A stretch of DNA of 64,000 nucleotides from a virus. The stretch is from positions 5,068-69,067 of the IMG/VR virus record IMGVR_UViG_3300050144_000081, one strand, 5' to 3'. This document shows, one piece after another, positions 1 to 64,000 of the stretch. How positions within the stretch are numbered: position 1 is the first letter of the stretch; every line of letters starts with the position of its first letter. Made by a program: the position numbers and the translations under genes. The notes beneath the pieces were generated by a model. That model was not told where the DNA came from and searched no databases. It saw only the letters and a program-made list of their open reading frames with translations.

Positions 1-2743
1 CGAAGATGGCGGCCTGCACGCGGGCGATCAGCGTGCTGGTGGGCTTGCCGTCGGTGGTGCTGTACTGCGCGGCCTCGGACTCGCCCAGCGAGCGCAGGAA
101 CGCCGACAGGAATGGCACGTTCTCGGCCGCGGCCAGGTCGCCGTTCTCCGTCATCAGGGCGATCATGCTGTCGTCCATGCGGCGCGCGTCGCTCTTGGCC
201 TTCTCCGTGGCGGTCATGGCCAGCGTGTCGGACTGGTTCGCCTCGATCGCGAAGGCGGCGCGGTCGACCTTGCTGGTGCGGATGCGAACCAGGACCGGAC
301 GCTTCATCGCCTTCACCTTCTCCGGCTTCAGCCCGAAGTACCCGGCCTCCTCTTCCAGCCACGCGCGGTAGTTGTCCGCCTTGCCGGTCTGGTAGGCCAG
401 CACCACGGCCATCGTGCGCCCGTTGCCCGACTCGACCACGCCATCCGGCCCGACAATCGGCGCCCCAGAATCGGCGCGGCGCGACTTGCCAAGCAGGTCC
501 GGGTCCAGGTTCTGCGCCGTCTTCTTGACCCAGGCGATCGAGGCATCGCGGCCCCGGTCGCGCGGCTGCAGTTCGGCCGGGAACGCCGGGTTCGCGTCGC
601 CGGTGGACGGGTTGTGCGACGTGATCAGGTGATCGGCCTCGACCACGCTGTAGCCGGTCAGAACCTCGGTGCCTTTGGCGGTCTTCACCTTGGACTCGGT
701 GCCTTCGGGGGTCAGGGCGACGGGCTGGGTCTGGAATGCCTGCGGGGCGTCGCCAAAAAGCGGTTTTTCACCCTTCAGTTCCCCCAACCCGAAACCATCC
801 ACTCGCTTCTCTGCCGCCTCGAAAATCTGCTTCGATAGGTAGCGATCAGCCAGTACCGCGTCTGCAGTCTTCGCGCCCAGCAATGGCGAAAACCCGGCAT
901 CAAACAGCGTTTTGATCAAATCTTCCTTCTTCATGCTGTGAAGCAATTCGATTGCGTCCTGAAGCCGACCGGACTTCAGGTAGTCGCTGAAGCTCATGGT
1001 GGCTGGCGCAGCCGGATCGCCAAACATGTCGGTTCCAGGCTGGCCGGATGGCGATGACGCATCGGCGGGCGCTACCGGCGCAGGGCTGGTCGTCCACGCC
1101 AGCGCCTTCTCGCTCGGCTTCACGTCCGGCACGCCGCCCAGGCTGGTTATCAGCGCTTCCAGCGATGCAATCTGGCCGTTCTGGTTGCCCAGTTCGCGCA
1201 GCTTCTGAAGGTCGTCGTTCGCCTTCGCGACCTGCCCTTGGACCTTCTGCCACACCTCGGATTCGTACCGGCCGCCACCGCCGATCTTCGGGTTCTCGTC
1301 CAGCCCGGTGCGGGCGGTATCCAGTTGGCTCTTCGCGTCGTTCAGAGACTCGATCGCCTGCGTGACGCGGCTGGAGATGCGCGGGGGCAGCGGCTTCAGC
1401 GGGGCAGGATCTGCAGCCTTCACCGGCGCCCGCGCGGTGATCTCAGCCGCCAAGTCGGCCGGCGACATCGACAGGTCGTCACGGACGGCTGCCACGCCCT
1501 CGCCGCCGACGCTGACCTGGTAGGTCACGCCGACGATGTTCTTGCCGACGCCTGCATCCCGGGTGTCCATGTCAAGCTTCGCCCCATCGGCGTTGACCAT
1601 CGGCCACTCGAACCCCTCTGCGACCCACCCAAGCGCGCGGGCGGCATTGCGGGTATCGATGATGCGCTGAACGAACTGGTGGTCCAGCGCATCCTGCCAG
1701 TACGCCTCAGCCTCCGGCACGCCGTACACCATGGCGTACTGCTCGGCGGTCATGAGGTCGGGCACCTGCATGCTCTTCCAGTCCGGTGCGGGCTCTGGCG
1801 CGGTCGGAGGCTCGGCTGCAGGCTGATCGGATGGAACGGCTAGTGCCTGGTCCGGTTCAGCCGTTTGGACATCCGCTGGCGTCGGCTGCGCACGATTCTC
1901 CATCCACCGATTTGCCCCAGCCAAGCTCTTGAAGGTCTTCGAGGTCGACGCAGTCATGGCGGTGAACGTGCCATCCGCATTCGGACTGACGCCGACGAAA
2001 TACGACTCGTTGTTCCCAGTATCAACCGTGCGGCCTGTCGGCGCATCCAGATTCTTCGCTTTCGCCATCCCGCGCGCCAGCGACTCCTCGCGCGCGATCT
2101 CCACGTCGCGCTTCAGCCCAGCCTTGCGCACTTCGAGCGCCCCGACCTCGCCCTTCAGCGCCTCGATCTGCCCAGCCTTCTCCGCAGCCTTCGCGTTCGC
2201 CCGGGTGAACGCCGGGCTGTTCTTCTCGACGATGGCCATCACGCGCCGCGCCACGATGCGAGGCTGAAGATCCGCGCCGCGCTCCGGGGCTGCCGCGATG
2301 GTCACGTCCTTCTTGTTGACCATCCAGCGCCAGGAGGTCAGCATGTCCATCGGAGTCAGCTTGGCCGGGGTCGCGTCGGGATTGTGGAACCACACCGCCA
2401 CCGTCTGGCCATCGCTCATCGGGAACAGCACGGGCACCTGCAGCACGCCGCGCGACCGCACCGGCTCGCCGATCTCCATCCCGGTGGGCTGCACCGTCTT
2501 GCCGGCCGCCGTCATGACGGCCATGAGCTGTTCCATCTTGCGCTGCATCATGCCGACCTCGACGACCAGGGCGTCCAGCATCAGGATTTGCTCGATGTCC
2601 GGATCCTGCATCAGATCGTCCATCGTCACGGCGTCCAGGAGCAGGTCCGGATCGCCGCTGGCGTCGGTGCGCAGGTTGTACAGCAACTTGCCGAGCGTCA
2701 GTTCGCGGGGCTGTGCATCTTCGGTCCAGGTGACGCGGTCCAT
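1..2743 (-). CDS. darA: DarA-like virion antirestriction protein (N-terminal DarA domain) with a DdrB-like ParB domain; runs off the window start (>=914 aa)
   Basis: Hand translation from ATG 2743: FHNPDATPAKLTPMDMLTSWRWMVNKKDVTIAAAPERGADL (DarA-N motif). Near the window start, same frame: QPRDRGRDAS...SGAPIVGPDGVVESGNGRTMA...ANQS (ddrB-ParB motif). Absent from the ORF track because there is no stop in the window; the middle was only spot-checked. Confidence 0.8.
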   Translation of the reverse strand, partial: MDRVTWTEDAQPRELTLGKLLYNLRTDASGDPDLLLDAVTMDDLMQDPDIEQILMLDALVVEVGMMQRKMEQLMAVMTAAGKTVQPTGMEIGEPVRSRGVLQVPVLFPMSDGQTVAVWFHNPDATPAKLTPMDMLTSWRWMVNKKDVTIAAAPERGADLQPRIVARRVMAIVEKNSPAFTRANAKAAEKAGQIEALKGEVGALEVRKAGLKRDVEIAREESLARGMAKAKNLDAPTGRTVDTGNNESYFVGVSPNADGTFTAMTASTSKTFKSLAGANRWMENRAQPTPADVQTAEPDQALAVPSDQPAAEPPTAPEPAPDWKSMQVPDLMTAEQYAMVYGVPEAEAYWQDALDHQFVQRIIDTRNAARALGWVAEGFEWPMVNADGAKLDMDTRDAGVGKNIVGVTYQVSVGGEGVAAVRDDLSMSPADLAAEITARAPVKAADPAPLKPLPPRISSRVTQAIESLNDAKSQLDTARTGLDENPKIGGGGRYESEVWQKVQGQVAKANDDLQKLRELGNQNGQIASLEALITSLGGVPDVKPSEKALAWTTSPAPVAPADASSPSGQPGTDMFGDPAAPATMSFSDYLKSGRLQDAIELLHSMKKEDLIKTLFDAGFSPLLGAKTADAVLADRYLSKQIFEAAEKRVDGFGLGELKGEKPLFGDAPQAFQTQPVALTPEGTESKVKTAKGTEVLTGYSVVEADHLITSHNPSTGDANPAFPAELQPRDRGRDASIAWVKKTAQNLDPDLLGKSRRADSGAPIVGPDGVVESGNGRTMAVVLAYQTGKADNYRAWLEEEAGYFGLKPEKVKAMKRPVLVRIRTSKVDRAAFAIEANQSDTLAMTATEKAKSDARRMDDSMIALMTENGDLAAAENVPFLSAFLRSLGESEAAQYSTTDGKPTSTLIARVQAAIF

Positions 2744-2873
2744 GTCTTGGGGCTTTCCTTGCGGTGTGGGTTGCTTGCCGCCGGCTGTGCGGTGGCCATC
2801 GGCGCATTGTGCTACCGGTGTCGTGTAGCAGACCTATAGCATTTCCAATGAGTGTTTTTTTGAATACTGCTAT

Positions 2874-2892
2874 TGCTTTAGAAGTGCTTTAG
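2874..2892 (+). promoter_or_regulatory. 19-bp operator-like motif TGCTTTAGAAGTGCTTTAG, copy 1
   Basis: Exact copies at 13365 and 35213, each in an AT-rich gap before a rightward cassette. Confidence 0.7.
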
Positions 2893-2926
2893 CAGCATCA
2901 TTGAGGCTCTGAAACGGGAGTTCTTC

Positions 2927-3082
2927 ATGGTCCGAACCATCATCCACACCTTGCCGCTGGTCATCGCGGTGGCCAGCATGTGCTGCACTGCAGCCGTGCT
3001 CATCAGCATCAAACAAGCCGAGATCAGCGCCGCCGCCTATCCGGCGAAGTGCCTCTGCAACCGCTCGAAGGTGACGACGTGA
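2927..3082 (+). CDS. Small hydrophobic hypothetical protein (51 aa)
   Basis: ATG after the operator; hydrophobic stretch LPLVIAVASMCCTAAVLISI; TGA overlaps next GTG. Confidence 0.5.
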   Translation: MVRTIIHTLPLVIAVASMCCTAAVLISIKQAEISAAAYPAKCLCNRSKVTT

Positions 3083-3609
3083 TCCGCGTCACCGCCAACA
3101 CCAACCGCCGGGCGCCGGCCGTGTCTGCAGAAGATGCCGCTGTCATCGCAGCAGGGTTCGGAATCCGCCAGCCGCTGGCCAGTTCCGACATCGGCCATGG
3201 ACTTGATGAAGCTGGCCTCTCTCGGCTGGTGGACAAAGTCCACGATGCGATGGTGGACGATGCGCTGATCGGAATCGACATGGTGTCCATCAGCGAACTG
3301 CGAATGGACCTGTGCCGTCCCATGCGTGACATCGAGGCTGCAGTTCAGTTCCTGCTTGATGCTGGTCATGTGCGACAGGCTCCGGCGCAGCGCGCTGGCG
3401 TCTACATGCTGTGCCGGGCGAATGCACCAGCACCGGCACCAGTCGAGAAGCCGGCGCCGAAGAAGCCCGGGCCGAAGCCGAAGTTGAAGCTGGCTCCGAA
3501 GCCCAAGAAGATCACCCCCACGAAGCAGCCCGAGATCCAATGGACCGGGAAGCACGTCATGAAACTGGTGTCCTACGCCTGGGCACCGCAACCGAGGATT
3601 GAGCGATGA
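3079..3609 (+). CDS. Hypothetical phage protein with Pro/Lys-rich tail
   Basis: GTGA-coupled start inside ORF 2980..3609; overlaps next gene. Confidence 0.6.
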   Translation: MIRVTANTNRRAPAVSAEDAAVIAAGFGIRQPLASSDIGHGLDEAGLSRLVDKVHDAMVDDALIGIDMVSISELRMDLCRPMRDIEAAVQFLLDAGHVRQAPAQRAGVYMLCRANAPAPAPVEKPAPKKPGPKPKLKLAPKPKKITPTKQPEIQWTGKHVMKLVSYAWAPQPRIER

Positions 3610-4469
3610 GCATGAACAAGCTTCCCAATGGGCTTCAACAGGCCGTGAATCAGCTTGGCAACGACTGCATGGATTCCAGCGCTGCAATCGAAGCCATCCA
3701 TGCCGTGCATGCTGGCCATGTCGCAGCACTGGCGCGCATCGCCGAACTGGAGGTCGAGCGCGACGAATGGAAGCGCATCTCCAGCGCGTACAGCCCGCAG
3801 AAGGAACTTTCCACGGCGCTGGAGCAGGCGAAGGCATCCGGGCGACAGGCTCGGAATGATCGCGATGCACTGCGCGCGAAACACGCCGAACTGCTGACCG
3901 CTCTGCACGGCATCGGCAGCGCGCTGGGCATCCCCGAGGGCGACCGCTCGCCGTACTCGATCACCTGCGGCACGCTGGAGCGTTTCAACAAGCTGGCCGA
4001 GATCGAGGCGCAGGAGCCGCTGTTTTACTACCGCCCGATCAATGGAGGCTTGTACGAGGGGCCGCATTGGGCAAAGTCGATCTGCGGCAAGATGCAGCGC
4101 GAAGAGCGACCCGGGGAATGGGTTCCGCTCTACGACCACCCCGTCCCCGCGCAGGCCGCGCCGATGTCGGACGAGCGGATTGATGCCATCGCCGATCTCG
4201 TCATCAAGGGCATGCCAGACGGGCTCCGTGGATTCATGCGCACATGGGGCTACCAGCAGTTCGCCAGGGCGCTGCTTGACGTGTGCGCTGGCCACTACCG
4301 TGCCGGCCCCGCTCAGGCCGTGCCGAAGCTCGATAGTGGCGCCAACTACACGCTTCACATCGTGGCCGACAGAGGCTACGAGTCGACTATCACTGGGCGA
4401 TGCACAGCCGAGCAGTACGGTGCGGCAATTGGTGCGCTGCATGGAACCAATCCAGAGGCCGCGCGATGA
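3606..4469 (+). CDS. Hypothetical mosaic phage protein
   Basis: 287 aa ORF with ATGA coupling at both ends; shares a module with 15005..15514. Confidence 0.7.
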   Translation: MSMNKLPNGLQQAVNQLGNDCMDSSAAIEAIHAVHAGHVAALARIAELEVERDEWKRISSAYSPQKELSTALEQAKASGRQARNDRDALRAKHAELLTALHGIGSALGIPEGDRSPYSITCGTLERFNKLAEIEAQEPLFYYRPINGGLYEGPHWAKSICGKMQREERPGEWVPLYDHPVPAQAAPMSDERIDAIADLVIKGMPDGLRGFMRTWGYQQFARALLDVCAGHYRAGPAQAVPKLDSGANYTLHIVADRGYESTITGRCTAEQYGAAIGALHGTNPEAAR

Positions 4470-4876
4470 CCGGCATGCACAAGTCTGATGCTTTGCCGCC
4501 ATCTGTGCAGCAGATCATGGACGCCATTACGGGCTGCGAGGCATCCAGCGCTGAACTGCGCGAACTGATCACCACCGCGCTGGACGACGCTCGGAGCGAT
4601 GGGGCGAAGGTGATGCGGGAGATAGCTGCGCAGGGATGGGACGGCTGCATGTATGACGCGCCTGGCGAGACGCTTGACATCGGCGCCGGCATCCGCACCA
4701 TACCCTTGCCGACCGGCGCGCGCAAGGCGGTGCTGCTGAATTTGCCATTGCCAAAAATCCAGTATGAGTACAACAAGGAAAAAGGATATTCAGTATGCGC
4801 ATATACATCGGATCAAATGAAAGAGTATGCAGAATCCTGCATCACTGCCAATAACCTGGAGGTGCGCCGTGTCTGA
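4466..4876 (+). CDS. Hypothetical phage protein
   Basis: ATGA-coupled start within ORF 4400..4876. Confidence 0.6.
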   Translation: MTGMHKSDALPPSVQQIMDAITGCEASSAELRELITTALDDARSDGAKVMREIAAQGWDGCMYDAPGETLDIGAGIRTIPLPTGARKAVLLNLPLPKIQYEYNKEKGYSVCAYTSDQMKEYAESCITANNLEVRRV

Positions 4877-5357
4877 GATGGACATACATGCCAGGGTGCT
4901 GCAGTACCTTGAGAAAACGCACCCGTATCAAATCCGCAATGAGGCGGAATTTCTCCTGATTGATGCTGGCAAGGAGATCGCGCGACTGAGGGATTCCCTG
5001 TCTCGTGAGCGCGACGCCCACAACAGGACACGAGAGCGCTGGATCATCGCCCACCAGTCCGGCACCAATGAGGCGCGAGCGAATTTGCTGCCGCAGATTG
5101 AGCACCTGAGGGCCGCACTGTCTCGTGAGCAGATCGCCCATGATGAAACACGACGGGTACGAAACCGGGCACGACTGGACGGTATCGCTGAAGCTCGGGC
5201 GAATCTGACACCGGAGATCGAGCGGCTGAAGATCGAAGCGGCTGGATACCGACTGCTTCGGCGCGGCCAGCACTGGAGCGTCATCGATGGCGTGGGGCAG
5301 ACCCTGCGCGGGGAAGAACTGGATGCGGCTGTGGCCGCTGTGGAAGGAACGACATGA
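4869..5357 (+). CDS. Hypothetical coiled-coil phage protein
   Basis: GTG start in ORF 4827..5357; internal LSRE..AH..TR repeat. Confidence 0.6.
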   Translation: MSEMDIHARVLQYLEKTHPYQIRNEAEFLLIDAGKEIARLRDSLSRERDAHNRTRERWIIAHQSGTNEARANLLPQIEHLRAALSREQIAHDETRRVRNRARLDGIAEARANLTPEIERLKIEAAGYRLLRRGQHWSVIDGVGQTLRGEELDAAVAAVEGTT

Positions 5358-5797
5358 TCACCCGGGAAGACCTAGAAAACGCTGCGTTTGCAGTTGGATT
5401 GCCGCGCATTGCTGCAGGCTATGTTGCATACCACGATGAACTGACATCGATCGTGCTGGAGTCGGGAGAGGAGTGGCACCCGCACACTGACCGCGGCCAG
5501 GCCGCCATGCTGGCGGTGAAGATGCGCATGTGCGTTGATGTGGCGGGCGGGCGTGATGACGGGGAGGTAATCGCCTTCATTGACCACAAGCACCCCAGGA
5601 TGCCAACCCAAGGTGCGAGCCATGACGGTACCGATGCCGGAGCGGAGCGCGCTTACTGCGAGGCAATCACCCTCTGCGCCGCAGTTGAAGGCAAGCGGAT
5701 GCGCAGCGCGCCATGCATCAAGGCGACGCCAGGGCAGATTGCTTCTCAACTGGCCGCCATTGATGAATTCGACGGCGCAAAGCGGGGTGAGCGATGA
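5354..5797 (+). CDS. Hypothetical phage protein
   Basis: 147 aa ORF coupled to both neighbours. Confidence 0.65.
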   Translation: MITREDLENAAFAVGLPRIAAGYVAYHDELTSIVLESGEEWHPHTDRGQAAMLAVKMRMCVDVAGGRDDGEVIAFIDHKHPRMPTQGASHDGTDAGAERAYCEAITLCAAVEGKRMRSAPCIKATPGQIASQLAAIDEFDGAKRGER

Positions 5798-6033
5798 AGC
5801 TGGCGCCCGCATGCAAGAGCTGCCCATGGCGGAGCGGAAGCAACTACGTCTACGATGACGATGGCCGCGATGCATTCGCGAGTGGGTACGATGCGTCGTG
5901 CCATGCGCTGGTCGGGCTGCAGAAGGTGTTCATCCACCAGCCAGCACGGGCTGGCGAGGAATGCCGCGGCCCTGCGAACCTTGATGCAGGACGGCGTGGC
6001 TACCGAAACCCGGTCACCGCTCCAGCACGCTGA
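5794..6033 (+). CDS. Small Cys-containing hypothetical protein
   Basis: 79 aa ORF, ATGA coupling, CxxCP motif. Confidence 0.5.
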   Translation: MKLAPACKSCPWRSGSNYVYDDDGRDAFASGYDASCHALVGLQKVFIHQPARAGEECRGPANLDAGRRGYRNPVTAPAR

Positions 6034-6073
6034 CCGATTCATTCACCAGCTTCGGATGAGCACAGGAGAAACA

Positions 6074-6319
6074 ATGACCAAAGAACGCATTACGGCTGAA
6101 GTCCAGCGCAATGCCGGGTTTAGCTTGAAAATGGAGCATGAAGAACTACAGACTGACTGGCATCCTGGCATTACTCAGAAGCACTATGACTTGGCAATTA
6201 AAAAGGCCGTTTCCGCAGAGCGTGAGCGGTGCATACGTATATTAGAAGAAATATTTGATGATTTCGGAGATATTCAAGCCGCAGACAGAAAAGAGGCCAT
6301 GGACAAGATTAGAGGGTAG
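6074..6319 (+). CDS. Small hypothetical protein, paralog of 6368..6589
   Basis: AGGAG SD; C-terminal ERERC..I.EE.F...GD.Q....EA.DKIR shared with next gene. Confidence 0.6.
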   Translation: MTKERITAEVQRNAGFSLKMEHEELQTDWHPGITQKHYDLAIKKAVSAERERCIRILEEIFDDFGDIQAADRKEAMDKIRG

Positions 6320-6367
6320 CCAACATAGATTACTGGCTGCAATGTATTAATTCAAGAAAGTAACTGC

Positions 6368-6589
6368 ATGACTAGGAACAAAGCAATAACCATTTGGCGT
6401 GAAATATGCGGCAGTGATTCCGTTATGGCCATCCTCCATCCGACCGGGAGCATGCTGGAGGAGTTCGCTCGCAGAGTTGAAGCGGAAGAGCGCGAGCGGT
6501 GCGCGCGCATCTGTGAAGAAACTTTTGTGGAGCCTGGCGATATGCAGGTATGCAACTTCCAAGAGGCCGCGGACAAGATCAGAAGGTAG
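6368..6589 (+). CDS. Small hypothetical protein, paralog of 6074..6319
   Basis: Same C-terminal motif as the previous gene. Confidence 0.6.
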   Translation: MTRNKAITIWREICGSDSVMAILHPTGSMLEEFARRVEAEERERCARICEETFVEPGDMQVCNFQEAADKIRR

Positions 6590-6729
6590 CGACCCTCATC
6601 GACTGGCCGCCCTCACCGGCATCGGCACGACGGCCAGTTCAAACCGCTCTACTTTGTCCGAATCGTCCCCGCCGCCGCACCCCTGCAGCAGCACCAGGGC
6701 GACCAGCGCCCACATCCAACGCGCCCGCC

Positions 6730-7245
6730 TCATTCCGCCCACGGTGTCAGGTGGTGCAGGTCATCACGCGGCATCACGGCCAGCTTTCGCACGTAGGGCG
6801 GGATGTTTGCCTGCGTGAGCACGTTGACCACCTCGTAGGCCAGCACCACGCCAAGCCCCGGCATCACGGCCAGCAGGTCGTCCTTGTCCACCACAAAGTG
6901 CCCAGGCTGCCCAGGCTCGGCGATCGGCTCCACACGGGCCTCGATGCCTAGCTCGGCAACGATCCCATTGTCACGGTCGACCATGTCGTTCGGCTGGTAC
7001 TGGCCAAGCGACAGCATGCTGGCCGGGCCGAGTTCGATGTACTCGATCCGGTCCTCGTCCGAACTGGACAGCACGCCCATTCCGCCCAGCGTCGGCATTC
7101 CGCCCATCATGCTCGGAGCGGCCCATCCTGGCATCGTGGCGCGGACCACCCGCTTGCGCCAGACCGTGCACGGCATGGCGTTCGGATGCCGCAGCGTCAC
7201 ACGGCGCGCAGCGGAGTTCACCGCAGTGGGGATGGATGTCAGCAT
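6730..7245 (-). CDS. Putative virion morphogenesis protein
   Basis: 171 aa, last gene of a tightly packed minus-strand tail operon. Confidence 0.55.
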   Translation of the reverse strand: MLTSIPTAVNSAARRVTLRHPNAMPCTVWRKRVVRATMPGWAAPSMMGGMPTLGGMGVLSSSDEDRIEYIELGPASMLSLGQYQPNDMVDRDNGIVAELGIEARVEPIAEPGQPGHFVVDKDDLLAVMPGLGVVLAYEVVNVLTQANIPPYVRKLAVMPRDDLHHLTPWAE

Positions 7246-7246
7246 G

Positions 7247-8251
7247 TCACTTCACTTCCTTGAGCATCTTGTCGGCCGCGCCCTGCGTGACCAGTCCAAG
7301 CTTCACCATCTTTGCCAGCTGCGCCGAGAACTCGCTGCGGGCGGCCTTCTTCTGCTGCTCGCCGGCTGGCTTCGGCGCAGCGGCCCCGCGATCGGCCACG
7401 GTCTTCATCGCCTTCGCTTGAGCGAGCCGCGACTTGCGCTCTTCCGTCGTCTCGACCTGACTGCGCTGCCAGGTTGCACGCTGCTGCTGGTCGACGGCGA
7501 TCTGCTCTGCCTCCTTCTTCGTCACGCGCCTGGTCTTCGCCGTGAGGTCGCCGCGGCCAGCCAGCACCATCTCTTCCACCTTTTTGCGCAGGATCGGCTG
7601 GGACAGGCTGTGCATGGCCCGGATGACGTGCTTGCACGCGACACCCTTCAGCGTCGGGTTCGTCAGCTTCGGGAAGCCTGGCTCGGCCCGCCCTGCGTTG
7701 TACTTGCCCGCCGTGGCGATGTAGCGGAAGCGGAAGCGGTGGTCCCCGCAGTCGCAGTCGAAGCGCAGCGGGCCGGTGGTCAGCATCTTGGCGATGTCGG
7801 CCATCTTGGACGGGCTGGCCACGGCCGCGGTGTAGTTCAGAAAATCGACGTGGACGTGGTGCCGCAGGGACTTGCTGTCGGGGCCTGCATTGGTGACGAG
7901 GTGCAGCCGGCCGCCCTTGGACTCCATCGGCACGGCGAACCGGATCTGCTCGTTCGCGCGTGACCGACGATCCGGCAGGGACATGTCGATGACCTGCCGT
8001 GCCGTGATGCCGCCGGTGAACCGCTTGCCTAGCTGCTTTGCCTGGTGGGCGAATTGGCGCAGGTCATCATTCGTCAGCGCGCGTGGACTGCCGCCCAGCG
8101 TCGTCATCAGCAGGCGGCCAGCGTCATACTCTCCGCGCACGTCCTCAGGTGTCAGGATCGTGGTGGCGCCCTTGCGCTGCTTCAGCTCATCCGTTGCGCG
8201 CCGGCGTGCCTCTGCGACAGCCTGGGCGGGGGTGTTCACCGTGGTGGCCAT
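7247..8251 (-). CDS. Tail-operon protein with SWIM-like CxC...CxH zinc motif
   Basis: FDCDCGDHRFRFRYIAT...GVACKHV; position in tail operon. Confidence 0.6.
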   Translation of the reverse strand: MATTVNTPAQAVAEARRRATDELKQRKGATTILTPEDVRGEYDAGRLLMTTLGGSPRALTNDDLRQFAHQAKQLGKRFTGGITARQVIDMSLPDRRSRANEQIRFAVPMESKGGRLHLVTNAGPDSKSLRHHVHVDFLNYTAAVASPSKMADIAKMLTTGPLRFDCDCGDHRFRFRYIATAGKYNAGRAEPGFPKLTNPTLKGVACKHVIRAMHSLSQPILRKKVEEMVLAGRGDLTAKTRRVTKKEAEQIAVDQQQRATWQRSQVETTEERKSRLAQAKAMKTVADRGAAAPKPAGEQQKKAARSEFSAQLAKMVKLGLVTQGAADKMLKEVK

Positions 8252-8257
8252 GCTGCG

Positions 8258-8557
8258 CTACTCCAATGCCGGGCCAGAGAAGCCGGCCCTGTCCTTCAAC
8301 GCGGCCAATTGCGCCGGCGTAGGCAGCACCAGATCCATCTCGGGCAGCAGCAGTTCTGGGCTGTCCAGGCCGGCCGCGGCCTGGATGACCGGCCACTGCG
8401 ACCGGTCCCCGTAGACCCGCGCCGCCACGGCCGTCAAGTCGCGCGACTCGGACGGCGTGGTGCGGATCCGGATTGCCGCCGCCCAGATCGGCGTCTGCAG
8501 GGAAAAGTCGCGCACCAGCTGGTGCAACCGGTTCCAGCGCTGCGGGGATTCAGCCAT
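8258..8557 (-). CDS. Small baseplate protein, LysM/tail-X-like
   Basis: DLTAVAARVYGDRSQWPVIQAAAGL...LVLP pattern; 99 aa. Confidence 0.6.
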   Translation of the reverse strand: MAESPQRWNRLHQLVRDFSLQTPIWAAAIRIRTTPSESRDLTAVAARVYGDRSQWPVIQAAAGLDSPELLLPEMDLVLPTPAQLAALKDRAGFSGPALE

Positions 8558-9236
8558 TGACCACCACAGCCGGGATGTAGGCGATCGCGGCAGACATGGT
8601 CGCCAGCGACCCGATTTCCGCCATCACCTCGGCCAGCCGAACCGCCAACATGGACTGGCGCTCATGCACGTCCGCCACGATCATCCGGAACTGGTCGCCC
8701 GACATCGCGTGCACGCCGGACCGGCTGATGAGCTTGCGTGTCGTGGTGCCCAGGCCGTGCATGCCGCGCTGCAATGCTGCGGCATCGGTCAGGTCCACCA
8801 GCACCTGCGTGGTGTCCGGCAACGTGACCAGTATCCCGGCCATGACTGCCTCGGCGTGGCTGGCGCGGGCCGCACGAATCAAATCGACCTTGCGCTCGGC
8901 CAGCTTGGCGGCATCGTAAGCAGCCTGCTGCATCGCGATCGTGACCGTCTGCCCGCCCTGGCCGAGGTAGTCCGCGCTGAAGAGCGGGCGGACCTCATGC
9001 TGGCGCAGATACCGACCGCTGAGTAGCACGGGCGTGATCTCGACCACTTGGCTGTACGGATCTGTCGTGGTTGATGGGCTGGACTGCCCGTCGATCTCAT
9101 CCACCACGCGCCAAAACCCCATGGCATTCAGCATGGCCTCATCGGTGTTGATCTCGACCAGTGGATTGATGCGCTGGGCGTCTGCGTAGGTCAGCCGCTC
9201 GCCCGTTTCGGGCCGGTAGAGTGCTTTGATGCTCAT
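8550..9236 (-). CDS. Putative tail fibre assembly/chaperone protein
   Basis: Directly downstream of the tail fibre; K.DLI.AARA.....GI C-terminal pattern. Confidence 0.55.
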   Translation of the reverse strand: MSIKALYRPETGERLTYADAQRINPLVEINTDEAMLNAMGFWRVVDEIDGQSSPSTTTDPYSQVVEITPVLLSGRYLRQHEVRPLFSADYLGQGGQTVTIAMQQAAYDAAKLAERKVDLIRAARASHAEAVMAGILVTLPDTTQVLVDLTDAAALQRGMHGLGTTTRKLISRSGVHAMSGDQFRMIVADVHERQSMLAVRLAEVMAEIGSLATMSAAIAYIPAVVVNG

Positions 9237-9251
9237 GTCGTGTGGTCCGGG

Positions 9252-12200
9252 TCAAACGGCAGAAGATGTGTAGATCGCACCATTGGTGGCACTGCCGGCC
9301 GTGGTGTGGCCGACCGTGACAAACAGGCTGTTCGCAAACGCCATCCCGTAGAGCGCGCCGGCGTCAATGGATCTGCTGGTCCAGGTTGCGCCGCTGTCAG
9401 ACGATGTCCAGATGCCGCCAGCGGTGAGCGTGCCGGCCGCTGTTTTTCCGCATGCCACCCACTGCCCACCGGAGTGCACGACCGACTCCAGGACGCCGCC
9501 ACTGAACGGCTTCGAGGTCCAGTTGGCGCCATCGCTGCTGGTGCAGATGGCGCCAGCCGTTTCTGTCCCAGCGGAGGTGTGGCCAACCGCTACCAGCAGC
9601 GAGCCATTCGTGCCGATTTTCAGCACGGTCCCCATGTTGCTTGGCACGGTTGCCGCAGTCCAGTTGAGTCCGTCCGGTGATGTTGCGATCGCGCTCGATG
9701 GGCCGAACTCACGGCTGGTCCCCATGCCGCCAGCCACGAACAGGCCCAGGCCAGGATGCCACTCGACACACAGCAGGCCGCCGGCGACAGATGATGGGAC
9801 AGATGACCGCGTCCATGTGGCGCCCCCGTTTGACGACACCCAGGCATACGGCAGATAGGAGGCGTCGTACCCGACCGCAACCAGTGTGGAACCGTTCCAT
9901 GCCACGTCCTTCGGTGCGCCGGTGGTCGATGTCGCCGCCCATGTCACGCCATCGGCAGAGGTCATGATCTTGCCGGTCTGGTCTGCGCCGTCAATGTCGT
10001 ACCCCACCGAGACGAACTTCGTCCCGGTCCAGATGACCGACCACAGCATGCCCATGTTGTGTGAAAAGCGATCCGCCTGCTGCGTGAAGGTCGTGAAGTC
10101 GGTCGTGCTCCAGATTGAGCCTTCTCCGGTCCACCCGCCGCCACCGAAACCGACAAACACCCACTTGCTGGCACCATAGGCAGCGCCACGCAGGGCGGGG
10201 GAGGCGATGGCCTTGTAGGACCATGTGACCCCTGCTGCGCTGGTCGTCGTGAACTTGACGGTGGCCGAGTACGCAGAGAGTCCACCGGCTGCGCCACGGT
10301 ATCGGACGCGGGCATAGAAAGCAGTGGATGCGGCAAGCCCGCCGGGGGTCCAGGTCGTCTTGTTCGCCGCATCGGACAGCGACTGCCGCACAATGGTGGA
10401 GAAGTCCGCGCCTGATGCGATCTGCCAGTCGCTCGATGAGTGCGTGTCAGAACCAGATGAAGCGAATGCACTCGCCGAGATCGTCGCGCCAGATGCGGTA
10501 CCCGTGGCATTGTTGGCCGGCGAATTGATTGATGGGGCCGCCGTCGAAATCCATGTGAAGGCAACACCAGCGCTCCACGCAGAAGATCCGATGCTGGATC
10601 CATTGTGCCGAGCGCGAACGTAGTAGGACGTGCCGCTTGTCAGCCCAGATGGAGTCCAACTGAGCTTGTTCTGCGCATCTGCATCCGACCTGGCCAAGAT
10701 GCTCGAGAATGCGCTGTCCGCTGCGATAAGCCAGTCCGTGCTGCCATGGGTATCGCTGCCATTCATGGTGCCGAATGCCGATGTGGTGAACGGCCCCTTC
10801 ACGCCAGAGGCCCCGGATGATGGCGATGTGATCGTTGGCGTGTTGACGACTGGAACCGCGATGGACTGCGTAGTGAAGCTGACAGCCGTGGAGTACGACG
10901 ACAACACCCCAGTTGCTCCGCGGTATCGAACCCGGACGAAGAACTGGGCGGCCCCAGCAAGGTCAACCGATGGCGTCCAGGTGGTCTTGTTCGTCTGGTC
11001 CGTCAAGCTGGACTGGACGACATTGGAAAATGCGCTGTCTGTCGCGATCTGCCAGTCGCTGGAGTGGTGTGTGTCGCTGCCCGTGCTGGAGAACAGGCTG
11101 GCCTGAACTGCAGGGCGCAGCGCCACCCCTGTAGCGGCAGAAGCTGGAGAGGCAATCACCGGGGCGGAAACCGCCAGCGTCGTGAACTTGATGCCAGACG
11201 AGTACGGCGTCACGCCAAGGCCGGTTCCACGGTACCGAACGCGGACATAGCAGACGGCACCCGCTTGGAGCCCGCTCGGCACCCAGGTGGTCTTGTTCGT
11301 GGTGTCCGTGAGCGACTGTGCGAGGACCGTCAAAAAACCAGAATCGCTCGCGATCTGCCAATCAGAACTCGCATGCGTGTCGGTTCCACCACTCACGCTG
11401 AACGCGCTGGCCGAGATCTGGGCGTACTGGCTGATGCCGACTGCGTTGTTCGCTGGCGATGTGATTGACGGCGTGTTGAGTGCTGCCGCTGCTGCGGTTG
11501 TGAACGTGAGCGTTGCAGACCAATTTGACGCACCAAGGGCAGTCCCGCGGTGCCGCGCCCGGGCGTAATACGTCGTCGAGTTGGACAGTGCCGTCGCTGG
11601 AGACCAGGTCACCTTGTTCGTGGAGTCGCTGGCCGACTGGAGCACGATGGAGTTGAAGTTGGCATCACTCGCGACCTGCCAGTCCGTGCTGACGTGCGTG
11701 TCGGTGCCGCCATTCACGCTGAATGCCGTCGTGGAGAACGTTGCCACCGTTGAAACACCCGTGGATGCTGGGGCCGTGAACGACGGTGCATTCACCGTGG
11801 GCGCAGCTCGGGTAGTGAACTGCGTGGTACTACCCCAGGCGGATGGGCCTGAGATCGCGCCACGGTGGCGGACGCGGGCATAGAACGTGGCAAGAAATGA
11901 CAGGTCGGCAGATGGTGTCCAAGTCGTCTTGTTCGCCGCATCGGCACTGACCTGCAGCACGATCGAGGCGAATGCGGAGTCGCTGGCGATCTGCCAGTCG
12001 CTGGAGTGGTGTGTGTCGCTGCCGCCAGTGGTCGAGTAGGCGCTGCTGGAGAACACCGGACGGACAGCGACCCCTGTCGCCCCGCTGGTGGGCGCAGTGA
12101 TACTCGGGGCGTTCGTGGTCACGGCTGCCGTGATGCCTCTGCTGTGCGTGACCACCAGGTTGTTGATGCGCAGCGTCATCGAGTGCGCCGATCCTGCCGT

Positions 12201-13307
12201 TGACGCTGGCGCATCGCCGAACGTGACGTCGAACACCAGCACCCCCATGCCATTGGCGATGCGGCTGGACACGCTGAAACGTGCTCCGTTCGACCCCTCG
12301 GACTCATCCCCGATCAGCACGAATTCACCCGGGCGCAGTCCAGTGACTGTGATGCGAGCAACCTGCACCCCGGTAGACCCAGAAACAGAACTCGCTGCGG
12401 GGATCACCATGGGCGAGGACGCCGTGCCCACCCCACCAGCGGTGAACGCCGGACTGCACGAGATGCTGGAGGCCTTGATCGTCGTGCCGGACCGGCTGGG
12501 AAGCGGCGTGATCATCACGTAATCAGTGCCGTCGTCGACGACATCCGCATGCATCCCTGCCGAGATGGACCCCGCTGTCGGCGCCACCTTCGCGCCCGTC
12601 GAGTCGTAGACCTTCAACGCACGGGCTGTGAGCCCGGATACGGCCAGCGTCGGCGTGTCGGATGTGCTCGACGCATGGAACCGGCAGTGAAAGCGGCTGA
12701 ACTGTTTCAGCGCATCGACTGTTGGCGTCACGGCCAGCAAGTACGCTGCACCAGTCCCCGTGGTGGAGCTGCTGGTGTAGGACTGGTCTTGAACGCCCGA
12801 TTTCTTTGCGTACCCGGCCGCCACATGGGGGTCCGCCGAATTCATCTCGTGCGAGTGCAATGCCGCCAGCATCGCCAAGTTGCTGGAACTGTCGATGACA
12901 ACGGTGACCGATGCGCCAGGGATCTGGCTGAGTGCGAGGCTGAACGTCGCAACGTAGTCGTCACCGGACCTCTGAACCAGCACGCCGGACACGATGGAGT
13001 GGACAGCGAACAGCGTGCCGCCGGCATCCGGATCGCCAGCGTAAAACCCGACCTCTGTGGCGTCATAGGGGATCGACAGGCCGGGGAACAGGACGCTGAC
13101 ACGCATCTGTCCGTTTGCTGCCTGCCCGGCTCCGATGGCGGCCTTTTCGGTCTTGGCCAGCATCGCAGTCGCAGTCGTGGCGGGCGTGTACTTGCCCGTG
13201 CCGAGGCAGACGTGTGTGATCTGCAGCTGCAGCCCCGCGCCATTTGCTGAGATGGCGGCAGACTTGCCGGCGTCGGTGATGACGGGGGAGATTGTGGTGG
13301 TAGCCAT
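9252..13307 (-). CDS. Tail fibre / receptor-binding protein: baseplate-anchor N-terminus, six ~100-aa FnIII/Ig-like repeats, C-terminal beta-propeller-like region
   Basis: ITDAG..A...A...G.QLQITH...G.G N-terminus; repeats DTH.S(S/T)DW(Q/L)(I/V)A.D..F..I...S..D..NK..W.P; S.DG..WT (BNR-like) repeats; start re-picked at ATG 13307. Confidence 0.85.
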   Translation of the reverse strand: MATTTISPVITDAGKSAAISANGAGLQLQITHVCLGTGKYTPATTATAMLAKTEKAAIGAGQAANGQMRVSVLFPGLSIPYDATEVGFYAGDPDAGGTLFAVHSIVSGVLVQRSGDDYVATFSLALSQIPGASVTVVIDSSSNLAMLAALHSHEMNSADPHVAAGYAKKSGVQDQSYTSSSTTGTGAAYLLAVTPTVDALKQFSRFHCRFHASSTSDTPTLAVSGLTARALKVYDSTGAKVAPTAGSISAGMHADVVDDGTDYVMITPLPSRSGTTIKASSISCSPAFTAGGVGTASSPMVIPAASSVSGSTGVQVARITVTGLRPGEFVLIGDESEGSNGARFSVSSRIANGMGVLVFDVTFGDAPASTAGSAHSMTLRINNLVVTHSRGITAAVTTNAPSITAPTSGATGVAVRPVFSSSAYSTTGGSDTHHSSDWQIASDSAFASIVLQVSADAANKTTWTPSADLSFLATFYARVRHRGAISGPSAWGSTTQFTTRAAPTVNAPSFTAPASTGVSTVATFSTTAFSVNGGTDTHVSTDWQVASDANFNSIVLQSASDSTNKVTWSPATALSNSTTYYARARHRGTALGASNWSATLTFTTAAAAALNTPSITSPANNAVGISQYAQISASAFSVSGGTDTHASSDWQIASDSGFLTVLAQSLTDTTNKTTWVPSGLQAGAVCYVRVRYRGTGLGVTPYSSGIKFTTLAVSAPVIASPASAATGVALRPAVQASLFSSTGSDTHHSSDWQIATDSAFSNVVQSSLTDQTNKTTWTPSVDLAGAAQFFVRVRYRGATGVLSSYSTAVSFTTQSIAVPVVNTPTITSPSSGASGVKGPFTTSAFGTMNGSDTHGSTDWLIAADSAFSSILARSDADAQNKLSWTPSGLTSGTSYYVRARHNGSSIGSSAWSAGVAFTWISTAAPSINSPANNATGTASGATISASAFASSGSDTHSSSDWQIASGADFSTIVRQSLSDAANKTTWTPGGLAASTAFYARVRYRGAAGGLSAYSATVKFTTTSAAGVTWSYKAIASPALRGAAYGASKWVFVGFGGGGWTGEGSIWSTTDFTTFTQQADRFSHNMGMLWSVIWTGTKFVSVGYDIDGADQTGKIMTSADGVTWAATSTTGAPKDVAWNGSTLVAVGYDASYLPYAWVSSNGGATWTRSSVPSSVAGGLLCVEWHPGLGLFVAGGMGTSREFGPSSAIATSPDGLNWTAATVPSNMGTVLKIGTNGSLLVAVGHTSAGTETAGAICTSSDGANWTSKPFSGGVLESVVHSGGQWVACGKTAAGTLTAGGIWTSSDSGATWTSRSIDAGALYGMAFANSLFVTVGHTTAGSATNGAIYTSSAV

Positions 13308-13364
13308 GCGGCGATCCTGATGCCCCACCAGCTGGCTTCAGTGTGCTTTTTTCCGGCTGAGTTG

Positions 13365-13383
13365 TGCTTTAGAAGTGCTTTAG
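13365..13383 (+). promoter_or_regulatory. 19-bp operator-like motif, copy 2
   Basis: Exact TGCTTTAGAAGTGCTTTAG upstream of ssb. Confidence 0.7.
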
Positions 13384-13421
13384 GTGCATAATTGAAGCTC
13401 AGTTCAACGAAGGAGAACCGC

Positions 13422-13991
13422 TTGATCAACAACCAGAATGCCCGATCCGACCGCTTGGCCGGTCTGGTCTTGCTTGCCGCGGTGGCAGCCATCTTGTCCA
13501 GCCTGTTTGGCTGGTCTGTCCTGGGGCATCTCGGGAAAGACCCAGAGATGCGCTACACGCCCAGCGGCTCGGCCATCTGCAACCTGCGCATTGCCACCAC
13601 GCGCAACTGGAAGAACAAGGAATCCGGCGAGCGCGTCGAGGAAACTGAATGGCACTCGGTTGTCCTGTACGACCGCATTGCTGAGGTCGCAGGCGAATAC
13701 CTGAAGAAGGGCCGACAGGTCTACATCGAGGGCCGCCTGAAGACGACCAAGTGGCAAGACAAGGCCGGCGCAGACCGCTACACCACCCAGATCGTAGGGG
13801 AGTCGCTGCAACTGCTGGGGGGGACTGGCGATGCCGACGGCGCTCAGAATCGACAGCCCCGCCAGGGGAGCGTGTCACATCCCCCTGCGCCGCGCCAGAA
13901 CACGAGCGCTCCGACACAGAGCTGACCAGCCCCCAAGCCTCCTGCATCGTCGACAGGGTTCGACGACATGGACAACGACATCCCGTTCTGA
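13422..13991 (+). pseudogene. ssb: Single-stranded DNA-binding protein with in-frame TGA (13923-13925) before the acidic C-terminal tip and an atypical hydrophobic N-terminus
   Basis: LGKDPEMRYTPSG...EETEWH...YLKKGRQVYIEGRLKT; after the TGA the same frame reads PAPKPPASSTGFDDMDNDIPF*. Confidence 0.85.
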
Positions 13992-13997
13992 TCCAGC

Positions 13998-15008
13998 ATG
14001 ACCAAGACCACCACCACGGCGCGCGTGCGCCATAACAATCTCTACACGATCGAGCTGGACGGAAAGCCAGTCGCGCAGGCGCTGGCGATCAGCCAGGCCG
14101 AGGCGGTGCGGCTGTACGTCGAGAGCGTGCAGCAGCCGGTAATCTCGGCTCGGATGTCTCCGCCGATCGAAGCCCGCACGCTGGCCGGCCTGCCGCTGTT
14201 GACCCGCGGCGATCATGCGCCAGCACCTGCACCCGATCGTGACCCGCGCGTGCCGGACATGTTTGACGATGAGCCGGCCGATCCCGTGCTGGATGGCCTG
14301 TCAGCCGGGATGCCGGACCATGTAGAGGTTGTCCTCGCAATGGTCCCACCGCAGCACGCGCCGATTGCCGCAGTCGTGGAAGGACTGCCGGCAGATTTCA
14401 TCGACTACATCGAAGGCGAGGGGGGGGCCGCCGCCGCGCAGATGGGGAGCCCTCCCGCCGACCGGATGCAGACGCTGCTGGATGACGCCTATCGCCTGGG
14501 CCTGAACGATGCAGGCATCCCAGGTCAGATCGTCGGCGAGCGGGCGTATGCGATGCAGCAGGGTCTGTACATCACCGACGCCGACGCCGTGAGCGCTGCA
14601 TTTTCACGCGGGTGCAGCGATGCATGGAAGTTGCGGCAGGAGGCTGCCGCAGCACCCCAGGGGGAGCCTGCACCGTCGGCGCCGTCTACTGCTGAGCCGA
14701 TGGTGAGTCATGCCCCTGTGGATGTCGAGCAGCAGGTGCAGGCCGTGCTTGACCGTCGTGTGCAAATCAATGCCAGCGGGCAAGCCGGCGAGGACGCCGA
14801 GAACATCCGCAGCGAGCTGAAGCGCCAGGCCGAGGCCGCCGCAGCACGCCGCGCGATGGCCGGAAAGCCGGTGGCGATGTACCTCAACCCGGCGAACGGA
14901 TCTACATGGAGCGGGCGCGGACTGAAGCCCCGCTGGCTGGTCGATGCGATCGAAGCCGGACGCACGCAAGACGAATTCCTGATCGACACGCAAGGAGCAC
15001 GCGCATGA
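13998..15008 (+). CDS. Protein with C-terminal H-NS-like DNA-binding domain
   Basis: KPVAMYLNPANGSTWSGRGLKPRWL (H-NS TWSGRG.P.W motif) after a long acidic/Pro-rich N-terminus. Confidence 0.8.
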   Translation: MTKTTTTARVRHNNLYTIELDGKPVAQALAISQAEAVRLYVESVQQPVISARMSPPIEARTLAGLPLLTRGDHAPAPAPDRDPRVPDMFDDEPADPVLDGLSAGMPDHVEVVLAMVPPQHAPIAAVVEGLPADFIDYIEGEGGAAAAQMGSPPADRMQTLLDDAYRLGLNDAGIPGQIVGERAYAMQQGLYITDADAVSAAFSRGCSDAWKLRQEAAAAPQGEPAPSAPSTAEPMVSHAPVDVEQQVQAVLDRRVQINASGQAGEDAENIRSELKRQAEAAAARRAMAGKPVAMYLNPANGSTWSGRGLKPRWLVDAIEAGRTQDEFLIDTQGARA

Positions 15009-15514
15009 CCACCGAACAACTGCCCGATGGGCTGCAACTGGCTGTCGAGATCATCGAGTCCACTCTGGCTGGGCCAAACGCAAGGGCGCGAGCACGTTCC
15101 GCCATCCGCGCCGAACATGCCCAGCGCCTGACGCTGCAGCACCACGCCGCCGACCAAGCGCAGCGCATCACGGATCTGGAGCGGCTGAACAGCATGCACA
15201 AGGCGGCATGGTTGGCATATCAGCCGCTTGGCGACTACATGCAGGCGCTGAGCACGGCCGGGGAGTTGCCGACCGGAACTCTTGGACGTCATCTTGGCGA
15301 TGTGGCGATTGAGCGCATGCAGGCGCAAGAGGCGCGCATCGCCGAACTGGAGGCCGAGCGCGACGAATGGCGGAGGATCGCCAGCGCGTACAGCCCGACA
15401 AAAGAGCTTGCGGACGTCTGCGCAGATCGACGCCGAGAAAAAGGCCATCATCGACCGGTTCGCGGCCGAGCACGGCCCTTGCTGCGCCGGGTGCGACTAC
15501 TGGCTGTGGCATAA
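15005..15514 (+). CDS. Hypothetical phage protein sharing a module with 3606..4469
   Basis: ATGA coupling; LPDGLQLAV and ARIAELEAERDEW.RI.SAYSP.KEL shared. Confidence 0.55.
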   Translation: MTTEQLPDGLQLAVEIIESTLAGPNARARARSAIRAEHAQRLTLQHHAADQAQRITDLERLNSMHKAAWLAYQPLGDYMQALSTAGELPTGTLGRHLGDVAIERMQAQEARIAELEAERDEWRRIASAYSPTKELADVCADRRREKGHHRPVRGRARPLLRRVRLLAVA

Positions 15515-15668
15515 CGCCGTGGTTGGCGAGTGCCTGCGAACTGCGCCAGTTGCCAGCAGCGATCGTGTGGCGCTGCTTGGCATGACTGGGTGCTCGGCGC
15601 CGATCGGATCTGGGCACATCATGACGCCACGCGAGCACTGGTGCGGCGAATTCAAGGATGGAGGGTGA
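15408..15668 (+). CDS. Cys-rich small phage protein in an alternative frame (TTG start or frameshifted continuation)
   Basis: HGPCCAGCDYW...GEC...GHIMTPREHWCGEF looks protein-like; overlaps the tail of the previous ORF. Confidence 0.45.
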   Translation: MRTSAQIDAEKKAIIDRFAAEHGPCCAGCDYWLWHNAVVGECLRTAPVASSDRVALLGMTGCSAPIGSGHIMTPREHWCGEFKDGG

Positions 15669-15671
15669 ATC

Positions 15672-15962
15672 ATGATGAAATTCCAAGGAAACACTCACAC
15701 CCACCGCGCAACTCGGCGCGATTGGTCAAAGCGGATGACGATCCGTGCCAGGCTTGATGGAAACCACCGCGGCCCCGGCAGCACAGCATGTGAGGCATGG
15801 TACTGGCGGCGGCTTGGACTGCACTCTCCGACGCTGAGGTCGAAGCGCACCGGGTTCTCTGTGCTGAAGAGCATCGCCACAGACCAGAGAGCACGGTTCA
15901 TGGAGCGATCAGATCGTGATGATCCGCATGGCCTTCATCTCGGCGAACATCTGCCGAGCTGA
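15672..15962 (+). CDS. Hypothetical protein
   Basis: GGAGGG SD; 96 aa. Confidence 0.45.
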   Translation: MMKFQGNTHTHRATRRDWSKRMTIRARLDGNHRGPGSTACEAWYWRRLGLHSPTLRSKRTGFSVLKSIATDQRARFMERSDRDDPHGLHLGEHLPS

Positions 15963-16391
15963 CTCAAGCCCTGACTGGCGGCGCGCGTACCAGCACGCGG
16001 CCAGGATCGCCACCTGCCCGGCGGTGATGTCCGAAGAGATTCGGTACTTGGTGCCGCGTTCGTCGACGCCGTCCGCCTCGATCCGGTTCGACGGGTCGTG
16101 CCGCTGCAGCGCTGGCGCCATGACCAGCCGGCCGCCCGCGCGCATGTCGTGGTAGGCCCGGATCGCGTCAGACAGTTCGTCCTCGCTGAACAGCGCATCC
16201 CGGTTCGGATCGTCCACCTGGTTCGAGATGCGCAGGAACCCGGGCCGGTCGACAAGCTCTTGCGCTGGATGCTCTCGCGCCGCGTTCAGGACGCTGGTGC
16301 GCGGGTCGAACGCTGCGAAGAGGCTCACCGCAGCCCCTTTGTAGCCGGACATGTTCACCCGGATCAGCACTGGCTTGACTGCATCGCTCAT
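15909..16391 (-). CDS. Hypothetical late-operon protein
   Basis: 160 aa, coupled to the upstream gene. Confidence 0.6.
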   Translation of the reverse strand: MSDAVKPVLIRVNMSGYKGAAVSLFAAFDPRTSVLNAAREHPAQELVDRPGFLRISNQVDDPNRDALFSEDELSDAIRAYHDMRAGGRLVMAPALQRHDPSNRIEADGVDERGTKYRISSDITAGQVAILAACWYARRQSGLESARQMFAEMKAMRIITI

Positions 16392-17191
16392 GGCGACCCG
16401 TCGTCGTTGACAACGAACACCTGCGGCGGGCTGGCCTCCTGCGGGTCAGGCGATGCATACCCTGTGATCCTGCGCAGCCCAGCGAAACCGCTCGGGTCGC
16501 TCAGGTCGTGCGTTCCCAGCCCATCCGCATCCTCTGCAGACAGGCCCGGGTGCCTCAGGATCGGAACCGGTGCACGCAAGGTGAAGTCGCACGCGATCAC
16601 GGTCAGGTTGTCCATCTGCTCAGGCGACATGATCGACGGCATCAGGTTGCGCTCGGCGATCTGCGCCACCCACGTTTCCACCATGCCGGCCAGGTTGTAG
16701 CGCACCGGCACGCGGTCGCCCTCGGACCTGCGCACGTACAGCGCAAGCTGCATGGCCAGGCTCATGCAGGTGGGCTGGTCGGCCGCGATGATGCAGACCT
16801 GGATGCGCCGCTCCACTACCAGCGCCTGAAGCTGAAACATCCGCTCCTTCGGGTCATCCGGCAACACCACCCACGTCGGGTCTGCCTGCTGCGTACTGTA
16901 GTCGGCTGTGGCCGGCATGAAGTCCCGCCCAGCCGCGCACAGCAGCACCGGCAGCATCGGCGTGCCGCGGGCCGTGCCGGACGTGTCGTTCTTCCGCCAT
17001 TCGCCGATCATCGACTCGACCTGGTCGATCATGCGGCCGGGCGCCCATGCTGCGGCCCGTGAGAACTCGCGCCCAGCGAACTCGGCCACGGCCGGCGTGT
17101 CGGCGACGATCTGCGCATGGAACCGCTGCAGGTACTCACCGAAGCCGATCAGCAGAGGGTGCGCGAAGTTGTGCGCTGTGCTGGCGGTCAT
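16388..17191 (-). CDS. Putative neck/tail-completion protein
   Basis: 267 aa downstream of prohead protease; function inferred from position only. Confidence 0.5.
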   Translation of the reverse strand: MTASTAHNFAHPLLIGFGEYLQRFHAQIVADTPAVAEFAGREFSRAAAWAPGRMIDQVESMIGEWRKNDTSGTARGTPMLPVLLCAAGRDFMPATADYSTQQADPTWVVLPDDPKERMFQLQALVVERRIQVCIIAADQPTCMSLAMQLALYVRRSEGDRVPVRYNLAGMVETWVAQIAERNLMPSIMSPEQMDNLTVIACDFTLRAPVPILRHPGLSAEDADGLGTHDLSDPSGFAGLRRITGYASPDPQEASPPQVFVVNDDGSP

Positions 17192-18051
17192 CAGCGGATC
17201 CCGTAGCGGCGGGCCATCATCCGCGCCTCGGGCGATGTGGTGTCTTGCTGCCCAGGGTCTTTCGGCAGGGCCTGCAGCGGCACAAGAATGGCAGTGCGGA
17301 ATGCCCGCATCGCCTCCAGGTCTCCAGCTGGCTCACGCCGCGGCAGCATGAAGCCGGACCCACTGGCCGAATCCAGCACCTGTGATTCCTTGCGCGATGC
17401 CAGCCGAGCCAGGTAGCCCTCGTTCAGCCCGGACAGGTGGCGGATGGTCTGCTGAGCTTGCTCGAACTGATCCTGCAGCGCGTCGAACATCTGAGCCAGT
17501 GCGGCATCAGCTTCGGCCGCCTGCATCAGAACAGAGTCCATGAGGGCCGCCTGGGCATCGGTCACACCATCCAGCATGCGCACCGTGCCGCGGTTGGTGT
17601 TGTAGTTGGGCTCCAGGACGTAGTCGAATCCGCCGAACATGCGCGGTATCGCCGGCATGGTGCGCGGGATGGCATCGATCGCCGAAGAGAATCCGCCCTG
17701 CCCGGCCTTGAACAGACTCTGCGCGATCTCGCCGCTGGCCGTGTCGAGAAACTCGGTGCGGTGCGTGATCGTGCCGTCCGGATTGGCCTTCAGCTCGATC
17801 GTGCGTAGCGCTGGATCGACATGGACCACCGCGCCGTCAACGATGCCGCCCTCCGCCGGCTGCATGCCAAGCTTGAGGCGCGGCCAGTGCCCGTAGTAGC
17901 CGACCATGTCGCCGGCCTTCACGCGCTCCTGCACGGCAGGACCGTTGACCATGGCTGCCAGGGCGGCGCAGTCGAAGTGCCGATCAACACCGCGGTGCTT
18001 CCGGCCGCGCTGGTTGACGTTGTAGGTGATGCTGTCCGTGATGAGTGGCAT
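17191..18051 (-). CDS. pro: Prohead (head-processing) protease, P1 Pro-like
   Basis: GDMVGYYGHWPR...DGTITHRTEFLDT...GGFSSAI...GFDYVLEPNY resembles P1 Pro; start re-picked at ATG 18051. Confidence 0.75.
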   Translation of the reverse strand: MPLITDSITYNVNQRGRKHRGVDRHFDCAALAAMVNGPAVQERVKAGDMVGYYGHWPRLKLGMQPAEGGIVDGAVVHVDPALRTIELKANPDGTITHRTEFLDTASGEIAQSLFKAGQGGFSSAIDAIPRTMPAIPRMFGGFDYVLEPNYNTNRGTVRMLDGVTDAQAALMDSVLMQAAEADAALAQMFDALQDQFEQAQQTIRHLSGLNEGYLARLASRKESQVLDSASGSGFMLPRREPAGDLEAMRAFRTAILVPLQALPKDPGQQDTTSPEARMMARRYGIR

Positions 18052-18076
18052 AGGTCTCTGTCCATTCTTGATTCGT

Positions 18077-20485
18077 TCATTCCCCGAAGGCGCCGATGCC
18101 GCCCGAGGAGCGGGAGGCCATGCCGTTCCGCATCCATCCGGCGGGCTGCATCGCCACATCGGCCAGTTCCGGCCGCCAGCCCGTGGGCATGCCGGCCGGC
18201 ATGAAGGGCGTTCCAGCTGGCGCCGCGATGGTCCAGTTCACCGTGTCGGCCACCAGCGTTGCGGCCTGGCGCGTCCCGGTCGTGCTGGTCCTGTCAGCGG
18301 CGGCAGCGCCGTGCTGCAGGTTCAGCCCGCCATCGATGTCCCACAGCGACCCACCCAAGTGCTCGACATGCCCCGCATAGCAGGTCAGGTTCCAGATCGT
18401 CGTCCCGATGCATCGCACGGCGTTGTTCCACTCGACCACCTTCGTGCGTGGTCGTTTGGCGGTGCCGGCCAGGCTCAGATCGAACAGGCTGATCTGCCAT
18501 GCCGCAGCCTGACTCGACCGGAACATCACGCTGTTGCCGTAGAAGAACATCGTGTGGCGGTAGGCTGCCTCCATACGGTAAGTCGAGCCGTCTTCGAGCG
18601 TCTTGACGAGGTACAGATCGTCGTCGGTCAGTTGTGGGTTCGGGGCCTGCACACCATCCACCCAGCGTGTAGCGCCACCATCTGCGGCGAATTTGTCGCC
18701 GCCCAGATGGATGACATTGACTGCGCCGCCGTACTCAGAGTCGAAGTCGTTGATCAGCAGGTTCCCATAGACGTGGACATACGGCTGGTCTGGGCGGATG
18801 TTGAGGCCCTGCTCCTGCTCTTCCGGCTCGACCAGGTCAAGGCAGCGCTGGGAGGAGGCGACTGTGTTGTACCGGATGATCTCGCCAGATGAGCGGCTTT
18901 TGAAGCTGGACCCCAGGGCACCGACGCGCAGTTGCCCGATGTAGCAGCCTTCAGTGATCGGGCCGCGCGCCTGGATGTAGAGGTTGTGCTCCGTCGATCG
19001 GCCCACCATTCCGTTTCCGTAGATCCGGCAGGAACGGAACACCGGCTCGTGCACGCATGTCCCATCGGTTTGCCCGCGGGACTGCGTGAAGATGCCGTAG
19101 TCGTTGTCATGGATGACGCAGTTGACGACGTGGCAGTTCTCGCCATTCTGCATGCGGAACCCGGATGACTGGTCCCATGCGCGAGTGACGCCCCGCGCAT
19201 CGGTGAAGGTGTTGCCCAGCTTGCAGCCGGTGACCTCGAAGTGCTGCCAGATGACGTACTTTGGCACTTGCTGGTCATACGGGTCGCCCATGCTGTTGGC
19301 GGTTCCGATCAGGCCCATCAGCTCGCGGTGCTGCCACGACAGAGGATCTGTCGTGCTGAAGAGGCTGCTGCCATCGGCAGTCAGGCATCCAGGTGCCACC
19401 GTTGCGCCGGCGCCGTGGAACATGGGCCGCTTACCGGCGCTGTCGGTGACGCCGTTGATGATGACTGGGCTGGCCAACGTCGCAGATGCGCGGACACGCA
19501 CGATCCTGCGGTACGGCGTCTCATCTTCCTTCGCGTAGATGTTGACGACGTCGCCAGCGACCAGTGTGGCCCACGGCACGGCATCCATTTCGGCATCGGT
19601 CCGCACCTGCCACGTTCTCAGGCCGGCAATGGCATAGGTGACTGGATCGCTTGCCGCAGACTGGGCCAGCACCACGGCGGAAGGTGCCGGCGCCGGTGCG
19701 GATGCTGGTGCTGCAGCCGGGTCAGCGGCACCAGCATCTGACAGGGCCGTCGCCGTTCCGCCAAAATCACCCCACTTCACACTGCGGTATGCAGCGGCCA
19801 AGCCAAGCCCCGCCGAAAATGCGGAAACTGTTTGCGGCAGCGCATCCAATGTGGCGGTGGCGACCCCGCTGAACTCGCCCCAGCGAATGCCGCGCATGGC
19901 GGTTGCCATGTCCACCCGCATTTCCAGCCGGCGCATGACACGGATGTTCAGCAGGATACGCGCAGGGACCACGGACCGCAGCGCAGGGATCACCCGCGCG
20001 ACAGACCCATCATCGACCTGGTCCTCATCCAGCTCGACATTGACGCGGCTGGTGAGCCAGTGGTTTCCGCCATCGAAAACAGACAGCCCGGTCGGGTACG
20101 GCTTGTCCTTGTCGTGCCAAAGCTGCCACATCTGCCAAGCGTTTGGCCACAGCAGCTGCAGGTACGTGCGCAGCATCGCCAGGCCCCGCTTGGGGTTGCG
20201 CCCGCGCCAGGACTCGTAGACGAAGCGCATGGCCTCCACATCATCGCGACGGTAGAGCGCGAGGCCGTCGTGCTTGACCGCTCGCGCGAACTGCTCCGCG
20301 CCGCCCATGTGCGGCATGCCGAGCGTGTTGGCATCACGCAGACCAGGCCGGATGTCAGCGTCGATCAGGTCGATCAGCAGCGCCTTGATCTCGGACTCGA
20401 ACTCGCTGGACTCGTGCGACAGGCGCAGCGGGGCCAGGTCGGGCGCATCCTGGGGCGTCAGCGGGTTGTCGCGCTCTTCGATCAT
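18077..20485 (-). CDS. Baseplate wedge/tail-I-like protein fused to a right-handed beta-helix (pectin-lyase-like) domain
   Basis: N-terminus RNPKRGLAMLRTYLQLLWPN...LTSRVNV; Ala/Pro linker; beta-helix motifs NCVIHDNDYGIF, SCRIYGNG, IIRYNTV, VHVYGNLL. Confidence 0.75.
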   Translation of the reverse strand: MIEERDNPLTPQDAPDLAPLRLSHESSEFESEIKALLIDLIDADIRPGLRDANTLGMPHMGGAEQFARAVKHDGLALYRRDDVEAMRFVYESWRGRNPKRGLAMLRTYLQLLWPNAWQMWQLWHDKDKPYPTGLSVFDGGNHWLTSRVNVELDEDQVDDGSVARVIPALRSVVPARILLNIRVMRRLEMRVDMATAMRGIRWGEFSGVATATLDALPQTVSAFSAGLGLAAAYRSVKWGDFGGTATALSDAGAADPAAAPASAPAPAPSAVVLAQSAASDPVTYAIAGLRTWQVRTDAEMDAVPWATLVAGDVVNIYAKEDETPYRRIVRVRASATLASPVIINGVTDSAGKRPMFHGAGATVAPGCLTADGSSLFSTTDPLSWQHRELMGLIGTANSMGDPYDQQVPKYVIWQHFEVTGCKLGNTFTDARGVTRAWDQSSGFRMQNGENCHVVNCVIHDNDYGIFTQSRGQTDGTCVHEPVFRSCRIYGNGMVGRSTEHNLYIQARGPITEGCYIGQLRVGALGSSFKSRSSGEIIRYNTVASSQRCLDLVEPEEQEQGLNIRPDQPYVHVYGNLLINDFDSEYGGAVNVIHLGGDKFAADGGATRWVDGVQAPNPQLTDDDLYLVKTLEDGSTYRMEAAYRHTMFFYGNSVMFRSSQAAAWQISLFDLSLAGTAKRPRTKVVEWNNAVRCIGTTIWNLTCYAGHVEHLGGSLWDIDGGLNLQHGAAAADRTSTTGTRQAATLVADTVNWTIAAPAGTPFMPAGMPTGWRPELADVAMQPAGWMRNGMASRSSGGIGAFGE

Positions 20486-20488
20486 GGG

Positions 20489-21937
20489 TCAGTAGTTCCA
20501 CAGGCCGGTCGAGTGCTCGGCATGCACTGCATTGACGATCAGGCTGGCCTCGGTGACCTGCAGGAAATTTTCGGGCAGCGCAGCCGATGGCGCAGCAACA
20601 GACACATGGAAGTCGCAGAGGTTGTCCTGCAGGGCCGGCACTTCATCGCGCAGCATCTTGGTGATGGCCTGCACCTTGATCGGGTTGCGCAGCCCCTCAC
20701 TGACCGCTGCACATCCATCCGCATACCTGCCGATGATCAGCGCCCGGATCTGGGCTGTCACGGCGGCCAGGTCATGCACCACAGCGATCCGTGCCGTCAC
20801 GGTCACAGCAATTGGCGTGATGACCGGGGCGACGAACCGAAGCTTGTAGCTGGTGTCCGCCTTGTAGATCAGGGCGGCCACCCGCTCGCGGAACACGGCA
20901 TCGGTCATGTTGGTCACCAGCCCCGCCACGAAGATCGAATTGACGCTGTCAAGGTTTGGCCCACGGGCAGCCTCCTCGACCTGCTCGTTCCACACAGCAA
21001 GGAACCGGATCGCCGGCAAGTACCTGCGCAGCAGGACCGTGAACTCGCCGAGGTAGACCGCGTTGTGGTCATAGATGGCGGGGTAGCGCGAGATGATGCG
21101 CAACTCGTCGATGCCAGACGGTGCGGAGCCGTTGTCGCTCACAGACACCAGCCTGGCCATCATCATGCTGTCGGCAGGGGTGTAGACATACTCTGGGGTG
21201 AGCTGGTCGCCCACGGCCAGGTCATTCAGTGCGCCGACCGATTCGGAGATGCGCAGCTCGAAGTTGTCGCCCAGTCGTGCGCCATAGCCGACCACATCCT
21301 GCTTTCCAAGCTGAACGAACATGCGGCGCTGCTCGTCCACTTCAACTTGGAACACTTTTTCGTCGACCCCGACATTGAACCATTCGGGGACATAAGCAAA
21401 CTGCTCCAGCACATCCTCGGACGCCCGGCGCCACAGCTCCAGCCCTGACAGATACACCGGCTCGGTGGTCTGGGGCACCTCGATCGAGTAGAACGGGCGC
21501 GGCAGCCCGACTTGGTGGGCCACGGTACGGATCGTGCGCTGAACGCCACGGACCCGCACTGTCTGCCCCGGCTGAATGGTCACGGCGGTGTCGATGCAGA
21601 AGATCCGTCCGTGCGGGTCCATCAGGCGGCGACCATCAGCCAATGCATAGGCGGCAGAGTGGTGGTTGGTCACGTCAAGCACGATCACGGCGGAGCGCGC
21701 GAGAGGCAGGATGCCTCGCATTGCGGCATCGGCCAGAACGGTTGCATCTCGCGCCTTCGCGAATGGCTCGAACTGCGTCGTGTCGAGCTGCACGGACAGC
21801 ATCTCCAGCATGACCGCGAAAGACTTGATCTGGACGATGACGCGCGGGTCACCGGCCGCGGCCAGTGCGGCAATGCCGGGGTACTGCGCAATGGCCGACA
21901 GGGCAGCGGCCTCGAACTGTTTGGCGGTGAGTGACAT
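20489..21937 (-). CDS. Baseplate protein (BplA / baseplate J-like)
   Basis: 482 aa; F.KARDATVLADA..RGILP motif; follows the gp25-like gene. Confidence 0.75.
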   Translation of the reverse strand: MSLTAKQFEAAALSAIAQYPGIAALAAAGDPRVIVQIKSFAVMLEMLSVQLDTTQFEPFAKARDATVLADAAMRGILPLARSAVIVLDVTNHHSAAYALADGRRLMDPHGRIFCIDTAVTIQPGQTVRVRGVQRTIRTVAHQVGLPRPFYSIEVPQTTEPVYLSGLELWRRASEDVLEQFAYVPEWFNVGVDEKVFQVEVDEQRRMFVQLGKQDVVGYGARLGDNFELRISESVGALNDLAVGDQLTPEYVYTPADSMMMARLVSVSDNGSAPSGIDELRIISRYPAIYDHNAVYLGEFTVLLRRYLPAIRFLAVWNEQVEEAARGPNLDSVNSIFVAGLVTNMTDAVFRERVAALIYKADTSYKLRFVAPVITPIAVTVTARIAVVHDLAAVTAQIRALIIGRYADGCAAVSEGLRNPIKVQAITKMLRDEVPALQDNLCDFHVSVAAPSAALPENFLQVTEASLIVNAVHAEHSTGLWNY

Positions 21938-22230
21938 CAGACGTCCTGCACCGTCACGGTCTGCCCCGACAACTCGAACACCAGTGCCTGTTTGTCCATG
22001 CCGTTCAGGTCAGAGGCATAGATGTTGATGTCCGGCATGCGGGACATCAACGGGATGTCAGATCGCAGCTTGCGGATCTGCATGTCTGCGCCACCAGCCC
22101 GCATGGGGTCATGGATCAGGCCAAGCACGTCGTTTCCGTAGGACTGGCCAAGGTAGCCGCCTGCCGGGCTGGACAGCCAGTGTTTCAGCATCTCGACCGG
22201 CTCGGTCGCGGGGATTGACGGCGATTGCAT
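21937..22230 (-). CDS. Baseplate wedge gp25/W-like protein
   Basis: MLKHWLSSP.GGYLG.SYG; 97 aa; precedes the J-like gene. Confidence 0.65.
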   Translation of the reverse strand: MQSPSIPATEPVEMLKHWLSSPAGGYLGQSYGNDVLGLIHDPMRAGGADMQIRKLRSDIPLMSRMPDINIYASDLNGMDKQALVFELSGQTVTVQDV

Positions 22231-22245
22231 GCTGGCACTTTGCCC

Positions 22246-22548
22246 CTACCTGGCCAGTGGGTGGCGCTCGGTTTTCCGCTCGGTGCCGGTCGATACCCCG
22301 CAACGTGCTGCGGCTGGCGACAGTGCGCGGATGCTGGCACCATGCCTGGCCCAGACGCCCTCCCAGCGATTCGCTTCGCCCTCCTGCCCGTTGCGCCCCG
22401 CATCCACCATGGCCTGCCAGGACAGCCGCTCGAAGCTGGTGTAGTGGCGCCACTGCAAGGCGATGTGGCGGCAGTCGGAGTCGGCTGCACGCGCTGGCAT
22501 GGGCAGCATGGTCAGCAGCAGCGACAAGAGCACGGATGGGCCGGTCAT
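22246..22548 (-). CDS. Small putative exported protein
   Basis: Signal-peptide-like MTGPSVLLSLLLTMLPMPARA. Confidence 0.5.
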   Translation of the reverse strand: MTGPSVLLSLLLTMLPMPARAADSDCRHIALQWRHYTSFERLSWQAMVDAGRNGQEGEANRWEGVWARHGASIRALSPAAARCGVSTGTERKTERHPLAR

Positions 22549-22835
22549 TCCCCGGTTACCCCGCCGGCGGAGTTCAGGACCGGCAGCACGTCGAGCTGGA
22601 TGCGGCACTGCCCGCGCAGCCAGGCCAGTGCAGCCCCACGCGAGCTGAACTCCGGGCTGTCAGGGAAGGTGGTCCCGTCATCTCGGACCATGTAGACGAT
22701 GCACAGCGTCATCATCTCCTCGGATCTATCGGCCCAGGCTGGCGCCTCTGCGATCTGGCATCCAATGATGCGGTTTGTGGTCAGGTAGGCGCGCTGCAGG
22801 TCAGGCGTATCACGGTAGGCATAGAGTGTGCTCAT
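22545..22835 (-). CDS. Hypothetical protein
   Basis: 96 aa, coupled to next gene. Confidence 0.55.
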   Translation of the reverse strand: MSTLYAYRDTPDLQRAYLTTNRIIGCQIAEAPAWADRSEEMMTLCIVYMVRDDGTTFPDSPEFSSRGAALAWLRGQCRIQLDVLPVLNSAGGVTGE

Positions 22836-22973
22836 TGAAGCATTTTATAGTGCTTCTGTGCTTTTTGCCTGTGTCACTTCGTGCCGAGAGGCTCCCCGCC
22901 ACAGCCCAATCACACCGCGCCGTTTGCCTGAGTTTGTGCCTGCTACTTTTCAGCCGGATTCAGATCAAATACT

Positions 22974-23120
22974 TTACTCATCGCTTTTCTCCAATGCTTC
23001 CAAAACTGATTCAACCGGGATGCACAGATCCCGCGCCACCTCTTCCGCCGCCCACTCCGGGCCGGCTCCCGCGTGCTTGGCCATGGCCAGCAGCACCTTG
23101 TCTTTGCTGATGATTGTCAT
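22974..23120 (-). CDS. Small HTH-like protein (48 aa)
   Basis: Hand translation MTIISKDKVLLAMAKHAGAGPEWAAEEVARDLCIPVESVLEALEKSDE*. Confidence 0.45.
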   Translation of the reverse strand: MTIISKDKVLLAMAKHAGAGPEWAAEEVARDLCIPVESVLEALEKSDE

Positions 23121-23171
23121 GCTGTGTTTCCTTTCGCTGCTCGGGCGATATTTTCGATTCGTGAAGCTCAG

Positions 23172-23582
23172 TCAGCGGCATGCGCTGATGGCTTGGTCAG
23201 TCGGGTCGACACCGTTGGCGATAGCCATGGCGCGGTAGTCGGCATGCAGCTCGTGCCCGCCGTCGTGTACGTCGTCGCGGATCTCTCCGCGCATCCGCTT
23301 CATGCGCACCGACAGGTTGTGGTCGGCACCGCGCAGCAGGAAGCCGGCGCAGGTGGCTGGCTTGGTGCTGCCGGACTCGTGACAGGCGAACTGGCGGTCG
23401 CTCATGTCGTGCGCGGTGTTGGCAGCGTGTCGGAACGCCTTGGCAGGGAAGATGCCGGTCTGGTCGACACGCCACGGACACCCGCCGCAGGGCTCGCGCC
23501 GGTAGCACTGGCGTCCGCCTTCGATGGTGACAACCTGGTACGTCTCGTCAACCGGGTTGACGGCGGTGATGGTAGCCGTCAT
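23172..23582 (-). CDS. Cys-rich phage protein (DUF6283-like)
   Basis: PCGGCPWR...FACH...CAGFL. Confidence 0.65.
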   Translation of the reverse strand: MTATITAVNPVDETYQVVTIEGGRQCYRREPCGGCPWRVDQTGIFPAKAFRHAANTAHDMSDRQFACHESGSTKPATCAGFLLRGADHNLSVRMKRMRGEIRDDVHDGGHELHADYRAMAIANGVDPTDQAISACR

Positions 23583-24193
23583 GCCTCACCGCCTTCCACC
23601 ACAGCCGGTGCACTGGCCTTCTCCTGCGCTTTCATCTCGTCGTACTTGGCGATGCCCCAGACAAGCGCGTAGCAACACCACAGGAACCGGTGCGTGTACT
23701 CCGTAAAGTTGTCTTCCCAGAGGTCGTTGAAGTGGAACCGCTTCCCTGGGTATATCTGATGGCTGAAGTCGTTGGCGGCAATCTGCTTCCGGTCCCCGCC
23801 AGAGTCTGAATCTGCACCGATCACCTCCTCCAGCACCGTGTCCCACAGTTTGCGCCGTTGCTCGCGGGTGGTGTGGTACTCGTTGTCGCGCACCCAGCGC
23901 AACACGATCTCCTTGATTCTCTGGTCAAACGTCTCTTCGCAGAACTCCTTGACGGGGTTTCGGCAGCGATCTACCCCGACCAGCTTCTCGGACCAGTAGC
24001 TCGGGTTGATCGAGCCGCGATCCGTGCGGAAGAACTTGAACATGTCGGTGGTGCGCTCGAAACAGAACGCGCCCATGTCGCCGCGGTACAGCAGACCCCC
24101 CGGGTACGTGATCAGGTCGAACGACTCGCAGATTGTTTCTGGCCGCTTGAACCGCAGGTGTCGGTACAGCCCGTCATCGCGCAGAGCCATCAT
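23579..24193 (-). CDS. Conserved hypothetical phage protein
   Basis: LRDDGLYRHLRF...GDMGAFCF...YWSEK...FLWCCYALVWGI. Confidence 0.7.
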   Translation of the reverse strand: MMALRDDGLYRHLRFKRPETICESFDLITYPGGLLYRGDMGAFCFERTTDMFKFFRTDRGSINPSYWSEKLVGVDRCRNPVKEFCEETFDQRIKEIVLRWVRDNEYHTTREQRRKLWDTVLEEVIGADSDSGGDRKQIAANDFSHQIYPGKRFHFNDLWEDNFTEYTHRFLWCCYALVWGIAKYDEMKAQEKASAPAVVEGGEA

Positions 24194-24239
24194 TGGTGGT
24201 TCTGCACATCGGTGAGGAATGCCTGTTGGCTCTTGTATC

Positions 24240-24536
24240 TCATGCTTCGACCCCTTCCGCCTTGTTCGCCATCATCTCCAGCCGCGCCGCCAGCATGCCA
24301 CTCAGCCACTGGCGGTCGCCGTCATTGAGCACCGGCAGCGCCACGAACTCGATGCCGGCGTCCTTGAGTGCCGCCACCACTTCCAGGCTGGCGCGCATCT
24401 GTACGGGGCTGCAGCGGGTGGTGTTGATCTCGGTCATGCGACGGGTGAACGGGTTGAAGCGGTCCACGGTCTGCGGATTGTTCTGCAGCAGCGGGGTGAC
24501 GCCATTGACGGTGATCTGTGCGGTACGGATGCTCAT
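24240..24536 (-). pseudogene. Apparently truncated/chimeric gene: first ~39 aa resemble a phage RAMP/Cas7-like family, the rest looks unrelated
   Basis: AAGGAGG SD; MSIRTAQITVNGVTPLLQNNPQTVDRFNPFTRRMTEIN resembles the I.G..PLL..N first strand of RAMP-like phage proteins; only 98 aa; truncation inferred. Confidence 0.5.
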
Positions 24537-24564
24537 GATTTCTGACCTCCTTATCAGTCAGGTT

Positions 24565-24770
24565 CTTCCTGTGGACAAGCCCACTGGCAAACCCGAAGGC
24601 TTGCCGCTGTGCTTTGCAGTTCCACGCAGTGCACTGCTGTTCAGTGCTGTGCGGTGCCGTGCCACTGGTGGAAAACCCACCGGCATGAGCTGGTTGCCCA
24701 TGCCGCTGTGCTTGTCGCTGCCGTTCCCTGCGATGCTATGCAATTCAGCGCCTTGAGCTGCAATGCCTTC
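24565..24770 (-). repeat. Two tandem ~99-nt units: (NN-GCA) pentamer tract, conserved AAGCACAGCGGCA, two hairpins; candidate structured RNA array
   Basis: 13 and 12 pentamers in register; identical 13-mer at + strand 24602-24614 and 24701-24713; hairpins GGCAAGCC-TTCG-GGTTTGCC and GGCATGGGC-AACCA-GCTCATGCC. Confidence 0.75.
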
Positions 24771-24809
24771 ATTATGAACAAGAAAAGCATTTATAGTGCT
24801 TCTTCAGTG

Positions 24810-26390
24810 CTAATTTAGTCCAAGCGCAGCATCCAGCGCCGACGCCATCTCTTCCGCTGTCCGCTCGATGACCGTGGTGATCCCGGCCTGGCTCGGGCGC
24901 TGCTCGATGTAGTGCGCATCCTCCAGGAACGCGAAGCTCATGGCGTCCGCCAAGTCCGGCGACTTGATGCCGAGGGTGCGCATGTCCTCCTTCTTCATCA
25001 TCTGGTAGCGCAAGCCACCAGCCTCGACGAAGTGGTAGGGCAGCCGGCTCACCTGGCCGATGATCTTCTCGCGCATCTTGAGCGACAAGCCGAGCGGCAT
25101 GCGAACGCGCCCCTGCTTGACCGCGTCGCGGAACCGAACCATGGCGCACGCGCGCCGGTTGTAGTACCGGTCCTGGTACTCGCGCTTGAAGCATGGCTTG
25201 CCCCAATTCACGCGCTCCACCGGCACGCCAGCGCGCTCAAGCAGCTTGCACACGGCCGACCCAACGCCGCCCGCGTCAACGTAGAGCGTGGCGTTCTGGA
25301 TTTCGCCGAACAGCGACTGCAGATCTCCCGTGAAGTCGATCTCGTCCTTCTCGTTCGTGCACAGCGGTATTTCCAGGTACTCGACGCGCCGAGCGTCCTC
25401 ACCGAAGTCGCTGTAGCCGGCCACCTTGGCGATGATGGCCACCGAGTCGTCTCGGTACTCGCCCATGCCGACGTCGGACAGGATCATCAGGCCGAATGGC
25501 TCGTCATCCCCGATGATCCGGTCATCCCGGAATACTGCCTCCACATGGTCGCGCGTCAGCAGGAAATCGCTTTCGTTCTGGGCGAACTGGCCCAGCACAC
25601 GAACGCGGTACTCCACGCTGTTCCGCCCGCCACTTTCGTGCTCGCGCGCCTTCAGCCACTCCGTCGTGACGAACGGGCTGTTCTCGCTGTTGAAGACCAG
25701 CGAGACCCATGTCCCACCGTTGTCGACCGACAGATCGTGGTGTGTCCGGTAGAAGTAGCCCGCAGCACGAACACCCTGGCTGGCAAGCAGCGTGCTGTTC
25801 ATCGGCTGGGTTTGCGTGCCCTCAATCACATCGAAGTGGCCATCCTCGATGCCGGCCGCTTCGTCGCCGATGATGAGCTGGTGGTATCGGTGCTTGCCAG
25901 CGATGCCGATGGACTGCCCCTTCTGCATCGCCACCTGGCTCACGAACCACTGCGACTCGAATCCATTGACCACGATCGAGGTCTTGTTGATCGTGTAGTA
26001 GTCGCGCAGCCATGCGAAGTCACCCGATGCAATGGCAAGGTCGGCGTCGTTCGCCTCCTTCCACACGCCATCCGCCACCTGAGAAAGCCGGGCCGCGCCG
26101 ACGTAGGTGTTCGAGCCGATCTCGACCTTGCCGTCGTAGAAGGCATACGGCCTGGCCAGCAAGTGCCAGAGCACGATGCGGCCGAACGTGTTCGTCTTGC
26201 CCGTGCCAGTGCCAGACACCACGGACACCTTCGCCAGCGGCAGACTGATCTCGGTCAGCAGGTCAATCTGGTCCTCGGACGGGACCATACCGCACACCTC
26301 GATGGAGAAGCGCAGGGCATCCCCGTAGTAGCGCGCCACGAACTCAGGGTAGCGCGGATCATCGAGGATTGTCTTTCTCTTGCCGGCCAC
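24810..26390 (-). CDS. Terminase large subunit (PacB-like)
   Basis: Walker A-like SGTGTGKT, Walker B LIIGDEAAGI, nuclease DVG.G...D and KSPDLADA motifs. Confidence 0.92.
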   Translation of the reverse strand: MAGKRKTILDDPRYPEFVARYYGDALRFSIEVCGMVPSEDQIDLLTEISLPLAKVSVVSGTGTGKTNTFGRIVLWHLLARPYAFYDGKVEIGSNTYVGAARLSQVADGVWKEANDADLAIASGDFAWLRDYYTINKTSIVVNGFESQWFVSQVAMQKGQSIGIAGKHRYHQLIIGDEAAGIEDGHFDVIEGTQTQPMNSTLLASQGVRAAGYFYRTHHDLSVDNGGTWVSLVFNSENSPFVTTEWLKAREHESGGRNSVEYRVRVLGQFAQNESDFLLTRDHVEAVFRDDRIIGDDEPFGLMILSDVGMGEYRDDSVAIIAKVAGYSDFGEDARRVEYLEIPLCTNEKDEIDFTGDLQSLFGEIQNATLYVDAGGVGSAVCKLLERAGVPVERVNWGKPCFKREYQDRYYNRRACAMVRFRDAVKQGRVRMPLGLSLKMREKIIGQVSRLPYHFVEAGGLRYQMMKKEDMRTLGIKSPDLADAMSFAFLEDAHYIEQRPSQAGITTVIERTAEEMASALDAALGLN

Positions 26391-26393
26391 TGG

Positions 26394-27245
26394 TCAGCGT
26401 CTTTCCCGGTCCTTGCGCCTGGCCGCAACGATGGCTGCCTGCCGTTCCATTGACTGGTTGATCCCAGACCTGTACTTAGCCTCCAGCATTTCAGCATCGA
26501 ACACGCTGACCTCCACCTTGTTGTCCTCTTTGAAGAACCCGCGGTGTCGCCCGATCGCGGCCAGACTGTCCCCGCGCGACCGCGTCTTGACCTCCAGCCC
26601 GTCCTTGCCCAGCTTCACCCCTTCGTAGAGCTGCGCCCCGACCCGTGACAGCTTGCGCGTGTCCGACACCAGCATCTCGCCCAGGCCATCTCCATGGCAC
26701 TCCGGGCACTCCGGGTGCGGCGTGCGCTTCTTGCTGTAGCCGGTCCCGCCCTTCTCGTCGAACGGCTTCGGGCTCGTCACTCCGTCCTGCTTCTCCTCGT
26801 GCTTCTCGCGGGCGCGCTCCATCTCAGCCGGCGTGAACTGGTAGCGATGGTCCTTCCCGTGGCAGTGCCGGCATGGAATGCGCCGGTACTCGACCAGCTC
26901 ACGCGCGTCAGCAGTGGCGATCTCGACGTGCATCCGCAGCAGTTCGGCCACGCCAAGTTCGTTCTGCTTTGCCGCGATTGCCCGCAGTTCGGCGACCCTT
27001 ACCGACACCTTTTCCCGCGCTGCCAGCACGCTGGCCTTGCTGTAGAGGCTGGCCGGCAACCAGTTGCGCGACCCAGGGTAGGCCTTTCGGTATGCCTCGG
27101 CCTGGTTGCCACTCGCGGCGAGTTCGATGGCAAACATCTCCTCCTGAGGGGTCAGCTTCTTGGCCTTCTCCGCAGCTTTCTGCACAGCCTTCGCTGACGG
27201 CTTCGCACCTGTCTTCCGCGCAGGCTTGGCGGCGGTATTCACCAT
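26394..27245 (-). CDS. Terminase small subunit with zinc-finger insert
   Basis: LTPQEEMFAIE...GNQAEAYRKAY; CRHCHG...CPECHGDG; directly upstream of TerL; start re-picked. Confidence 0.8.
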   Translation of the reverse strand: MVNTAAKPARKTGAKPSAKAVQKAAEKAKKLTPQEEMFAIELAASGNQAEAYRKAYPGSRNWLPASLYSKASVLAAREKVSVRVAELRAIAAKQNELGVAELLRMHVEIATADARELVEYRRIPCRHCHGKDHRYQFTPAEMERAREKHEEKQDGVTSPKPFDEKGGTGYSKKRTPHPECPECHGDGLGEMLVSDTRKLSRVGAQLYEGVKLGKDGLEVKTRSRGDSLAAIGRHRGFFKEDNKVEVSVFDAEMLEAKYRSGINQSMERQAAIVAARRKDRERR

Positions 27246-27493
27246 CCCCAGTCTCCCACGCGAACCAGGCAGACGCTCCCCTGTATGACGGGCAGCACCG
27301 TCCCGGCGGACGGGCGGGGGCGGGTCATCATCGTGTCCATGATCGCCTCGTTGCGGCGCGAGCATGTGACGCACTGGTCATCGAGCTTGATGCCCTTGAG
27401 CGGCGGGTAGAAGAACCGGCCGAAGCACCGAGCATCGTCAGGCGGTGGGTGGTATCTGTCCGCCGTCGCGTCTCCCACGTCGTCGCCACGCAT
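27239..27493 (-). CDS. Small hypothetical protein
   Basis: 84 aa coupled ORF. Confidence 0.45.
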   Translation of the reverse strand: MRGDDVGDATADRYHPPPDDARCFGRFFYPPLKGIKLDDQCVTCSRRNEAIMDTMMTRPRPSAGTVLPVIQGSVCLVRVGDWGW

Positions 27494-27858
27494 CACACAC
27501 CCACCATCTTCGGATGGATGTTGCGCATCACATAGGCCTTGAACCGGTCCATGATGGCCATGATGCGGTCCTTCGGCAGCATGGCATCCTGCATCGCGTA
27601 CAACAGCGAGTCGTGGATCTGAAAGTCCCACCAGCCGTTCTTTCGCGCGGCATTGATGTAACCAGCCCAATCGATCTCCATCCCCTTCTCGACCATGATC
27701 CTGTCGATCGCCATGTCAAGCGGGAAACCGTGCGTGGCCTTGATCTCGAACAGGGTTGCGCCGTCAAACACTGGTCGACCATCCGTGGTCATGCGAATCT
27801 GTGCATGGCGTGCGTCGGCAATGAATGCCCTCGCTGCCTCGTGCGGCTCCATGTTCAT
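27493..27858 (-). CDS. Small protein resembling an alanyl-tRNA synthetase helical segment
   Basis: DGATLFEIKATHGFPLDM...EKGMEIDWAG resembles the AlaRS G..AF.LYDTYGFPLDLT..I..E.G..VD..GF motif. Confidence 0.5.
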   Translation of the reverse strand: MNMEPHEAARAFIADARHAQIRMTTDGRPVFDGATLFEIKATHGFPLDMAIDRIMVEKGMEIDWAGYINAARKNGWWDFQIHDSLLYAMQDAMLPKDRIMAIMDRFKAYVMRNIHPKMVGV

Positions 27859-28214
27859 CGGTCTTCCATCCAGTCGGTTGGCACGTCGCCGACCATGCGC
27901 GCCAGCAGGTTGATCTCCAGCACCCCGAAAACAGGGATGCCCAGCAGCTTGGCCACAGCCCACTCGATCCGCGCGCCCTTGGAGCGCCACCAGCCGGGCA
28001 GCATCACCACGGCGTCACAGCGCAGCAGCTGCGCCAAGCTCAGGCGCATCCAGTCCTGCCATGTCGGCGCGGGCGATGGCGCTCGGTTTTCAGCAGGGTT
28101 CTCAACATGGAACCCGGCGCGGCGCAGCTGCTCACCGGCGCGGTTGAAAGCCGGGTAGTTGAAGTCCGGATGCCCCGTCATGGGGCCGGACAACATGAAT
28201 CGATGCCGGCTCAT
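27855..28214 (-). CDS. DUF4406 family protein
   Basis: LSGPMTGHPDFNYPAF...NPA...W.DWMR..L..L..CDAV.MLPGW..SKGARIE. Confidence 0.85.
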   Translation of the reverse strand: MSRHRFMLSGPMTGHPDFNYPAFNRAGEQLRRAGFHVENPAENRAPSPAPTWQDWMRLSLAQLLRCDAVVMLPGWWRSKGARIEWAVAKLLGIPVFGVLEINLLARMVGDVPTDWMEDR

Positions 28215-28717
28215 GCCGCCGCTGCTTTCTCACGCTTCAGCGGCTTGAACGCAGCACCACGCTCCTTCGCATCTTTGTAGCGAAGGAGTTCAGCCACGTT
28301 CCATGCCAGGTCTCGGCCAATCCGGCCGACCGGCACGAGCGGAACCTCCTCGCCCTTGACGCTCTCGGAACTCCAGCGGCGCAGGGTTCCCGGCTCTCGC
28401 CCGATCAGTCGTGCGGCGGTGTATGTGCCGACCGTGACACGGGTTTCGGCTTCGCCTGCAGCCTGCTCCACCGGTATGCGCAGACCGATGCCGGCCTTCA
28501 CCTCCAGCTCGTCCGAAAGCCCTTGCAGCGCAAGCAGCCGACCCAGCGCGATGAACTCGCTGGCTTTGCTGATCGCTGCCGCTTCGGTCGTCGGCGTGAC
28601 GTTTGATGCGGAAGTGATTTTGCTCATCTCTTCAGAGATCCGATCAATCACCCGCTGCCGTGAAAAGCGAACCATGTCAATCCTTATTGTTTGTTGAGTG
28701 CATTGTAAAGCACTCAT
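28211..28717 (-). CDS. Protein with C-terminal MerR/excisionase-like HTH
   Basis: GTYTAARLIGREPGTLRRWS...GRDLAWNV. Confidence 0.6.
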   Translation of the reverse strand: MSALQCTQQTIRIDMVRFSRQRVIDRISEEMSKITSASNVTPTTEAAAISKASEFIALGRLLALQGLSDELEVKAGIGLRIPVEQAAGEAETRVTVGTYTAARLIGREPGTLRRWSSESVKGEEVPLVPVGRIGRDLAWNVAELLRYKDAKERGAAFKPLKREKAAAA

Positions 28718-28726
28718 GATGCTTTT

Positions 28727-29590
28727 TTAGTTCGCACATGTACCGCTACCGCCTCCGCCCATTTCCGGGAACATCATCTGCAGGCGGTCCCCCATGGCCG
28801 CAACTGCTCGGCGCGCAGTGCGGCGCTTTGCATTGCCAATGGCCATTGCACGGCCTCCCAGGCTGGTCAGTGCCCCGATGTCGTCGGACTGGCGGATCGC
28901 ATCCATCAGTTCGCGCAGCATGGGCTTGATGTCCTGGTCTACCTCCCCTACCGGCCTGCAGGCATTGCGCACGACATTGACTGCCGATCCGCGGCGGGCT
29001 TCGTTGATCATCGGGAGCATGTCCTGGCAGCGCTGCACGGCGCGCTCGATGCGCGACCCGCCGCGGAGTTCGTCAAACTCGACTCCGCTGATCCTGCGCA
29101 TGATCGCGAACGCCTCCACCAGTTCGGCCAGCATGTCGGCCGCATCATCAACCACCTGCTGCGCCAAGCCACTGTTGGCCAGGTTGCCTGCGACCTGATC
29201 CGTGATCGCAAGCACTGCGCTGTCGACGATCGAGCGCGTTGCAGCAAGCGATGCAATGCGTGCAGCCATGCGTGGGTCACGCTCTGGCTCATCGCTCAAG
29301 CCCAGCAGAAAGTCCACTGGCACGCCGTAGACCGCTGCGGCGTGGAGGATGGTTCCCAGCGGAGGCATCCGGTCACCCTTCTCCTGGATGCTGATCTGCG
29401 TGGAATTGGCGTACCCCATGCGCTTTGCGGCTTCAACTTGCGTTAGTCCATTGAAGCCTCGTGCCTCTTTCAGGCGCTCGGCAATGAGCATGCGCAGCGC
29501 TGCCTCTGTTTTCGGGCTCTCGGGCATGACGCGCTGCAATGCATCGCTCAGTGCTCCGAACGAAATCAGATCCATGTCCACCTGCATCAT
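28727..29590 (-). CDS. XRE-family HTH transcriptional regulator
   Basis: ERLKEAR...LTQVEAAKRMG...ISIQEKGDRMPP...YGVPVDFLLG. Confidence 0.8.
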   Translation of the reverse strand: MMQVDMDLISFGALSDALQRVMPESPKTEAALRMLIAERLKEARGFNGLTQVEAAKRMGYANSTQISIQEKGDRMPPLGTILHAAAVYGVPVDFLLGLSDEPERDPRMAARIASLAATRSIVDSAVLAITDQVAGNLANSGLAQQVVDDAADMLAELVEAFAIMRRISGVEFDELRGGSRIERAVQRCQDMLPMINEARRGSAVNVVRNACRPVGEVDQDIKPMLRELMDAIRQSDDIGALTSLGGRAMAIGNAKRRTARRAVAAMGDRLQMMFPEMGGGGSGTCAN

Positions 29591-29898
29591 GCCTCCTCAA
29601 TCAGTTGCGCCCGGTAGAGCGTTTCGCCCAGAAGATCGATCTCGTCGACGCCAAGAAGATCGGCGAACCGGCGTGTTCCAACGCCATGCACGCCCTCGGC
29701 AGTGCCCTGGTGGTGCGGACGACACAGCGGGATGCCGCAAAAATGCGGTGTCTTCCTGCCTGCGCCAGCGCCTTCCCGGATGTGGTGGTACTCATCCGCT
29801 GGCGTGTTGATCCCACGGTGGTAGCAGGCTGCGCACGACAGCCGCATGATCCGACCCACCCATGCCCGCTCCACGCGGTCCATGCGGGCCGCGCTCAT
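29587..29898 (-). CDS. ref: Ref-family recombination-enhancement (HNH-like) nuclease
   Basis: CAAC...PADEYHHIREG.G.G......IPLC..HH.G. Confidence 0.75.
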   Translation of the reverse strand: MSAARMDRVERAWVGRIMRLSCAACYHRGINTPADEYHHIREGAGAGRKTPHFCGIPLCRPHHQGTAEGVHGVGTRRFADLLGVDEIDLLGETLYRAQLIEEA

Positions 29899-30377
29899 CG
29901 GACAAACGCCGTGACGCGCTCGATGTCCATTTCCACATCCTCGCGAAGCCGCCCATGAAATGCGGGGATCTGCTCCAGTGCAACGTCGATCACGCGGCCG
30001 AACAGGTCATCAAGGTCGATCTGGTCCATGGCGTCAAATGCCAGTGACATCGGCTCCAGGATGAAGGTGCCGTCAGCGCGCCAGGCTTGCTGGTAGTGCC
30101 CGGCCAGAATGACGATGTGCGACCGGAAAGCGTTGAACGACCGACGAGGCGGAACAGCTGGACTGGCCTCTGCCGGCTCCCAGCTTTGGTACAGATGTTG
30201 CAACAGTGCGAAGAGCCTGCGGTGCGCCGCAGGGTGGCGCGGCTGGCAGATGCTGACGTGCACACGGCCACGCATCCCCATCTCGCGCAGCCGCAGCAGC
30301 GCATCTGCCTGCGTTGAGTCCGCGGGGACCAGTGCAGTGCCACTGGGGTGCAGGACCATCGCGAACTCAGCCGGCAT
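29895..30377 (-). CDS. DUF1367/NinB-like protein
   Basis: PRHPAAHRRLFALL...FNAFR..IVILAGH....P.SLAFDAMDQ..L..LF. Confidence 0.7.
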   Translation of the reverse strand: MPAEFAMVLHPSGTALVPADSTQADALLRLREMGMRGRVHVSICQPRHPAAHRRLFALLQHLYQSWEPAEASPAVPPRRSFNAFRSHIVILAGHYQQAWRADGTFILEPMSLAFDAMDQIDLDDLFGRVIDVALEQIPAFHGRLREDVEMDIERVTAFVR

Positions 30378-30777
30378 AGCGCTCCCTTGCGATGGCCGCC
30401 CATGCCTCCAGACCAACCTCGCAGGACCATTCATAGCCCGGTTGGTCCTGCGGTGCGCGCCCCATCACGATCGACAGCGGGAAGACTGCGCGCCATTTGC
30501 GGCCGTTCGCCCTGAAAAACAGGACTGGCACCTCTGCCGGCCCGGACGACACCGCTTGGTCATGCGCCTGCTTCCACCATGCTGCGATGTCGCCAGGGAG
30601 CGCCACAGCATGCCGCTTGACCTCAACCGACCAGCCAGGAACCCCTTCCAGATCGGATTCACCATCGAGCTGGCGCACCTTGCGCCGCACATTCCACCCG
30701 GTCAGCAGGCTGATTTCTCTGGCCACTTCTCGTTCGCCTGCCTTCCCCTTGTCGCGCGACATCGCACCCATGACCAT
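30367..30777 (-). CDS. PD-(D/E)xK Holliday junction resolvase-like nuclease
   Basis: SRDKGKAGERE...DL......VEVKR. Confidence 0.75.
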   Translation of the reverse strand: MVMGAMSRDKGKAGEREVAREISLLTGWNVRRKVRQLDGESDLEGVPGWSVEVKRHAVALPGDIAAWWKQAHDQAVSSGPAEVPVLFFRANGRKWRAVFPLSIVMGRAPQDQPGYEWSCEVGLEAWAAIARERYAG

Positions 30778-30864
30778 CTCCGCTGATTCAGGGTGCGAAT
30801 TCTACCCACAAAGCACCAAATAAGCACTTTTGTAGCACACAAGGATTACCGGCAATCGCGGCTA

Positions 30865-31383
30865 TTACTGGGTCTTGGCATGCCCGGCGCTAGGTACATC
30901 AAGCACGATCGTTGGCGTGTAGACGGCCAAGCGATAGCCGTCAGTGATGATCCTGCGCGGGATGGCTGAACGCAATTCGTCCCCAATCTCCCCCAGCGAT
31001 TGCAGGGCTGCGACCTCTTCCGGTCGGCACTCCGCCCGACCGGTTGCATCGAACCTCTGCGACAGTGCATGGACCATCGGCGAGATGGACTGCTCCAAGT
31101 GCGTCAAGGTCGACTGCAATGCGTCTTCATCAACGCGGTGCATTTTCTGGCGCCTCATGGCCTCTCGCACGACGTAGATCTGCGCCACCAGGATCATCTC
31201 GACGCCTGACAGGTCATCACGCGCGTTCCGGCCGACTGACTGGCCTGTGATGACCCCGTTGATCGCAAGCCAGTCCTTGACCGACAGGTCGCGGGTGGCT
31301 CGCTCGGACAGGCCGAATACCATGGGGGACACCAGCACACTGCCTGGCTGGTACTTCCGGCGGGGTTGCTTGCTCTTCGCCAT
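30865..31383 (-). CDS. Hypothetical phage protein
   Basis: 172 aa; MAKSKQPRRKY.P start. Confidence 0.6.
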   Translation of the reverse strand: MAKSKQPRRKYQPGSVLVSPMVFGLSERATRDLSVKDWLAINGVITGQSVGRNARDDLSGVEMILVAQIYVVREAMRRQKMHRVDEDALQSTLTHLEQSISPMVHALSQRFDATGRAECRPEEVAALQSLGEIGDELRSAIPRRIITDGYRLAVYTPTIVLDVPSAGHAKTQ

Positions 31384-31384
31384 G

Positions 31385-31639
31385 TCAGGCTCCCTTGAGT
31401 CTTGAATTTCTGCGGATGGTTTCGTGCGCGCCGTTCAGCAGGCATCGCAGGCGGCGGATCTCGTCATCCTGGGCTTCCAGCAGCGTGGCCGCATCAGTCA
31501 GTTCGCCCAGCTGCGCCTCTGGGAGCGTGATCGACTTCGCCGGCGCCAGGCTTTCGCCATCCCAGACGACTGCATTCCTTGCGCTGCGGCGCATAGCCCG
31601 CAGGATCTCTGCCGAGTGCTTCACTTTTTCGGCTTGCAT
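31385..31639 (-). CDS. Small coiled-coil hypothetical protein
   Basis: ATG 31639 within ORF 31385..31735. Confidence 0.5.
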   Translation of the reverse strand: MQAEKVKHSAEILRAMRRSARNAVVWDGESLAPAKSITLPEAQLGELTDAATLLEAQDDEIRRLRCLLNGAHETIRRNSRLKGA

Positions 31640-32040
31640 CAGGCGGCCTCGTCCGGCAGGCTGAGCGTGCCCGAGTAGTAGTGGCCCGATGGGAATTCCG
31701 TCCATGCCCCGCCGTGGACCTTGCTTTTTCTCCACTGCTGAATCGATAAATTGCTGACGGATCCTACCGGCCGTGTCCAGATCGTTGCAGCAGTCCGGCG
31801 CACGATGACGTGGGGAATCTTCTTGCCGGATGGGTCTCGTGCAGGCGAGAACATCGCCAGCGGACCGGCCAGGTCCGATTTTTTTCTTGCGCGGAACAGC
31901 GCATCTACGGCCGCAGTTACTGCGAGTTCCGCCTTGTTCATGGCAATTTTGAGCTGCTCACGCACGGCCTGGGCGTGCCTCAGTTCGATCTCAGCCTGCT
32001 GCACCTCGGTCGGGGCGGCGATCATCTTGGTCTTGCTCAT
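31639..32040 (-). CDS. Hypothetical protein
   Basis: 133 aa, AGGAG SD, coupled. Confidence 0.6.
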   Translation of the reverse strand: MSKTKMIAAPTEVQQAEIELRHAQAVREQLKIAMNKAELAVTAAVDALFRARKKSDLAGPLAMFSPARDPSGKKIPHVIVRRTAATIWTRPVGSVSNLSIQQWRKSKVHGGAWTEFPSGHYYSGTLSLPDEAA

Positions 32041-32300
32041 GTCTCACTCCTGGCCAGCGCATCTCGCCCGGCGTCTGTCACTCGCCACAGCACAGGCTGC
32101 AGGCCCACACGACCAACGCGAGCCCCATGCCCTCGCGGCTCGGCCAGACCGGCGCGCTGCATGCGGCGCAACCGGTCTCCGACCGTCGGCTCGCTGCGTC
32201 CGAACGTGTCAGCGATCTGCGCGACGGTTCCGGGTCCGCAGTCGATGAGTGCCCGCAGAAGCTGGATGCGGTGGCGGCCCATGGATACAGCCCTGGTCAT
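32037..32300 (-). CDS. Winged-helix DNA-binding protein
   Basis: GTVAQIADTFGRSEPTVGDRLRRMQRAGLAE. Confidence 0.6.
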   Translation of the reverse strand: MTRAVSMGRHRIQLLRALIDCGPGTVAQIADTFGRSEPTVGDRLRRMQRAGLAEPRGHGARVGRVGLQPVLWRVTDAGRDALARSET

Positions 32301-32581
32301 GCTGGGCTCCATGCTGCAGCGAACGCGGCTCGCAGTTGCTGTGCTGTGTTGTCGCCTTCGCGGCTGCGCACGGTGTCGATGTACTCGCGCCAGGCGGCCC
32401 GGTCGCCGCGGCGGGCGATGGCCGTCAGCGTGATGATGTGCAGCGGGATCGAGCGGGCCTGGTGGTGGTCGCACTCGGCGATGTCGCTGCACCAGTGGAC
32501 TCCGCCCAGCTCGCCCAGCAGGTAGCTGCATGACTTGGCGCCGGTCTGGTGGCTGCAGGTGTTGCAGTTGGGGCAGGTCAT
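32297..32581 (-). CDS. Small hypothetical protein
   Basis: MTCPNC...; ATGA coupling. Confidence 0.55.
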   Translation of the reverse strand: MTCPNCNTCSHQTGAKSCSYLLGELGGVHWCSDIAECDHHQARSIPLHIITLTAIARRGDRAAWREYIDTVRSREGDNTAQQLRAAFAAAWSPA

Positions 32582-32961
32582 GCGGCACCTCCTCGCTGGC
32601 TCACCTTCGCCTGAAACGCGCGGAGTCGCTCGGTCACCCCGGGCGGCGGCGGGCAGCGTGTCGGCATGTTGGCCAGCAGCCCTGCGACCGGTGGCGGTGG
32701 CGCCTGGTTGCACAGCGCCTTGAACTCGGCCACGTTCGGCGCGCGCTCGGCCGGCAGGTGGCCGAGGGCGTAGGCGATGGCGTCCGGGTGGCGCACAAAG
32801 CCGGCGAGCTGCTCGGCCCAGTCGTCGCGCAGGTCCTGCTCGGCGACGCCGGCATACCTGGCCCGGAAGCTGGTGCCATAGCGGACGGTCAGCTTGGCGA
32901 AGATGCGCTCGACCCACTCGGGCGGCAGCATGGGGACGATCTCAGCGGATGCGGCGGACAT
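32578..32961 (-). CDS. Replication protein P-like (helicase loader)
   Basis: IFAKL..RYG..F...W...L.G.....I..AL......P..AEF..LC; follows the initiator gene. Confidence 0.6.
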   Translation of the reverse strand: MSAASAEIVPMLPPEWVERIFAKLTVRYGTSFRARYAGVAEQDLRDDWAEQLAGFVRHPDAIAYALGHLPAERAPNVAEFKALCNQAPPPPVAGLLANMPTRCPPPPGVTERLRAFQAKVSQRGGAA

Positions 32962-33982
32962 TGGCGTCTCCTTCGATTGTGTCGGCGGTGGTGGCGGGGG
33001 CGACATAGCCGCGCTCGAACGGCAGCGGTTCGCGCTTCGGCAGCTCGCCCAGGGCGGCGCGGTCGTGAACCAGCCCGCCCGTCAGGCGCTTGACCTGCTC
33101 GGCGGCGATGCGGGCATCTCGCTCCCGGAACGATTCGGGGCCAGCAGACCGCGCAGGAGCCCGTGCAGCGTCCTCGACGGCCTTGCGGCACCAGTTGCGC
33201 CAGGTGGCTGGCCAATCGACCTTGGTGGCGTCCCTGCCGGCCTTGGCGTGCCAGTAGTCGGCGAACTTGGCGGCCTCGGTGCGGACCTGCTCGGGCTGCA
33301 TGCCGAGTTCTTGAACCGCCCACTCGCCGAGCGGCTTGGTCAGGGACCAGTCTTGAGGCAGACGAGTGGCCCGGGGTTTCGCGGGCTCGGCGCTGCGCTT
33401 GCGCGGCGCAACTTCGCACTCCCCCTGCACCCCCTTAACTACAACGAAATCACTCTCTTCTCTAGTAGGTGAAGGTGAAGGTGAAGGTGAAGGTGCGTGG
33501 ACTCCACACTGATTCCGGGTTGAGTCCTCATCATGTCCGGGTGGACATTGCTCCGTAAGTGGTTGATTTTTCTTGCGCTGGCCGCGCTTCCATGCGTTTT
33601 CCTTTTCTCGGCCAGCGATCAGCGACAGCACCTGTTCTGTGATGACGTGGTGGTAGTAGCGACCGTCGTTGTGGATCTCCCATCCACGCATCAGCAGGTC
33701 CCGATTCCCTCGGAACGTGCGCAGGTCCATGCCGATACGCGCGGCGATCAGCTCGTCCTGGGTGGGCAGCGAACCGCACGGCGTCTGCTTCCACGCAGTG
33801 AGCCACAGCATCAGCAGCCACGGGCGCATGTCGGCGGGCGCCAGCACCCAGGTGTCGGACTGCTCGATGCGCTCGTAATCGAGATCGAACCGCCATCCCT
33901 TGGCGCGGGTGTCGGCCGGGTACGGCGGGACCGGTGCTGATGCGTCGACGACGACGCTGAACCGGTTGCGGGCAGCGTTCAT
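32942..33982 (-). CDS. Phage replication initiator (O-like, YdaU/DUF1376-type N-terminus)
   Basis: PPYPADTRAKGWRF..D..RI..SDTW; PSPSPSP linker; RATRLP.DW...FADYW...DW.ATWRNW. Confidence 0.75.
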   Translation of the reverse strand: MNAARNRFSVVVDASAPVPPYPADTRAKGWRFDLDYERIEQSDTWVLAPADMRPWLLMLWLTAWKQTPCGSLPTQDELIAARIGMDLRTFRGNRDLLMRGWEIHNDGRYYHHVITEQVLSLIAGREKENAWKRGQRKKNQPLTEQCPPGHDEDSTRNQCGVHAPSPSPSPSPTREESDFVVVKGVQGECEVAPRKRSAEPAKPRATRLPQDWSLTKPLGEWAVQELGMQPEQVRTEAAKFADYWHAKAGRDATKVDWPATWRNWCRKAVEDAARAPARSAGPESFRERDARIAAEQVKRLTGGLVHDRAALGELPKREPLPFERGYVAPATTADTIEGDANVRRIR

Positions 33983-34145
33983 GCCTTGGCTCCTCGTGTT
34001 GCGCACACACCGGCGCACCGCCGCTGATGCGGCGCGCGGTCGGCCGCCAGATCGGCGGGAAGTCGGAATGCGCCGTAGCGGTCGTGCTGGCGACTCATGC
34101 GATTAGGCATATTTGTGCTTCTGTGCTTTTTCCGAACACAAAAAT

Positions 34146-34499
34146 TCAGCTTCCTGTTGCATAGGCGTCCTCCAGTTCCTGCAGCCGGTCTTTCGCGATG
34201 CTGTAGTGCAGCACGAGATGGCCTTGGCCCTGGCGCAGGCCAAGCGATGCGCCGCGGCAGGAGTCAATGACTCCCGCTGCAATCAGGCTGCCGACGGTCC
34301 GGTAGGCTGTAATGTGCTTCAGCGGCGCCATGTCAGTTCGCAAGCTGGCGGTTGAGATGGCGATCCATTTGCGGCCATGCGCATCCTTCACAGCGTTGTC
34401 ACAAGTGGCCATCATGGTCTCAATGATGGTCAAGGCGTAGGCCTCCTTGAGGCCAAGGATCTTGGCGACGCTGCGCCGAAGTTGGATGGTGTTCTGCAT
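34146..34499 (-). CDS. Winged-helix protein divergent from the repressor
   Basis: 117 aa from ATG 34499; AYRTVGSLIAAGVI. Confidence 0.5.
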   Translation of the reverse strand: MQNTIQLRRSVAKILGLKEAYALTIIETMMATCDNAVKDAHGRKWIAISTASLRTDMAPLKHITAYRTVGSLIAAGVIDSCRGASLGLRQGQGHLVLHYSIAKDRLQELEDAYATGS

Positions 34500-34723
34500 G
34501 CTGCTTTCCTGATGTGACGAAAGCACTATAGCACTATTTTGTCTTTGTTTTCTTTTGTTGAAAAACGATGCATTTGGGGATCGGGCGGCAAGAGCGCACG
34601 CTGCATGCCGCGTGCTGTAACTGCGTGTAGAGCACAATGGATGCACAATCAAAGCACTTGATAGACTGTGCAGAGTCTTCAGGTGTCAGAAATTCACGCA
34701 ATCAGCTCGCACGAGGTGTAGCA

Positions 34724-35182
34724 ATGGCAGAGAACGAAGTATTTCACCGGATCCGCAGAGAAAACCTAGTGAAGATGATCCATAGCGAAGCGGAAGGGAA
34801 CGTGGCCGCATTCGCGAAAAAGCACGGCCTCAATCAATCCGGACTGAACCGGTACGTCGCGGCACGGGCCACTCCGAAACGGATCGGCTACATCGCAGCA
34901 CGGAAACTGGAACAGGATCTTGGTCTGGAGGAGCGCGCACTGGACCGACTGCCGGACGGATCATTTCCGGATGTGCCGCTGCTGATCTCCCCCCAGACGC
35001 CAGATGCATCGGTCATGCTGCAGCAGCTGGCCAGCCTGAGCGCTGCGGTGCCGGCCATGCGCAGGCATGTGGTGGCAGAGCTGGTGCGCCAGGTCGTTGA
35101 GCGACCCGAAGCGTCGCTGGTGGCCGAACTGCTGCGAGAGGAACTGGAGCGCTGCCTGGAAGCGACAAGCGCAGCGCATTGA
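34724..35182 (+). CDS. CI-like repressor (HTH) with no recognisable S24 peptidase domain
   Basis: RIRRENL......GNVAAFAKKHGLNQSGL...RIG...ARKLEQ.LGL....LD; divergent from the replication operon. Confidence 0.75.
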   Translation: MAENEVFHRIRRENLVKMIHSEAEGNVAAFAKKHGLNQSGLNRYVAARATPKRIGYIAARKLEQDLGLEERALDRLPDGSFPDVPLLISPQTPDASVMLQQLASLSAAVPAMRRHVVAELVRQVVERPEASLVAELLREELERCLEATSAAH

Positions 35183-35212
35183 CCGGGGCACGGACCCGCA
35201 ACAATAAAAAGT

Positions 35213-35231
35213 TGCTTTAGAAGTGCTTTAG
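35213..35231 (+). promoter_or_regulatory. 19-bp operator-like motif, copy 3
   Basis: Exact TGCTTTAGAAGTGCTTTAG upstream of the recombination operon. Confidence 0.7.
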
Positions 35232-35350
35232 TAGATACACTGAACGCCAGTGCAGTGAATGCACGGGCTCCCCGCGATAGCGGGGGTTTTCTTGCGCAAG
35301 AAAAGCACACAAGAATACTTTGTGCTCTTCGATGGCTACAGGAGATCAAG

Positions 35351-35677
35351 GTGGATCAAGTCAAAGCGCTCCTTCAGGGGGAGTACATGGGCCAGCGAAT
35401 CAACACGATGGCCCTGGTGGAGTACGAGCTGTTGAGCAAGAGAACGCTCAACGTAGAAGCCGATGACGTGGCTGTGATCGGGCTGCGGTCCGCCGAATCC
35501 GGCGAGGACATGCTTGAGGGCGAGGGCGAGAACTACCCCGAGCTGTCCGACCGTATCGCGTACCTCTATAGATGCGGCCAGCGCGCTGCTGCTGACCACG
35601 CCTACGAAAGCGAAATCGAAGCGATTGACGCAGCGCGCGAACTACGACAAGAGCGCGCACTGACGGGTGCAATGTGA
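35351..35677 (+). CDS. Hypothetical acidic protein
   Basis: GGAG SD + GTG within ORF 35255..35677. Confidence 0.55.
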   Translation: MDQVKALLQGEYMGQRINTMALVEYELLSKRTLNVEADDVAVIGLRSAESGEDMLEGEGENYPELSDRIAYLYRCGQRAAADHAYESEIEAIDAARELRQERALTGAM

Positions 35678-35820
35678 TGGACAGCAAAACCGTGCTCAGA
35701 GAGAGCGGGTGGTCACCTCTCAACGAAGTGGTTGACGAGCGCAAAGAGGCCCGCAGGTTCGGTATCTACATCGTGCTGCTGCTGCTGCTTGTCGGCATTG
35801 GCGGCGGTCTTGCAAGCTGA
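35677..35820 (+). CDS. Small membrane protein (47 aa)
   Basis: TGATG overlap; C-terminal FGIYIVLLLLLVGIGGGLA. Confidence 0.5.
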   Translation: MDSKTVLRESGWSPLNEVVDERKEARRFGIYIVLLLLLVGIGGGLAS

Positions 35821-35829
35821 GGAGAAAAA

Positions 35830-37017
35830 ATGGCCGAGGAACAGCAAATCGCGGGAACCGCCATGGCGGTTATACAGGAGACCATCGTCGCGTTTGACGC
35901 GGTCGAGTCAGGCATCGCCGAACTGGCGCAGCAGTACACCAGCGTTGCCTTCGCTGTCGACACAGAGAAAGGCATGACTGAGGCGAAACAGGCCCGGATT
36001 GCGATCCGTCGCCCGCGCTATGCAGTCGAGACAGCACGCAAAGCGGCAAAGTCTCCTCTGCTTGAACTCGGCCGCGAGATTGACCGGCGGGCCAAGGCCA
36101 TCACTGGCAGGCTGCTGGAACTGGAAGAGCCCATCGATGGGCAGATCATTGCCGAAGAGCAGCGCCGCGAAGCCGAGAAAGAGCGCAAGCGCCAGGAAGA
36201 GATCGAACGCATTGCAAGGCATCAGTCTGGAATTGGCGAGATCGCTGCCACCGCACTGTCGGCCATTGGAAGGTCATCGGCACGCATCGAGGAACTGCGC
36301 GCAGAACTGGTCGCGAAGGTTCCGGCTGGATTCGAGGAATATCAGATGCAGGCCGAGCGCCGCCACGCTGAAGTGGTTGAGAAGCTGGGAGAACTGCTGG
36401 CGGAGGCACAGCGCAAGGAAGCTGCGGAGCGACAGGCAGAAGCCGACCGACTGGAGCTGGCCCGCCAGCGCGCCGAGCAGGAACGTTCCGCTGCGGCAGA
36501 GCGTGAGCGTGCGGCCGAAGAGCGTCGCGCCGCCGCTTCTGCTCAGGCTGCCGCAGCGGCCGAAGCCGAACGGCTGATGCAGGCCGAGCGCGACAAGCTG
36601 GCCGCCGAGCGCGCCGAATTTGCTCGCGAACAGGCTGCAGCCCGTGCCGCCGCCGATGCGGCTCGCCGGGCTCAGGAAGAGGAGGCGCGCAAGGCCGCAG
36701 AAGTCGCAGCACAGGCGGAGCGTGATCGGATGGCCATGGCTCACGCAGCCGACGCGGAGGCCGCGCGACTGGCGCGGATCAAGTCCAACCGCCTCGCCGC
36801 CGAGCAGGCTGCAGCCGACGCCGCACTGGAGAAGGTGCGCGCCGCCGCGCCGCTGCTGCTGGATGCGCTGCGCGGACTCATGGCGATCGTCAGCGAATCA
36901 GCCGGCGTGGCCGGGTACCACCTGAACGGAAGCATCGCGGAATGGGATGAGTTCCCGGAAATCTCCGCAGCAGTTGCCGCCATCGCTGCCGCGATCACTG
37001 AAGGAGCGGCAGCATGA
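35830..37017 (+). CDS. Long coiled-coil phage protein
   Basis: 395 aa Ala/Glu/Arg-rich; GGAGA SD. Confidence 0.75.
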   Translation: MAEEQQIAGTAMAVIQETIVAFDAVESGIAELAQQYTSVAFAVDTEKGMTEAKQARIAIRRPRYAVETARKAAKSPLLELGREIDRRAKAITGRLLELEEPIDGQIIAEEQRREAEKERKRQEEIERIARHQSGIGEIAATALSAIGRSSARIEELRAELVAKVPAGFEEYQMQAERRHAEVVEKLGELLAEAQRKEAAERQAEADRLELARQRAEQERSAAAERERAAEERRAAASAQAAAAAEAERLMQAERDKLAAERAEFAREQAAARAAADAARRAQEEEARKAAEVAAQAERDRMAMAHAADAEAARLARIKSNRLAAEQAAADAALEKVRAAAPLLLDALRGLMAIVSESAGVAGYHLNGSIAEWDEFPEISAAVAAIAAAITEGAAA

Positions 37018-37697
37018 GCCACCCCGGCCAATCCCAAGCCGCTCCGGTCAGCGACCCGGGCAAGACCCACTACCGCAAGGCATTCAAGAGCCCGTACCTC
37101 GGCAGCGCCGATGTTGTTGACCCGATCGTGGTGACGATCAAGTTGGTCCGGCTTGAAGCGGACATGTCGAAGCAGTCCAAGGACCAGTTCAACACGGCAC
37201 ACTTCGCCGAGCGCTTCATCCGGCCTGGCGAGCCGATGAAGCCCATGATCCTCAACGCCACGAACTGCAAGTTCCTGGCTGACCTGACCGGATCGAAGTA
37301 CCTGGAGGACTGGGCGGGAACGCGGGTCATGATCAAAGTCGATCCGAACGTGCGGTTCGGTAAGGAGACCGTCGAGGGCCTGCGCCTGGCAAAGGCGCCG
37401 AGCGTTGCTGTCGACATGAGTGATCCGCGCCAGGAGCAGTGGCGCGATGCTGCGCGCATTGGCGGGACAGAGGCGGCCGGCGCCTTCTTCAAGTCGATGT
37501 CGCGCGAGGAGCGCGAGTTCTCGAAGATGGGGCTGCGGCAGGAAGTCTGGGCCATCGCCGAACAGGTCGATGCCGCCGGCGCCATCGCAGCAGCGCCAGT
37601 GGCGGCGGGTGATCAAGCCAAGACAGATGGTGACCACGCCCAGGGGCGGCCGGACAACGGCAGCCGGGAGCAGGTAAGTGGAGGGGACCAGCCATGA
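37014..37697 (+). CDS. Putative single-strand annealing / ssDNA-binding partner of the exonuclease
   Basis: THYRKAFKSPYLG..D...KPMILNATN...EDW.G; adjacent to YqaJ gene; function inferred. Confidence 0.55.
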   Translation: MSHPGQSQAAPVSDPGKTHYRKAFKSPYLGSADVVDPIVVTIKLVRLEADMSKQSKDQFNTAHFAERFIRPGEPMKPMILNATNCKFLADLTGSKYLEDWAGTRVMIKVDPNVRFGKETVEGLRLAKAPSVAVDMSDPRQEQWRDAARIGGTEAAGAFFKSMSREEREFSKMGLRQEVWAIAEQVDAAGAIAAAPVAAGDQAKTDGDHAQGRPDNGSREQVSGGDQP

Positions 37698-38476
37698 TCG
37701 AACTGCTTGCACCTCAGGGGTCGCCTGAGTGGCTTGCTGGCCGTGCCGGCGTGTGCACGGCCAGCATGTATGAGACAGCGCTGGCCCGTACTGGTGGGCT
37801 GGATGAGCGGCAGGCCGCCTACGTCGCACTGGTCCGTTCGGGCATGGCACCTCAATTGGCAGCAGAGGCGGCTGGTTTCAAGGCGATGCCGCGTGCTCAG
37901 GCCGTGCAGGATGCCATCGCTGGTCTGCCGACTGGCGACTGGACCGATGGGGCGCGCGACTACGCTTTCCGGCTGTCGATCGAGCGCCGAAGCAAGCAGC
38001 CGCTGGACGATGGCGTGGAGACGTACTGGACCCGCCGTGGGCATGAACTGGAACAGGAAGCAATCGAGGCCTACGAGGACCGCACCGGCAACTTGGTGCG
38101 CCGCGTTGGCCTGGTGCTGACCGACGACCGGCGCTTCGGTGCCAGTGCAGACGGGCTGGTAGCTCGGGATGGCGGGGTTGAAGTCAAGTGCTGGGTGGAT
38201 GCGGCGAAGCTGCGCAAGGTGCTACTCGATCGCAACTCCGCCGCTGTGCGCCGGCAGTGCCTGGGCGGCATGTGGGTCACCGGCAGGAAGTGGTGGGACT
38301 TCGTGCTGTACTGCCCTGCGCTGGCGGTGTGCGGCCTTGACATGACTGTCATCCGGATCAACCGGGATGACGACGAAATCAACCGCATGGAACTTGACTT
38401 GCTCCGGTTCGACCGTCTGGTGGATGAGTATGGCCAGCGCATTGATGCCATGGCGCAGGAACAGGCCACCGCCTAG
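37694..38476 (+). CDS. YqaJ / lambda-exonuclease family recombination nuclease
   Basis: QGSPEWLAGRAG..TAS...RGHELE...GASADGL.....GVEVKC...Q..GGMWVTGR.WWDFV.Y. Confidence 0.9.
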   Translation: MIELLAPQGSPEWLAGRAGVCTASMYETALARTGGLDERQAAYVALVRSGMAPQLAAEAAGFKAMPRAQAVQDAIAGLPTGDWTDGARDYAFRLSIERRSKQPLDDGVETYWTRRGHELEQEAIEAYEDRTGNLVRRVGLVLTDDRRFGASADGLVARDGGVEVKCWVDAAKLRKVLLDRNSAAVRRQCLGGMWVTGRKWWDFVLYCPALAVCGLDMTVIRINRDDDEINRMELDLLRFDRLVDEYGQRIDAMAQEQATA

Positions 38477-39825
38477 GCCGTGGAAACGGCCCACTTCGCA
38501 AAGGGGCCGTGCTTGGTGCGAACGCCATCCAGCGCGGCCTCCCAGCGCTCCGAAATCTTCGTCAGCCATTCGACTTTCTGTTCGGTGTAGCCGTGCCGGT
38601 TGTAGACGCCTTCGATCGACGAGTCGATGTGGCCCAGCATGTTTTCGGCGACCTTGTCGGGGCAACCCATTGCGGCAAGGTGCGTCCGAACGGTGCGACG
38701 AAGGTCGTGCGAACTCCAATTTTCGACCGTGAACCTGCCGCGAGCAAGTGCCGGATGGCTGCGTGAGTGCGGCTGGTATCTGACCAGCATGCTGGCGATC
38801 GTCAACTGCTCAATGTGGTCTCGATGCCGGCCGCGGACCGGGAACAGGTACCCGCTGCCGAACAGCGCCATCCTGCGCTCCACGATGCCGCGAGCACGGC
38901 CGATGATGGGCACATTCAAGTCGAAGGCCAGCGGGTTAGATCCAACCTTCGTAAGCTCCTTTCCAAGTTTCCACCACATGGCGCCATCGTCACCCATTGA
39001 CATGGCATCTCCTCGCATCTGAACCAGTTCTGCGCCGCGGCACCCTGTCCAAAGGTAGAGCGTCAGGACATCGGCGACCAGCTCCGGGCAGATCGCTCGG
39101 TCATGCAAGTCGGCCAGCGTCAGGCCGACCTCCTCTTCCGTCAGCACGCGCTTTTGCTGCCCGATGTGCCGACCAGCCACCAGCTTTCCGCGGGATTGCA
39201 GGTTGTTCCGATGGACCAGTCTCCACCAGTTTTGCGATCCGGCAGGGATGATTCCACTGTCAAGCGCCCGGTCCCATGCCTGCGCCATGGAAGACTTGAA
39301 CCGCTTTGCCCTGACAGGCCGGTCGGAGATGCCTTCGATCAGCCGGAATACCTGAACACGTGTCAGATCTTCTGGGTACAGATCGGCCAACTGGCTTGGC
39401 GCAAGCAAGTTGTCTATCTGGCCGCGAAAGATCACCGACGTTTTCTGGTTCTTGTGCTTGTGCACCATCACTTCGCTTGCGTACCAGCGGGCCAGGCCAA
39501 TCACTGTCAGCCGGCTCTTCTCAACCTCGGCATCAGCCTTTTCTTGCTGCGCCTTCGCTCGATCCATCCGCCTATCGGCAGATGGGTCTGAGCCAGCAAG
39601 TCGAGCCGCCCTGACCTCCTCCCAGGCGACCAGCGCCCGCGAAAGTGGCATTTCTGGGTAGCTGCCCAGCTTCACCTGCTTCATCCTCCCGTCCACCGGT
39701 GACTTGTAGCGGTAGGTCCATGACTTGCTCGTCTGTGTTGCGGTGAGGCGCAATCCATCGCATCCGTCGATGATCAAGTGCGTGCCAGGGGCAAGGTTTT
39801 TCGCTGCTGCTGGGGTGAATTTCAT
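38473..39825 (-). CDS. int: Tyrosine integrase, P4-like (N-terminal arm-binding domain)
   Basis: GLRL...KSWTYRY......LGSYPE..L..A; catalytic TGCR...HDLRRT...LGH...GVYN. Confidence 0.93.
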   Translation of the reverse strand: MKFTPAAAKNLAPGTHLIIDGCDGLRLTATQTSKSWTYRYKSPVDGRMKQVKLGSYPEMPLSRALVAWEEVRAARLAGSDPSADRRMDRAKAQQEKADAEVEKSRLTVIGLARWYASEVMVHKHKNQKTSVIFRGQIDNLLAPSQLADLYPEDLTRVQVFRLIEGISDRPVRAKRFKSSMAQAWDRALDSGIIPAGSQNWWRLVHRNNLQSRGKLVAGRHIGQQKRVLTEEEVGLTLADLHDRAICPELVADVLTLYLWTGCRGAELVQMRGDAMSMGDDGAMWWKLGKELTKVGSNPLAFDLNVPIIGRARGIVERRMALFGSGYLFPVRGRHRDHIEQLTIASMLVRYQPHSRSHPALARGRFTVENWSSHDLRRTVRTHLAAMGCPDKVAENMLGHIDSSIEGVYNRHGYTEQKVEWLTKISERWEAALDGVRTKHGPFAKWAVSTA

Positions 39826-40097
39826 GGCGTAGGTTGACTGGCGTAGGTCACAAGAAAGCTACGCCGCGAACATGGTCCTGAACTGGCGTAGCACATGTTG
39901 AGCAGGTAAAGCACATCAGTGCACACGATGGCTTGCCGCACGTTCGCTGCTACAATCTCCGCACAGCAGGCAAAAAAGCATCGAACAGCACATTTGGTGC
40001 ATTACTGATGCTTAATTGTATATGTATGCATCCGCTTGTTTGTCAGCAGGGGGAAAGTGCGCCCACTCTCTGTCGAACTTACGCCAAAACCTACGCC
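39825..40097. repeat. attP-like region: six (T)GGCGTA(G/A)-type arm repeats in two clusters around an AT-rich core
   Basis: Copies at 39825, 39839, 39858 (inverted), 39884, 40078 (inverted), 40090 (inverted), immediately upstream of int. Confidence 0.65.
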
Positions 40098-40329
40098 GAC
40101 GCAACGGGCATCTGTCCGCTGGATTTTGCCCGTTGCGTCGACGTGGGTGGCGACCCCCGGAAATCCGCCGCAGCGGACCGAGCAGGGGTAAATGCTCGGG
40201 GTGATCACGCGCCCGGTCGCGTCTGCGGAATCCGGATGACGCCGGCATCCTCTGCACCCGCAGTTCGCGCGGTCCGGCGAGCGATCAGACGATGGCGTGA
40301 GATGCCATCGGTACCTGGCGGAAGCCCAG

Positions 40330-40371
40330 GACCATCAGATCAGTGCATGCGCATGCACTGATCTGATGGTC
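40330..40371. repeat. Perfect 42-bp palindrome
   Basis: GACCATCAGATCAGTGCATGC|GCATGCACTGATCTGATGGTC. Confidence 0.95.
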
Positions 40372-40487
40372 AAGCGCCACAAGCGCAGGGTTGGGTGCCC
40401 CCGGCCGCCATCACCGGAAGGGCCGGACATCGCCCCGTGCTGCAGAAGGTGCGGACAACCTCCCGGGTGGAATGGCCCCGGATCAAT

Positions 40488-40573
40488 GGGTGGTGCCGTG
40501 CAGGGCACAAAGCGGCCTTGAAAGCCGTGGCGGTCAGAGATGGCCGATGGTTCGATTCCTTCACCACCCGCCA
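40488..40573 (+). tRNA. tRNA-Ser(UGA), probable 8/4 acceptor/T-stem structure
   Basis: GGGTGGTG/CACCACCC 8-bp stem, G discriminator, CCA; anticodon loop CTTGAAA; long variable arm CGGTCA-GAGA-TGGCCG; T-loop TTCGATT. Confidence 0.85.
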
Positions 40574-40574
40574 C

Positions 40575-40650
40575 GCCGGCATAGCTCAGTTGGTAGAGCA
40601 ACGGTCTTGTAAACCGTAGGTCATCCGTTCGATTCGGATTGCCGGCACCA
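40575..40650 (+). tRNA. tRNA-Thr(UGU)
   Basis: Canonical 76-nt cloverleaf: GCCGGCA/TGCCGGC, AGCTCAGTTGGTAGAGC D-arm, CTTGTAA loop, TTCGATT, ACCA. Confidence 0.96.
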
Positions 40651-40655
40651 GTTTC

Positions 40656-40698
40656 GCGGGCCTGGCCGAGCGGTTCAGGCGCCGGACTGGAATTCTGG
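40656..40698 (+). pseudogene. 5' half of a tRNA (anticodon GGA) without a recognisable T-arm or CCA
   Basis: GCGGGCC-TG-GCCGAGCGGTTCAGGCG-CCGGA-CTGGAAT-TCTGG, then the stop of a convergent ORF. Confidence 0.5.
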
Positions 40699-40917
40699 TC
40701 AAGATGGCTTGTCGACGAGGTCTTCCGCAACCGCTGGGTAGTACAGATCCTGGTGCCGATTGACCTGCTCGGCGATCGCCATGACCAGCACACGCGGCCA
40801 CACACGCGGCACGCCCTCGCGCTCGAAAAGAACCGTCATGTCGCCAGACGGGTACATCACGCCGACCTGAAGGCCTTCGCCGGACGTGGCGGGCTGCGCC
40901 TTGCTGAAGAATCCCAT
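40699..40917 (-). CDS. Small hypothetical protein
   Basis: ATG 40917 just after the endolysin stop; 72 aa. Confidence 0.5.
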   Translation of the reverse strand: MGFFSKAQPATSGEGLQVGVMYPSGDMTVLFEREGVPRVWPRVLVMAIAEQVNRHQDLYYPAVAEDLVDKPS

Positions 40918-40919
40918 GA

Positions 40920-41498
40920 TCACTCTCCCAGCGCGGCCAGCGCGCTTTGGTACAGGTTGCGCCGCTCGGCGGCATGATTCGCCTTGGCCCCTGGCCGGCC
41001 GCAGTTGACGATGCTCGACACGTTGTCGATGTCGCCCTTGTCCGCCCAGGGGTTGATCTTGTTGTCGGACCAGTAGAGGCCGGCCGCGAAGCTTCCCCAG
41101 CGGGGCAGGGTCAGCATCTCGGGGCTGATCTCGAAGTCGGGGCAATCCTTGATTCCGCGTGCCCGCAGCGCTTCCGTGACGCGCCGGTGGTTGCGCCGCC
41201 CGGTGGTCTGGATGGGGCCATGGCCACGAAACTTGAACCCATCCCCAGGCCGGTCATTGCCCAGCCCTGCAGCGCGCTTGTGGGGTGGCTCGTACTGGAG
41301 CTGTGCGTCGATCGGCCCCCAGATTTCGTACAGGACACGCAGCCGTGCCGATTCGTGCAGCAGCTGCGCCAGCAGTGCGGCAACGCGGCGTGGCGTGTTG
41401 ACCTGGAACTCCGCGCATGCAGCGGCCAGATGCGGTGCCCACGATGCAGAGGCCTTGGCCGACACGCCAAGCCCGGCCAGAAGTTCAGCGGTCAGCAT
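40920..41498 (-). CDS. Endolysin, glycoside hydrolase family 19 (chitinase-like)
   Basis: AALLAQLLHES...LGN...GDG.KFRG.G.IQ.TGR.N...A..YW...IN..AD. Confidence 0.9.
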   Translation of the reverse strand: MLTAELLAGLGVSAKASASWAPHLAAACAEFQVNTPRRVAALLAQLLHESARLRVLYEIWGPIDAQLQYEPPHKRAAGLGNDRPGDGFKFRGHGPIQTTGRRNHRRVTEALRARGIKDCPDFEISPEMLTLPRWGSFAAGLYWSDNKINPWADKGDIDNVSSIVNCGRPGAKANHAAERRNLYQSALAALGE

Positions 41499-41673
41499 GG
41501 CGGGTGCAGTTGAACTCGAACGAGGACGAACTGGAGATGCCTCCGCCGTCGGTCCGGAACCGAGAAAGCGCCCCGCATTTCTTCAGGGCTTCGGTGCCGA
41601 TGTCTTTGATGACGATGTTCATGCAACCAGCCAGTGACACGGCCAGCACGAACACCAAGATGGTTTTCTTCAC
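41485..41673 (-). CDS. Small lipoprotein (o-spanin candidate)
   Basis: GTG start KKTILVFVLAVSLAGC lipobox in the lysis cassette. Confidence 0.65.
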   Translation of the reverse strand: MKKTILVFVLAVSLAGCMNIVIKDIGTEALKKCGALSRFRTDGGGISSSSSFEFNCTRHADR

Positions 41674-42065
41674 ACTGCATCCTTTTCTGCGTTCGCCTGC
41701 TCGACAGAGTGTTGTGAGCGAGGATTGTTTTGTGGTGCGGCGAGTTCTGACGCAGCGGTCATCCCCCACCCGCCCCTTCCGCCAATTCCGCCCTGGTTCC
41801 GCCCATACCGTGTGGCAAACAGGACCACAGCGACAAACGAGCCGGCCGTCAGGACCATCGTTTCCGAGAGGCCCGCTTGAAGCGTCACCCCTTGCGCAAC
41901 ACCGTAAGCACCAGACGCAGCGATCACGGCAGAAACCGCGGCCCGCATCGTCAGTTCGAGGCGCCAAGCCCTGTCTGCGACGAAAAACCCGACGCTGATC
42001 AGGCCAGCGCCAGACACCAAGCTCATCGCAGAAACGGCGATCTGTGCATCGGTAGGATCAAGCAT
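41670..42065 (-). CDS. Multi-pass membrane protein of the lysis cassette (holin/antiholin)
   Basis: Three hydrophobic segments; coupled on both sides. Confidence 0.55.
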   Translation of the reverse strand: MLDPTDAQIAVSAMSLVSGAGLISVGFFVADRAWRLELTMRAAVSAVIAASGAYGVAQGVTLQAGLSETMVLTAGSFVAVVLFATRYGRNQGGIGGRGGWGMTAASELAAPQNNPRSQHSVEQANAEKDAV

Positions 42066-42489
42066 CCGGCTCTCCTGTTGAGATGTTCCCGCCGCCTGCA
42101 ATCCGTGTCGTCAGCGCATCCAGTGCCGGCCCGATCGCCGGCATCCAGTTGTGCGACATGCCTGTGACCACTGCGACGATGGCCCATGACGGGGACTGCT
42201 GCAGCGGAGCGAACCACGGCGGCAGCAGGCGGCTGGCCGCAAGCCCTGACAGCAGCGCCAGGCCGATGTGCGCAAGCGTGCCGACCACGTAAGCGGCGGT
42301 GTACGACGGCAGGTTGCGCGGTCGGTGCATCGCACTGGCAAACGCAGCAATGACTCCCACCCAGATCTCGATGGACTCGATCTGAACGGGGCCGCCGGAA
42401 ATCTGCGCGCTGACCATTGAGGCGGCCGCGCCCACCACGACGGCGCTCGCAGACTGTGCGGCCGTGGCGATGATGTCGGGTTGAGGCAT
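42058..42489 (-). CDS. Putative holin
   Basis: Several hydrophobic segments; first gene of the lysis cassette. Confidence 0.6.
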   Translation of the reverse strand: MPQPDIIATAAQSASAVVVGAAASMVSAQISGGPVQIESIEIWVGVIAAFASAMHRPRNLPSYTAAYVVGTLAHIGLALLSGLAASRLLPPWFAPLQQSPSWAIVAVVTGMSHNWMPAIGPALDALTTRIAGGGNISTGEPDA

Positions 42490-42557
42490 GGCGTGGCAGT
42501 TGTTGTGGCTGGGCGCATTGGATGTGCCAGCCTGCCGCGTACCGTTGGCACTTTTCC

Positions 42558-42587
42558 AAAAAAAAGGCCAGCACGTTACTGCTGGCC
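42558..42587 (-). terminator. Rho-independent terminator
   Basis: GGCCAGCA-GTAACG-TGCTGGCC followed by T8 on the minus strand. Confidence 0.8.
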
Positions 42588-42655
42588 GAATGCCTGAAAG
42601 TCAGTTCAGGCCGAGGGAGATAGAAAGTATAACACAAGCACAGTAAAAGCACTTC

Positions 42656-42844
42656 TTATCTGCGGCTCATGGCCTTTTGCATCGCAGCAAGCAGCTTGCC
42701 AAGCCCACCCAGTGCCTGCCGTAATCCGTCAAGCCGGCTCATGTGCGCTGTCACGACCTTTTGCTGCCACTCGACGCGCTTTTTGTGGTCCTCGAAAGGG
42801 GCGGACTCGAAGAACTCGCGAGCTGCAGTTTCCGTCGTCGCCAT
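42656..42844 (-). CDS. Small hypothetical protein; the open frame extends upstream and overlaps the previous gene
   Basis: MATTETAAREFFESAPFEDHKKRVEWQ...; start uncertain. Confidence 0.4.
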   Translation of the reverse strand: MATTETAAREFFESAPFEDHKKRVEWQQKVVTAHMSRLDGLRQALGGLGKLLAAMQKAMSRR

Positions 42845-42881
42845 CGCCTGGGGGAGCGAGGTGTGTGCATGGAGGGCCAGA

Positions 42882-43670
42882 CTAGCAATCGTCGCCGTGA
42901 TCGAGCGCAAATACTCGGCGCGTGGTCTCCGAGACTGCGGATACGGCGAGAAACGTGACGGGGTAGTCCACCCCGGCCTCCGCATGCTCGGTCGGAAGGA
43001 AGACCAGGCCGAGGCGCTTGGGCTTGCCGGGGTGCAGGCCAATGCCTGGGATGAAATAGTGCCTCAGCCGATGCCGCTGGCTGGAGTAGAGGGCGAACAG
43101 TTCTTCCACTTCGGATTCTGGCCGCGAGCGGATCTGCGCCATCTGCTCGCGCAGCCACGATTCGGACTCGACATCGCCCATGTCCTGGATGTCAGGCTGA
43201 TGGGCGTCGCGCCGGCGCATTTGGCACGCCAGCATGCCGACGATCCAGTCGGCCATGCTGGTGCAGACCTGCTCCAGCAGCTCGGCATGGATGCCCAGCA
43301 GCGGGACCATGGTCCATGATTCACCCGCGGCGTCGCCGGCCACGATCTCTGTTTCGATCAAATCTTGATCGGGCAACAGGTAGTCAGACAAGTGCGCGCT
43401 CCCTAAGCTGAAATCGTACCCGCCTGGCGACATGGTGCCGAGGTAGTGCGTGGTCAGCATGGCGCGCTCTTCGATGGTCCAGAGGCGCGGGTCTGACACA
43501 TAGCGGTCTGTGGGGCGGGTCGCCTTTGCGCATGCAGCGCGCAGTAGCACCGAGGTGGCCTGCTCAGGGCGGTCATGGGGGATGCGGCAGACGCTGGCGG
43601 CTTCGTCCAGCGTCAGCTCGCGCATCTCGACCGCGATGCGGCGGGTGCGCTTGAGGGGGAATGTGATCAT
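42882..43670 (-). CDS. Putative tail/baseplate morphogenesis protein
   Basis: MITFPLKRTRRIAV..REL...DPRLWTIEER...HYL; late-operon context. Confidence 0.6.
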   Translation of the reverse strand: MITFPLKRTRRIAVEMRELTLDEAASVCRIPHDRPEQATSVLLRAACAKATRPTDRYVSDPRLWTIEERAMLTTHYLGTMSPGGYDFSLGSAHLSDYLLPDQDLIETEIVAGDAAGESWTMVPLLGIHAELLEQVCTSMADWIVGMLACQMRRRDAHQPDIQDMGDVESESWLREQMAQIRSRPESEVEELFALYSSQRHRLRHYFIPGIGLHPGKPKRLGLVFLPTEHAEAGVDYPVTFLAVSAVSETTRRVFALDHGDDC

Positions 43671-45108
43671 GCGGTGGCGCCTTCGGGGGATTGGTCGAAC
43701 AGGGGCATGGTTTCGGGTGCCGCGGGGGCGGCTGGCGTCATGCTGGCCATGGCCGCCTTGATGCGAGCTTCTGCGATGGCGATGTACTCGGCTTCGCGTT
43801 CGGCGCCGATGAAGCGGAAGCCCTCCAGGACGGCAGCCTTGCCGGTGGAGCCGCTGCCACCACGCCGCCAGGTGGCGTCACGAGGCGGCACAAGTAGCGC
43901 ATGAGGTCTGTGGGCTTGACGGTGGGGTGCGTGTTGGCTCGCTCAGGCTGGCGCAGATCGCCAGTCCCTTCCTTCCAGCGACTGTCAAATTGCTCTGCGC
44001 ATCCTCGCTTCACCTCGAACCGATCAAGCCCTCCATCCCGGTCCTTTCGGCCGGCCTTCGCGCAGTAGAAGAACCGGGCTGCGCTGCCGGTGTCGCCGTA
44101 GCCGATGGCATCGTCGCCGGATGGCGCATACCCACCGCCGAACTTGTCCCCGTTCTTCTGACCGCTGCCCGTACTCTTGCCGGTCTGCGGAAACAGCGCT
44201 ACGACCTCGGGGCTTCCGTCGTGCAGGAGGTTGGCGGGCCAGCGGCCGGACCACGCCCGCCCGGCCGGCTCAGCTCGATTTGGGTTCTCCATCGCTCGGT
44301 TCTCGCTGGCATTGCGGCCGTGCTGCGTGATTGGCTCTTCGCCCACCCGGCACCCGTCGATGTTCAGCCCACCCGTGCCATGCGCCAGCACGTTGGCCGC
44401 CACGGTTCCGGCCAGTGGCTTGCGCGCCAGGATGATCGGCTCCCATGCTGGCTTCAGGGCGGTGCCCCAGCCTTGCCACTGCTTTGCGGCTTCGGTGGCC
44501 GGACCACCGAGCACAGGCACAGTGTCCTGGGCGCGATCGGTCGAGAAGTTCAGCACGTTGCCGCAGCCGGTCCACCGGTCTGGCATCTCGCCGACAACTT
44601 CCCGCTCCACGCCTGCCGCCTTGTCGATCGCCTTGGACACGTTCATGCTTTTCGGGAACCCACTCCCGAACGTCCAGGCCAGCAGCGGGGCGCCGCCGCC
44701 GTCGTGGGCATAGCCGATGCTGTCGCGCAGCTCGAACCCGGCCAGCCGGACGGCCATGCTCATCAGGTCCATGCTGCGGGTGCCGGCAAAGGCCAGCAGA
44801 TGGCCGCCGGGTTTCACCACGCGCAGGCACTCGCGCCAGATCTCGGGGCCGGGCACCCATGCGTCCCACTTCTTGCCCATGAAGCCTTTCCCCTTCGGGA
44901 TGTACGGCTCGCCGGCAATCCACGCCTTCAGGCATTCCAGCACCTCGGCTGGCTTGTGGTCACTGAGGCCGTAGGGCGGGTCGCAGACGATCGAGTCCAC
45001 GCTGTTGTCCGGCATGCCGCGCAGCACGTCCAGGCAGTCGCCGTGATACAGGGTGTAGGTGGCACTGGCGTTCTGTCCAGTGCTGGCCGGAGGGGGTGTT
45101 GCTGTCAT
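43667..45108 (-). pseudogene. N6/N4 DNA methyltransferase, frameshifted by loss of the LDPF motif
   Basis: GDCLDVL...SIVCDPPYGL...HPTVKP...VTPPGGVV, then the frame shifts to GSGSTGKAA..EG.RFIG.E; junction at about 43858. Confidence 0.85.
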
Positions 45109-45215
45109 GCGCACCTTGCTGCATCGCCTGAGAAGAGGTGCGCGGCGGGCCGGTAGGCTGCCGGTGTTCTCCCCGTCGGGATAGCCGCGCAGCCCGAAGG
45201 TTGCGCCGGGCCAAA

Positions 45216-45974
45216 TCAGCCGCCGACCGCGTTTTTCCAGTCGGTCCGGTCGAGCGCTGTCAGGCTGGCCAGCGTCATCTGCACCGAGGTGACGATGGTC
45301 TGGCCGTCGGTGGTGATCGGGTGCGTCAGCGGCTTGGAGATGGACTCGATCACCATCGGCATGTAGAAGCAGCTGCGGAAGATCATACCAATGATGCTGG
45401 GCGCCCGACTGGGGTAGACCGACCTGACGGCGCTTCCAGACTCGACCAGGTTGGTCAGAAACCCATCCTGCGCCAGATGTTCGGCCATGCTCCACTCCAT
45501 CAGCTGGTTCACAGGCTTCTTGACCTCCTTGATCGGGTCACGCAGCGCTCGGAAGTGCGCCGTCATGGTGATCTTCAGCGGTGGGCTGCCGTTGTAGATC
45601 TGGGTGCTGTTGAGCTTGGTGATCGAGGTCGATCCGGTCAGGCTGTTGGCTTGTTCCTGTGCGGCACTGAGCGCGCTGTCTGCGGCGGATCCGTTCGGAA
45701 CGTGCTTCTGCAGCGCGTTCATGATCGCACCGAAACCGCCAACTTGCAGCATTGCCGAAAACGTTGACATGCCGCTGTCTGCCGTCTGGTTCTCGAATGG
45801 ACTGGTCCAGTTCTGTGTCTGTTCCGCCGTCGCATCGGTGATCGGCGCCATGACTTGTGTGTCATCAAAGGCCTGGAATGACCGGCTGTTTCCGTCCTGT
45901 GTCATCCGGACAGGAAACCAGACGGCCATGAGGTGGGGGGACAGGCTCCCCCATTCCGACTTCAGCAGCGGCAT
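45216..45974 (-). CDS. Putative baseplate / tail-tube initiator protein
   Basis: NWTSPFE...TQIYNGSPPLKI; downstream of the sheath cluster. Confidence 0.55.
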   Translation of the reverse strand: MPLLKSEWGSLSPHLMAVWFPVRMTQDGNSRSFQAFDDTQVMAPITDATAEQTQNWTSPFENQTADSGMSTFSAMLQVGGFGAIMNALQKHVPNGSAADSALSAAQEQANSLTGSTSITKLNSTQIYNGSPPLKITMTAHFRALRDPIKEVKKPVNQLMEWSMAEHLAQDGFLTNLVESGSAVRSVYPSRAPSIIGMIFRSCFYMPMVIESISKPLTHPITTDGQTIVTSVQMTLASLTALDRTDWKNAVGG

Positions 45975-45984
45975 GCGATCAGCT

Positions 45985-46716
45985 TCAGACGCCCGACTTC
46001 ATGCCGAGCTTGGAGCGCATGTGCATCGACTTCAGGCGCTTCATCTTCGCGCCGGCGCTGAACGAGCGCATGCGGGCTTTTTTCAGCGCGACCCGCTGTG
46101 CACCCGACAGGCGAACGCTGCCGCTCACGCGCTTGTTGACACGCATGCGCTTGCCGCCGCGCACGACGTTGCGCATCTTGTACGCCGCGTCCAGGATGAC
46201 CGCGCTGTCAAACAGGGGCTCCTGTTCATCAGCGCCGAATGCGAACCCGTCGATGTCGTCTTCGGTCAGCTCTTCGCTGATGACGAAATCGGACACCCGC
46301 TGTGCCGCATCGTTGTCGCCATCAATGGCTGAGACAGCATCGTCCTCGCCGATGCCGGCCGACACGAGGTAGCTGACAGCCAGCTCCATGTAGGTCTGCG
46401 CCAGTGCGGCCTCGTCTTCGGTCAGGTCACCATCTTCGGAATCGGCCACGGCGCCGACCAGCATCGCGTACAGCCGGTCCGCCATGCCCTCGCCTTCGTC
46501 CAGATCCTCGGGGCTGGTTTCGGCCCACTCGTGCACGATGCCAGCCACCTCGGCGCGGTCGGATCCGGACTGGAATGTGGCCGCAGCGTCCAGGATCAGT
46601 TCCTCGCGCGTGCGCTTCTCCAGCACCGGTTCCGGCTTCGCCTCCGGGGTGACCACGGGCGCGAACATCGCCGCGGCATAGGCCGCCGCCGGGTGTTGCG
46701 TGAAAGTTCGCTTCAT
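45985..46716 (-). CDS. Acidic protein with basic C-terminal tail, prohead core/scaffold-like (P1 gp21-like)
   Basis: Very acidic body, then VVRGGKR.R.NKR......LSGAQR.ALKKAR..S....AK.KR.KSM. Confidence 0.6.
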   Translation of the reverse strand: MKRTFTQHPAAAYAAAMFAPVVTPEAKPEPVLEKRTREELILDAAATFQSGSDRAEVAGIVHEWAETSPEDLDEGEGMADRLYAMLVGAVADSEDGDLTEDEAALAQTYMELAVSYLVSAGIGEDDAVSAIDGDNDAAQRVSDFVISEELTEDDIDGFAFGADEQEPLFDSAVILDAAYKMRNVVRGGKRMRVNKRVSGSVRLSGAQRVALKKARMRSFSAGAKMKRLKSMHMRSKLGMKSGV

Positions 46717-46770
46717 GTTGTCCTCTCATGGGGCGGGACCAGCCCGCCCCTGTCGATTACCTGGCTGGGG

Positions 46771-48600
46771 TCACTTGCTCAGGTACGGGGTGACAAAGAA
46801 CTGGCGCACGTTGCCGTCGAACGATGCCCAGTACCGCACTGTGATGCGGTCCGGGCGGCTTTCGTCCGCCAGAACCTCCCAGGTCATCGAGCGGCCCTGC
46901 AGCTGCACGGCCGGGCGCATCCAGTCCGAGGCCATCGCATCCGCGTTGAGGCGGTCGAAGAAGGCATTGACCTTGCGCACGGCCTCCTGCAGCGGAAGGT
47001 GGATCAGCTGCTGGCAGTAGGCTGATACCTGCCACTCGATCTCGACCGACCGCTCCGTCACCGTGATCAACTTGCGCTTGGACACGTCGGTCTTGGCTGT
47101 GGTCAGCTGGTCTGCGAACACATAGATGTCGCCAGAACCGTAGTTCTTGTTCGTGACCGGGTTGAGATGGAACTTCGATGCATCGCTCTCATCGCCATCG
47201 GTCAGCGTCACCATCTTGCGCATGCCAGCGCGCTGGACGGGGTAGTCCTTGCCGGCAATCGGGTACTGCTTCGGCGCGAATCCCTTGGCGTTGCGCTGTG
47301 CGTTGCGCTTGGCACGCAGGCCGGCTTGCAGGCCTGCCGAGCCCCAGATCGCACGACCACCGTTCAGTGGGTCGATCGCCTCGATCGGTGCCCAGTAGGC
47401 CTGCACCAGGTGCGAGTCGAAGCCGAGCGCGCGATGGAATGCGATGGCGGCGTCCTTGCCCAGTGAGCCGGCCACGTCGTAGACGAACTGGATGTCCGCT
47501 TCGATCGCAGCTTGCGCCAGTTTTGTCAGCATGCTCACCGACTGGGTGCCGCCGCTGATCATGTAGCCGAACGGAAGATCACCGTTCACCAGCGCATTGA
47601 TGCAGCGGCTGTAGTCGGTCTCGGCGTAGCTCGTGGCGCCCTCCGTGAACAGCACCAGGGGGCCGATCGATGCACCCCACTTCGCGCGGCCATTCACGTC
47701 GTTGCCGTAGCAACTCGCCGTGGTCGGGACCACTGCACCCGGGGCCACGCTGATCACATAGCTGTCGTCCTGCATCGCGACAACGTCCGGCAGATACTTC
47801 GAGCCAGAGAAGTCATCCAGCGCCGCTCCATCCAGGGATCCGGTGAACTCGCGAACGATCTCGCCCGTGGCCGGGTCAGCGATGCGCAGCACGATGTCCG
47901 TGGACGCCATCAGCGTGGCCGTGTCGGTCGACAGCGCATTCAGCGACAGCATCACGCCATCGTTCCAGCAGTTCTTGTCCTCGATCGCCAACACGTAGTT
48001 CGAGGTCGGCAACACTTCTTCTGCGAACCACGATGCATTCTCGGCCACCGTGACGGCGGGGGCCGTGGTGTAGCCTGATCCACCGTTGATGATGGTCACG
48101 CCGGTGATGGCGCCATTCGTTGCGATGACCGTGCCCTTGGCGCCGGATCCCACACCAGTGAATGCCAGTGTCTGGCCGGTGACATAGTAGCTGCCGCCGG
48201 CAGTGATGTTGATGCCCGTGACAATGCCCCCGGAAACCGTGGCGGACATCGCTGCACCACTGGCCAGGCGCAGAACGGCAAAGCGGTTGACCGTGCCGGC
48301 GCTGGTCAGGCGCTGTACGACGAACTCGAAGGCGCCGGCTTGCAGCGCTTCGTAAATCTGCAGGCGCCCCTCGTTCAGTGCACTCGCGCGCAACGGGGTC
48401 GGCTTCTGGCCGGTGGTGGTCGCGAAGTTGCCGCGGTTGACACGAAACGGGCGATCGATGCGGCCACGCGGCAGGCGGGCAACCACACCGATGATCTGGT
48501 CAGTGGTGCTGATCGGTGCGCCGTCGGTGTTGTCGATCAGCGGGTTCAGCTGGACGCCAGGCTGGTAGCCAAGGGCGCGCAGAAACGGGCGGTAGCTCAT
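46771..48600 (-). CDS. Contractile tail sheath protein
   Basis: 609 aa; RALG.QPGVQLNP..D...RGRIDRPF; R.ARN.QRNAKG.AP...PIAG; C-terminal W...D..RQ.F. Confidence 0.85.
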   Translation of the reverse strand: MSYRPFLRALGYQPGVQLNPLIDNTDGAPISTTDQIIGVVARLPRGRIDRPFRVNRGNFATTTGQKPTPLRASALNEGRLQIYEALQAGAFEFVVQRLTSAGTVNRFAVLRLASGAAMSATVSGGIVTGINITAGGSYYVTGQTLAFTGVGSGAKGTVIATNGAITGVTIINGGSGYTTAPAVTVAENASWFAEEVLPTSNYVLAIEDKNCWNDGVMLSLNALSTDTATLMASTDIVLRIADPATGEIVREFTGSLDGAALDDFSGSKYLPDVVAMQDDSYVISVAPGAVVPTTASCYGNDVNGRAKWGASIGPLVLFTEGATSYAETDYSRCINALVNGDLPFGYMISGGTQSVSMLTKLAQAAIEADIQFVYDVAGSLGKDAAIAFHRALGFDSHLVQAYWAPIEAIDPLNGGRAIWGSAGLQAGLRAKRNAQRNAKGFAPKQYPIAGKDYPVQRAGMRKMVTLTDGDESDASKFHLNPVTNKNYGSGDIYVFADQLTTAKTDVSKRKLITVTERSVEIEWQVSAYCQQLIHLPLQEAVRKVNAFFDRLNADAMASDWMRPAVQLQGRSMTWEVLADESRPDRITVRYWASFDGNVRQFFVTPYLSK

Positions 48601-48617
48601 GGATGTTCCTTTTCAGT

Positions 48618-48992
48618 TCACAGGCCGCTGGGCAGGCCGGTGATGATGATCTCTGCGCTGACGTTCTGCAGCGCGGCGAGGTCGCGGATGTTCTGGACGG
48701 ATGCGCGCGCGTGGTCGGCGTCGTGCAAGGTGATGGTGCGCAGCGTTCCCGGCGAAGAATGCAGACCGCAGACCGGGCACACGATTGCCGCCCGGCTGTC
48801 GTTGCGCACGCCGATCACGACAGGCCATGCCTGCACCGAGGCATCCTCAGTGCGTTGGACCTCGGGCGGCTCGGCAATGTCGTTGATCACCGGGGCATCG
48901 ATCTCTTCGACTTTTGCCGGCACCTTCTGCGTGACCCCTGCCGGCTTCAGTCCGGCAGAGAGGGTCACAGCGGGGCGGTTTTGGGTTGCCAT
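48618..48992 (-). CDS. Hypothetical virion-operon protein
   Basis: 124 aa between capsid and sheath. Confidence 0.55.
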   Translation of the reverse strand: MATQNRPAVTLSAGLKPAGVTQKVPAKVEEIDAPVINDIAEPPEVQRTEDASVQAWPVVIGVRNDSRAAIVCPVCGLHSSPGTLRTITLHDADHARASVQNIRDLAALQNVSAEIIITGLPSGL

Positions 48993-49009
48993 GCTGTTCC
49001 CCTCGGGGC

Positions 49010-50665
49010 TCACTTGAGGCCAGTCAGCTTCAGCCGAGCGCACCCCAGCGCACTCGGGACGTGCGGGTTGACGCTGGTGAAGTTTCGGGCGTACAGGCCG
49101 TCGTTCTGGCTGAAGTCGCCGGTCATGGCGATCGGCATGAACGTCGGGGCCACGGCATCGCCCAGGATGATCGGGCAGCGGGCCGGCTGCGACGAGCGGC
49201 CAACACCGATCATCTCGGACCACGAGCCGTCAGCGGCCTCTTCGACCACCTTGGGGGAGTAGTAGATCTCGTACTTGCCCCACAGGCGACCGACGCGGTA
49301 GATGCCGGCGCGGCCGGAGATCCCGCTGGTCTGGAACACGTCGCCGGGAGCCGACTGCAGCAGCGCGGCCAGGTTCTTGCCCACGTAGTAGTGGGTGACG
49401 CCGTGGTCCATCGTGGCCTCGGCCATCTCCTGGTCGATCACCGAGAAGATCGGGGCGGCGTCGCGCCACATCATGTCCAGCGACTTCGCGCCCTTCTGCG
49501 TGGCAACGTCGAAGTTGAATTCCTTCGACAGGTTGCGGCCCAGGGCCGCGACGTAGCGCAGCGCGTTGTAGTGGCGCTCGGACTCCACCTGCGTGCGCAC
49601 AGCCATCAGAGATTCGCTGCGCGAGTCCAGGCCCAGTTCATTGGCCAGCTGGGTCGAAAAGTCGATCGTCGAGCCGGTCATGATGCGCATCGCCGTGGCG
49701 AGCATCTCGTAGGTCTTGACTTCGACGATGACGCGCGGGGCCAGGCCAGGAGCGGCTTCGTAGTCGACCACAGCTTCGGCGGTGATCACCATGTCGGCGG
49801 TGGGCGCCGGGGTGCAGGAGACCGACGACAGTACGGCGGTGGTCGAGTTGATCTGCGCGGCCAGCGTGTAGGTGACACCAGCCAGCGTGATCTGCCCGGT
49901 CATCGTGCCGGGCGAGGATGCCGGCTCGAACGCAACGGGGATGCCGTTCGCGTAGAGCATGCTGCGGCCCTTCAGCACGGGCACGCTGGTCTTGGCCGGG
50001 TCGCAGAAGCCGGGCAGGCTGACGAGGTTTTCGGCAGTGAACTTCGACGAGGTGGCCAGCGTGCCGCCAGCGGCCTTGAGCATGACCGTGCGCACCGACA
50101 TCGCGTAGCTGCCGCCGCAGCTCACGCCGTCCATCAGCGAGCCCTTGGCGTAGTCACCCCAGGTGCTGTCGGCGACGTGGTTCAGGATGGCCAGCTGCGC
50201 CTTGTTCGACTTGATGTCCACCGGAAGGTAGCCGGCGAAGGGAATCGCTTCGCTGATCGCCGAGACGATGGCGGTGATCGTGCGGTTGGCCTGCAGCGCG
50301 CCGTTGTCGGAGTGGTTCGAGTTGGCCGCCGAGTCCAGGACGATGCTGTTGCCGTTGCTCTTCAGCGGCTTTGTGGCGGCGTAGCCCTGCTGGATGGCGG
50401 CTTCGACCACGTCGGCCGACACATCGACGCCGTGGCGCGACTTGAACTCGGCACAGCCGATGCGAACCGAGTCCAGCACGCGGGAGGCCTGGTCATCGGG
50501 GAGGTGTTCGATCGAACTGGCCAGGTGCTTCGGCAGCGCGAAGCCGGACTGGTTCTTGACGCTGTCGAGCAGCGAGGTGCCGGCATCGCCGGGCGTGGCA
50601 TTGCTGACGCTGTCGAGGTAGGCGGCGACATCTGCCGTCTGGCCGAGGTACTGATGCTGGGGCAT
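49010..50665 (-). CDS. Major capsid protein (P1 gp23-like)
   Basis: About 550 aa; LDSA...SEAIPFA.Y...ELANELGLD...G.YRVG.L.G.Y..YY.P; start re-picked at GGAG-preceded ATG. Confidence 0.85.
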   Translation of the reverse strand: MPQHQYLGQTADVAAYLDSVSNATPGDAGTSLLDSVKNQSGFALPKHLASSIEHLPDDQASRVLDSVRIGCAEFKSRHGVDVSADVVEAAIQQGYAATKPLKSNGNSIVLDSAANSNHSDNGALQANRTITAIVSAISEAIPFAGYLPVDIKSNKAQLAILNHVADSTWGDYAKGSLMDGVSCGGSYAMSVRTVMLKAAGGTLATSSKFTAENLVSLPGFCDPAKTSVPVLKGRSMLYANGIPVAFEPASSPGTMTGQITLAGVTYTLAAQINSTTAVLSSVSCTPAPTADMVITAEAVVDYEAAPGLAPRVIVEVKTYEMLATAMRIMTGSTIDFSTQLANELGLDSRSESLMAVRTQVESERHYNALRYVAALGRNLSKEFNFDVATQKGAKSLDMMWRDAAPIFSVIDQEMAEATMDHGVTHYYVGKNLAALLQSAPGDVFQTSGISGRAGIYRVGRLWGKYEIYYSPKVVEEAADGSWSEMIGVGRSSQPARCPIILGDAVAPTFMPIAMTGDFSQNDGLYARNFTSVNPHVPSALGCARLKLTGLK

Positions 50666-50812
50666 CTGGGGCTCCGGTGAGTCTGTCGGCGATGCCGACG
50701 CATGTTTCGCCGGCACATGCCGACTTCACCGAAGTGTTTCCCCTCTGCTTATTCAGTGCCAGTGTGCTTTTCCGAGTCGCACTGCAGGCCTTCTCCATGG
50801 CAGTTCGGGCCG

Positions 50813-51163
50813 TCATGCCGACCCCATGAACTGCTCAGACTCGATCCGATCGCACAGGATCTGCTCGGCCTGATCGCCGATCACGCGGCCATGCAGGCGC
50901 AGGATGATCCGGCGGTTGCGGTCGTTGTCCAGCAACAGCGATCCGCTGACCGGAAGCACTGACTTGACACGGGGCTTACGCTCCCTGCCGCGCGGCGGGA
51001 ACTCGACCAGCACCGAGCCGCGCAACGATGGGTGGTCGATCAGCTCCGGATCGACGCACACCACCCGGCCGTCGCGCCAGGCATCAGGCGATCCGATCTT
51101 GAGCGCGTCGCCGTTGAGGATGACTCGCCACCCGATCATGTGGCTGTTGAGCGGTAGCGTCAT
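50813..51163 (-). CDS. Hypothetical protein
   Basis: ATGA-coupled start within ORF 50813..51559. Confidence 0.55.
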   Translation of the reverse strand: MTLPLNSHMIGWRVILNGDALKIGSPDAWRDGRVVCVDPELIDHPSLRGSVLVEFPPRGRERKPRVKSVLPVSGSLLLDNDRNRRIILRLHGRVIGDQAEQILCDRIESEQFMGSA

Positions 51164-51360
51164 ACTGAGTCCCCATCCAGCCGCATGTCCCGCAGTGCGC
51201 CGAGGATCTGCTCGGACAGCTCGGGCCAGCATGCCGCGCTGACGGAGCTCTTGATCTCGACCAGGGCGGCCGCGCCGTCGTCCATCGTGACGATTGCCAG
51301 CTCGGTGTTGTCGTCCGAGTCCTCGATCACGATCTGAGAAGGGAAGCGGGCGATGCTCAT
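51160..51360 (-). CDS. Small hypothetical protein
   Basis: 66 aa, coupled. Confidence 0.55.
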   Translation of the reverse strand: MSIARFPSQIVIEDSDDNTELAIVTMDDGAAALVEIKSSVSAACWPELSEQILGALRDMRLDGDSV

Positions 51361-51578
51361 GCTGATCCTTCCCGCGCAGATGCGCACATTTCGCGGTCGA
51401 TGCACCGCCTTTGATGCTTGATGCGCACATCGGACTCCATCTCCGCCCGCGGGCGGTGGACCCCGCAGCGGATGCAGGAGACGCGCAGCGGGTGGCCGCG
51501 TTCAAACTGGCTGCCGGCGGGCTTGGTGGGGGTGTGGGTGTGTGGGCTCCACAGTTCATCCCTCCTAACCCGGCTCAA
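51357..51578 (-). CDS. Small Cys-containing protein
   Basis: CIRC...RC....C; TTGA coupling. Confidence 0.45.
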   Translation of the reverse strand: MSRVRRDELWSPHTHTPTKPAGSQFERGHPLRVSCIRCGVHRPRAEMESDVRIKHQRRCIDREMCASAREGSA

Positions 51579-52195
51579 GAGACTACCCCCGCTCCGCGCC
51601 CGAAGACGGAAACAATGCGCTCTCGCAGCCCGGATAACGTGAACTGGTGGCGGCGGAGGTGGTCACGGATCAGCGCCGCGTCGGCAGGGCTGCGCAGCTC
51701 GATCAACTCCAGCGCGAGCGATCGAATCGGCGCTGGCGCGGCATGAATTCTTCGCGCGAGGGCCAGGCACTCCCCTACAAGTTCTGCGCCAACTTGGATG
51801 CGTGGACTGGATGGACGTACAGCGCCAATGCCGTGCCCCATTTCGGGGATCAGCATCTGCATCGACACCAGCACGAGTTGCGCATGCCCGGACCAGTCAA
51901 TGCGCATGCCTGGCGTGTCGGCGATGTGGCGCAGCACCTTCTTCGCATCAGCGAACGAGAGGCACCACGGGTCCGGCTCCGCTGGATGCGATTTCGGAAT
52001 CCCGGCGCCGCGGAAGAGCACCGCACCGAAGTCCGTGAGTTTGCGGCGGTAGGTGTCGCTGCGCTGGGCAAACACGGCCCGGGTCAGGTCAATCACCCGG
52101 ATGATGTACCCATGCTCGGCGTGCCTGTGAAACGCGATCTGCGTTCCATCGACCTCGATGATGGGGGTGGCAGACGGGATGGATTGGGCGTGCAT
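51575..52195 (-). CDS. Hypothetical protein, possibly regulatory
   Basis: 206 aa, AGGAG SD, preceded by an AT-rich AGCAC-repeat gap. Confidence 0.55.
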   Translation of the reverse strand: MHAQSIPSATPIIEVDGTQIAFHRHAEHGYIIRVIDLTRAVFAQRSDTYRRKLTDFGAVLFRGAGIPKSHPAEPDPWCLSFADAKKVLRHIADTPGMRIDWSGHAQLVLVSMQMLIPEMGHGIGAVRPSSPRIQVGAELVGECLALARRIHAAPAPIRSLALELIELRSPADAALIRDHLRRHQFTLSGLRERIVSVFGRGAGVVS

Positions 52196-52260
52196 GATGC
52201 TCCTCTATTGCAACAAGGATGCAAATTTAGCACATCAAAAGCACTACGTGTGCACAAATG

Positions 52261-52743
52261 CTATTCAGTTCCCTTCAAGCCATCCAGCTCCGCCTCCAGT
52301 GCAGTGCATTCGGCTGTCAGCGTGTCGCGCGCTTCGGTGAGTTGCTTGAGTTGATTCGTGCGGCTCACACGAATGGCGGACACCCCCGCCACAGGGGCCT
52401 TGGTCAGCGCGGCCTGGAACTTGGCGCGGCCAGCGGCGAGTCGGCCGGCGATCTCCTTCGCTGCGGCGCTGGCATCGGTCTGCGCTGTAATCGGGATGGG
52501 CTTGCCGTTCAGGCGCACCTCGAACACGTCGCCGGCGGGTGACTTGAACAGCATCTGCACCTGCTGCGAGTCAGCGAAGCTCAGGCTGGCCGTGCGGTAC
52601 GCGATGCCGGCGCGCTTGAGTGGAGCGCCCTGGTCGACAGACTGGGCGATCACGACCGCACCGGCCTGCCCCAGCTTCCGGGCGAGCGCCTTGAGCGCGG
52701 GGTCTTTGTCAGACGGCTTGTCGTAGTTGAGCGAGATGGCCAT
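52261..52743 (-). CDS. Hdf / DarA-C-like virion protein
   Basis: KRAGIAYRTASLSFADSQQV......GDVFEVRLNGK.IPI..Q.D...A.KEIA.RL.AGR.KFQ.AL. Confidence 0.75.
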   Translation of the reverse strand: MAISLNYDKPSDKDPALKALARKLGQAGAVVIAQSVDQGAPLKRAGIAYRTASLSFADSQQVQMLFKSPAGDVFEVRLNGKPIPITAQTDASAAAKEIAGRLAAGRAKFQAALTKAPVAGVSAIRVSRTNQLKQLTEARDTLTAECTALEAELDGLKGTE

Positions 52744-52875
52744 GGGTGGATGATCGGCGCCATGCAAGGACTGTGTCCGGCCTGTTTTCCGTGTGCTTTA
52801 AAAATATCATTCAGGTGCTTGTGCGCTTACATGAACTGATATACGATTCAAACATCGAAGCACCAAGAGAGCACC

Positions 52876-53268
52876 ATGACCACCGCCAAACAGAACAACC
52901 TGATCGCTGAATTCATCGCCACGGCAGCCGTGAACGGCGTGTCCGTCAAGGCAATCGCCGCCAGCAGCAAGCACCCGATGATCCGGTCCAGCAAGGCCAA
53001 GCAGATTCGCAATGTGGTCGATCGTCTCGCTTGGGGTCTTGATGAGTTGGGGAATTCCGTCGTGCTCGGGGCCGATGGCATCGTCCGCCAGGTTCTGGCC
53101 TGCGAGATGAAAGGCTTCGTGCAAGAGACCGAATTGCCGATCCGTGAAGTGATCACGGCCGAACTGGCACAGAAGTTCGGCGTCACGGTCGAGTACGCTC
53201 GCAAGAGGTACCAGCCGATGAGCGACCTGGCCATCAAGGGGCTGTACCGTACCGAGATGGCGCGCTGA
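52876..53268 (+). CDS. Hypothetical protein (rightward insertion in the tail block)
   Basis: 130 aa after an AT-rich promoter-like gap. Confidence 0.6.
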   Translation: MTTAKQNNLIAEFIATAAVNGVSVKAIAASSKHPMIRSSKAKQIRNVVDRLAWGLDELGNSVVLGADGIVRQVLACEMKGFVQETELPIREVITAELAQKFGVTVEYARKRYQPMSDLAIKGLYRTEMAR

Positions 53269-53271
53269 GGT

Positions 53272-53559
53272 CTATCCTCCGGCAAACACGTTCGGCGACC
53301 CAGCCGCCGACACGCTGCCGCAGCTCACTGGGTCACCAATCCGGATCAGCGGCTTCCCGTTGACGAACACGGTGCCACTGCCCATGGCAGCGCTGCCTGA
53401 ATGGCATTTTTTCGGGCTGCAGTGCGGCACGTAGCCGTCGCCAGTCCTGAGCGCCGGGATGCCGTTGATCAGCACGTTCCCACTGCCGCCGTAGGAGGAC
53501 CGACCAGGGTACGGGCCATGCCCGGAACAGGCATCACCAGCGCGAGAGGCTGCAGGCAT
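53272..53559 (-). CDS. PAAR-repeat spike tip protein
   Basis: ASRAGD.CSGH...GS.NV.INGIPA.R.GD...H...H......GS.TVFVNGKP..RIGD. Confidence 0.92.
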   Translation of the reverse strand: MPAASRAGDACSGHGPYPGRSSYGGSGNVLINGIPALRTGDGYVPHCSPKKCHSGSAAMGSGTVFVNGKPLIRIGDPVSCGSVSAAGSPNVFAGG

Positions 53560-53562
53560 CGT

Positions 53563-54123
53563 TCATCTCCGTGCGTTGACCGCGGCCAGCAAGGCGTCGC
53601 GGTTGGGGGTGTAGTCCTTGCGCAGCCCGAACACGTAGGACCGGCGCTCAACGCCCAGCAGGCCGCCGCCATTGCCGCCCCAGTCCTCCACATCGACCAC
53701 GATTGTGTACCTGGGCCGGTGCGATGGGTCTGGCCTGTAGACGATCACTTCGGTGTGGTGGGGCGTGATGGCCTCGAATGCCTGCACATCGACCACCTGC
53801 CCGCCGGCCAGCACCTGCACGCCCAGTTCCAGAATCATGGGATTCTGCCCAAGCAGAAGGCGCGCGTCCGGCACTGCCAGCGTCAACTCAACCATTGGCG
53901 CTCTTGCGGCGGGAACCGGCCCCAGCGTGACACCGGCAGGGATCGGCGGCGTCACGCTGACGATGGTCACCCGTACCTCTCCTGGGGTTGGGTCAGCCGC
54001 CTCTCCAAAGATGCTGATCTTCTCCAGCAGAGGCTGCGCCGTGGCTGGCTGCTGGAACCACACATCAGCGTCGATGGCCTCGGCCAGGCCGCCGTAATCC
54101 TCGATACGCCAGATTGCCGCCAT
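53563..54123 (-). CDS. Putative baseplate-associated protein
   Basis: 186 aa between spike and PAAR genes. Confidence 0.55.
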   Translation of the reverse strand: MAAIWRIEDYGGLAEAIDADVWFQQPATAQPLLEKISIFGEAADPTPGEVRVTIVSVTPPIPAGVTLGPVPAARAPMVELTLAVPDARLLLGQNPMILELGVQVLAGGQVVDVQAFEAITPHHTEVIVYRPDPSHRPRYTIVVDVEDWGGNGGGLLGVERRSYVFGLRKDYTPNRDALLAAVNARR

Positions 54124-54129
54124 GCTGGG

Positions 54130-54681
54130 TCAGTTCAGGTTGATCGTACCGGCCTTTGCCGTGATGCTGCCGCCGTCGATCGTCAGCGAAGAGCCTCCAA
54201 CTGACAGGCGGATCTGGCTGCCAGTGACCTCGATTTTCGCCCCACCCACTGTTGCAGTGATCTTGCTGCCGGCCGTCACTTCGACTTCCTGCGATGCGCT
54301 GGCGATGATCTTGTTGCCACCCCCCGTCATGCGCACGTAGCCATTCGGTCCCTGGGCCTGCCAGGTCTCGTCGAACAGCAGTTCCATGTTCTTGTGGTGC
54401 CAGCGCCGCCAGTCGATCCGGTTGCCGATGTTCTTGGACCGGTACCAGGTGATGACAGGGAAACGCGGATCGCCCTGCGCGAACATGATCCAGACCCGGT
54501 CGCCGGGCAGGATCTCGATTTCGGTCTTCTCGCTCATGTCGCCCAGTGACTGCGCAATCTCCGCGATCGGCAGTTCGGGCGATCCATCGGTGATACCCGG
54601 AATCTTGATGCGGCACTGGCGCTTCGCAGCATCGTAGCTGACCACCTCGGCTGGCCAGAAGGCGTGGACTGCGTTCGTCAT
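54130..54681 (-). CDS. Baseplate spike / assembly protein V (gp5 OB-fold)
   Basis: AEV.SYD....CRI.IPG.TDG...LP...GDRVW..F..GDPRFP; beta-helix-like C-terminus ending INLN. Confidence 0.85.
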   Translation of the reverse strand: MTNAVHAFWPAEVVSYDAAKRQCRIKIPGITDGSPELPIAEIAQSLGDMSEKTEIEILPGDRVWIMFAQGDPRFPVITWYRSKNIGNRIDWRRWHHKNMELLFDETWQAQGPNGYVRMTGGGNKIIASASQEVEVTAGSKITATVGGAKIEVTGSQIRLSVGGSSLTIDGGSITAKAGTINLN

Positions 54682-55574
54682 GACTGGAGCTGCGCGACCC
54701 AGAAGGTCGACGACTGCTCACCATCTGCGCCACGTCCACCGGCAGTGAAAACGTGCGCGGCTGTGACCACGATGTATGGAGCCCCCCCGATCTTGAGGGA
54801 CAGGCCGGCCACGATGTCCGGGGCAAAGCCGGACTCCACCTTGCGCCTGGTGATCAGTGCGCTGCTCATGCTGTTCAGGACGTCCTGCGTGGCAAACGGA
54901 CGGTGCACCACCGTTCGGCCCGACTCGATTTTTCCAGCCAGGATGGCACCATTGGGGTCGGATGTGAACGTGAATGGGACCAGGTGCTTCTCAAGGAACG
55001 GACTGACCGATCGCTCGGCACTGTCCTCCTTCATTGTCATCACCGTTTTGGCTGCAGCAAGATCGGCCAGCCGGCGGAAGCTGATCTTGCCGTCATCAAT
55101 GCAGGTGATGGCCGCGGATCCTTCGTAGAGCGCCTTGGCCACCTCAAAAGTAGGCACCATGCCGCGCAGGCAGACAAACACCGGCACCTGGATGTCTGCC
55201 TCGATCGGCGCCCGCGCGCCGCATGCCCGGTAGATGTCGCCCAGCGATGCGCCGTAGCGGACGACGGCACGCTGCAGGGGCCTTGACAGGGGTGCGCAGC
55301 TGGCCAGCAGGCCGGTGAAGGTTCGGGTGCCGGTGGAGCGTGACCCTTCGCTGTAGCCGTCAGCGCGCTGCCCGCCCTCCTTGACCAGCTCGAACTCCAG
55401 CAGCTCACGCCCGACCTTGATCTTGGTTCCCTCGGACATCCCCGCCGTCTCCTCCACATCCCGCACCTCGATCTCGATCGTCTGCGGGATGGGGGTCAGG
55501 TCCGAGCGCAGGACAGCGCGAACCAGCACGTCACCGCGCAGCGGCTGGGATTGACCCGGGATCAGGACTTGCAC
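54678..55574 (-). CDS. Baseplate hub (gp27/late control D-like) protein
   Basis: 298 aa immediately upstream of the spike; LRSDL.PIP.T.E. Confidence 0.65.
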   Translation of the reverse strand: MQVLIPGQSQPLRGDVLVRAVLRSDLTPIPQTIEIEVRDVEETAGMSEGTKIKVGRELLEFELVKEGGQRADGYSEGSRSTGTRTFTGLLASCAPLSRPLQRAVVRYGASLGDIYRACGARAPIEADIQVPVFVCLRGMVPTFEVAKALYEGSAAITCIDDGKISFRRLADLAAAKTVMTMKEDSAERSVSPFLEKHLVPFTFTSDPNGAILAGKIESGRTVVHRPFATQDVLNSMSSALITRRKVESGFAPDIVAGLSLKIGGAPYIVVTAAHVFTAGGRGADGEQSSTFWVAQLQS

Positions 55575-55589
55575 GGCAGTGGCTCCGGA

Positions 55590-55964
55590 TCAGATCGTGA
55601 TGATCCGGTGCACAAAAGACCGCTCGGACATGCCGTCTTCAGCGGCTTGGATGTCGGCGGAAATCTCACTGACCGACCGGCCGTAGAAGTCGAGGTTGGC
55701 GGCACGGGAGGCCTCCAGCATCGACGCCTGTTCACGCTCGGCATAGAGCACGAACAGGGGGCGGATCAGCGCAAGCTCTCCGATGGTCAGGCCCGTTGCC
55801 GCCTCAGGCTCGATGGCCGTGGATGGCAGCAGCCGGAGGGGGCCGTAGCCAGCGTAGAAGCGTGCCGCGTTGATGGCGCACTCCATCAGCTCTTCGGGCG
55901 TGAGCAGCAGGCCCGTGCTTTCGCGCACGGACCGGTACTGGCCAACCATCTCGCTGATCAGCAT
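55590..55964 (-). CDS. Putative head-tail joining/morphogenesis protein
   Basis: 124 aa between tube and hub; function inferred. Confidence 0.5.
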   Translation of the reverse strand: MLISEMVGQYRSVRESTGLLLTPEELMECAINAARFYAGYGPLRLLPSTAIEPEAATGLTIGELALIRPLFVLYAEREQASMLEASRAANLDFYGRSVSEISADIQAAEDGMSERSFVHRIITI

Positions 55965-55972
55965 GGCCTCGA

Positions 55973-56479
55973 TCAGTCGATGCTGTCGATGTTGCCGGCG
56001 ACGGTTTCGCCGAAGTAGTGGAAGAACATCGTGCCGGAGTACGTCAGGATCTGGGAGTTGTTGTCCCAGTCTCGGTCCGGGTTGTCCAGCTGGATGAAGG
56101 CGTCGATGATCTTCCAGGCGCGGCGGAATCGGTCATCGGTGCCCTCGTACACCGTCGCGTTGAAGCGGGTGTGGTCGGATTTCTTGGCGATGTCGTCGAA
56201 GAAGGTGTCCATGTGGCCAATGCGCGTCTCCATCAGCGTCACGGCTCCCTGCTGGTGGACCTTGAGCTGCTGCGGCTGCCACAGCTTGGCGCCATTCGGC
56301 GTGGGGATCTCGATTTCACCGGCCGTGCTGATGATCGGAACCGGCATCTGCTTGACCAGCAGCTTCAGCGTCTCGAATCCTTCGATCACCAGCATGCAGT
56401 CGCTGTTGATGACCTTGTCGGACAGCGCGCGCGTCGATGTGTACTTGCCCTTGAGCCACTGCTTGGCGTCGATTGTCAT
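55973..56479 (-). CDS. Tail tube protein (P1 BplB-like)
   Basis: 168 aa; KGKYT......I.S...L.I.G.E....LV...P.P......IE...PNG pattern; start re-picked. Confidence 0.7.
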   Translation of the reverse strand: MTIDAKQWLKGKYTSTRALSDKVINSDCMLVIEGFETLKLLVKQMPVPIISTAGEIEIPTPNGAKLWQPQQLKVHQQGAVTLMETRIGHMDTFFDDIAKKSDHTRFNATVYEGTDDRFRRAWKIIDAFIQLDNPDRDWDNNSQILTYSGTMFFHYFGETVAGNIDSID

Positions 56480-56530
56480 GGTGTCCCCGCGGGGGAGTGG
56501 TTGGATGCAGTGATCCTGACCCCGCCGCAG

Positions 56531-56562
56531 AAACGAAAACGGGGCGCTTTTCCGGCGCCCCG
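56531..56562 (-). terminator. Rho-independent terminator ending the antirepressor operon
   Basis: CGGGGCGC-CGGAAAA-GCGCCCCG followed by TTTTCGTTT on the minus strand. Confidence 0.7.
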
Positions 56563-56580
56563 CTGCTTGATTCTTGCTGA

Positions 56581-56781
56581 TCAACCCTCTTCAGGAGGCA
56601 GTTCCTCGGCGGAGGAAACTCCATCAAGTTCGTCAATCATGCGCCACATTTTCTCATCCAGCTGGGCAGACAAGGATCTGATTATTGAGATGCTGAACGC
56701 ATCCTTCCTTGCCTCTACCCCAATCTCTCGGATGACATCGCAAACAGCAATCACGGCGATTGCATTTTCTCTTTTTCCCAT
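56581..56781 (-). CDS. Small hypothetical protein
   Basis: 66 aa from ATG 56781 (TAATG coupling). Confidence 0.45.
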   Translation of the reverse strand: MGKRENAIAVIAVCDVIREIGVEARKDAFSISIIRSLSAQLDEKMWRMIDELDGVSSAEELPPEEG

Positions 56782-56860
56782 TACTTGGCCTCCGCCACTT
56801 TGACAAAAATCACAAACAAGCAATGGTAGTTCAAAGTTCCCGCGTATGCTTTTGCAGTGT

Positions 56861-57013
56861 TCATGCGGCCCCGTTCATCGCGTCAATCAGCATGCGGAAT
56901 GTTTCGATGTCGGCATTGATTTCGCCAAGAATTTTTTCATGGGCGACCCCTGTAATGATTGATTCGCGCAGCGTGCGACCCACTACCCCCTTGTTCGTGG
57001 TGGGCGTTGTCAC
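56861..57013 (-). CDS. Small hypothetical protein (50 aa)
   Basis: GTGA overlap with the antirepressor stop; hand translation VTTPTTNKGVVGRTLRESIITG... Confidence 0.4.
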   Translation of the reverse strand: MTTPTTNKGVVGRTLRESIITGVAHEKILGEINADIETFRMLIDAMNGAA

Positions 57014-57873
57014 GCCACCTCCGTCGCGGCCGTCAGACCAATTTCATCCAGCAGGCATTGGAACGTGTCGATGTACCAGTGTGGCTGCGTCTCCTTCGGG
57101 CTGCTCGGGCTGGTGACGTTCTTGCCCCAGCGCGCACCCAGGCCCGTGACGCTCCAGAACTTCGATTCGGCCCCGCGCGAGGTCGGGCGCGTCATCTGCT
57201 CGATCAGGCCGGCGCTGGCCAGCAGCTTGTTGACCGCGAGCGCGCTCTTGCCGGTGCTGTGCTGCGTCAGCAGTTCCGTGAGGCTGGCGGTGGGGTGGCT
57301 GCCGATGGTGGATTCCGCTCCGGTCGGCGCGTCGACGGCGTAGACGGGCAGCATGGGCAACAGGTGCGCGGCGCCGGCCAGCTTGTGGGCCTCGCGGGTG
57401 ATGCCGAGCCGGGCCGATCCCTCCAGGCGCAGGATGTCGGCGGACATGCGGGCGCTGGTCAGGGCCAGTTCCAGCAGGACGACTGCATCACGGGACAGGC
57501 CTGGCTGCGCTTCTGGGGCGGCATAGGCTCCAGTCCTGCGGATCGCGGGGAGAACGTCCTCGAACACCCACCGCTCGAACTCCTGAGCGGCCGGCAACTT
57601 GCTGGCGATGATGAGGCGCAGAACGTCGGGCTCGGTCAGGATGCGGGCCTCTTGCGTCCGGCCGAGCGAATCGAGGATGGGGTAACGGATCGTGACCCCA
57701 CGGCAATGGTCGCCCATGGCCTTGTTCGGGTTCGTGTAGCCCAGGCGGTCGCACACGTCCTTGCCAACGAATCCAGGTTCGCCAGATTCGAGCGTGACGG
57801 CACGAACGGCCTTGCCATCGCCGGGGAAGTTGAAGGTGCGCGCTGCGGCGCTGGGGATGGTGTTGCTTGCCAT
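57010..57873 (-). CDS. Bro-N antirepressor
   Basis: FVGKDVC..LGY.NP.KA...HC...E..V.RLI..SKLP.A.EFERWVFEDVLP.IRRTG.Y; C-terminal GKN..SP...ETQPHWY. Confidence 0.9.
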   Translation of the reverse strand: MASNTIPSAAARTFNFPGDGKAVRAVTLESGEPGFVGKDVCDRLGYTNPNKAMGDHCRGVTIRYPILDSLGRTQEARILTEPDVLRLIIASKLPAAQEFERWVFEDVLPAIRRTGAYAAPEAQPGLSRDAVVLLELALTSARMSADILRLEGSARLGITREAHKLAGAAHLLPMLPVYAVDAPTGAESTIGSHPTASLTELLTQHSTGKSALAVNKLLASAGLIEQMTRPTSRGAESKFWSVTGLGARWGKNVTSPSSPKETQPHWYIDTFQCLLDEIGLTAATEVA

Positions 57874-57886
57874 GATGGCTCCAAGG

Positions 57887-57994
57887 TCAGGTTTGAACCC
57901 GCCGCCCCTCTGTCGATAGGGCGGCAGACCGTGCGGGTGACAGACCGGGACCAAGGGACCGGCAGGGCTTTCGCCCTCCCACACGGCCCGCCAT
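57887..57994 (-). CDS. Icd/Ash-like leader peptide (35 aa)
   Basis: MAGRVGGRKPCRSLGPGLSPARSAALSTEGRRVQT*, Ash-family pattern upstream of the antirepressor. Confidence 0.55.
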   Translation of the reverse strand: MAGRVGGRKPCRSLGPGLSPARSAALSTEGRRVQT

Positions 57995-58029
57995 TGAAAC
58001 TGGTGGAGCCATGCTTGCGCATCATGTCG

Positions 58030-58106
58030 TTTTCGCATGGACATGGAAAAGCCGCTTGCGCGGCCTGTGCGCCTTGATCGTTCCGGGCTGTCATCCCCGG
58101 CCACTG
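58030..58106 (-). ncRNA. C4-like antisense RNA (boundaries approximate)
   Basis: GGGATGACAGCCCGG on the minus-strand transcript is nearly complementary to CCGGTCTGTCACCC at 57935-57948 in the same transcript. Confidence 0.55.
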
Positions 58107-58291
58107 TTTTTTCAGTGGCGGACGGAATGTAGCCTCAGACGCACGATCATGTCAACTTTCGATGAATTTACGCCTTTTGCCGTGCGTCAGTCATCTGATT
58201 ATGGTGCATTTTATGTGCTTGTGATGTGCTTTCGTCTATCTTGATGTGTGCCGCACTTCTGGTGTGTAAAATTGAAAATAAGGAAGCGCCA

Positions 58292-58654
58292 ATGTCAAAA
58301 TACCAACTTGTGGCAGCAGTTCTTGCCGCGCTGTCAGGTCTGCATGCCCAGGCGGCATCGTTCGATTGCACCAAGGCTTCAGCCAGGGTGGAGCGCATGA
58401 TCTGCGCCGACATCAGCTTGAGCCGGCTGGATGATGCGATGGATCAGACATACGGCCGCATGCGCGCGGCACAGCGCGAAGATGCTGGCGCCGACGGCTG
58501 GCTGAAGAAGACGCAGCGCGAGTGGCTGAGGCGGCGCAATGCCTGCGACATGCCGCAGTGCGTGCGCGACGCCTACGTTTCCCGCATCGAAGAGGTGTGC
58601 GGCATGCCGGTGGCGTCCGGTGTCCATCCAGGCTGCCCGGAGGTGGCTCAATGA
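58292..58654 (+). CDS. Exported LprI-like (lysozyme inhibitor family) protein
   Basis: Signal peptide, ASFDCTKA...E.MIC....LS.LD..M...Y...QR.WL..RN.C....C....Y..RI. Confidence 0.85.
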   Translation: MSKYQLVAAVLAALSGLHAQAASFDCTKASARVERMICADISLSRLDDAMDQTYGRMRAAQREDAGADGWLKKTQREWLRRRNACDMPQCVRDAYVSRIEEVCGMPVASGVHPGCPEVAQ

Positions 58655-58670
58655 TCGGCAGATCAAGCGG

Positions 58671-61600
58671 TCAGGTCTTGCCAAGCCCGCCGGTTGCGAT
58701 GTGCGCAATCGACCGGTCCCCGAGATCCTGCGTGATGGGCTGGCGGCTGGTCATTCGCACCGAGGTGGTACTGGCGTCGGTGTTGAGCGTTGGTTGCGGG
58801 ATGGTCACAGCCGGCGCATCCGGGATGCTTCCGGCGCTCGGCATGGGAACCGATGCCGCCGTGCTTGGTGCTGACATGGTCCCCGCAGGCCGCGCAGATA
58901 CCGGGGCCAGCATGGACCGCACCAGCGCCTCAGCAGAGGAAATGGCCTGGGCGGGGCCGGCAAGCAGGCTGGCTGAGATCGACTTGCCGGGGTCGACGGG
59001 TTGCGTTGTGGGGTCTCCGTGGGATTGGCGTGGGTCGCCGCTGGCCGAATAGGTTGCCCGGCCTGCATCTGGAGGTGTGGCGCGGTCATCTCTGCGCTGT
59101 GCTGGGCTTGCTACCCCGGAGTCGGTTGGGGCATCAGACTTGATGTCTGGGGCTGGGATTGGTCCTGACTTCCCAGGCGCCCTGTCTGCTGTGGAGCGAG
59201 CCTGCTGCTTTTGCGTCTGGCCGCCAGTGCTTGCCGGCCCATTGGTCAGGGGGTTGGCGGCCTGCGTGGTGGTCGCCGCGCGCGGCACCGATGGCATGGG
59301 AGCGCCTGCCGCCGAATCAGGGGCTGGTGCGGCGCCATTTGTGCTTGCCAAGCTCACCAGGCGCTTTTTCTCTTCAACTGCCCGTGCCGCAGTCCCCGCA
59401 CGGTTTCGTTCATCGGAACTCGCGAAGAGCCGATCGTTGTTCGCGATCTTGTAGTTTTGAATTGCGGAAACAATATCCGCATCGCTCATTTTTGCAGCAT
59501 CTTGCCCGGACAGGGCGCTTGATATCAGTCCAACCGCCCCCCGCGACTTCCCTTTCGCGCCAGCCCCGAAATGCACGCCTGTCGACCAGATGGCATCTTG
59601 CACCGCAGGCCCGCGTTGGCTCAGGTCAATGCCAGAGGCCTTGAGGCCAGCCACTGCGGGATCGTAATTCTGCGACTTGATGTAGTCATGCTGCGCGCTA
59701 CCGAAGGATGGATCATTCTTCGCGACATCCTTCCATTTCGCGTTGAATTCAGGGGTTCCAGGTTGCATGCCAGCAAACTGATTCCCATAGTCCGATTTTT
59801 TCAGAAAATCCTGAACAACTCCCATTTTGCTGGCCATCTGGTATGTGCCGTAGGACGCTCCGCCGAAGTCGCCCTTCCCCGTGCTGACTGTCCCTGCGCC
59901 GCCTTTCCCGCTCTCGAAAATCTTGCTGGTTTGGCCCAACACCCAATCCTTGGCGGCAACAGCCTTGTCTGCCGCATAGCTGGCGGCCTGCTTGACCGGA
60001 GCTGGAAGCGCATTGACAGCCCTCCCAGCCAGATCTGCCACCTTCTTTCCTGTCGCGTCAAGCGCTCCACCGACCCCAGAGTTTTTCAGCCCATCGTTGA
60101 TAGAGGCGCCCAGCTTCTCCCCGATCTTTTCTCCGCCGAGTGACCCAGCAATCCCACCAGCAATTCCGCCAATCAATGCCCCGGGCGGACCAGCGATGGC
60201 GCCGAGCGCTGCGCCACTTGCTGCGCCAGCCATTCCGCCGGCCAGCCCGCCAACAGCCCCACCGGTGCGTTTCGCGCGATCGGTGGCGTTCTGCTCTTTC
60301 GTCTTCGTCGGATCATCCTCCGTCATCACGGCGTCAGCGATGTCTGCCGCGCCAAGCAGCGACCCGAGCAGAGGGACTCGCTTCAGCAACCCTTTTGCAC
60401 CAGACTTCAGCGCACCAGCTGCCCCCTTTGCCGCATTGCCCACCCCCGACAGCTTTCCAAGCCCGGGAATCTTGCTTCCCAGGCCTGAAAGCATCCCGCC
60501 TCCACTCACCGCGATGCTACTGCCAATCGGCTTGCGCTCGATCTCGCGCAGCACGCGCAGCTGGTCTCGGTCCGACTTCGTCTGGTCGCCACGGATCAGC
60601 ATGAGCGTGCGCAGCATCTTGCCCGGCACGGCAGCGGCAGATGCAGATGAGCCCTGGTTGGATCCGCGCTGCGCCTGTGCTGGCGCTGTAGCAGCCGCTG
60701 AAGGTGTCGGCATGCTGCGGCCAGAAGACCCGGCCGGCACCTCGAACATGCCGCGACCAGTCGGGGCCACTGCAACCTGGTGCGTGCTCAGGCTGTCGCT
60801 GGCACTGCTGACGGCGCTGTGCTTGACCGCCTCCCGGCGCTGGCGCTCGATCTCGGAAAGCGCCTGACGGTCGCTGGCCTGGCTGCTGCGCTCCCGTGCG
60901 GTGGCCGTTGCCGAGGTCGTTGACGTGGTTGCGGACGTGCCGTCGCTGGCCGTGGAGTGCGTCGAGTCCGAGCGCGCCGAAGTAGACCGCTCGATCTCGC
61001 GCTGAATGGTGGTGCGCTCGCTGCGCATCTCGGCCAGCGCCTGCGCTGTGCGGTCGTGCTGGCTCGCTGGCGCGGCTGGCGCGTCAGGAGCCGCTGGTGT
61101 CGGCACCGGTGCGGCTGGTGTCGCCGCGACGGATTGGGCGGTGGCCTGCGCTGCTGCGGCCTGTTCTGGTGCAGCTGCCAGTGGCGACACCCACCCCACC
61201 GGCTGCACCGGTGCCGAGCTGGCGCCAATCGCCTGCTGCGCGGCGTCGGCGGTCCGGTTCTCGGCTGGCCGTGGCGCTGCGCTGGGGATGGCGCCACCTG
61301 GCGCCGGCGCGGGCTTGATCGACGCAGACGGCTGGCCGCGCCCGGGGTCCGCGTCCCGCATGGCATCCATGCCCGCGGCCGAACTGGTCGCGCTGCTGTC
61401 GAATCGGTCGACCTCGCGTGCGGTCTTGGATGTGCTGGCCGGACCAGGATGATCGCCGGCCTCTCCGATCTGCCCACCCGTTGCGCCACCAGCGGCACCC
61501 GCCGCCCCAGCGGTACCGGGCTTCACGGATGCAGGTGCGGCCCCTGTTGAACCAGGTTCTCCGACACCACCGCGCCCGGATGACCCACCTGCCCCGTTCT

Positions 61601-63386
61601 TGCCCTGCTGCCCATCTCGTCCGCCGCCAGCGGCGCCAGCGGTGCCAGCGGCGCCAGCGGTGCCAGCGGCGCCAGCGGCGCCAGCGGCGCCAGCGGTGCC
61701 AGCGGCGCCAGCGGTGCCAGCGGCGCCAGCGGTGCCAGCGGCGCCAGCGGCGCCAGCGGCGCCAGCGGTGCCAGCGGCGCCAGCGGTGCCAGCGGCGCCA
61801 GCGGTGCCAGCGGCGCCAGCGGTGCCAGCGGTGCCAGCGGTGCCAGCGGCGCCAGCCGACACGCTGCGCCAGATCCGCGACAACCAGCGCTCGCTGCGCT
61901 GGCCCGTCTTCTCTGCCCTGGCCTGCCGGACCCGGTTGAAGATTCCCTTCCCAGCACTGCCCAGTGGCCCAGCCAACCGGCCAACCTCAGCCGCAGCCTT
62001 CAACGTTGGGTCGCGGTCACTGCTTCCGCTGACGGCCTCTTTCAGAGTACCGCTGATCCCATCGGCGATGGCCTTCGCGCTGTCCCTGATGAGCCCTGCG
62101 CCCTTTGCATCGTCATCCCCTGAGATCCTGCGGTGACTCGGGCTTGTGTCGCGGTCATCCGCGGAACCAGCGCCGCCGGTCCGTTCGGCCGATGTGAACC
62201 TCCCGGTCCCATCACGAACTGCGGGAATCTGGCTGCGTCGCGCGGAGAACCCATCAGGGGAGACTGCCGGAACGCCAGCAGCTGCGCCAATGCCTGGCAT
62301 TGCTGGCGCAGAGGACGAGGCCACCTCGGCGGGAGATCCTGGGGTGGAACTGGAGGCGCTGGGGAACTGGACATGATTCGAGGCCGTGATGGATCTGCCA
62401 GATCCTGCTTGACCACCGTTCTCGGCAACACCGGCAGCTCCAGCCATGCCGGGGTTGCGCGCCGATGCGGCAGCAGGAGACGACTTCTCCCTGCTCACCG
62501 GGTCCGGGACTGCGGTGGCCCCCAGCATCTGGCGCGGCATCCGCTTGAGGTCGGCATGGACGACGCCGCGACCTGGCAGCGGCACAGCGGCATCCCCGCC
62601 GCCGACTTCACGAATCATCGATGTCGAAGGGACCGCGCCGACGACACCGAACATCTGCCGTAGCACAGTCTCCGGTGTCTGCCTGCGGTCGGCCCTGCCG
62701 CCAGGTGATGCCGGCTGCACAGCCCCTGCACTTCGGATCGCCCCCCCGACGGGCCGCACTTGACCAGTCGCGACCGCAGGCTGCGACAGCCGATCGATTG
62801 TGACCGTCGACACCGATCGTCCCGACACGAACCGACCGCGCGCATCTCGCTCAGGCATGGGCCGGCCAGTTTGGCCAGGCAGTCCAGCATCCCCCTTCAC
62901 CCCCCCCGCCGCCTGAACAGACACATGAACGGATGGTGGTTGCGCACTGGGCTGGCGTGGCGCCCGATCTGGCGCTGCATTTGTGCCTGCAGATCCAGTG
63001 TGGCCGGTGACGCCGGAAATCCGCGGCGGCGGGCTGCGCGATGTGTCGGCTTCGTTTTGCCGCGGCATTGTCAGCGACACGCCTGGGGCTGCGGCATCGC
63101 CAGAAGAGACCGCACGTAGATCACTGGTGCGAGCAGCCACCCCATCCGGCATGACAGCAGGCCGGATCTGTCCCGGCGCAACTGCGACGGCCTGTGGCAT
63201 CTGACCAAGCAGGCGAGCGATGCGCTCCAGTCGGCTATCGATCGACTCCAGGCTGTCGCCGATCTCTCGCAGCGCATCCAGCTCTTGGTCACTCGCCACC
63301 GACTCATCGCGCGGGATGTCTATCTGTCGGCCACCGGTGAGGAACCCTTCGGCGTCGTGCGGAAACATGCGGTCAGTTGCGCTCAT
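58671..63386 (-). CDS. Tape-measure-like protein (P1 Sit analogue) with a lysozyme-like domain of the VgrG3 C-terminal type
   Basis: 1571 aa low-complexity; GLLKRVPLLG..L...G...GG.AG membrane-like motif; FESGKGGAGTVSTGKGDFGGASYGTYQMAS. Confidence 0.8.
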   Translation of the reverse strand: MSATDRMFPHDAEGFLTGGRQIDIPRDESVASDQELDALREIGDSLESIDSRLERIARLLGQMPQAVAVAPGQIRPAVMPDGVAARTSDLRAVSSGDAAAPGVSLTMPRQNEADTSRSPPPRISGVTGHTGSAGTNAAPDRAPRQPSAQPPSVHVSVQAAGGVKGDAGLPGQTGRPMPERDARGRFVSGRSVSTVTIDRLSQPAVATGQVRPVGGAIRSAGAVQPASPGGRADRRQTPETVLRQMFGVVGAVPSTSMIREVGGGDAAVPLPGRGVVHADLKRMPRQMLGATAVPDPVSREKSSPAAASARNPGMAGAAGVAENGGQAGSGRSITASNHVQFPSASSSTPGSPAEVASSSAPAMPGIGAAAGVPAVSPDGFSARRSQIPAVRDGTGRFTSAERTGGAGSADDRDTSPSHRRISGDDDAKGAGLIRDSAKAIADGISGTLKEAVSGSSDRDPTLKAAAEVGRLAGPLGSAGKGIFNRVRQARAEKTGQRSERWLSRIWRSVSAGAAGTAGTAGTAGAAGTAGAAGTAGAAGTAGAAGAAGAAGTAGAAGTAGAAGTAGAAGAAGAAGTAGAAGTAGAAGGGRDGQQGKNGAGGSSGRGGVGEPGSTGAAPASVKPGTAGAAGAAGGATGGQIGEAGDHPGPASTSKTAREVDRFDSSATSSAAGMDAMRDADPGRGQPSASIKPAPAPGGAIPSAAPRPAENRTADAAQQAIGASSAPVQPVGWVSPLAAAPEQAAAAQATAQSVAATPAAPVPTPAAPDAPAAPASQHDRTAQALAEMRSERTTIQREIERSTSARSDSTHSTASDGTSATTSTTSATATARERSSQASDRQALSEIERQRREAVKHSAVSSASDSLSTHQVAVAPTGRGMFEVPAGSSGRSMPTPSAAATAPAQAQRGSNQGSSASAAAVPGKMLRTLMLIRGDQTKSDRDQLRVLREIERKPIGSSIAVSGGGMLSGLGSKIPGLGKLSGVGNAAKGAAGALKSGAKGLLKRVPLLGSLLGAADIADAVMTEDDPTKTKEQNATDRAKRTGGAVGGLAGGMAGAASGAALGAIAGPPGALIGGIAGGIAGSLGGEKIGEKLGASINDGLKNSGVGGALDATGKKVADLAGRAVNALPAPVKQAASYAADKAVAAKDWVLGQTSKIFESGKGGAGTVSTGKGDFGGASYGTYQMASKMGVVQDFLKKSDYGNQFAGMQPGTPEFNAKWKDVAKNDPSFGSAQHDYIKSQNYDPAVAGLKASGIDLSQRGPAVQDAIWSTGVHFGAGAKGKSRGAVGLISSALSGQDAAKMSDADIVSAIQNYKIANNDRLFASSDERNRAGTAARAVEEKKRLVSLASTNGAAPAPDSAAGAPMPSVPRAATTTQAANPLTNGPASTGGQTQKQQARSTADRAPGKSGPIPAPDIKSDAPTDSGVASPAQRRDDRATPPDAGRATYSASGDPRQSHGDPTTQPVDPGKSISASLLAGPAQAISSAEALVRSMLAPVSARPAGTMSAPSTAASVPMPSAGSIPDAPAVTIPQPTLNTDASTTSVRMTSRQPITQDLGDRSIAHIATGGLGKT
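61626..61856. repeat. 9-bp tandem repeat GCCAGCGG(C/T), 25 units plus a partial, encoding (AGT/AGA)n in the tape measure
   Basis: Direct count: 61626-61850 = 225 nt. Confidence 0.95.
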
Positions 63387-63562
63387 CGCGCCGATGCTGC
63401 GCGACTGGATCAGGACAATGCCCGTGTGTTTTCCGTGCGTGCACCAGGAGTGCTTAAATAGTGCTTTGCCCCCTTGTTCTCATTGGAAAACTGTTATACA
63501 GTTCATACATCGGTTCTGCAAACGGCAGGTCCGGCAACCGGCAACCAAGTAGGAGAGACGAC

Positions 63563-63880
63563 ATGGGCAACGCATTCATCCTCATCAAGACCACTAAGGC
63601 CGGAGAGGGTAGGGTCAAACTTGAGGCGCTGGTGTTCGACACCCGCGCGGCTCGCGACAGCGCATTCCAGGCGGTCGTCGGCGCCAATGAAGCGCTTCCA
63701 CCCCACCCGCTGGGCGGCTTTTTTGAGCCGCTGGAGTTCGTCCAGGCCGCCAGGGCGGTGGCCGACATGGACGGCATTGATGAAGCAGTGGCCGAGGCGG
63801 CGTCCAACGCAGCTTGGAACTACCGCCACAAGATCAGTGGAGAGGACGCCGCAGTTGATGTCGAAATTCGCAAGGCCTGA
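63563..63880 (+). CDS. Hypothetical protein
   Basis: AGGAG SD + ATG 63563; followed by a GCAA hairpin. Confidence 0.65.
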   Translation: MGNAFILIKTTKAGEGRVKLEALVFDTRAARDSAFQAVVGANEALPPHPLGGFFEPLEFVQAARAVADMDGIDEAVAEAASNAAWNYRHKISGEDAAVDVEIRKA

Positions 63881-63954
63881 CCCAGCCCCGCAAGGGGCTT
63901 GCAAGAGCATCGCGCCGCGGTGCTGCTGCAAGCCAACCACCACAGAGAGATGCC

Positions 63955-64000
63955 ATGACCGCAGACCAGATCAACACCGCCATCAACCGTGCGGACATCG
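63955..64000 (+). CDS. Start of an ORF running off the window end
   Basis: ATG ACC GCA GAC CAG ATC AAC... Confidence 0.35.
   Translation, partial: MTADQINTAINRADI

What the first reader, a model, noticed from the sequence alone, without database searches (positions are those of the whole stretch)
24240..24810. Two structured NN-GCA pentamer units before a RAMP/Cas7-like gene: candidate gapped-code guide-RNA system
Seen (minus strand, after a CATAAT -10-like box at 24771-24776): unit A has 13 pentamers (7 GCA; the others GAA/GCG/TCA/GAC) with variable dinucleotides AG TT GC AG CT TT TA TC GG CG GC AA CA. Unit B has 12 pentamers (8 GCA) with TG CG CC CA CT CA GT CT TG CT AA CA. Both end in AAGCACAGCGGCA, then a GGCA..TGCC hairpin (one with a UUCG loop) and a GTGG..CCAC hairpin; period 99 nt. 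Next comes an SD and an ORF starting ITVNGVTPLLQNNP. From memory (to be verified), phage VIPR systems pair a RAMP protein with RNAs of alternating constant GGY and variable NN that read a gapped DNA target. Inference: a variant with a GCA constant triplet and two guides; the protein gene here seems truncated, so it may be a remnant or rely on a trans-acting copy. Alternative: a protein-binding array.
Basis: partly seen in the sequence, partly recalled or inferred. Interest (0 to 1): 0.85.

Follow-up and report, generated by a model that had tools for sequence, protein, structure and literature searches.

The report
Orphan VIPR guide RNAs, GCA type
This phage keeps two guide-RNA genes of the recently described CRISPR-like VIPR system, written in five-base units with a fixed GCA, but has lost the protein genes that use them, so it is a further example of a known kind and not a new system.

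Summary

**What is there (minus strand, 24571-24768).** Two ~100-nt units follow the large terminase gene. Each has 10-11 NN+GCA pentamers, a constant AAGCACAGCG and two hairpins.

**The ORF behind them.**
- It is a chimera: codons 1-39 are the start of a Vipr protein and the rest is a DUF1382 protein.
- The full-length family matches the solved SUSP1 Vipr (PDB 36pp, E 9e-29).
- Its model folds like Cas7/Csm3.

**The intact relative.** A contig 93% identical in DNA carries the complete locus: two units, a 199-aa vipr and a 141-aa vap1-like gene. Homology to the window stops at 24419.

**Pattern of variation.** Tails and leader are nearly identical to that relative, while the NN positions are 25-45% identical. 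This is the expected signature of guide RNAs.

**What is missing.** The 85-kb phage has no other vipr and no vap.

**Targets.** I found none above chance.

**Function.** The RNAs could act only with a Vipr supplied in trans, or they are relics.

**Novelty.** Three 2026 preprints already describe VIPR, solo guides in vipr-less phages and non-GGY triplets. This scan has also flagged VIPR on other DNA before. I rate it a new member of a known kind. The GCA triplet is not named in the text I could read.

The parts
24810..26390 (-). Large terminase gene (intein-less allele), directly upstream of the array. Context only.
   Evidence: phrog_2/phrog_5902. Close relatives carry a 1023-nt intein inserted at window 26205/26206.
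24771..24776 (-). CATAAT -10-like box 2 nt before unit A. A possible promoter, inferred only.
   Evidence: Conserved in the intact relative L041. The consensus promoter scan found no full sigma-70 site.
24714..24768 (-). Unit A guide tract: 11 pentamers. NN = AG TT GC AG CT TT TA TC GG CG GC. Triplets are GCA x6, GAA x2, TCA, GCG and GAC.
   Evidence: NN are 10/22 identical to L041, against 27/33 for the triplets.
24704..24713 (-). Unit A constant tail start, AAGCACAGCG.
   Evidence: Identical in unit B and in L041. Relatives L014, L015 and L040 have AAGCA(A/C)AGCG.
24682..24704 (-). Unit A tail hairpin 1: 9-bp stem, AACCA loop.
   Evidence: MFE fold. Compensatory changes against L041, which keeps 9 pairs with a different stem sequence, and across relatives.
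24667..24681 (-). Unit A tail hairpin 2, GGTGGGTTTTCCACC.
   Evidence: The same 15-mer closes units in L014 and L040, and in the GGC/NN array of L120.
24615..24664 (-). Unit B guide tract: 10 pentamers. NN = TG CG CC CA CT CA GT CT TG CT.
   Evidence: NN are about 5/20 identical to L041 unit B', while the flanking tail is 100% identical.
24571..24614 (-). Unit B tail: AAGCACAGCG, hairpin 1 (8 bp, UUCG loop, 24586-24605) and hairpin 2 (GTGG..CCAC, 24571-24584).
   Evidence: 100% identical to L041.
24546..24552 (-). AAGGAGG Shine-Dalgarno box of vipr, now serving the chimeric ORF.
24420..24536 (-). vipr stub: codons 1-39 of a Vipr (RAMP) protein. It carries the GCA-type beta-1 motif PLLQNNP.
   Evidence: phrog_4652 positions 2-41. 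88% identical to the L041 Vipr N-terminus. 113/117 nt identical to L041.
24418..24419 (.). Recombination junction. Homology to VIPR+ relatives ends at 24419.
   Evidence: The blastn block ends at window 24419 = L041 7706. A contig of run X21 leaves the window at 24419 and runs on into the intact vipr reading.
24240..24419 (-). Nearly complete DUF1382/phrog_292 protein fused in frame behind the stub (residues 40-98 of the 98-aa ORF).
   Evidence: PF07131 E 4e-15, profile positions 2-57 of 60. phrog_292.

Best explanation
This is a VIPR locus of the SUSP1-like (type II-like) kind that has lost its protein genes.

In intact relatives the order is terminase, two vrRNA genes, vipr (199 aa, a Cas7-like RAMP), then a vap1-like gene. 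Here a recombination at 24419 replaced everything after vipr codon 39 with unrelated phage DNA and fused the stub in frame to a DUF1382 gene. Two vrRNA genes remain. Each encodes a 5' guide tract of 10-11 units (two free bases plus a fixed GCA) and a constant 3' tail of AAGCACAGCG and two hairpins.

By homology with SUSP1, one Vipr protomer would hold each fixed triplet and present the NN pairs. Those pairs would read double-stranded DNA with every third base skipped, and binding would silence transcription.

The phage makes no Vipr, so its RNAs can act only if a related GCA-type VIPR+ phage or prophage in the same cell supplies the protein. This is what has been reported for vipr-less SUSP1-like phages.

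My odds:
- VIPR-derived locus with a truncated vipr: about 0.9.
- RNAs still made and used in trans: about 0.4.
- Inert relic: about 0.45.

Shown here: homology, fold, array association, NN hypervariability, the breakpoint, and the absence of vipr and vap. Inferred: transcription, Vipr loading, the skip rule for GCA units, and action in trans.
For: **Chimeric ORF.** Residues 2-41 match phrog_4652 and residues 40-95 match DUF1382.

**Protein family.**
- Full-length homologs are 197-200 aa, in a family of 859 hits with no Pfam domain.
- The family profile matches PDB 36pp 'SUSP1 Vipr protein' at E 9.1e-29 over the full length.
- BLASTP of the intact ortholog against SUSP1 Vipr gives 26% identity, E 2e-24.
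- The AF2 model has pLDDT 88.6, and the top Foldseek PDB hits listed (50 rows) are all chains of type III (Csm/Cmr) or type VII CRISPR effector complexes, with probability up to 1.0.
- The neighbouring gene family matches SUSP1 vap1 by hhalign, probability 83%, E 9.5e-6.

**Arrays.**
- 26 of 31 family loci have in-phase GCA arrays: 64 on the vipr strand against 3 on the other.
- The control gave 3 weak or false hits in 1.24 Mb.
- Vibrio phages phiHSIC and 1.266.O show the same arrays around their vipr genes.
- Over 605 pentamers the NN entropy is 3.85 of 4 bits. The triplet positions are 88-93% G, C, A, and the alternative triplets (GAA, GGA, GCG, TCA) are the ones seen in the window.

**Intact ortholog L041.** It is 93% identical in DNA from the small terminase gene to vipr codon 39. 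Its tails and leader are about 100% identical to the window, its NN are 25-45% identical, and hairpin 1 shows compensatory changes.

**Junction.** It is confirmed by a second contig. 15 separately assembled runs hold the junction-bearing stretch, and one 1956-nt contig spans it.

**Absence of the protein genes.** The 85-kb record (98% complete) has no other vipr or vap.

**Protein residues track the triplet.** The two GGY-type proteins examined (SUSP1 and L120) have H17, R138 and W/Y178. The GCA-type proteins aligned have N, no R, and F at those places, while D177 (which contacts G1) is kept.

**Precedent.** 346 vipr-less phages with 1-2 solo vrRNAs have been reported.
Against: No transcript evidence exists: all holders are DNA contigs. 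The consensus scan found no full promoter.

No target above chance was found under the 1-nt-skip rule:
- own genome, maximum 65-68% of NN;
- held relatives;
- IMG/VR seeds;
- representative genomes;
- JGI metagenomes.

8 of 21 guide units carry a non-GCA triplet, more than in the intact relative (5 of 22). That could mean decay. The skip rule has not been shown for any GCA-type system. No Vipr donor is known for this phage's host.
Confidence: 0.87

Rival explanations
1. Same origin, but a dead relic. The arrays merely survived the recombination that removed vipr and vap, they are not used, and they will decay.
For: No Vipr or vap anywhere in the phage. The junction lies inside vipr and is not a clean excision. 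38% of guide units have a non-consensus triplet. No target was found.
Against: Both tails are intact, and unit B's tail is 100% identical to the VIPR+ relative. GAA and the other variant triplets are also common in intact loci. A second, independent locus (L106) keeps three units before a 28-codon vipr stub. Published vipr-less phages keep working solo guides.
Confidence: 0.45
2. A DNA-level protein-binding array, for example a packaging or regulatory site next to the terminase genes, and not RNA genes.
For: It lies directly after the terminase genes. The spaced short repeats could in principle bind a protein.
Against: The same arrays travel with vipr in unrelated genomic contexts and not with terminase. 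Seven terminase relatives lack them. The arrays are strand-specific (64 against 3). The fixed part is conserved while the NN positions vary freely. The 3' hairpins co-vary. This architecture equals the sequenced and purified SUSP1 vrRNAs.
Confidence: 0.03
3. Assembly chimera: the vipr/DUF1382 junction is an artefact of metagenome assembly and the real phage has an intact vipr.
For: The record is a metagenome-derived viral contig. Intact forms exist in other samples.
Against: 15 separately assembled runs hold 100% of the sampled words of the 701-nt stretch that contains the junction. A 1956-nt contig spans the junction without a difference. These runs may, however, include the source sample.
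Confidence: 0.02

Closest known systems
Type II VIPR of Escherichia phage SUSP1 (Vipr, vap1, vrRNAs). bioRxiv 10.64898/2026.04.26.720920 and 10.64898/2026.04.26.720927; PDB 36pp.
   Same: The protein family is homologous (E 9e-29). The vap is vap1-like. The locus order is the same, with vrRNA genes flanking vipr-vap. RNAs are ~100 nt, with 10-13 five-base units and a structured constant 3' tail. The setting is a phage.
   Different: The fixed triplet is GCA, not GGY. The residues that hold G2 and Y3 in SUSP1 differ: R138 is absent, W178 is F, and E71-M72 are T/S-W. The tail is two hairpins and not the SUSP1 pseudoknot as described. In the window vipr is cut after codon 39 and vap is absent.
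VIPR-null phages with solo vrRNAs (SUSP1-like Enterobacteriaceae phages). bioRxiv 10.64898/2026.10.15.759431.
   Same: The phage lacks vipr and vap but keeps 1-2 vrRNA genes at the old locus. Near relatives are VIPR+ and collinear.
   Different: A different Vipr clade (GCA type) and a different phage lineage. The host is unknown; the nearest named terminase relatives are mostly betaproteobacterial. The loss is a replacement with an in-frame gene fusion that leaves a 39-codon stub, not the shared 1.1-1.4-kb deletion. No predicted target on rivals' vipr, vrRNAs or satellites was found.
VIPR-like arrays with non-canonical units (GAC/NN, CAC/NN, WGT/NN, TGH/NN). bioRxiv 10.64898/2026.10.21.760802.
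   Same: Period-5 arrays with a fixed triplet other than GGY, next to Vipr-fold proteins.
   Different: GCA/NN is not named in the text I could read. TGC/NN, which falls within the reported TGH/NN, is its reverse complement, so it may already be counted there. The figure and tables were not available.
Phage-borne orphan CRISPR mini-arrays and RNA anti-CRISPRs (from my own knowledge, not checked here).
   Same: Guide-like RNAs on a virus that depend on, or interfere with, an effector protein encoded elsewhere.
   Different: No CRISPR repeats or Cas genes. A different RNA architecture and pairing code.

Membership tests
VIPR system (Vipr + vrRNA) | A Vipr protein: a minimal RAMP with an RRM core, a glycine-rich loop and a thumb, homologous to SUSP1 Vipr. 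| tested here: not met
   The window encodes only residues 1-39. The 85-kb record has no other copy. The feature is met by the intact ortholog L041 and by the family: PDB 36pp at E 9e-29, a Cas7/Csm3 fold, and the G-loop GFGDFRPTFGR.
VIPR system (Vipr + vrRNA) | vrRNA genes made of 9-16 tandem five-base units, with a fixed triplet alternating with hypervariable NN. | tested here: met
   13 and 12 units. NN are hypervariable (entropy 3.85 of 4 bits; 25-45% identity to the ortholog) and the triplets are conserved. The triplet is GCA, not the canonical GGY.
VIPR system (Vipr + vrRNA) | An invariable, structured 3' tail after the repeat tract. | tested here: met
   AAGCACAGCG plus two hairpins in both units. 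Hairpin 1 shows compensatory changes, and hairpin 2 is shared with relatives and with a GGC/NN array.
VIPR system (Vipr + vrRNA) | An accessory vap gene next to vipr. | tested here: not met
   No vap homolog in the window or the record. A vap1-like gene follows vipr in 30 of 31 related loci; the other contig ends first.
VIPR system (Vipr + vrRNA) | Gapped recognition of DNA targets (1-nt skip) with natural targets on rival mobile elements. | tested here: inconclusive
   No hit above chance in the own genome, in relatives, or in the viral, genome and metagenome collections. The searches needed exact seeds and have low sensitivity.
VIPR system (Vipr + vrRNA) | vrRNAs are expressed as ~100-nt RNAs and bind Vipr. 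| not testable with these tools
   Only DNA contigs hold the stretch.
VIPR-null solo-vrRNA phage | The phage lacks vipr and vap, keeps 1-2 vrRNAs at the locus, and has collinear VIPR+ relatives. | tested here: met
   Two units are kept. L041 is 93% identical up to the breakpoint and carries vipr and vap. A 39-codon stub remains.
VIPR-null solo-vrRNA phage | The solo guides match rivals' vipr, vrRNAs or satellites at 80% or more of NN. | tested here: not met
   The best match on 37 held loci (VIPR-family loci and close terminase relatives) was 17/20. It lies in a terminase intein of L044, not in vipr or vap.
CRISPR-Cas | A CRISPR repeat-spacer array with cas genes. | tested here: not met
   No long direct repeats. 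No Rfam match. The period is 5 nt.

The most novel reading that the evidence does not exclude
The two solo GCA-type guides are kept because they load onto the Vipr of VIPR+ sibling phages or prophages in the same host. They would redirect it against a rival or towards decoy sites. That would extend the published 'guns for hire' behaviour from enterobacterial SUSP1-like phages to an unrelated phage lineage and a different fixed triplet. Guide B's 17/20 match to the C-terminal motif of the terminase intein, which the siblings carry and this phage lacks, would then be a first hint of such a target.
Probability: 0.2. Interest if true: 0.6.

Novelty: new member of a known kind. Interest (0 to 1): 0.4.

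Why it matters
VIPR is a months-old discovery and most of what is known comes from one E. coli phage.

- This locus and its relatives show a large sister family that writes its guides with GCA instead of GGY: 859 database hits, spanning Vibrio phages, Comamonadaceae prophages and many metagenomes.
- Matching changes occur in exactly the protein residues that hold the second and third fixed bases in the SUSP1 structure. That gives a natural experiment on how Vipr reads its RNA.
- The window also shows that losing the protein while keeping the guides is not confined to enterobacterial phages.
- The practical gain is annotation. These genes are 'hypothetical' in every record I saw, including the GenBank phages phiHSIC and Vibrio phage 1.266.O.

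Tried and rejected
**Rfam.** No family matches the region.

**Close phage records.** blastn 'distant' against 50,697 phage records found nothing.

**Terminase relatives L002-L008.** They have no array after the terminase gene, so the locus is an insert and not part of the packaging module.

**Self-targeting.** The best match was 65-68% of NN under the 1-nt skip.

**Guides of 54 arrays against all held loci.** Hits at 85% or more were at chance level for every skip length.

**IMG/VR scans with four 8-NN seeds.** They gave 17, 6, 9 and 27 hits. The best extensions were 20/22 and 19/20. That is what chance predicts, and the skip base was not at the wobble position.

**Full 10-NN patterns.**
- Representative genomes gave one hit each, in an Acidimicrobiaceae MAG and a Nitrospira MAG.
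- JGI metagenomes gave five hits for guide B, two of them at the same Nitrospira-like locus.
- This equals the chance expectation.

**Guide B on the terminase intein of L044.** The match was 17/20, with P about 0.01 against shuffled NN order. I reject it as a target for now. The orthologous sites score 15/20 or less in L041 and lower in L045 and L126. The skip base falls on codon position 2, and several guide variants were tested.

**An apparent 29-unit GCA array in L082.** It is a coding 15-nt tandem repeat, a false positive of my crude detector.

**Other leads that failed.**
- 'Relatives' cannot be drawn for a virus record.
- The supplements of the first VIPR preprint are not held. I therefore could not check whether GCA/NN is among its seven types.
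Full report
**1. The observation.**
- On the minus strand, after the stop of a 526-aa large terminase gene (24810-26390; phrog_2), lies a 273-nt intergenic stretch.
- It holds CATAAT (24771-24776) and then two units.
- Unit A (24667-24768) has 13 pentamers and unit B (24571-24664) has 12.
- Both units end in AAGCACAGCG, followed by a GGCA..TGCC hairpin and a GTGG..CCAC hairpin. MFE folding returns both hairpins in both units.
- The best 13-pentamer span has eight identical in-phase triplets. No one of 2000 dinucleotide shuffles reached that (mean 3.5, maximum 7).
- These are the only such arrays in the 85-kb record, and they sit on one strand only.
- Rfam has no match.

**2. The ORF behind the array is a chimera.**
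- The 98-aa ORF (24240-24536) starts 9 nt after an AAGGAGG box.
- Residues 2-41 match the first 41 positions of the 194-position family phrog_4652.
- Residues 40-95 match nearly the whole of DUF1382 (profile positions 2-57 of 60).

**3. What the stub belongs to.**
- A library-wide search with the first 42 residues found full-length proteins of 197-200 aa.
- One of them retrieved 859 relatives. All that carry a name are 'hypothetical' and none has a Pfam domain. They include proteins of Delftia, Comamonas and Chromatiaceae.
- A profile of 25 members (A2) hits one solved structure, 36pp 'SUSP1 Vipr protein', at E 9.1e-29 over the full length. The next hit is at E 0.14.
- The AlphaFold model (pLDDT 88.6) finds chains of type III (Csm/Cmr) and type VII CRISPR effector complexes as all its top Foldseek hits.
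- The family is therefore Vipr, the RAMP protein of the VIPR systems described in 2026.

**4. The arrays travel with the protein.**
- 26 of 31 loci encoding this family have in-phase GCA arrays. The loci are 28 IMG/VR contigs, one Fluviibacter MAG and two GenBank Vibrio/Listonella phages.
- 64 arrays lie on the vipr strand and 3 on the other, up- or downstream of vipr.
- In 1.24 Mb of control sequence the same detector gave three calls: two at the 5-hit minimum (in L002 and L003) and one a coding tandem repeat.
- Over 605 pentamers the two free positions have 3.85 of 4 bits of entropy.
- The triplet positions are 88-93% G, C, A. This figure is inflated by how I detected the arrays; the NN result is not.
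- The variant triplets of the window (GAA, GCG, TCA) are also the commonest variants elsewhere.
- A conserved 130-167-aa gene follows vipr in all but one locus, whose contig ends too soon. Its profile matches SUSP1 vap1 (hhalign probability 83%, E 9.5e-6).
- The SUSP1 locus itself has the same layout, with GGT/NN units.

**5. The intact ortholog and the breakpoint.**
- The closest terminase homolog is 98% identical but carries an intein. It led to contig L041.
- L041 is 93% identical in DNA to the window from the small terminase gene to window 24419.
- After two vrRNA units it carries a 199-aa vipr and a 141-aa vap.
- Homology stops at 24419, the first base of vipr codon 40.
- A contig of another run leaves the window at the same base and continues into the intact reading ..KKTRRTDDDY.
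- Nothing downstream of 24419 resembles L041.
- No vap or second vipr exists in the window or in the 98%-complete record.
- The truncated form is not an obvious assembly artefact. 15 separately assembled leaf-litter runs hold all sampled words of the 701-nt stretch, and a 1956-nt contig spans it. Some of these runs may be the source.

**6. Guide-like variation.** Compared with L041:

| Region | Identity to L041 |
|---|---|
| CATAAT box and the unit A start | conserved |
| Unit B tail and the leader to the ATG | 100% over about 95 nt |
| vipr stub | 113/117 |
| Unit A NN | 10/22 |
| Unit A triplets | 27/33 |
| Unit B NN | about 5/20 |

- Hairpin 1 of unit A has a different stem sequence in L041 but keeps nine pairs. 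Relatives with the same tail class (L014, L015, L040) also show compensatory pairs.
- RNAalifold also proposes a pairing between GGAAAGC before the tail and GYTTTCC in hairpin 2. This could be a pseudoknot like the one described for SUSP1. I could not resolve it.

**7. Why GCA instead of GGY.**
- In the SUSP1 structure G1 is read by H17 and D177, G2 by R138 and W178, and Y3 by a pocket that includes E71 and M72.
- In an alignment, the two GGY-type proteins examined have H, R and W/Y at these places. They are SUSP1 (GGT/NN) and L120 (GGC/NN, which has the very same tail hairpin as the window).
- The GCA-type proteins aligned have N, no R, F, and T/S-W. The D is kept in all of them.
- Only the first base, G, is shared by the two triplets.
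- The window's stub carries the GCA-type PLLQNNP motif.
- This correlation is an inference from alignment, not a structure.

**8. Function.**
- Without Vipr the RNAs cannot form the filament. Either they are relics, or they use a Vipr supplied by a related VIPR+ element.
- A preprint of 16 October 2026 reports 346 vipr-less SUSP1-like phages that keep 1-2 solo vrRNAs. Many are predicted to hit rivals' vipr, vrRNAs or satellites. The same preprint shows satellite solo vrRNAs redirecting a phage's Vipr.
- I looked for such targets and found none above chance. Section 9 covers the one weak match.
- The searches needed exact seeds, so absence is weak evidence.
- Two other contigs carry vipr stubs of 28 and 43 codons fused to foreign sequence. 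One has three intact-looking units upstream. Loss of the protein with retention of the guides therefore recurs in this family.

**9. One weak lead.**
- Guide B matches 17/20 at the C-terminal motif of the terminase intein of relative L044 (P about 0.01 against shuffled NN order).
- The window's own terminase gene lacks this intein.
- Orthologous sites in other relatives score 15/20 or less, and the skip base is not at the wobble position.
- I treat it as chance until it is shown otherwise.

**10. Novelty.**
- VIPR, its skip code, its seven types with 'related consensus' units, solo vrRNAs in vipr-less phages, and 21 clusters with non-GGY triplets (GAC, CAC, WGT, TGH) are all in 2026 preprints.
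- GCA/NN is not named in the text I could read. Its reverse complement, TGC/NN, falls within the reported TGH/NN.
- At E 2e-24 to SUSP1 Vipr, the family is within easy reach of the authors' PSI-BLAST.
- This scan has also reported VIPR systems on other DNA before, including an orphan guide and a G-R-A triplet variant.
- I therefore rate this a new member of a known kind.

Noticed in passing
window 26205/26206 (inside the large terminase gene, 24810-26390, minus strand): The window's terminase gene is an intein-less allele. The closest relatives (98%, 85% and 86% protein identity) carry a ~341-aa Hint/LAGLIDADG intein inserted exactly here (L041 4892-5914).
   Followed up: partly
L106 1-778 (JGI metagenome contig) and L105 68-286: These are two more vipr stubs fused to unrelated sequence (28 and 43 codons). 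L106 keeps three NN-GCA units with tails directly upstream, so losing the protein while keeping the guides recurs in this family.
   Followed up: partly
L120 7057-8330 (IMG/VR contig 3300037470_000128): A canonical GGC/NN array and a Vipr about 30% identical to the GCA-type Vipr of L041 use the same tail as the window's GCA/NN units: AGCG, a variable hairpin, then CGGTGGGTTTTCCACC. The fixed triplet and the tail have therefore evolved separately.
   Followed up: partly
L010 (Listonella phage phiHSIC, NC_006953, ORF22 and flanks) and L011 (Vibrio phage 1.266.O, MG592631, NVP1266O_44 and flanks): Two GenBank phages carry unannotated GCA-type VIPR loci. Each has vipr (194-196 aa, 'hypothetical protein') and a vap-like gene. 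phiHSIC has three NN-GCA arrays, all downstream of vipr. Phage 1.266.O has one upstream and two downstream. Each unit begins with a GGGGTAAAACTCAA leader.
   Followed up: partly
L044 7164-7192 (terminase intein of a relative): Guide B of the window matches 17/20 under the 1-nt-skip rule at the intein's C-terminal splicing motif. The window's own terminase gene lacks this sequence. The match is statistically weak and not wobble-phased.
   Followed up: yes
window 24569-24716 (tails), alignment A3: RNAalifold prefers a long-range pairing of GGAAAGC (before the tail) with GYTTTCC (inside hairpin 2) in relatives. This may be a pseudoknot. The motif is only partly kept in the window's two units.
   Followed up: no
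window 23579-24193 and 23172-23582 (minus strand): The genes after the chimeric ORF (phrog_4657, 204 aa; DUF6283, 136 aa) have no counterpart in any VIPR+ relative I fetched. The DNA that replaced vipr and vap belongs to a different module.
   Followed up: partly

Follow-up and report, generated by a model that had tools for sequence, protein, structure and literature searches.

tRNAs with acceptor/T helices of the 8/4 and 9/3 type were described by Mukai et al., who recognised them among the false positives of a tRNA-Sec model (PMC5389517). In the parts of that report drawn on here, (8/4) tRNASer is recorded from bacteriophages, Proteobacteria and rumen Clostridia, where it lies in phage tRNA clusters, and 8/4 allo-tRNAs are shown to insert serine in E. 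coli (PMC5389517). The same parts agree with the statement, made in a first-pass annotation of the DNA studied here, that 8/4 serine tRNAs have been reported from bacteria and phages.

Here, a tRNA gene in a 64,000-nt stretch of a virus record from IMG/VR was analysed (the whole stretch is referred to as the window). The tRNA belongs to the published (8/4) tRNASer class (2016/17) and is not a new kind of RNA. Sequence comparisons make it probable that the gene encodes a functional serine tRNA (UGA) of a P1-like temperate phage.

Phage context and feature map

The source record comprises 85,270 bases and was estimated to be 98% complete. Its portal protein is related to P1 Prt (27% identity, E 1e-30); the closest match was the portal of Xanthomonas phage Rb1 (91 kb; 49% identity). 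C4 antisense and isrK RNAs were found together with an anti-repressor (Ant) gene (Table 1), which we take to be the immunity arrangement of P1/P7, here in a phage of 64% GC. A DarB-like methyltransferase/helicase of 2,497 aa (L246:5281-12774) and two tyrosine recombinases are encoded in the record, and genes for terminase, baseplate, sheath and tube are spread across it. By its gene content, the record appears to represent one temperate P1-like phage of about 85 kb, far from the enterobacteria. Two tandem prophages flanking host tRNAs, with the integrase on one side and the endolysin on the other, were considered and rejected on account of the single P1-like gene set and the completeness of the record.

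Table 1. Positions of the tRNA-Ser gene, its parts and other features in the window.
Feature	Position	Strand	Basis or remark
tRNA-Ser(UGA) gene, (8/4) class, 86 nt with encoded CCA	40488-40573	+	ARAGORN; tRNA-Sec-like match; family model R1
Acceptor stem, 5' strand GGGTGGTG, 8 nt	40488-40495	+	sequence; position 8 is G, usually U8
Linker CC, 2 nt, acceptor to D stem	40496-40497	+	sequence
D arm GTGC-AGG-GCAC, 11 nt	40498-40508	+	sequence; 4-bp stem, 3-nt loop AGG
AAA 3' of the D arm	40509-40511	+	alignment A1
Anticodon arm GCGGC-CTTGAAA-GCCGT	40512-40528	+	sequence; ARAGORN
Anticodon TGA	40519-40521	+	predicted to read UCA, also UCG, possibly UCU
GG, anticodon arm to variable arm	directly 5' of 40531	+	sequence
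Variable arm CGGTCA-GAGA-TGGCCG	40531-40546	+	sequence; 6-bp stem, GAGA loop
T arm ATGG-TTCGATT-CCTT	40547-40561	+	sequence; 4-bp stem, second pair U.U
Acceptor stem, 3' strand CACCACCC	40562-40569	+	sequence; 8 Watson-Crick pairs with GGGTGGTG
Discriminator G73	40570	+	sequence
Encoded CCA	40571-40573	+	sequence
tRNA-Thr(UGU), canonical	40575-40650	+	ARAGORN; RF00005 74.7 bits; 1 base downstream of tRNA-Ser
tRNA-like 5' fragment	40655-40715	+	directly 3' of tRNA-Thr
Palindrome, 42 bp	40330-40371		GACCATCAGATCAGTGCATG/CATGCACTGATCTGATGGTC
Integrase gene	38473-39825	-	660 bp upstream of tRNA-Ser
Endolysin gene	40920-41498	-	other side of the tRNA pair
DNA methyltransferase, long ORF	43738-45495	-	
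int-alpA RNA motif	45126-45191	-	45.4 bits, threshold 35.8
Ant anti-repressor gene	57010-58104	-	adjoins C4/isrK RNAs
C4 antisense RNA and isrK RNA	57917-58119	-	just upstream of Ant gene

Several further elements were observed around the tRNA pair. The fragment behind tRNA-Thr resembles the 5' half of a class-II tRNA-Ser(GGA), with a D-arm-like GGCCGAGCGGTTCAGGC and a hairpin CCGGA-CTGGAAT-TCTGG, and is without T arm and acceptor 3' strand. ARAGORN made no call there, and neither Rfam families nor four Comamonadaceae genomes yielded a match. A tRNA of the cluster that has decayed, or a piece of an attachment site adjoining the integrase, might account for it. The palindrome is perfect and belongs to the 660 bp of non-coding DNA that separate the integrase start from tRNA-Ser; a mir-2329 match at this site, on both strands, was spurious. 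The int-alpA motif was located inside or just 5' of the methyltransferase ORF and not beside the integrase.

Anatomy and scores of the tRNA-Ser gene

ARAGORN called a tRNA-Ser(tga) at exactly the boundaries given in Table 1, with the anticodon at position 32 (usually 34-35), which indicates a 5' half shorter than usual. The best Rfam match was the tRNA-Sec model with 39.8 bits (E 2e-6 for 700 bases; threshold 47). R1, a family covariance model of 28 relatives from which the window was held out, scored the gene at 102.4 bits (E about 4e-26). The signal is far above chance. Every stem is intact, T loop, U33, A37, G73 and CCA are canonical, and the anticodon loop CUUGAAA contains no unusual base. 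All parts that the first-pass annotation had named (acceptor stem, T stem, D arm, variable arm and G73) were present base for base.

Partition of the acceptor/T helix

The window sequence alone cannot separate an 8/4 from a 7/5 fold, and both are possible. C40562 has two possible partners, G40495 as the eighth acceptor pair or G40546 as the fifth T pair. With the second partner, a 7/5 cloverleaf would form in which G8 is unpaired, the variable stem has 5 bp and the T stem, GAUGG/CCUUC, likewise 5, and the eighth acceptor pair would be merely apparent. It had been pointed out beforehand that this fold needs a G at position 8 and breaks the closing pair of the variable arm, which is correct by sequence. 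The cloverleaf energies were -36.1 kcal/mol for 8/4 and -35.3 kcal/mol for 7/5, so that 7/5 is less stable by 0.8 kcal/mol only, and held-out covariance models gave the window tRNA 102.4 bits (8/4) and 102.3 bits (7/5). The unconstrained folding minimum (-37.0 kcal/mol) was not a cloverleaf and, with z = -1.6, uninformative. Since the window sequence fits 7/5 equally well, the 8/4 assignment rests on relatives.

Relatives were found by scanning IMG/VR and GenBank phages. For a close set, 29 distinct sequences were aligned, all with a GC-AGG-GC D arm. The eighth acceptor pair (8:66) was G:C in 22 and A:U in 7 of them and was thus formed in 29/29, with a purine and never U at position 8. The closing pair of the variable arm was likewise Watson-Crick throughout (C:G 25, U:A 3, G:C 1) and covaried independently, whereas the pair that would replace it in 7/5 was G:C in 21, G.U in 4, A:U in 3 and C.C in 1 of the 29 relatives. 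Under 7/5, the covariation of position 8 with its 3' partner would have no reason, which disfavours this fold. Compensatory changes were also seen in four of the five anticodon-stem pairs; the second T-stem pair was weak (U.U in 17/29, G.U in 10/29).

For a wide set, the scan was anchored on anticodon loop and T arm, and the D arm was left unconstrained. This yielded 107 distinct class-II serine tRNAs, 100 of which were of the 8/4 type. Pair 8:66 was GC in 49, AU in 40, UG in 8, UA in 2 and GU in 1 of these 100, and the variable-arm closing pair was Watson-Crick in 96. The fifth T pair of a 7/5 fold can still be formed in 76/100 relatives, but is Watson-Crick in only 46 and G.U in the other 30; it is impossible in the remaining 24 (A.C, G.G, C.C, U.U, G.A and A.A among others). 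G73 was found in 88/100 and U73 in 11/100, and the anticodons were UGA (93) and CGA (7). Eighth pairs G:C, A:U and U:G/U:A occurred on near-identical acceptor backgrounds (GGAAGAT-, GGAGGAT-, GGAGGGT-, GGAAGGT-), which indicates several independent switches. Canonical serine tRNAs from the same scans showed the opposite pattern (U8, U.C at 8:66, G:C at 49:65).

Two covariance models were built from 28 relatives, window excluded, that differed solely in their 8/4 or 7/5 annotation. The window tRNA and 34 other held-out members scored at least as high under 8/4 in 35/35 cases (+0.1 to +5.8 bits), and 7/5 was preferred by no held-out relative. Five canonical class-II tRNAs reached 24-33 bits with the family model, and here 7/5 was preferred by 2.9-4.7 bits. 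By these comparisons, the family folds 8/4, with the window gene as a clear member, and a 7/5 cloverleaf is quite improbable. The 8/4 fold proposed in the first-pass annotation is thus borne out by relatives and held-out models. Of the tools suggested there, ARAGORN called the gene and a custom 8/4 covariance model recovered it with the score given above, and covariation, which might have spoken for 7/5, favoured 8/4 instead. Covariation from more than 100 distinct phage sequences confirms the 8/4 serine tRNA as a real and widespread phage type.

D arm and anticodon stem

For the D arm, 42 distinct relatives with a 16-nt segment between acceptor and anticodon stem were compared. Its invariance in the 29-sequence alignment was imposed by the search pattern and proves nothing. 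The first D-stem pair was G:C in all 42; the second was U:A (20), C:G (12) or A:U (10), the third G:C (33), A:U (6) or C:G (3), and the closing pair C:G (37), A:U (2), U:A (2) or A.A (1). The loop was AGG in 39 and UGG in 3 sequences, and the linker CC in 24 and GC in 18. AAA followed the D arm in 40/42 relatives, a count that is partly fixed by the search pattern. Since the compensation at pair 3 and at the closing pair comes from sequences found without D-arm constraint, it supports a stem of 4 bp closed by a loop of 3 nt. The minimal D-loop noted in the first pass therefore stood, with compensatory changes at D-stem pairs 2, 3 and 4.

Other members of the 8/4 family have 4-bp or 5-bp D stems with AUGG-type tetraloops or 5-6-nt loops. 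Judged from these sequences, the window tRNA has the smallest D arm of the family, and the (A/U)GG loop is a recurrent sub-variant. The AGG loop still provides the two G residues, G18 and G19, that elbow contact with the T loop UUCGAUU requires. The anticodon stem has five covarying pairs, and its sixth position is an invariant A.G. A 3-nt D loop is among the smallest in non-organellar tRNAs that still look functional, and provides a natural test case for the least D arm that the translation machinery tolerates.

Two groups of tRNA-like sequences of about 95 nt were also encountered, as chance matches to the D-arm search pattern. One group consisted of viral contigs (L043, L044, L072, L074) and the other of Bacteroidales and Clostridia MAGs (L196, L206, L208, L210, L222). 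Their acceptor stem is 7 bp long (e.g. GGGCAGG/CCTGCCC), their start reads GGGC-AGG-GC[AT]C and their 5-bp T arm is normal, but no D or anticodon arms are recognisable in between.

Detection by scanners and annotation

The Rfam general tRNA model (RF00005, threshold 29 bits) gave no match at the window tRNA-Ser and missed 14/14 relatives in loci where 47 other tRNAs were found. The model thus misses the whole class (15/15 tested, the window's own counted). ARAGORN, run with flanks included, found tRNAs in about 90 of 100 relatives, and missed 8/4 copies in, for example, L067, L061 and L015. The earlier remark that standard scanners may miss the gene consequently holds for RF00005 and not for ARAGORN, which finds the window gene and most of its relatives. 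In GenBank phage records, the 8/4 gene is labelled tRNA-Ser or tRNA-OTHER or is left unannotated. Because several records leave it unannotated, serine tRNAs are undercounted in phage tRNA inventories and codon-supplementation analyses.

In five viral contigs among the closest relatives (L056, L053, L075, L061, L067), the 8/4 tRNA has anticodon CGA, and the gene directly behind it is a tRNA-Ser(GCU) recognised by the Rfam tRNA model; some of these 8/4 tRNAs share the acceptor stem of the window tRNA. Phage clusters thus mix 8/4 and standard serine tRNAs.

Distribution and host

For the distribution scan, one genome each for 185,579 bacterial and archaeal species was searched. This returned 49 loci, of which 47 were chance matches or unrelated RNAs. 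The AGG-loop type was found in only two of the genomes, both Comamonadaceae (Xenophilus sp. Marseille-Q4582 and Polaromonas sp. OV174). Both copies adjoin terminase and portal genes and are for this reason placed in prophages; the Xenophilus copy has acceptor stem and D arm as in the window. Among 301 genomes of the Xenophilus family, the 8/4 tRNA was present in one (Xenophilus), and tRNA-Thr was matched in nearly all. With 14 kb around the tRNA as query, no related prophage was found in these 301 genomes, and matches were essentially those to tRNA-Thr. The set includes one unpublished genome (G147), on which no claim rests.

Chromosomal tRNA-Thr genes of Comamonadaceae share up to 95% identity with the phage tRNA-Thr(UGU). 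This likeness hints at a Burkholderiales host, and the adjacent integrase could use tRNA-Thr as its integration target. The distribution points to a phage lineage of the tRNA-Ser and gives a weak hint of a Burkholderiales host. The 8/4 type would thereby also be known from a P1-like temperate phage whose host is GC-rich and of betaproteobacterial type.

Proposed role and alternative explanations

The likely role of the tRNA is ordinary decoding of UCA, UCG and UCU. EF-Tu, RNase P and the ribosome need a 12-bp acceptor/T helix. In the predicted fold this helix is kept, split into 8 acceptor and 4 T pairs instead of 7 and 5, and because it is kept, delivery by EF-Tu is proposed. The tRNA-Ser would be co-transcribed with the adjacent tRNA-Thr(UGU), probably in one transcript; no sigma-70-like promoter was found upstream of tRNA-Ser. 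The host seryl-tRNA synthetase, an enzyme that ignores the anticodon, would charge it via the long variable arm and G73. The charged tRNA is expected to read UCA and UCG; with a modified U34, UCU would probably be read too. Jointly with tRNA-Thr(UGU), the tRNA would supplement the decoding of A/U-ending codons, whose use in this phage (64% GC) is several times that in a host of about 70% GC.

For codon counts, genes were called with a simple GC3 filter, and two Comamonadaceae genomes served as proxies, standing in for the host. Per 1000 codons, UCA was counted 4.9 times in the phage (proxy hosts 1.2 and 2.1), UCU 5.4 times (0.4 and 1.8), ACA 7.1 times (1.4 and 1.6) and ACU 4.6 times (1.3 and 1.1). 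For the codons assigned to tRNA-Ser, use in the phage exceeded that in the proxy Comamonadaceae hosts by a factor of 2-13. UCA, UCU, ACA and ACU are the codons of the two phage tRNAs, and the counts fit supplementation but are indicative only.

A role against tRNA-targeting defences has been proposed for phage tRNAs and demonstrated for some (PMC10264068, PMC11555353), and mycobacterial VapC toxins cut tRNA-Ser(tga/cga/gga) within the anticodon (PMC10264068). The first-pass annotation suggested that the tRNA may resist host anticodon nucleases or tRNA-targeting defences, which is speculative. On this reading, the 8/4 body and the tiny D arm might escape host tRNA-cleaving defences, with the phage tRNA replacing depleted host tRNA-Ser and not just adding to the supply for rare codons. 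Such evasion would be in line with the anticodons of the phage 8/4 family, which are exactly UGA and CGA, and with a lineage almost confined to phages and prophages. Documented escape, however, consists of anticodon-loop changes, none of which is present in the loop CUUGAAA, and enzymes that cut the anticodon are not obviously blocked by a changed acceptor/T/D body. It also counts against evasion that we know of no tRNA-Ser-specific nuclease for the likely hosts, and we regard this explanation as unlikely. It is equally doubtful that the 11-nt D arm marks an undescribed, phage-restricted 8/4 tRNASer(UGA/CGA) lineage whose body was selected for escape from a nuclease or factor. If true, body shape, beyond anticodon-loop sequence, would be a counter-defence trait of phage tRNAs. 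A paper on bacterial Schlafen proteins gave no link to serine tRNAs.

The integrase gene that ends 660 bp upstream, the tRNA-like 5' fragment just downstream and the sub-threshold score with the Rfam tRNA model could also be taken as signs of a decayed or non-translational tRNA-like element, such as an attachment-site remnant by the integrase gene. This is very unlikely in view of the intact stems and the canonical T loop, U33, A37, G73 and CCA. Moreover, compensatory changes preserve the fold in over 100 distinct relatives, which are located in phage tRNA clusters, and no host counterpart to recombine with was found in 300 of the 301 family genomes. A selenocysteine-type or recoding tRNA (tRNASec, SelC*, missense or nonsense allo-tRNA) might be suspected from the tRNA-Sec model as best Rfam match and from the 8-bp acceptor stem with a long variable arm. 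Its chance is vanishingly small, given that the score lies below the family threshold, that UGA is the anticodon of a serine codon reader and is not UCA, and that both the acceptor/T helix and the D stem are shorter than in tRNASec. A serine anticodon separates 8/4 tRNASer from recoding allo-tRNAs. Ordinary decoding by a serine tRNA is retained as the preferred reading.

Comparison with known systems

As far as (8/4) tRNASer is described in the parts of Mukai et al. drawn on here, the window tRNA shares with it the 12-bp helix split 8/4, the location in a phage tRNA cluster, the long variable arm, G73 and the serine anticodon. Both are detected by the tRNA-Sec covariance model and not by the tRNA model. 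In the same parts, the D arm of allo-tRNAs is given as a long stem capped by a tetraloop, whereas in the window tRNA a D stem of 4 bp closes a 3-nt loop and AAA comes next. The anticodon stem is described there as longer than canonical; that of the window tRNA comprises 5 standard pairs plus A.G at the sixth position.

Close copies in GenBank were found in Stenotrophomonas phages (Mendera, Moby, IME-SM1 and others), Erythrobacter phage XM05 and Xanthomonas phage RiverRider. The Menderavirus copies are 80% identical to the window tRNA over the full length and agree with it in the D arm (GUGC-AGG-GCAC) and the 8/4 layout. The tRNA-Ser of XM05 has the D arm of the window tRNA and anticodon CGA. 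In that of RiverRider, an AUGG tetraloop caps a D stem of 5 bp, and the eighth pair is U:A. These comparison phages are large and lytic with many tRNAs, whereas the window phage appears to be temperate and P1-like, with two tRNAs.

Bacterial tRNASec (RF01852) and the window tRNA are alike in the 8-bp acceptor stem, the compact D arm, the long variable arm and charging by seryl-tRNA synthetase (presumed here). They differ in the acceptor/T helix (8/5 with 13 bp in tRNASec, 8/4 with 12 bp here), the D arm (6-bp stem and 4-nt loop versus 4-bp stem and 3-nt loop) and the anticodon (UCA versus UGA). With canonical class II tRNASer(UGA), the window tRNA has in common the 17-mer of the anticodon arm, which is identical in canonical copies, the T loop, the variable arm, G73-CCA and the presumed identity elements G1:C72 and G2:C71. 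The canonical tRNA differs from it in that position 8 is U, the D arm is of the GGCAGAG... type and the T stem has 5 bp.
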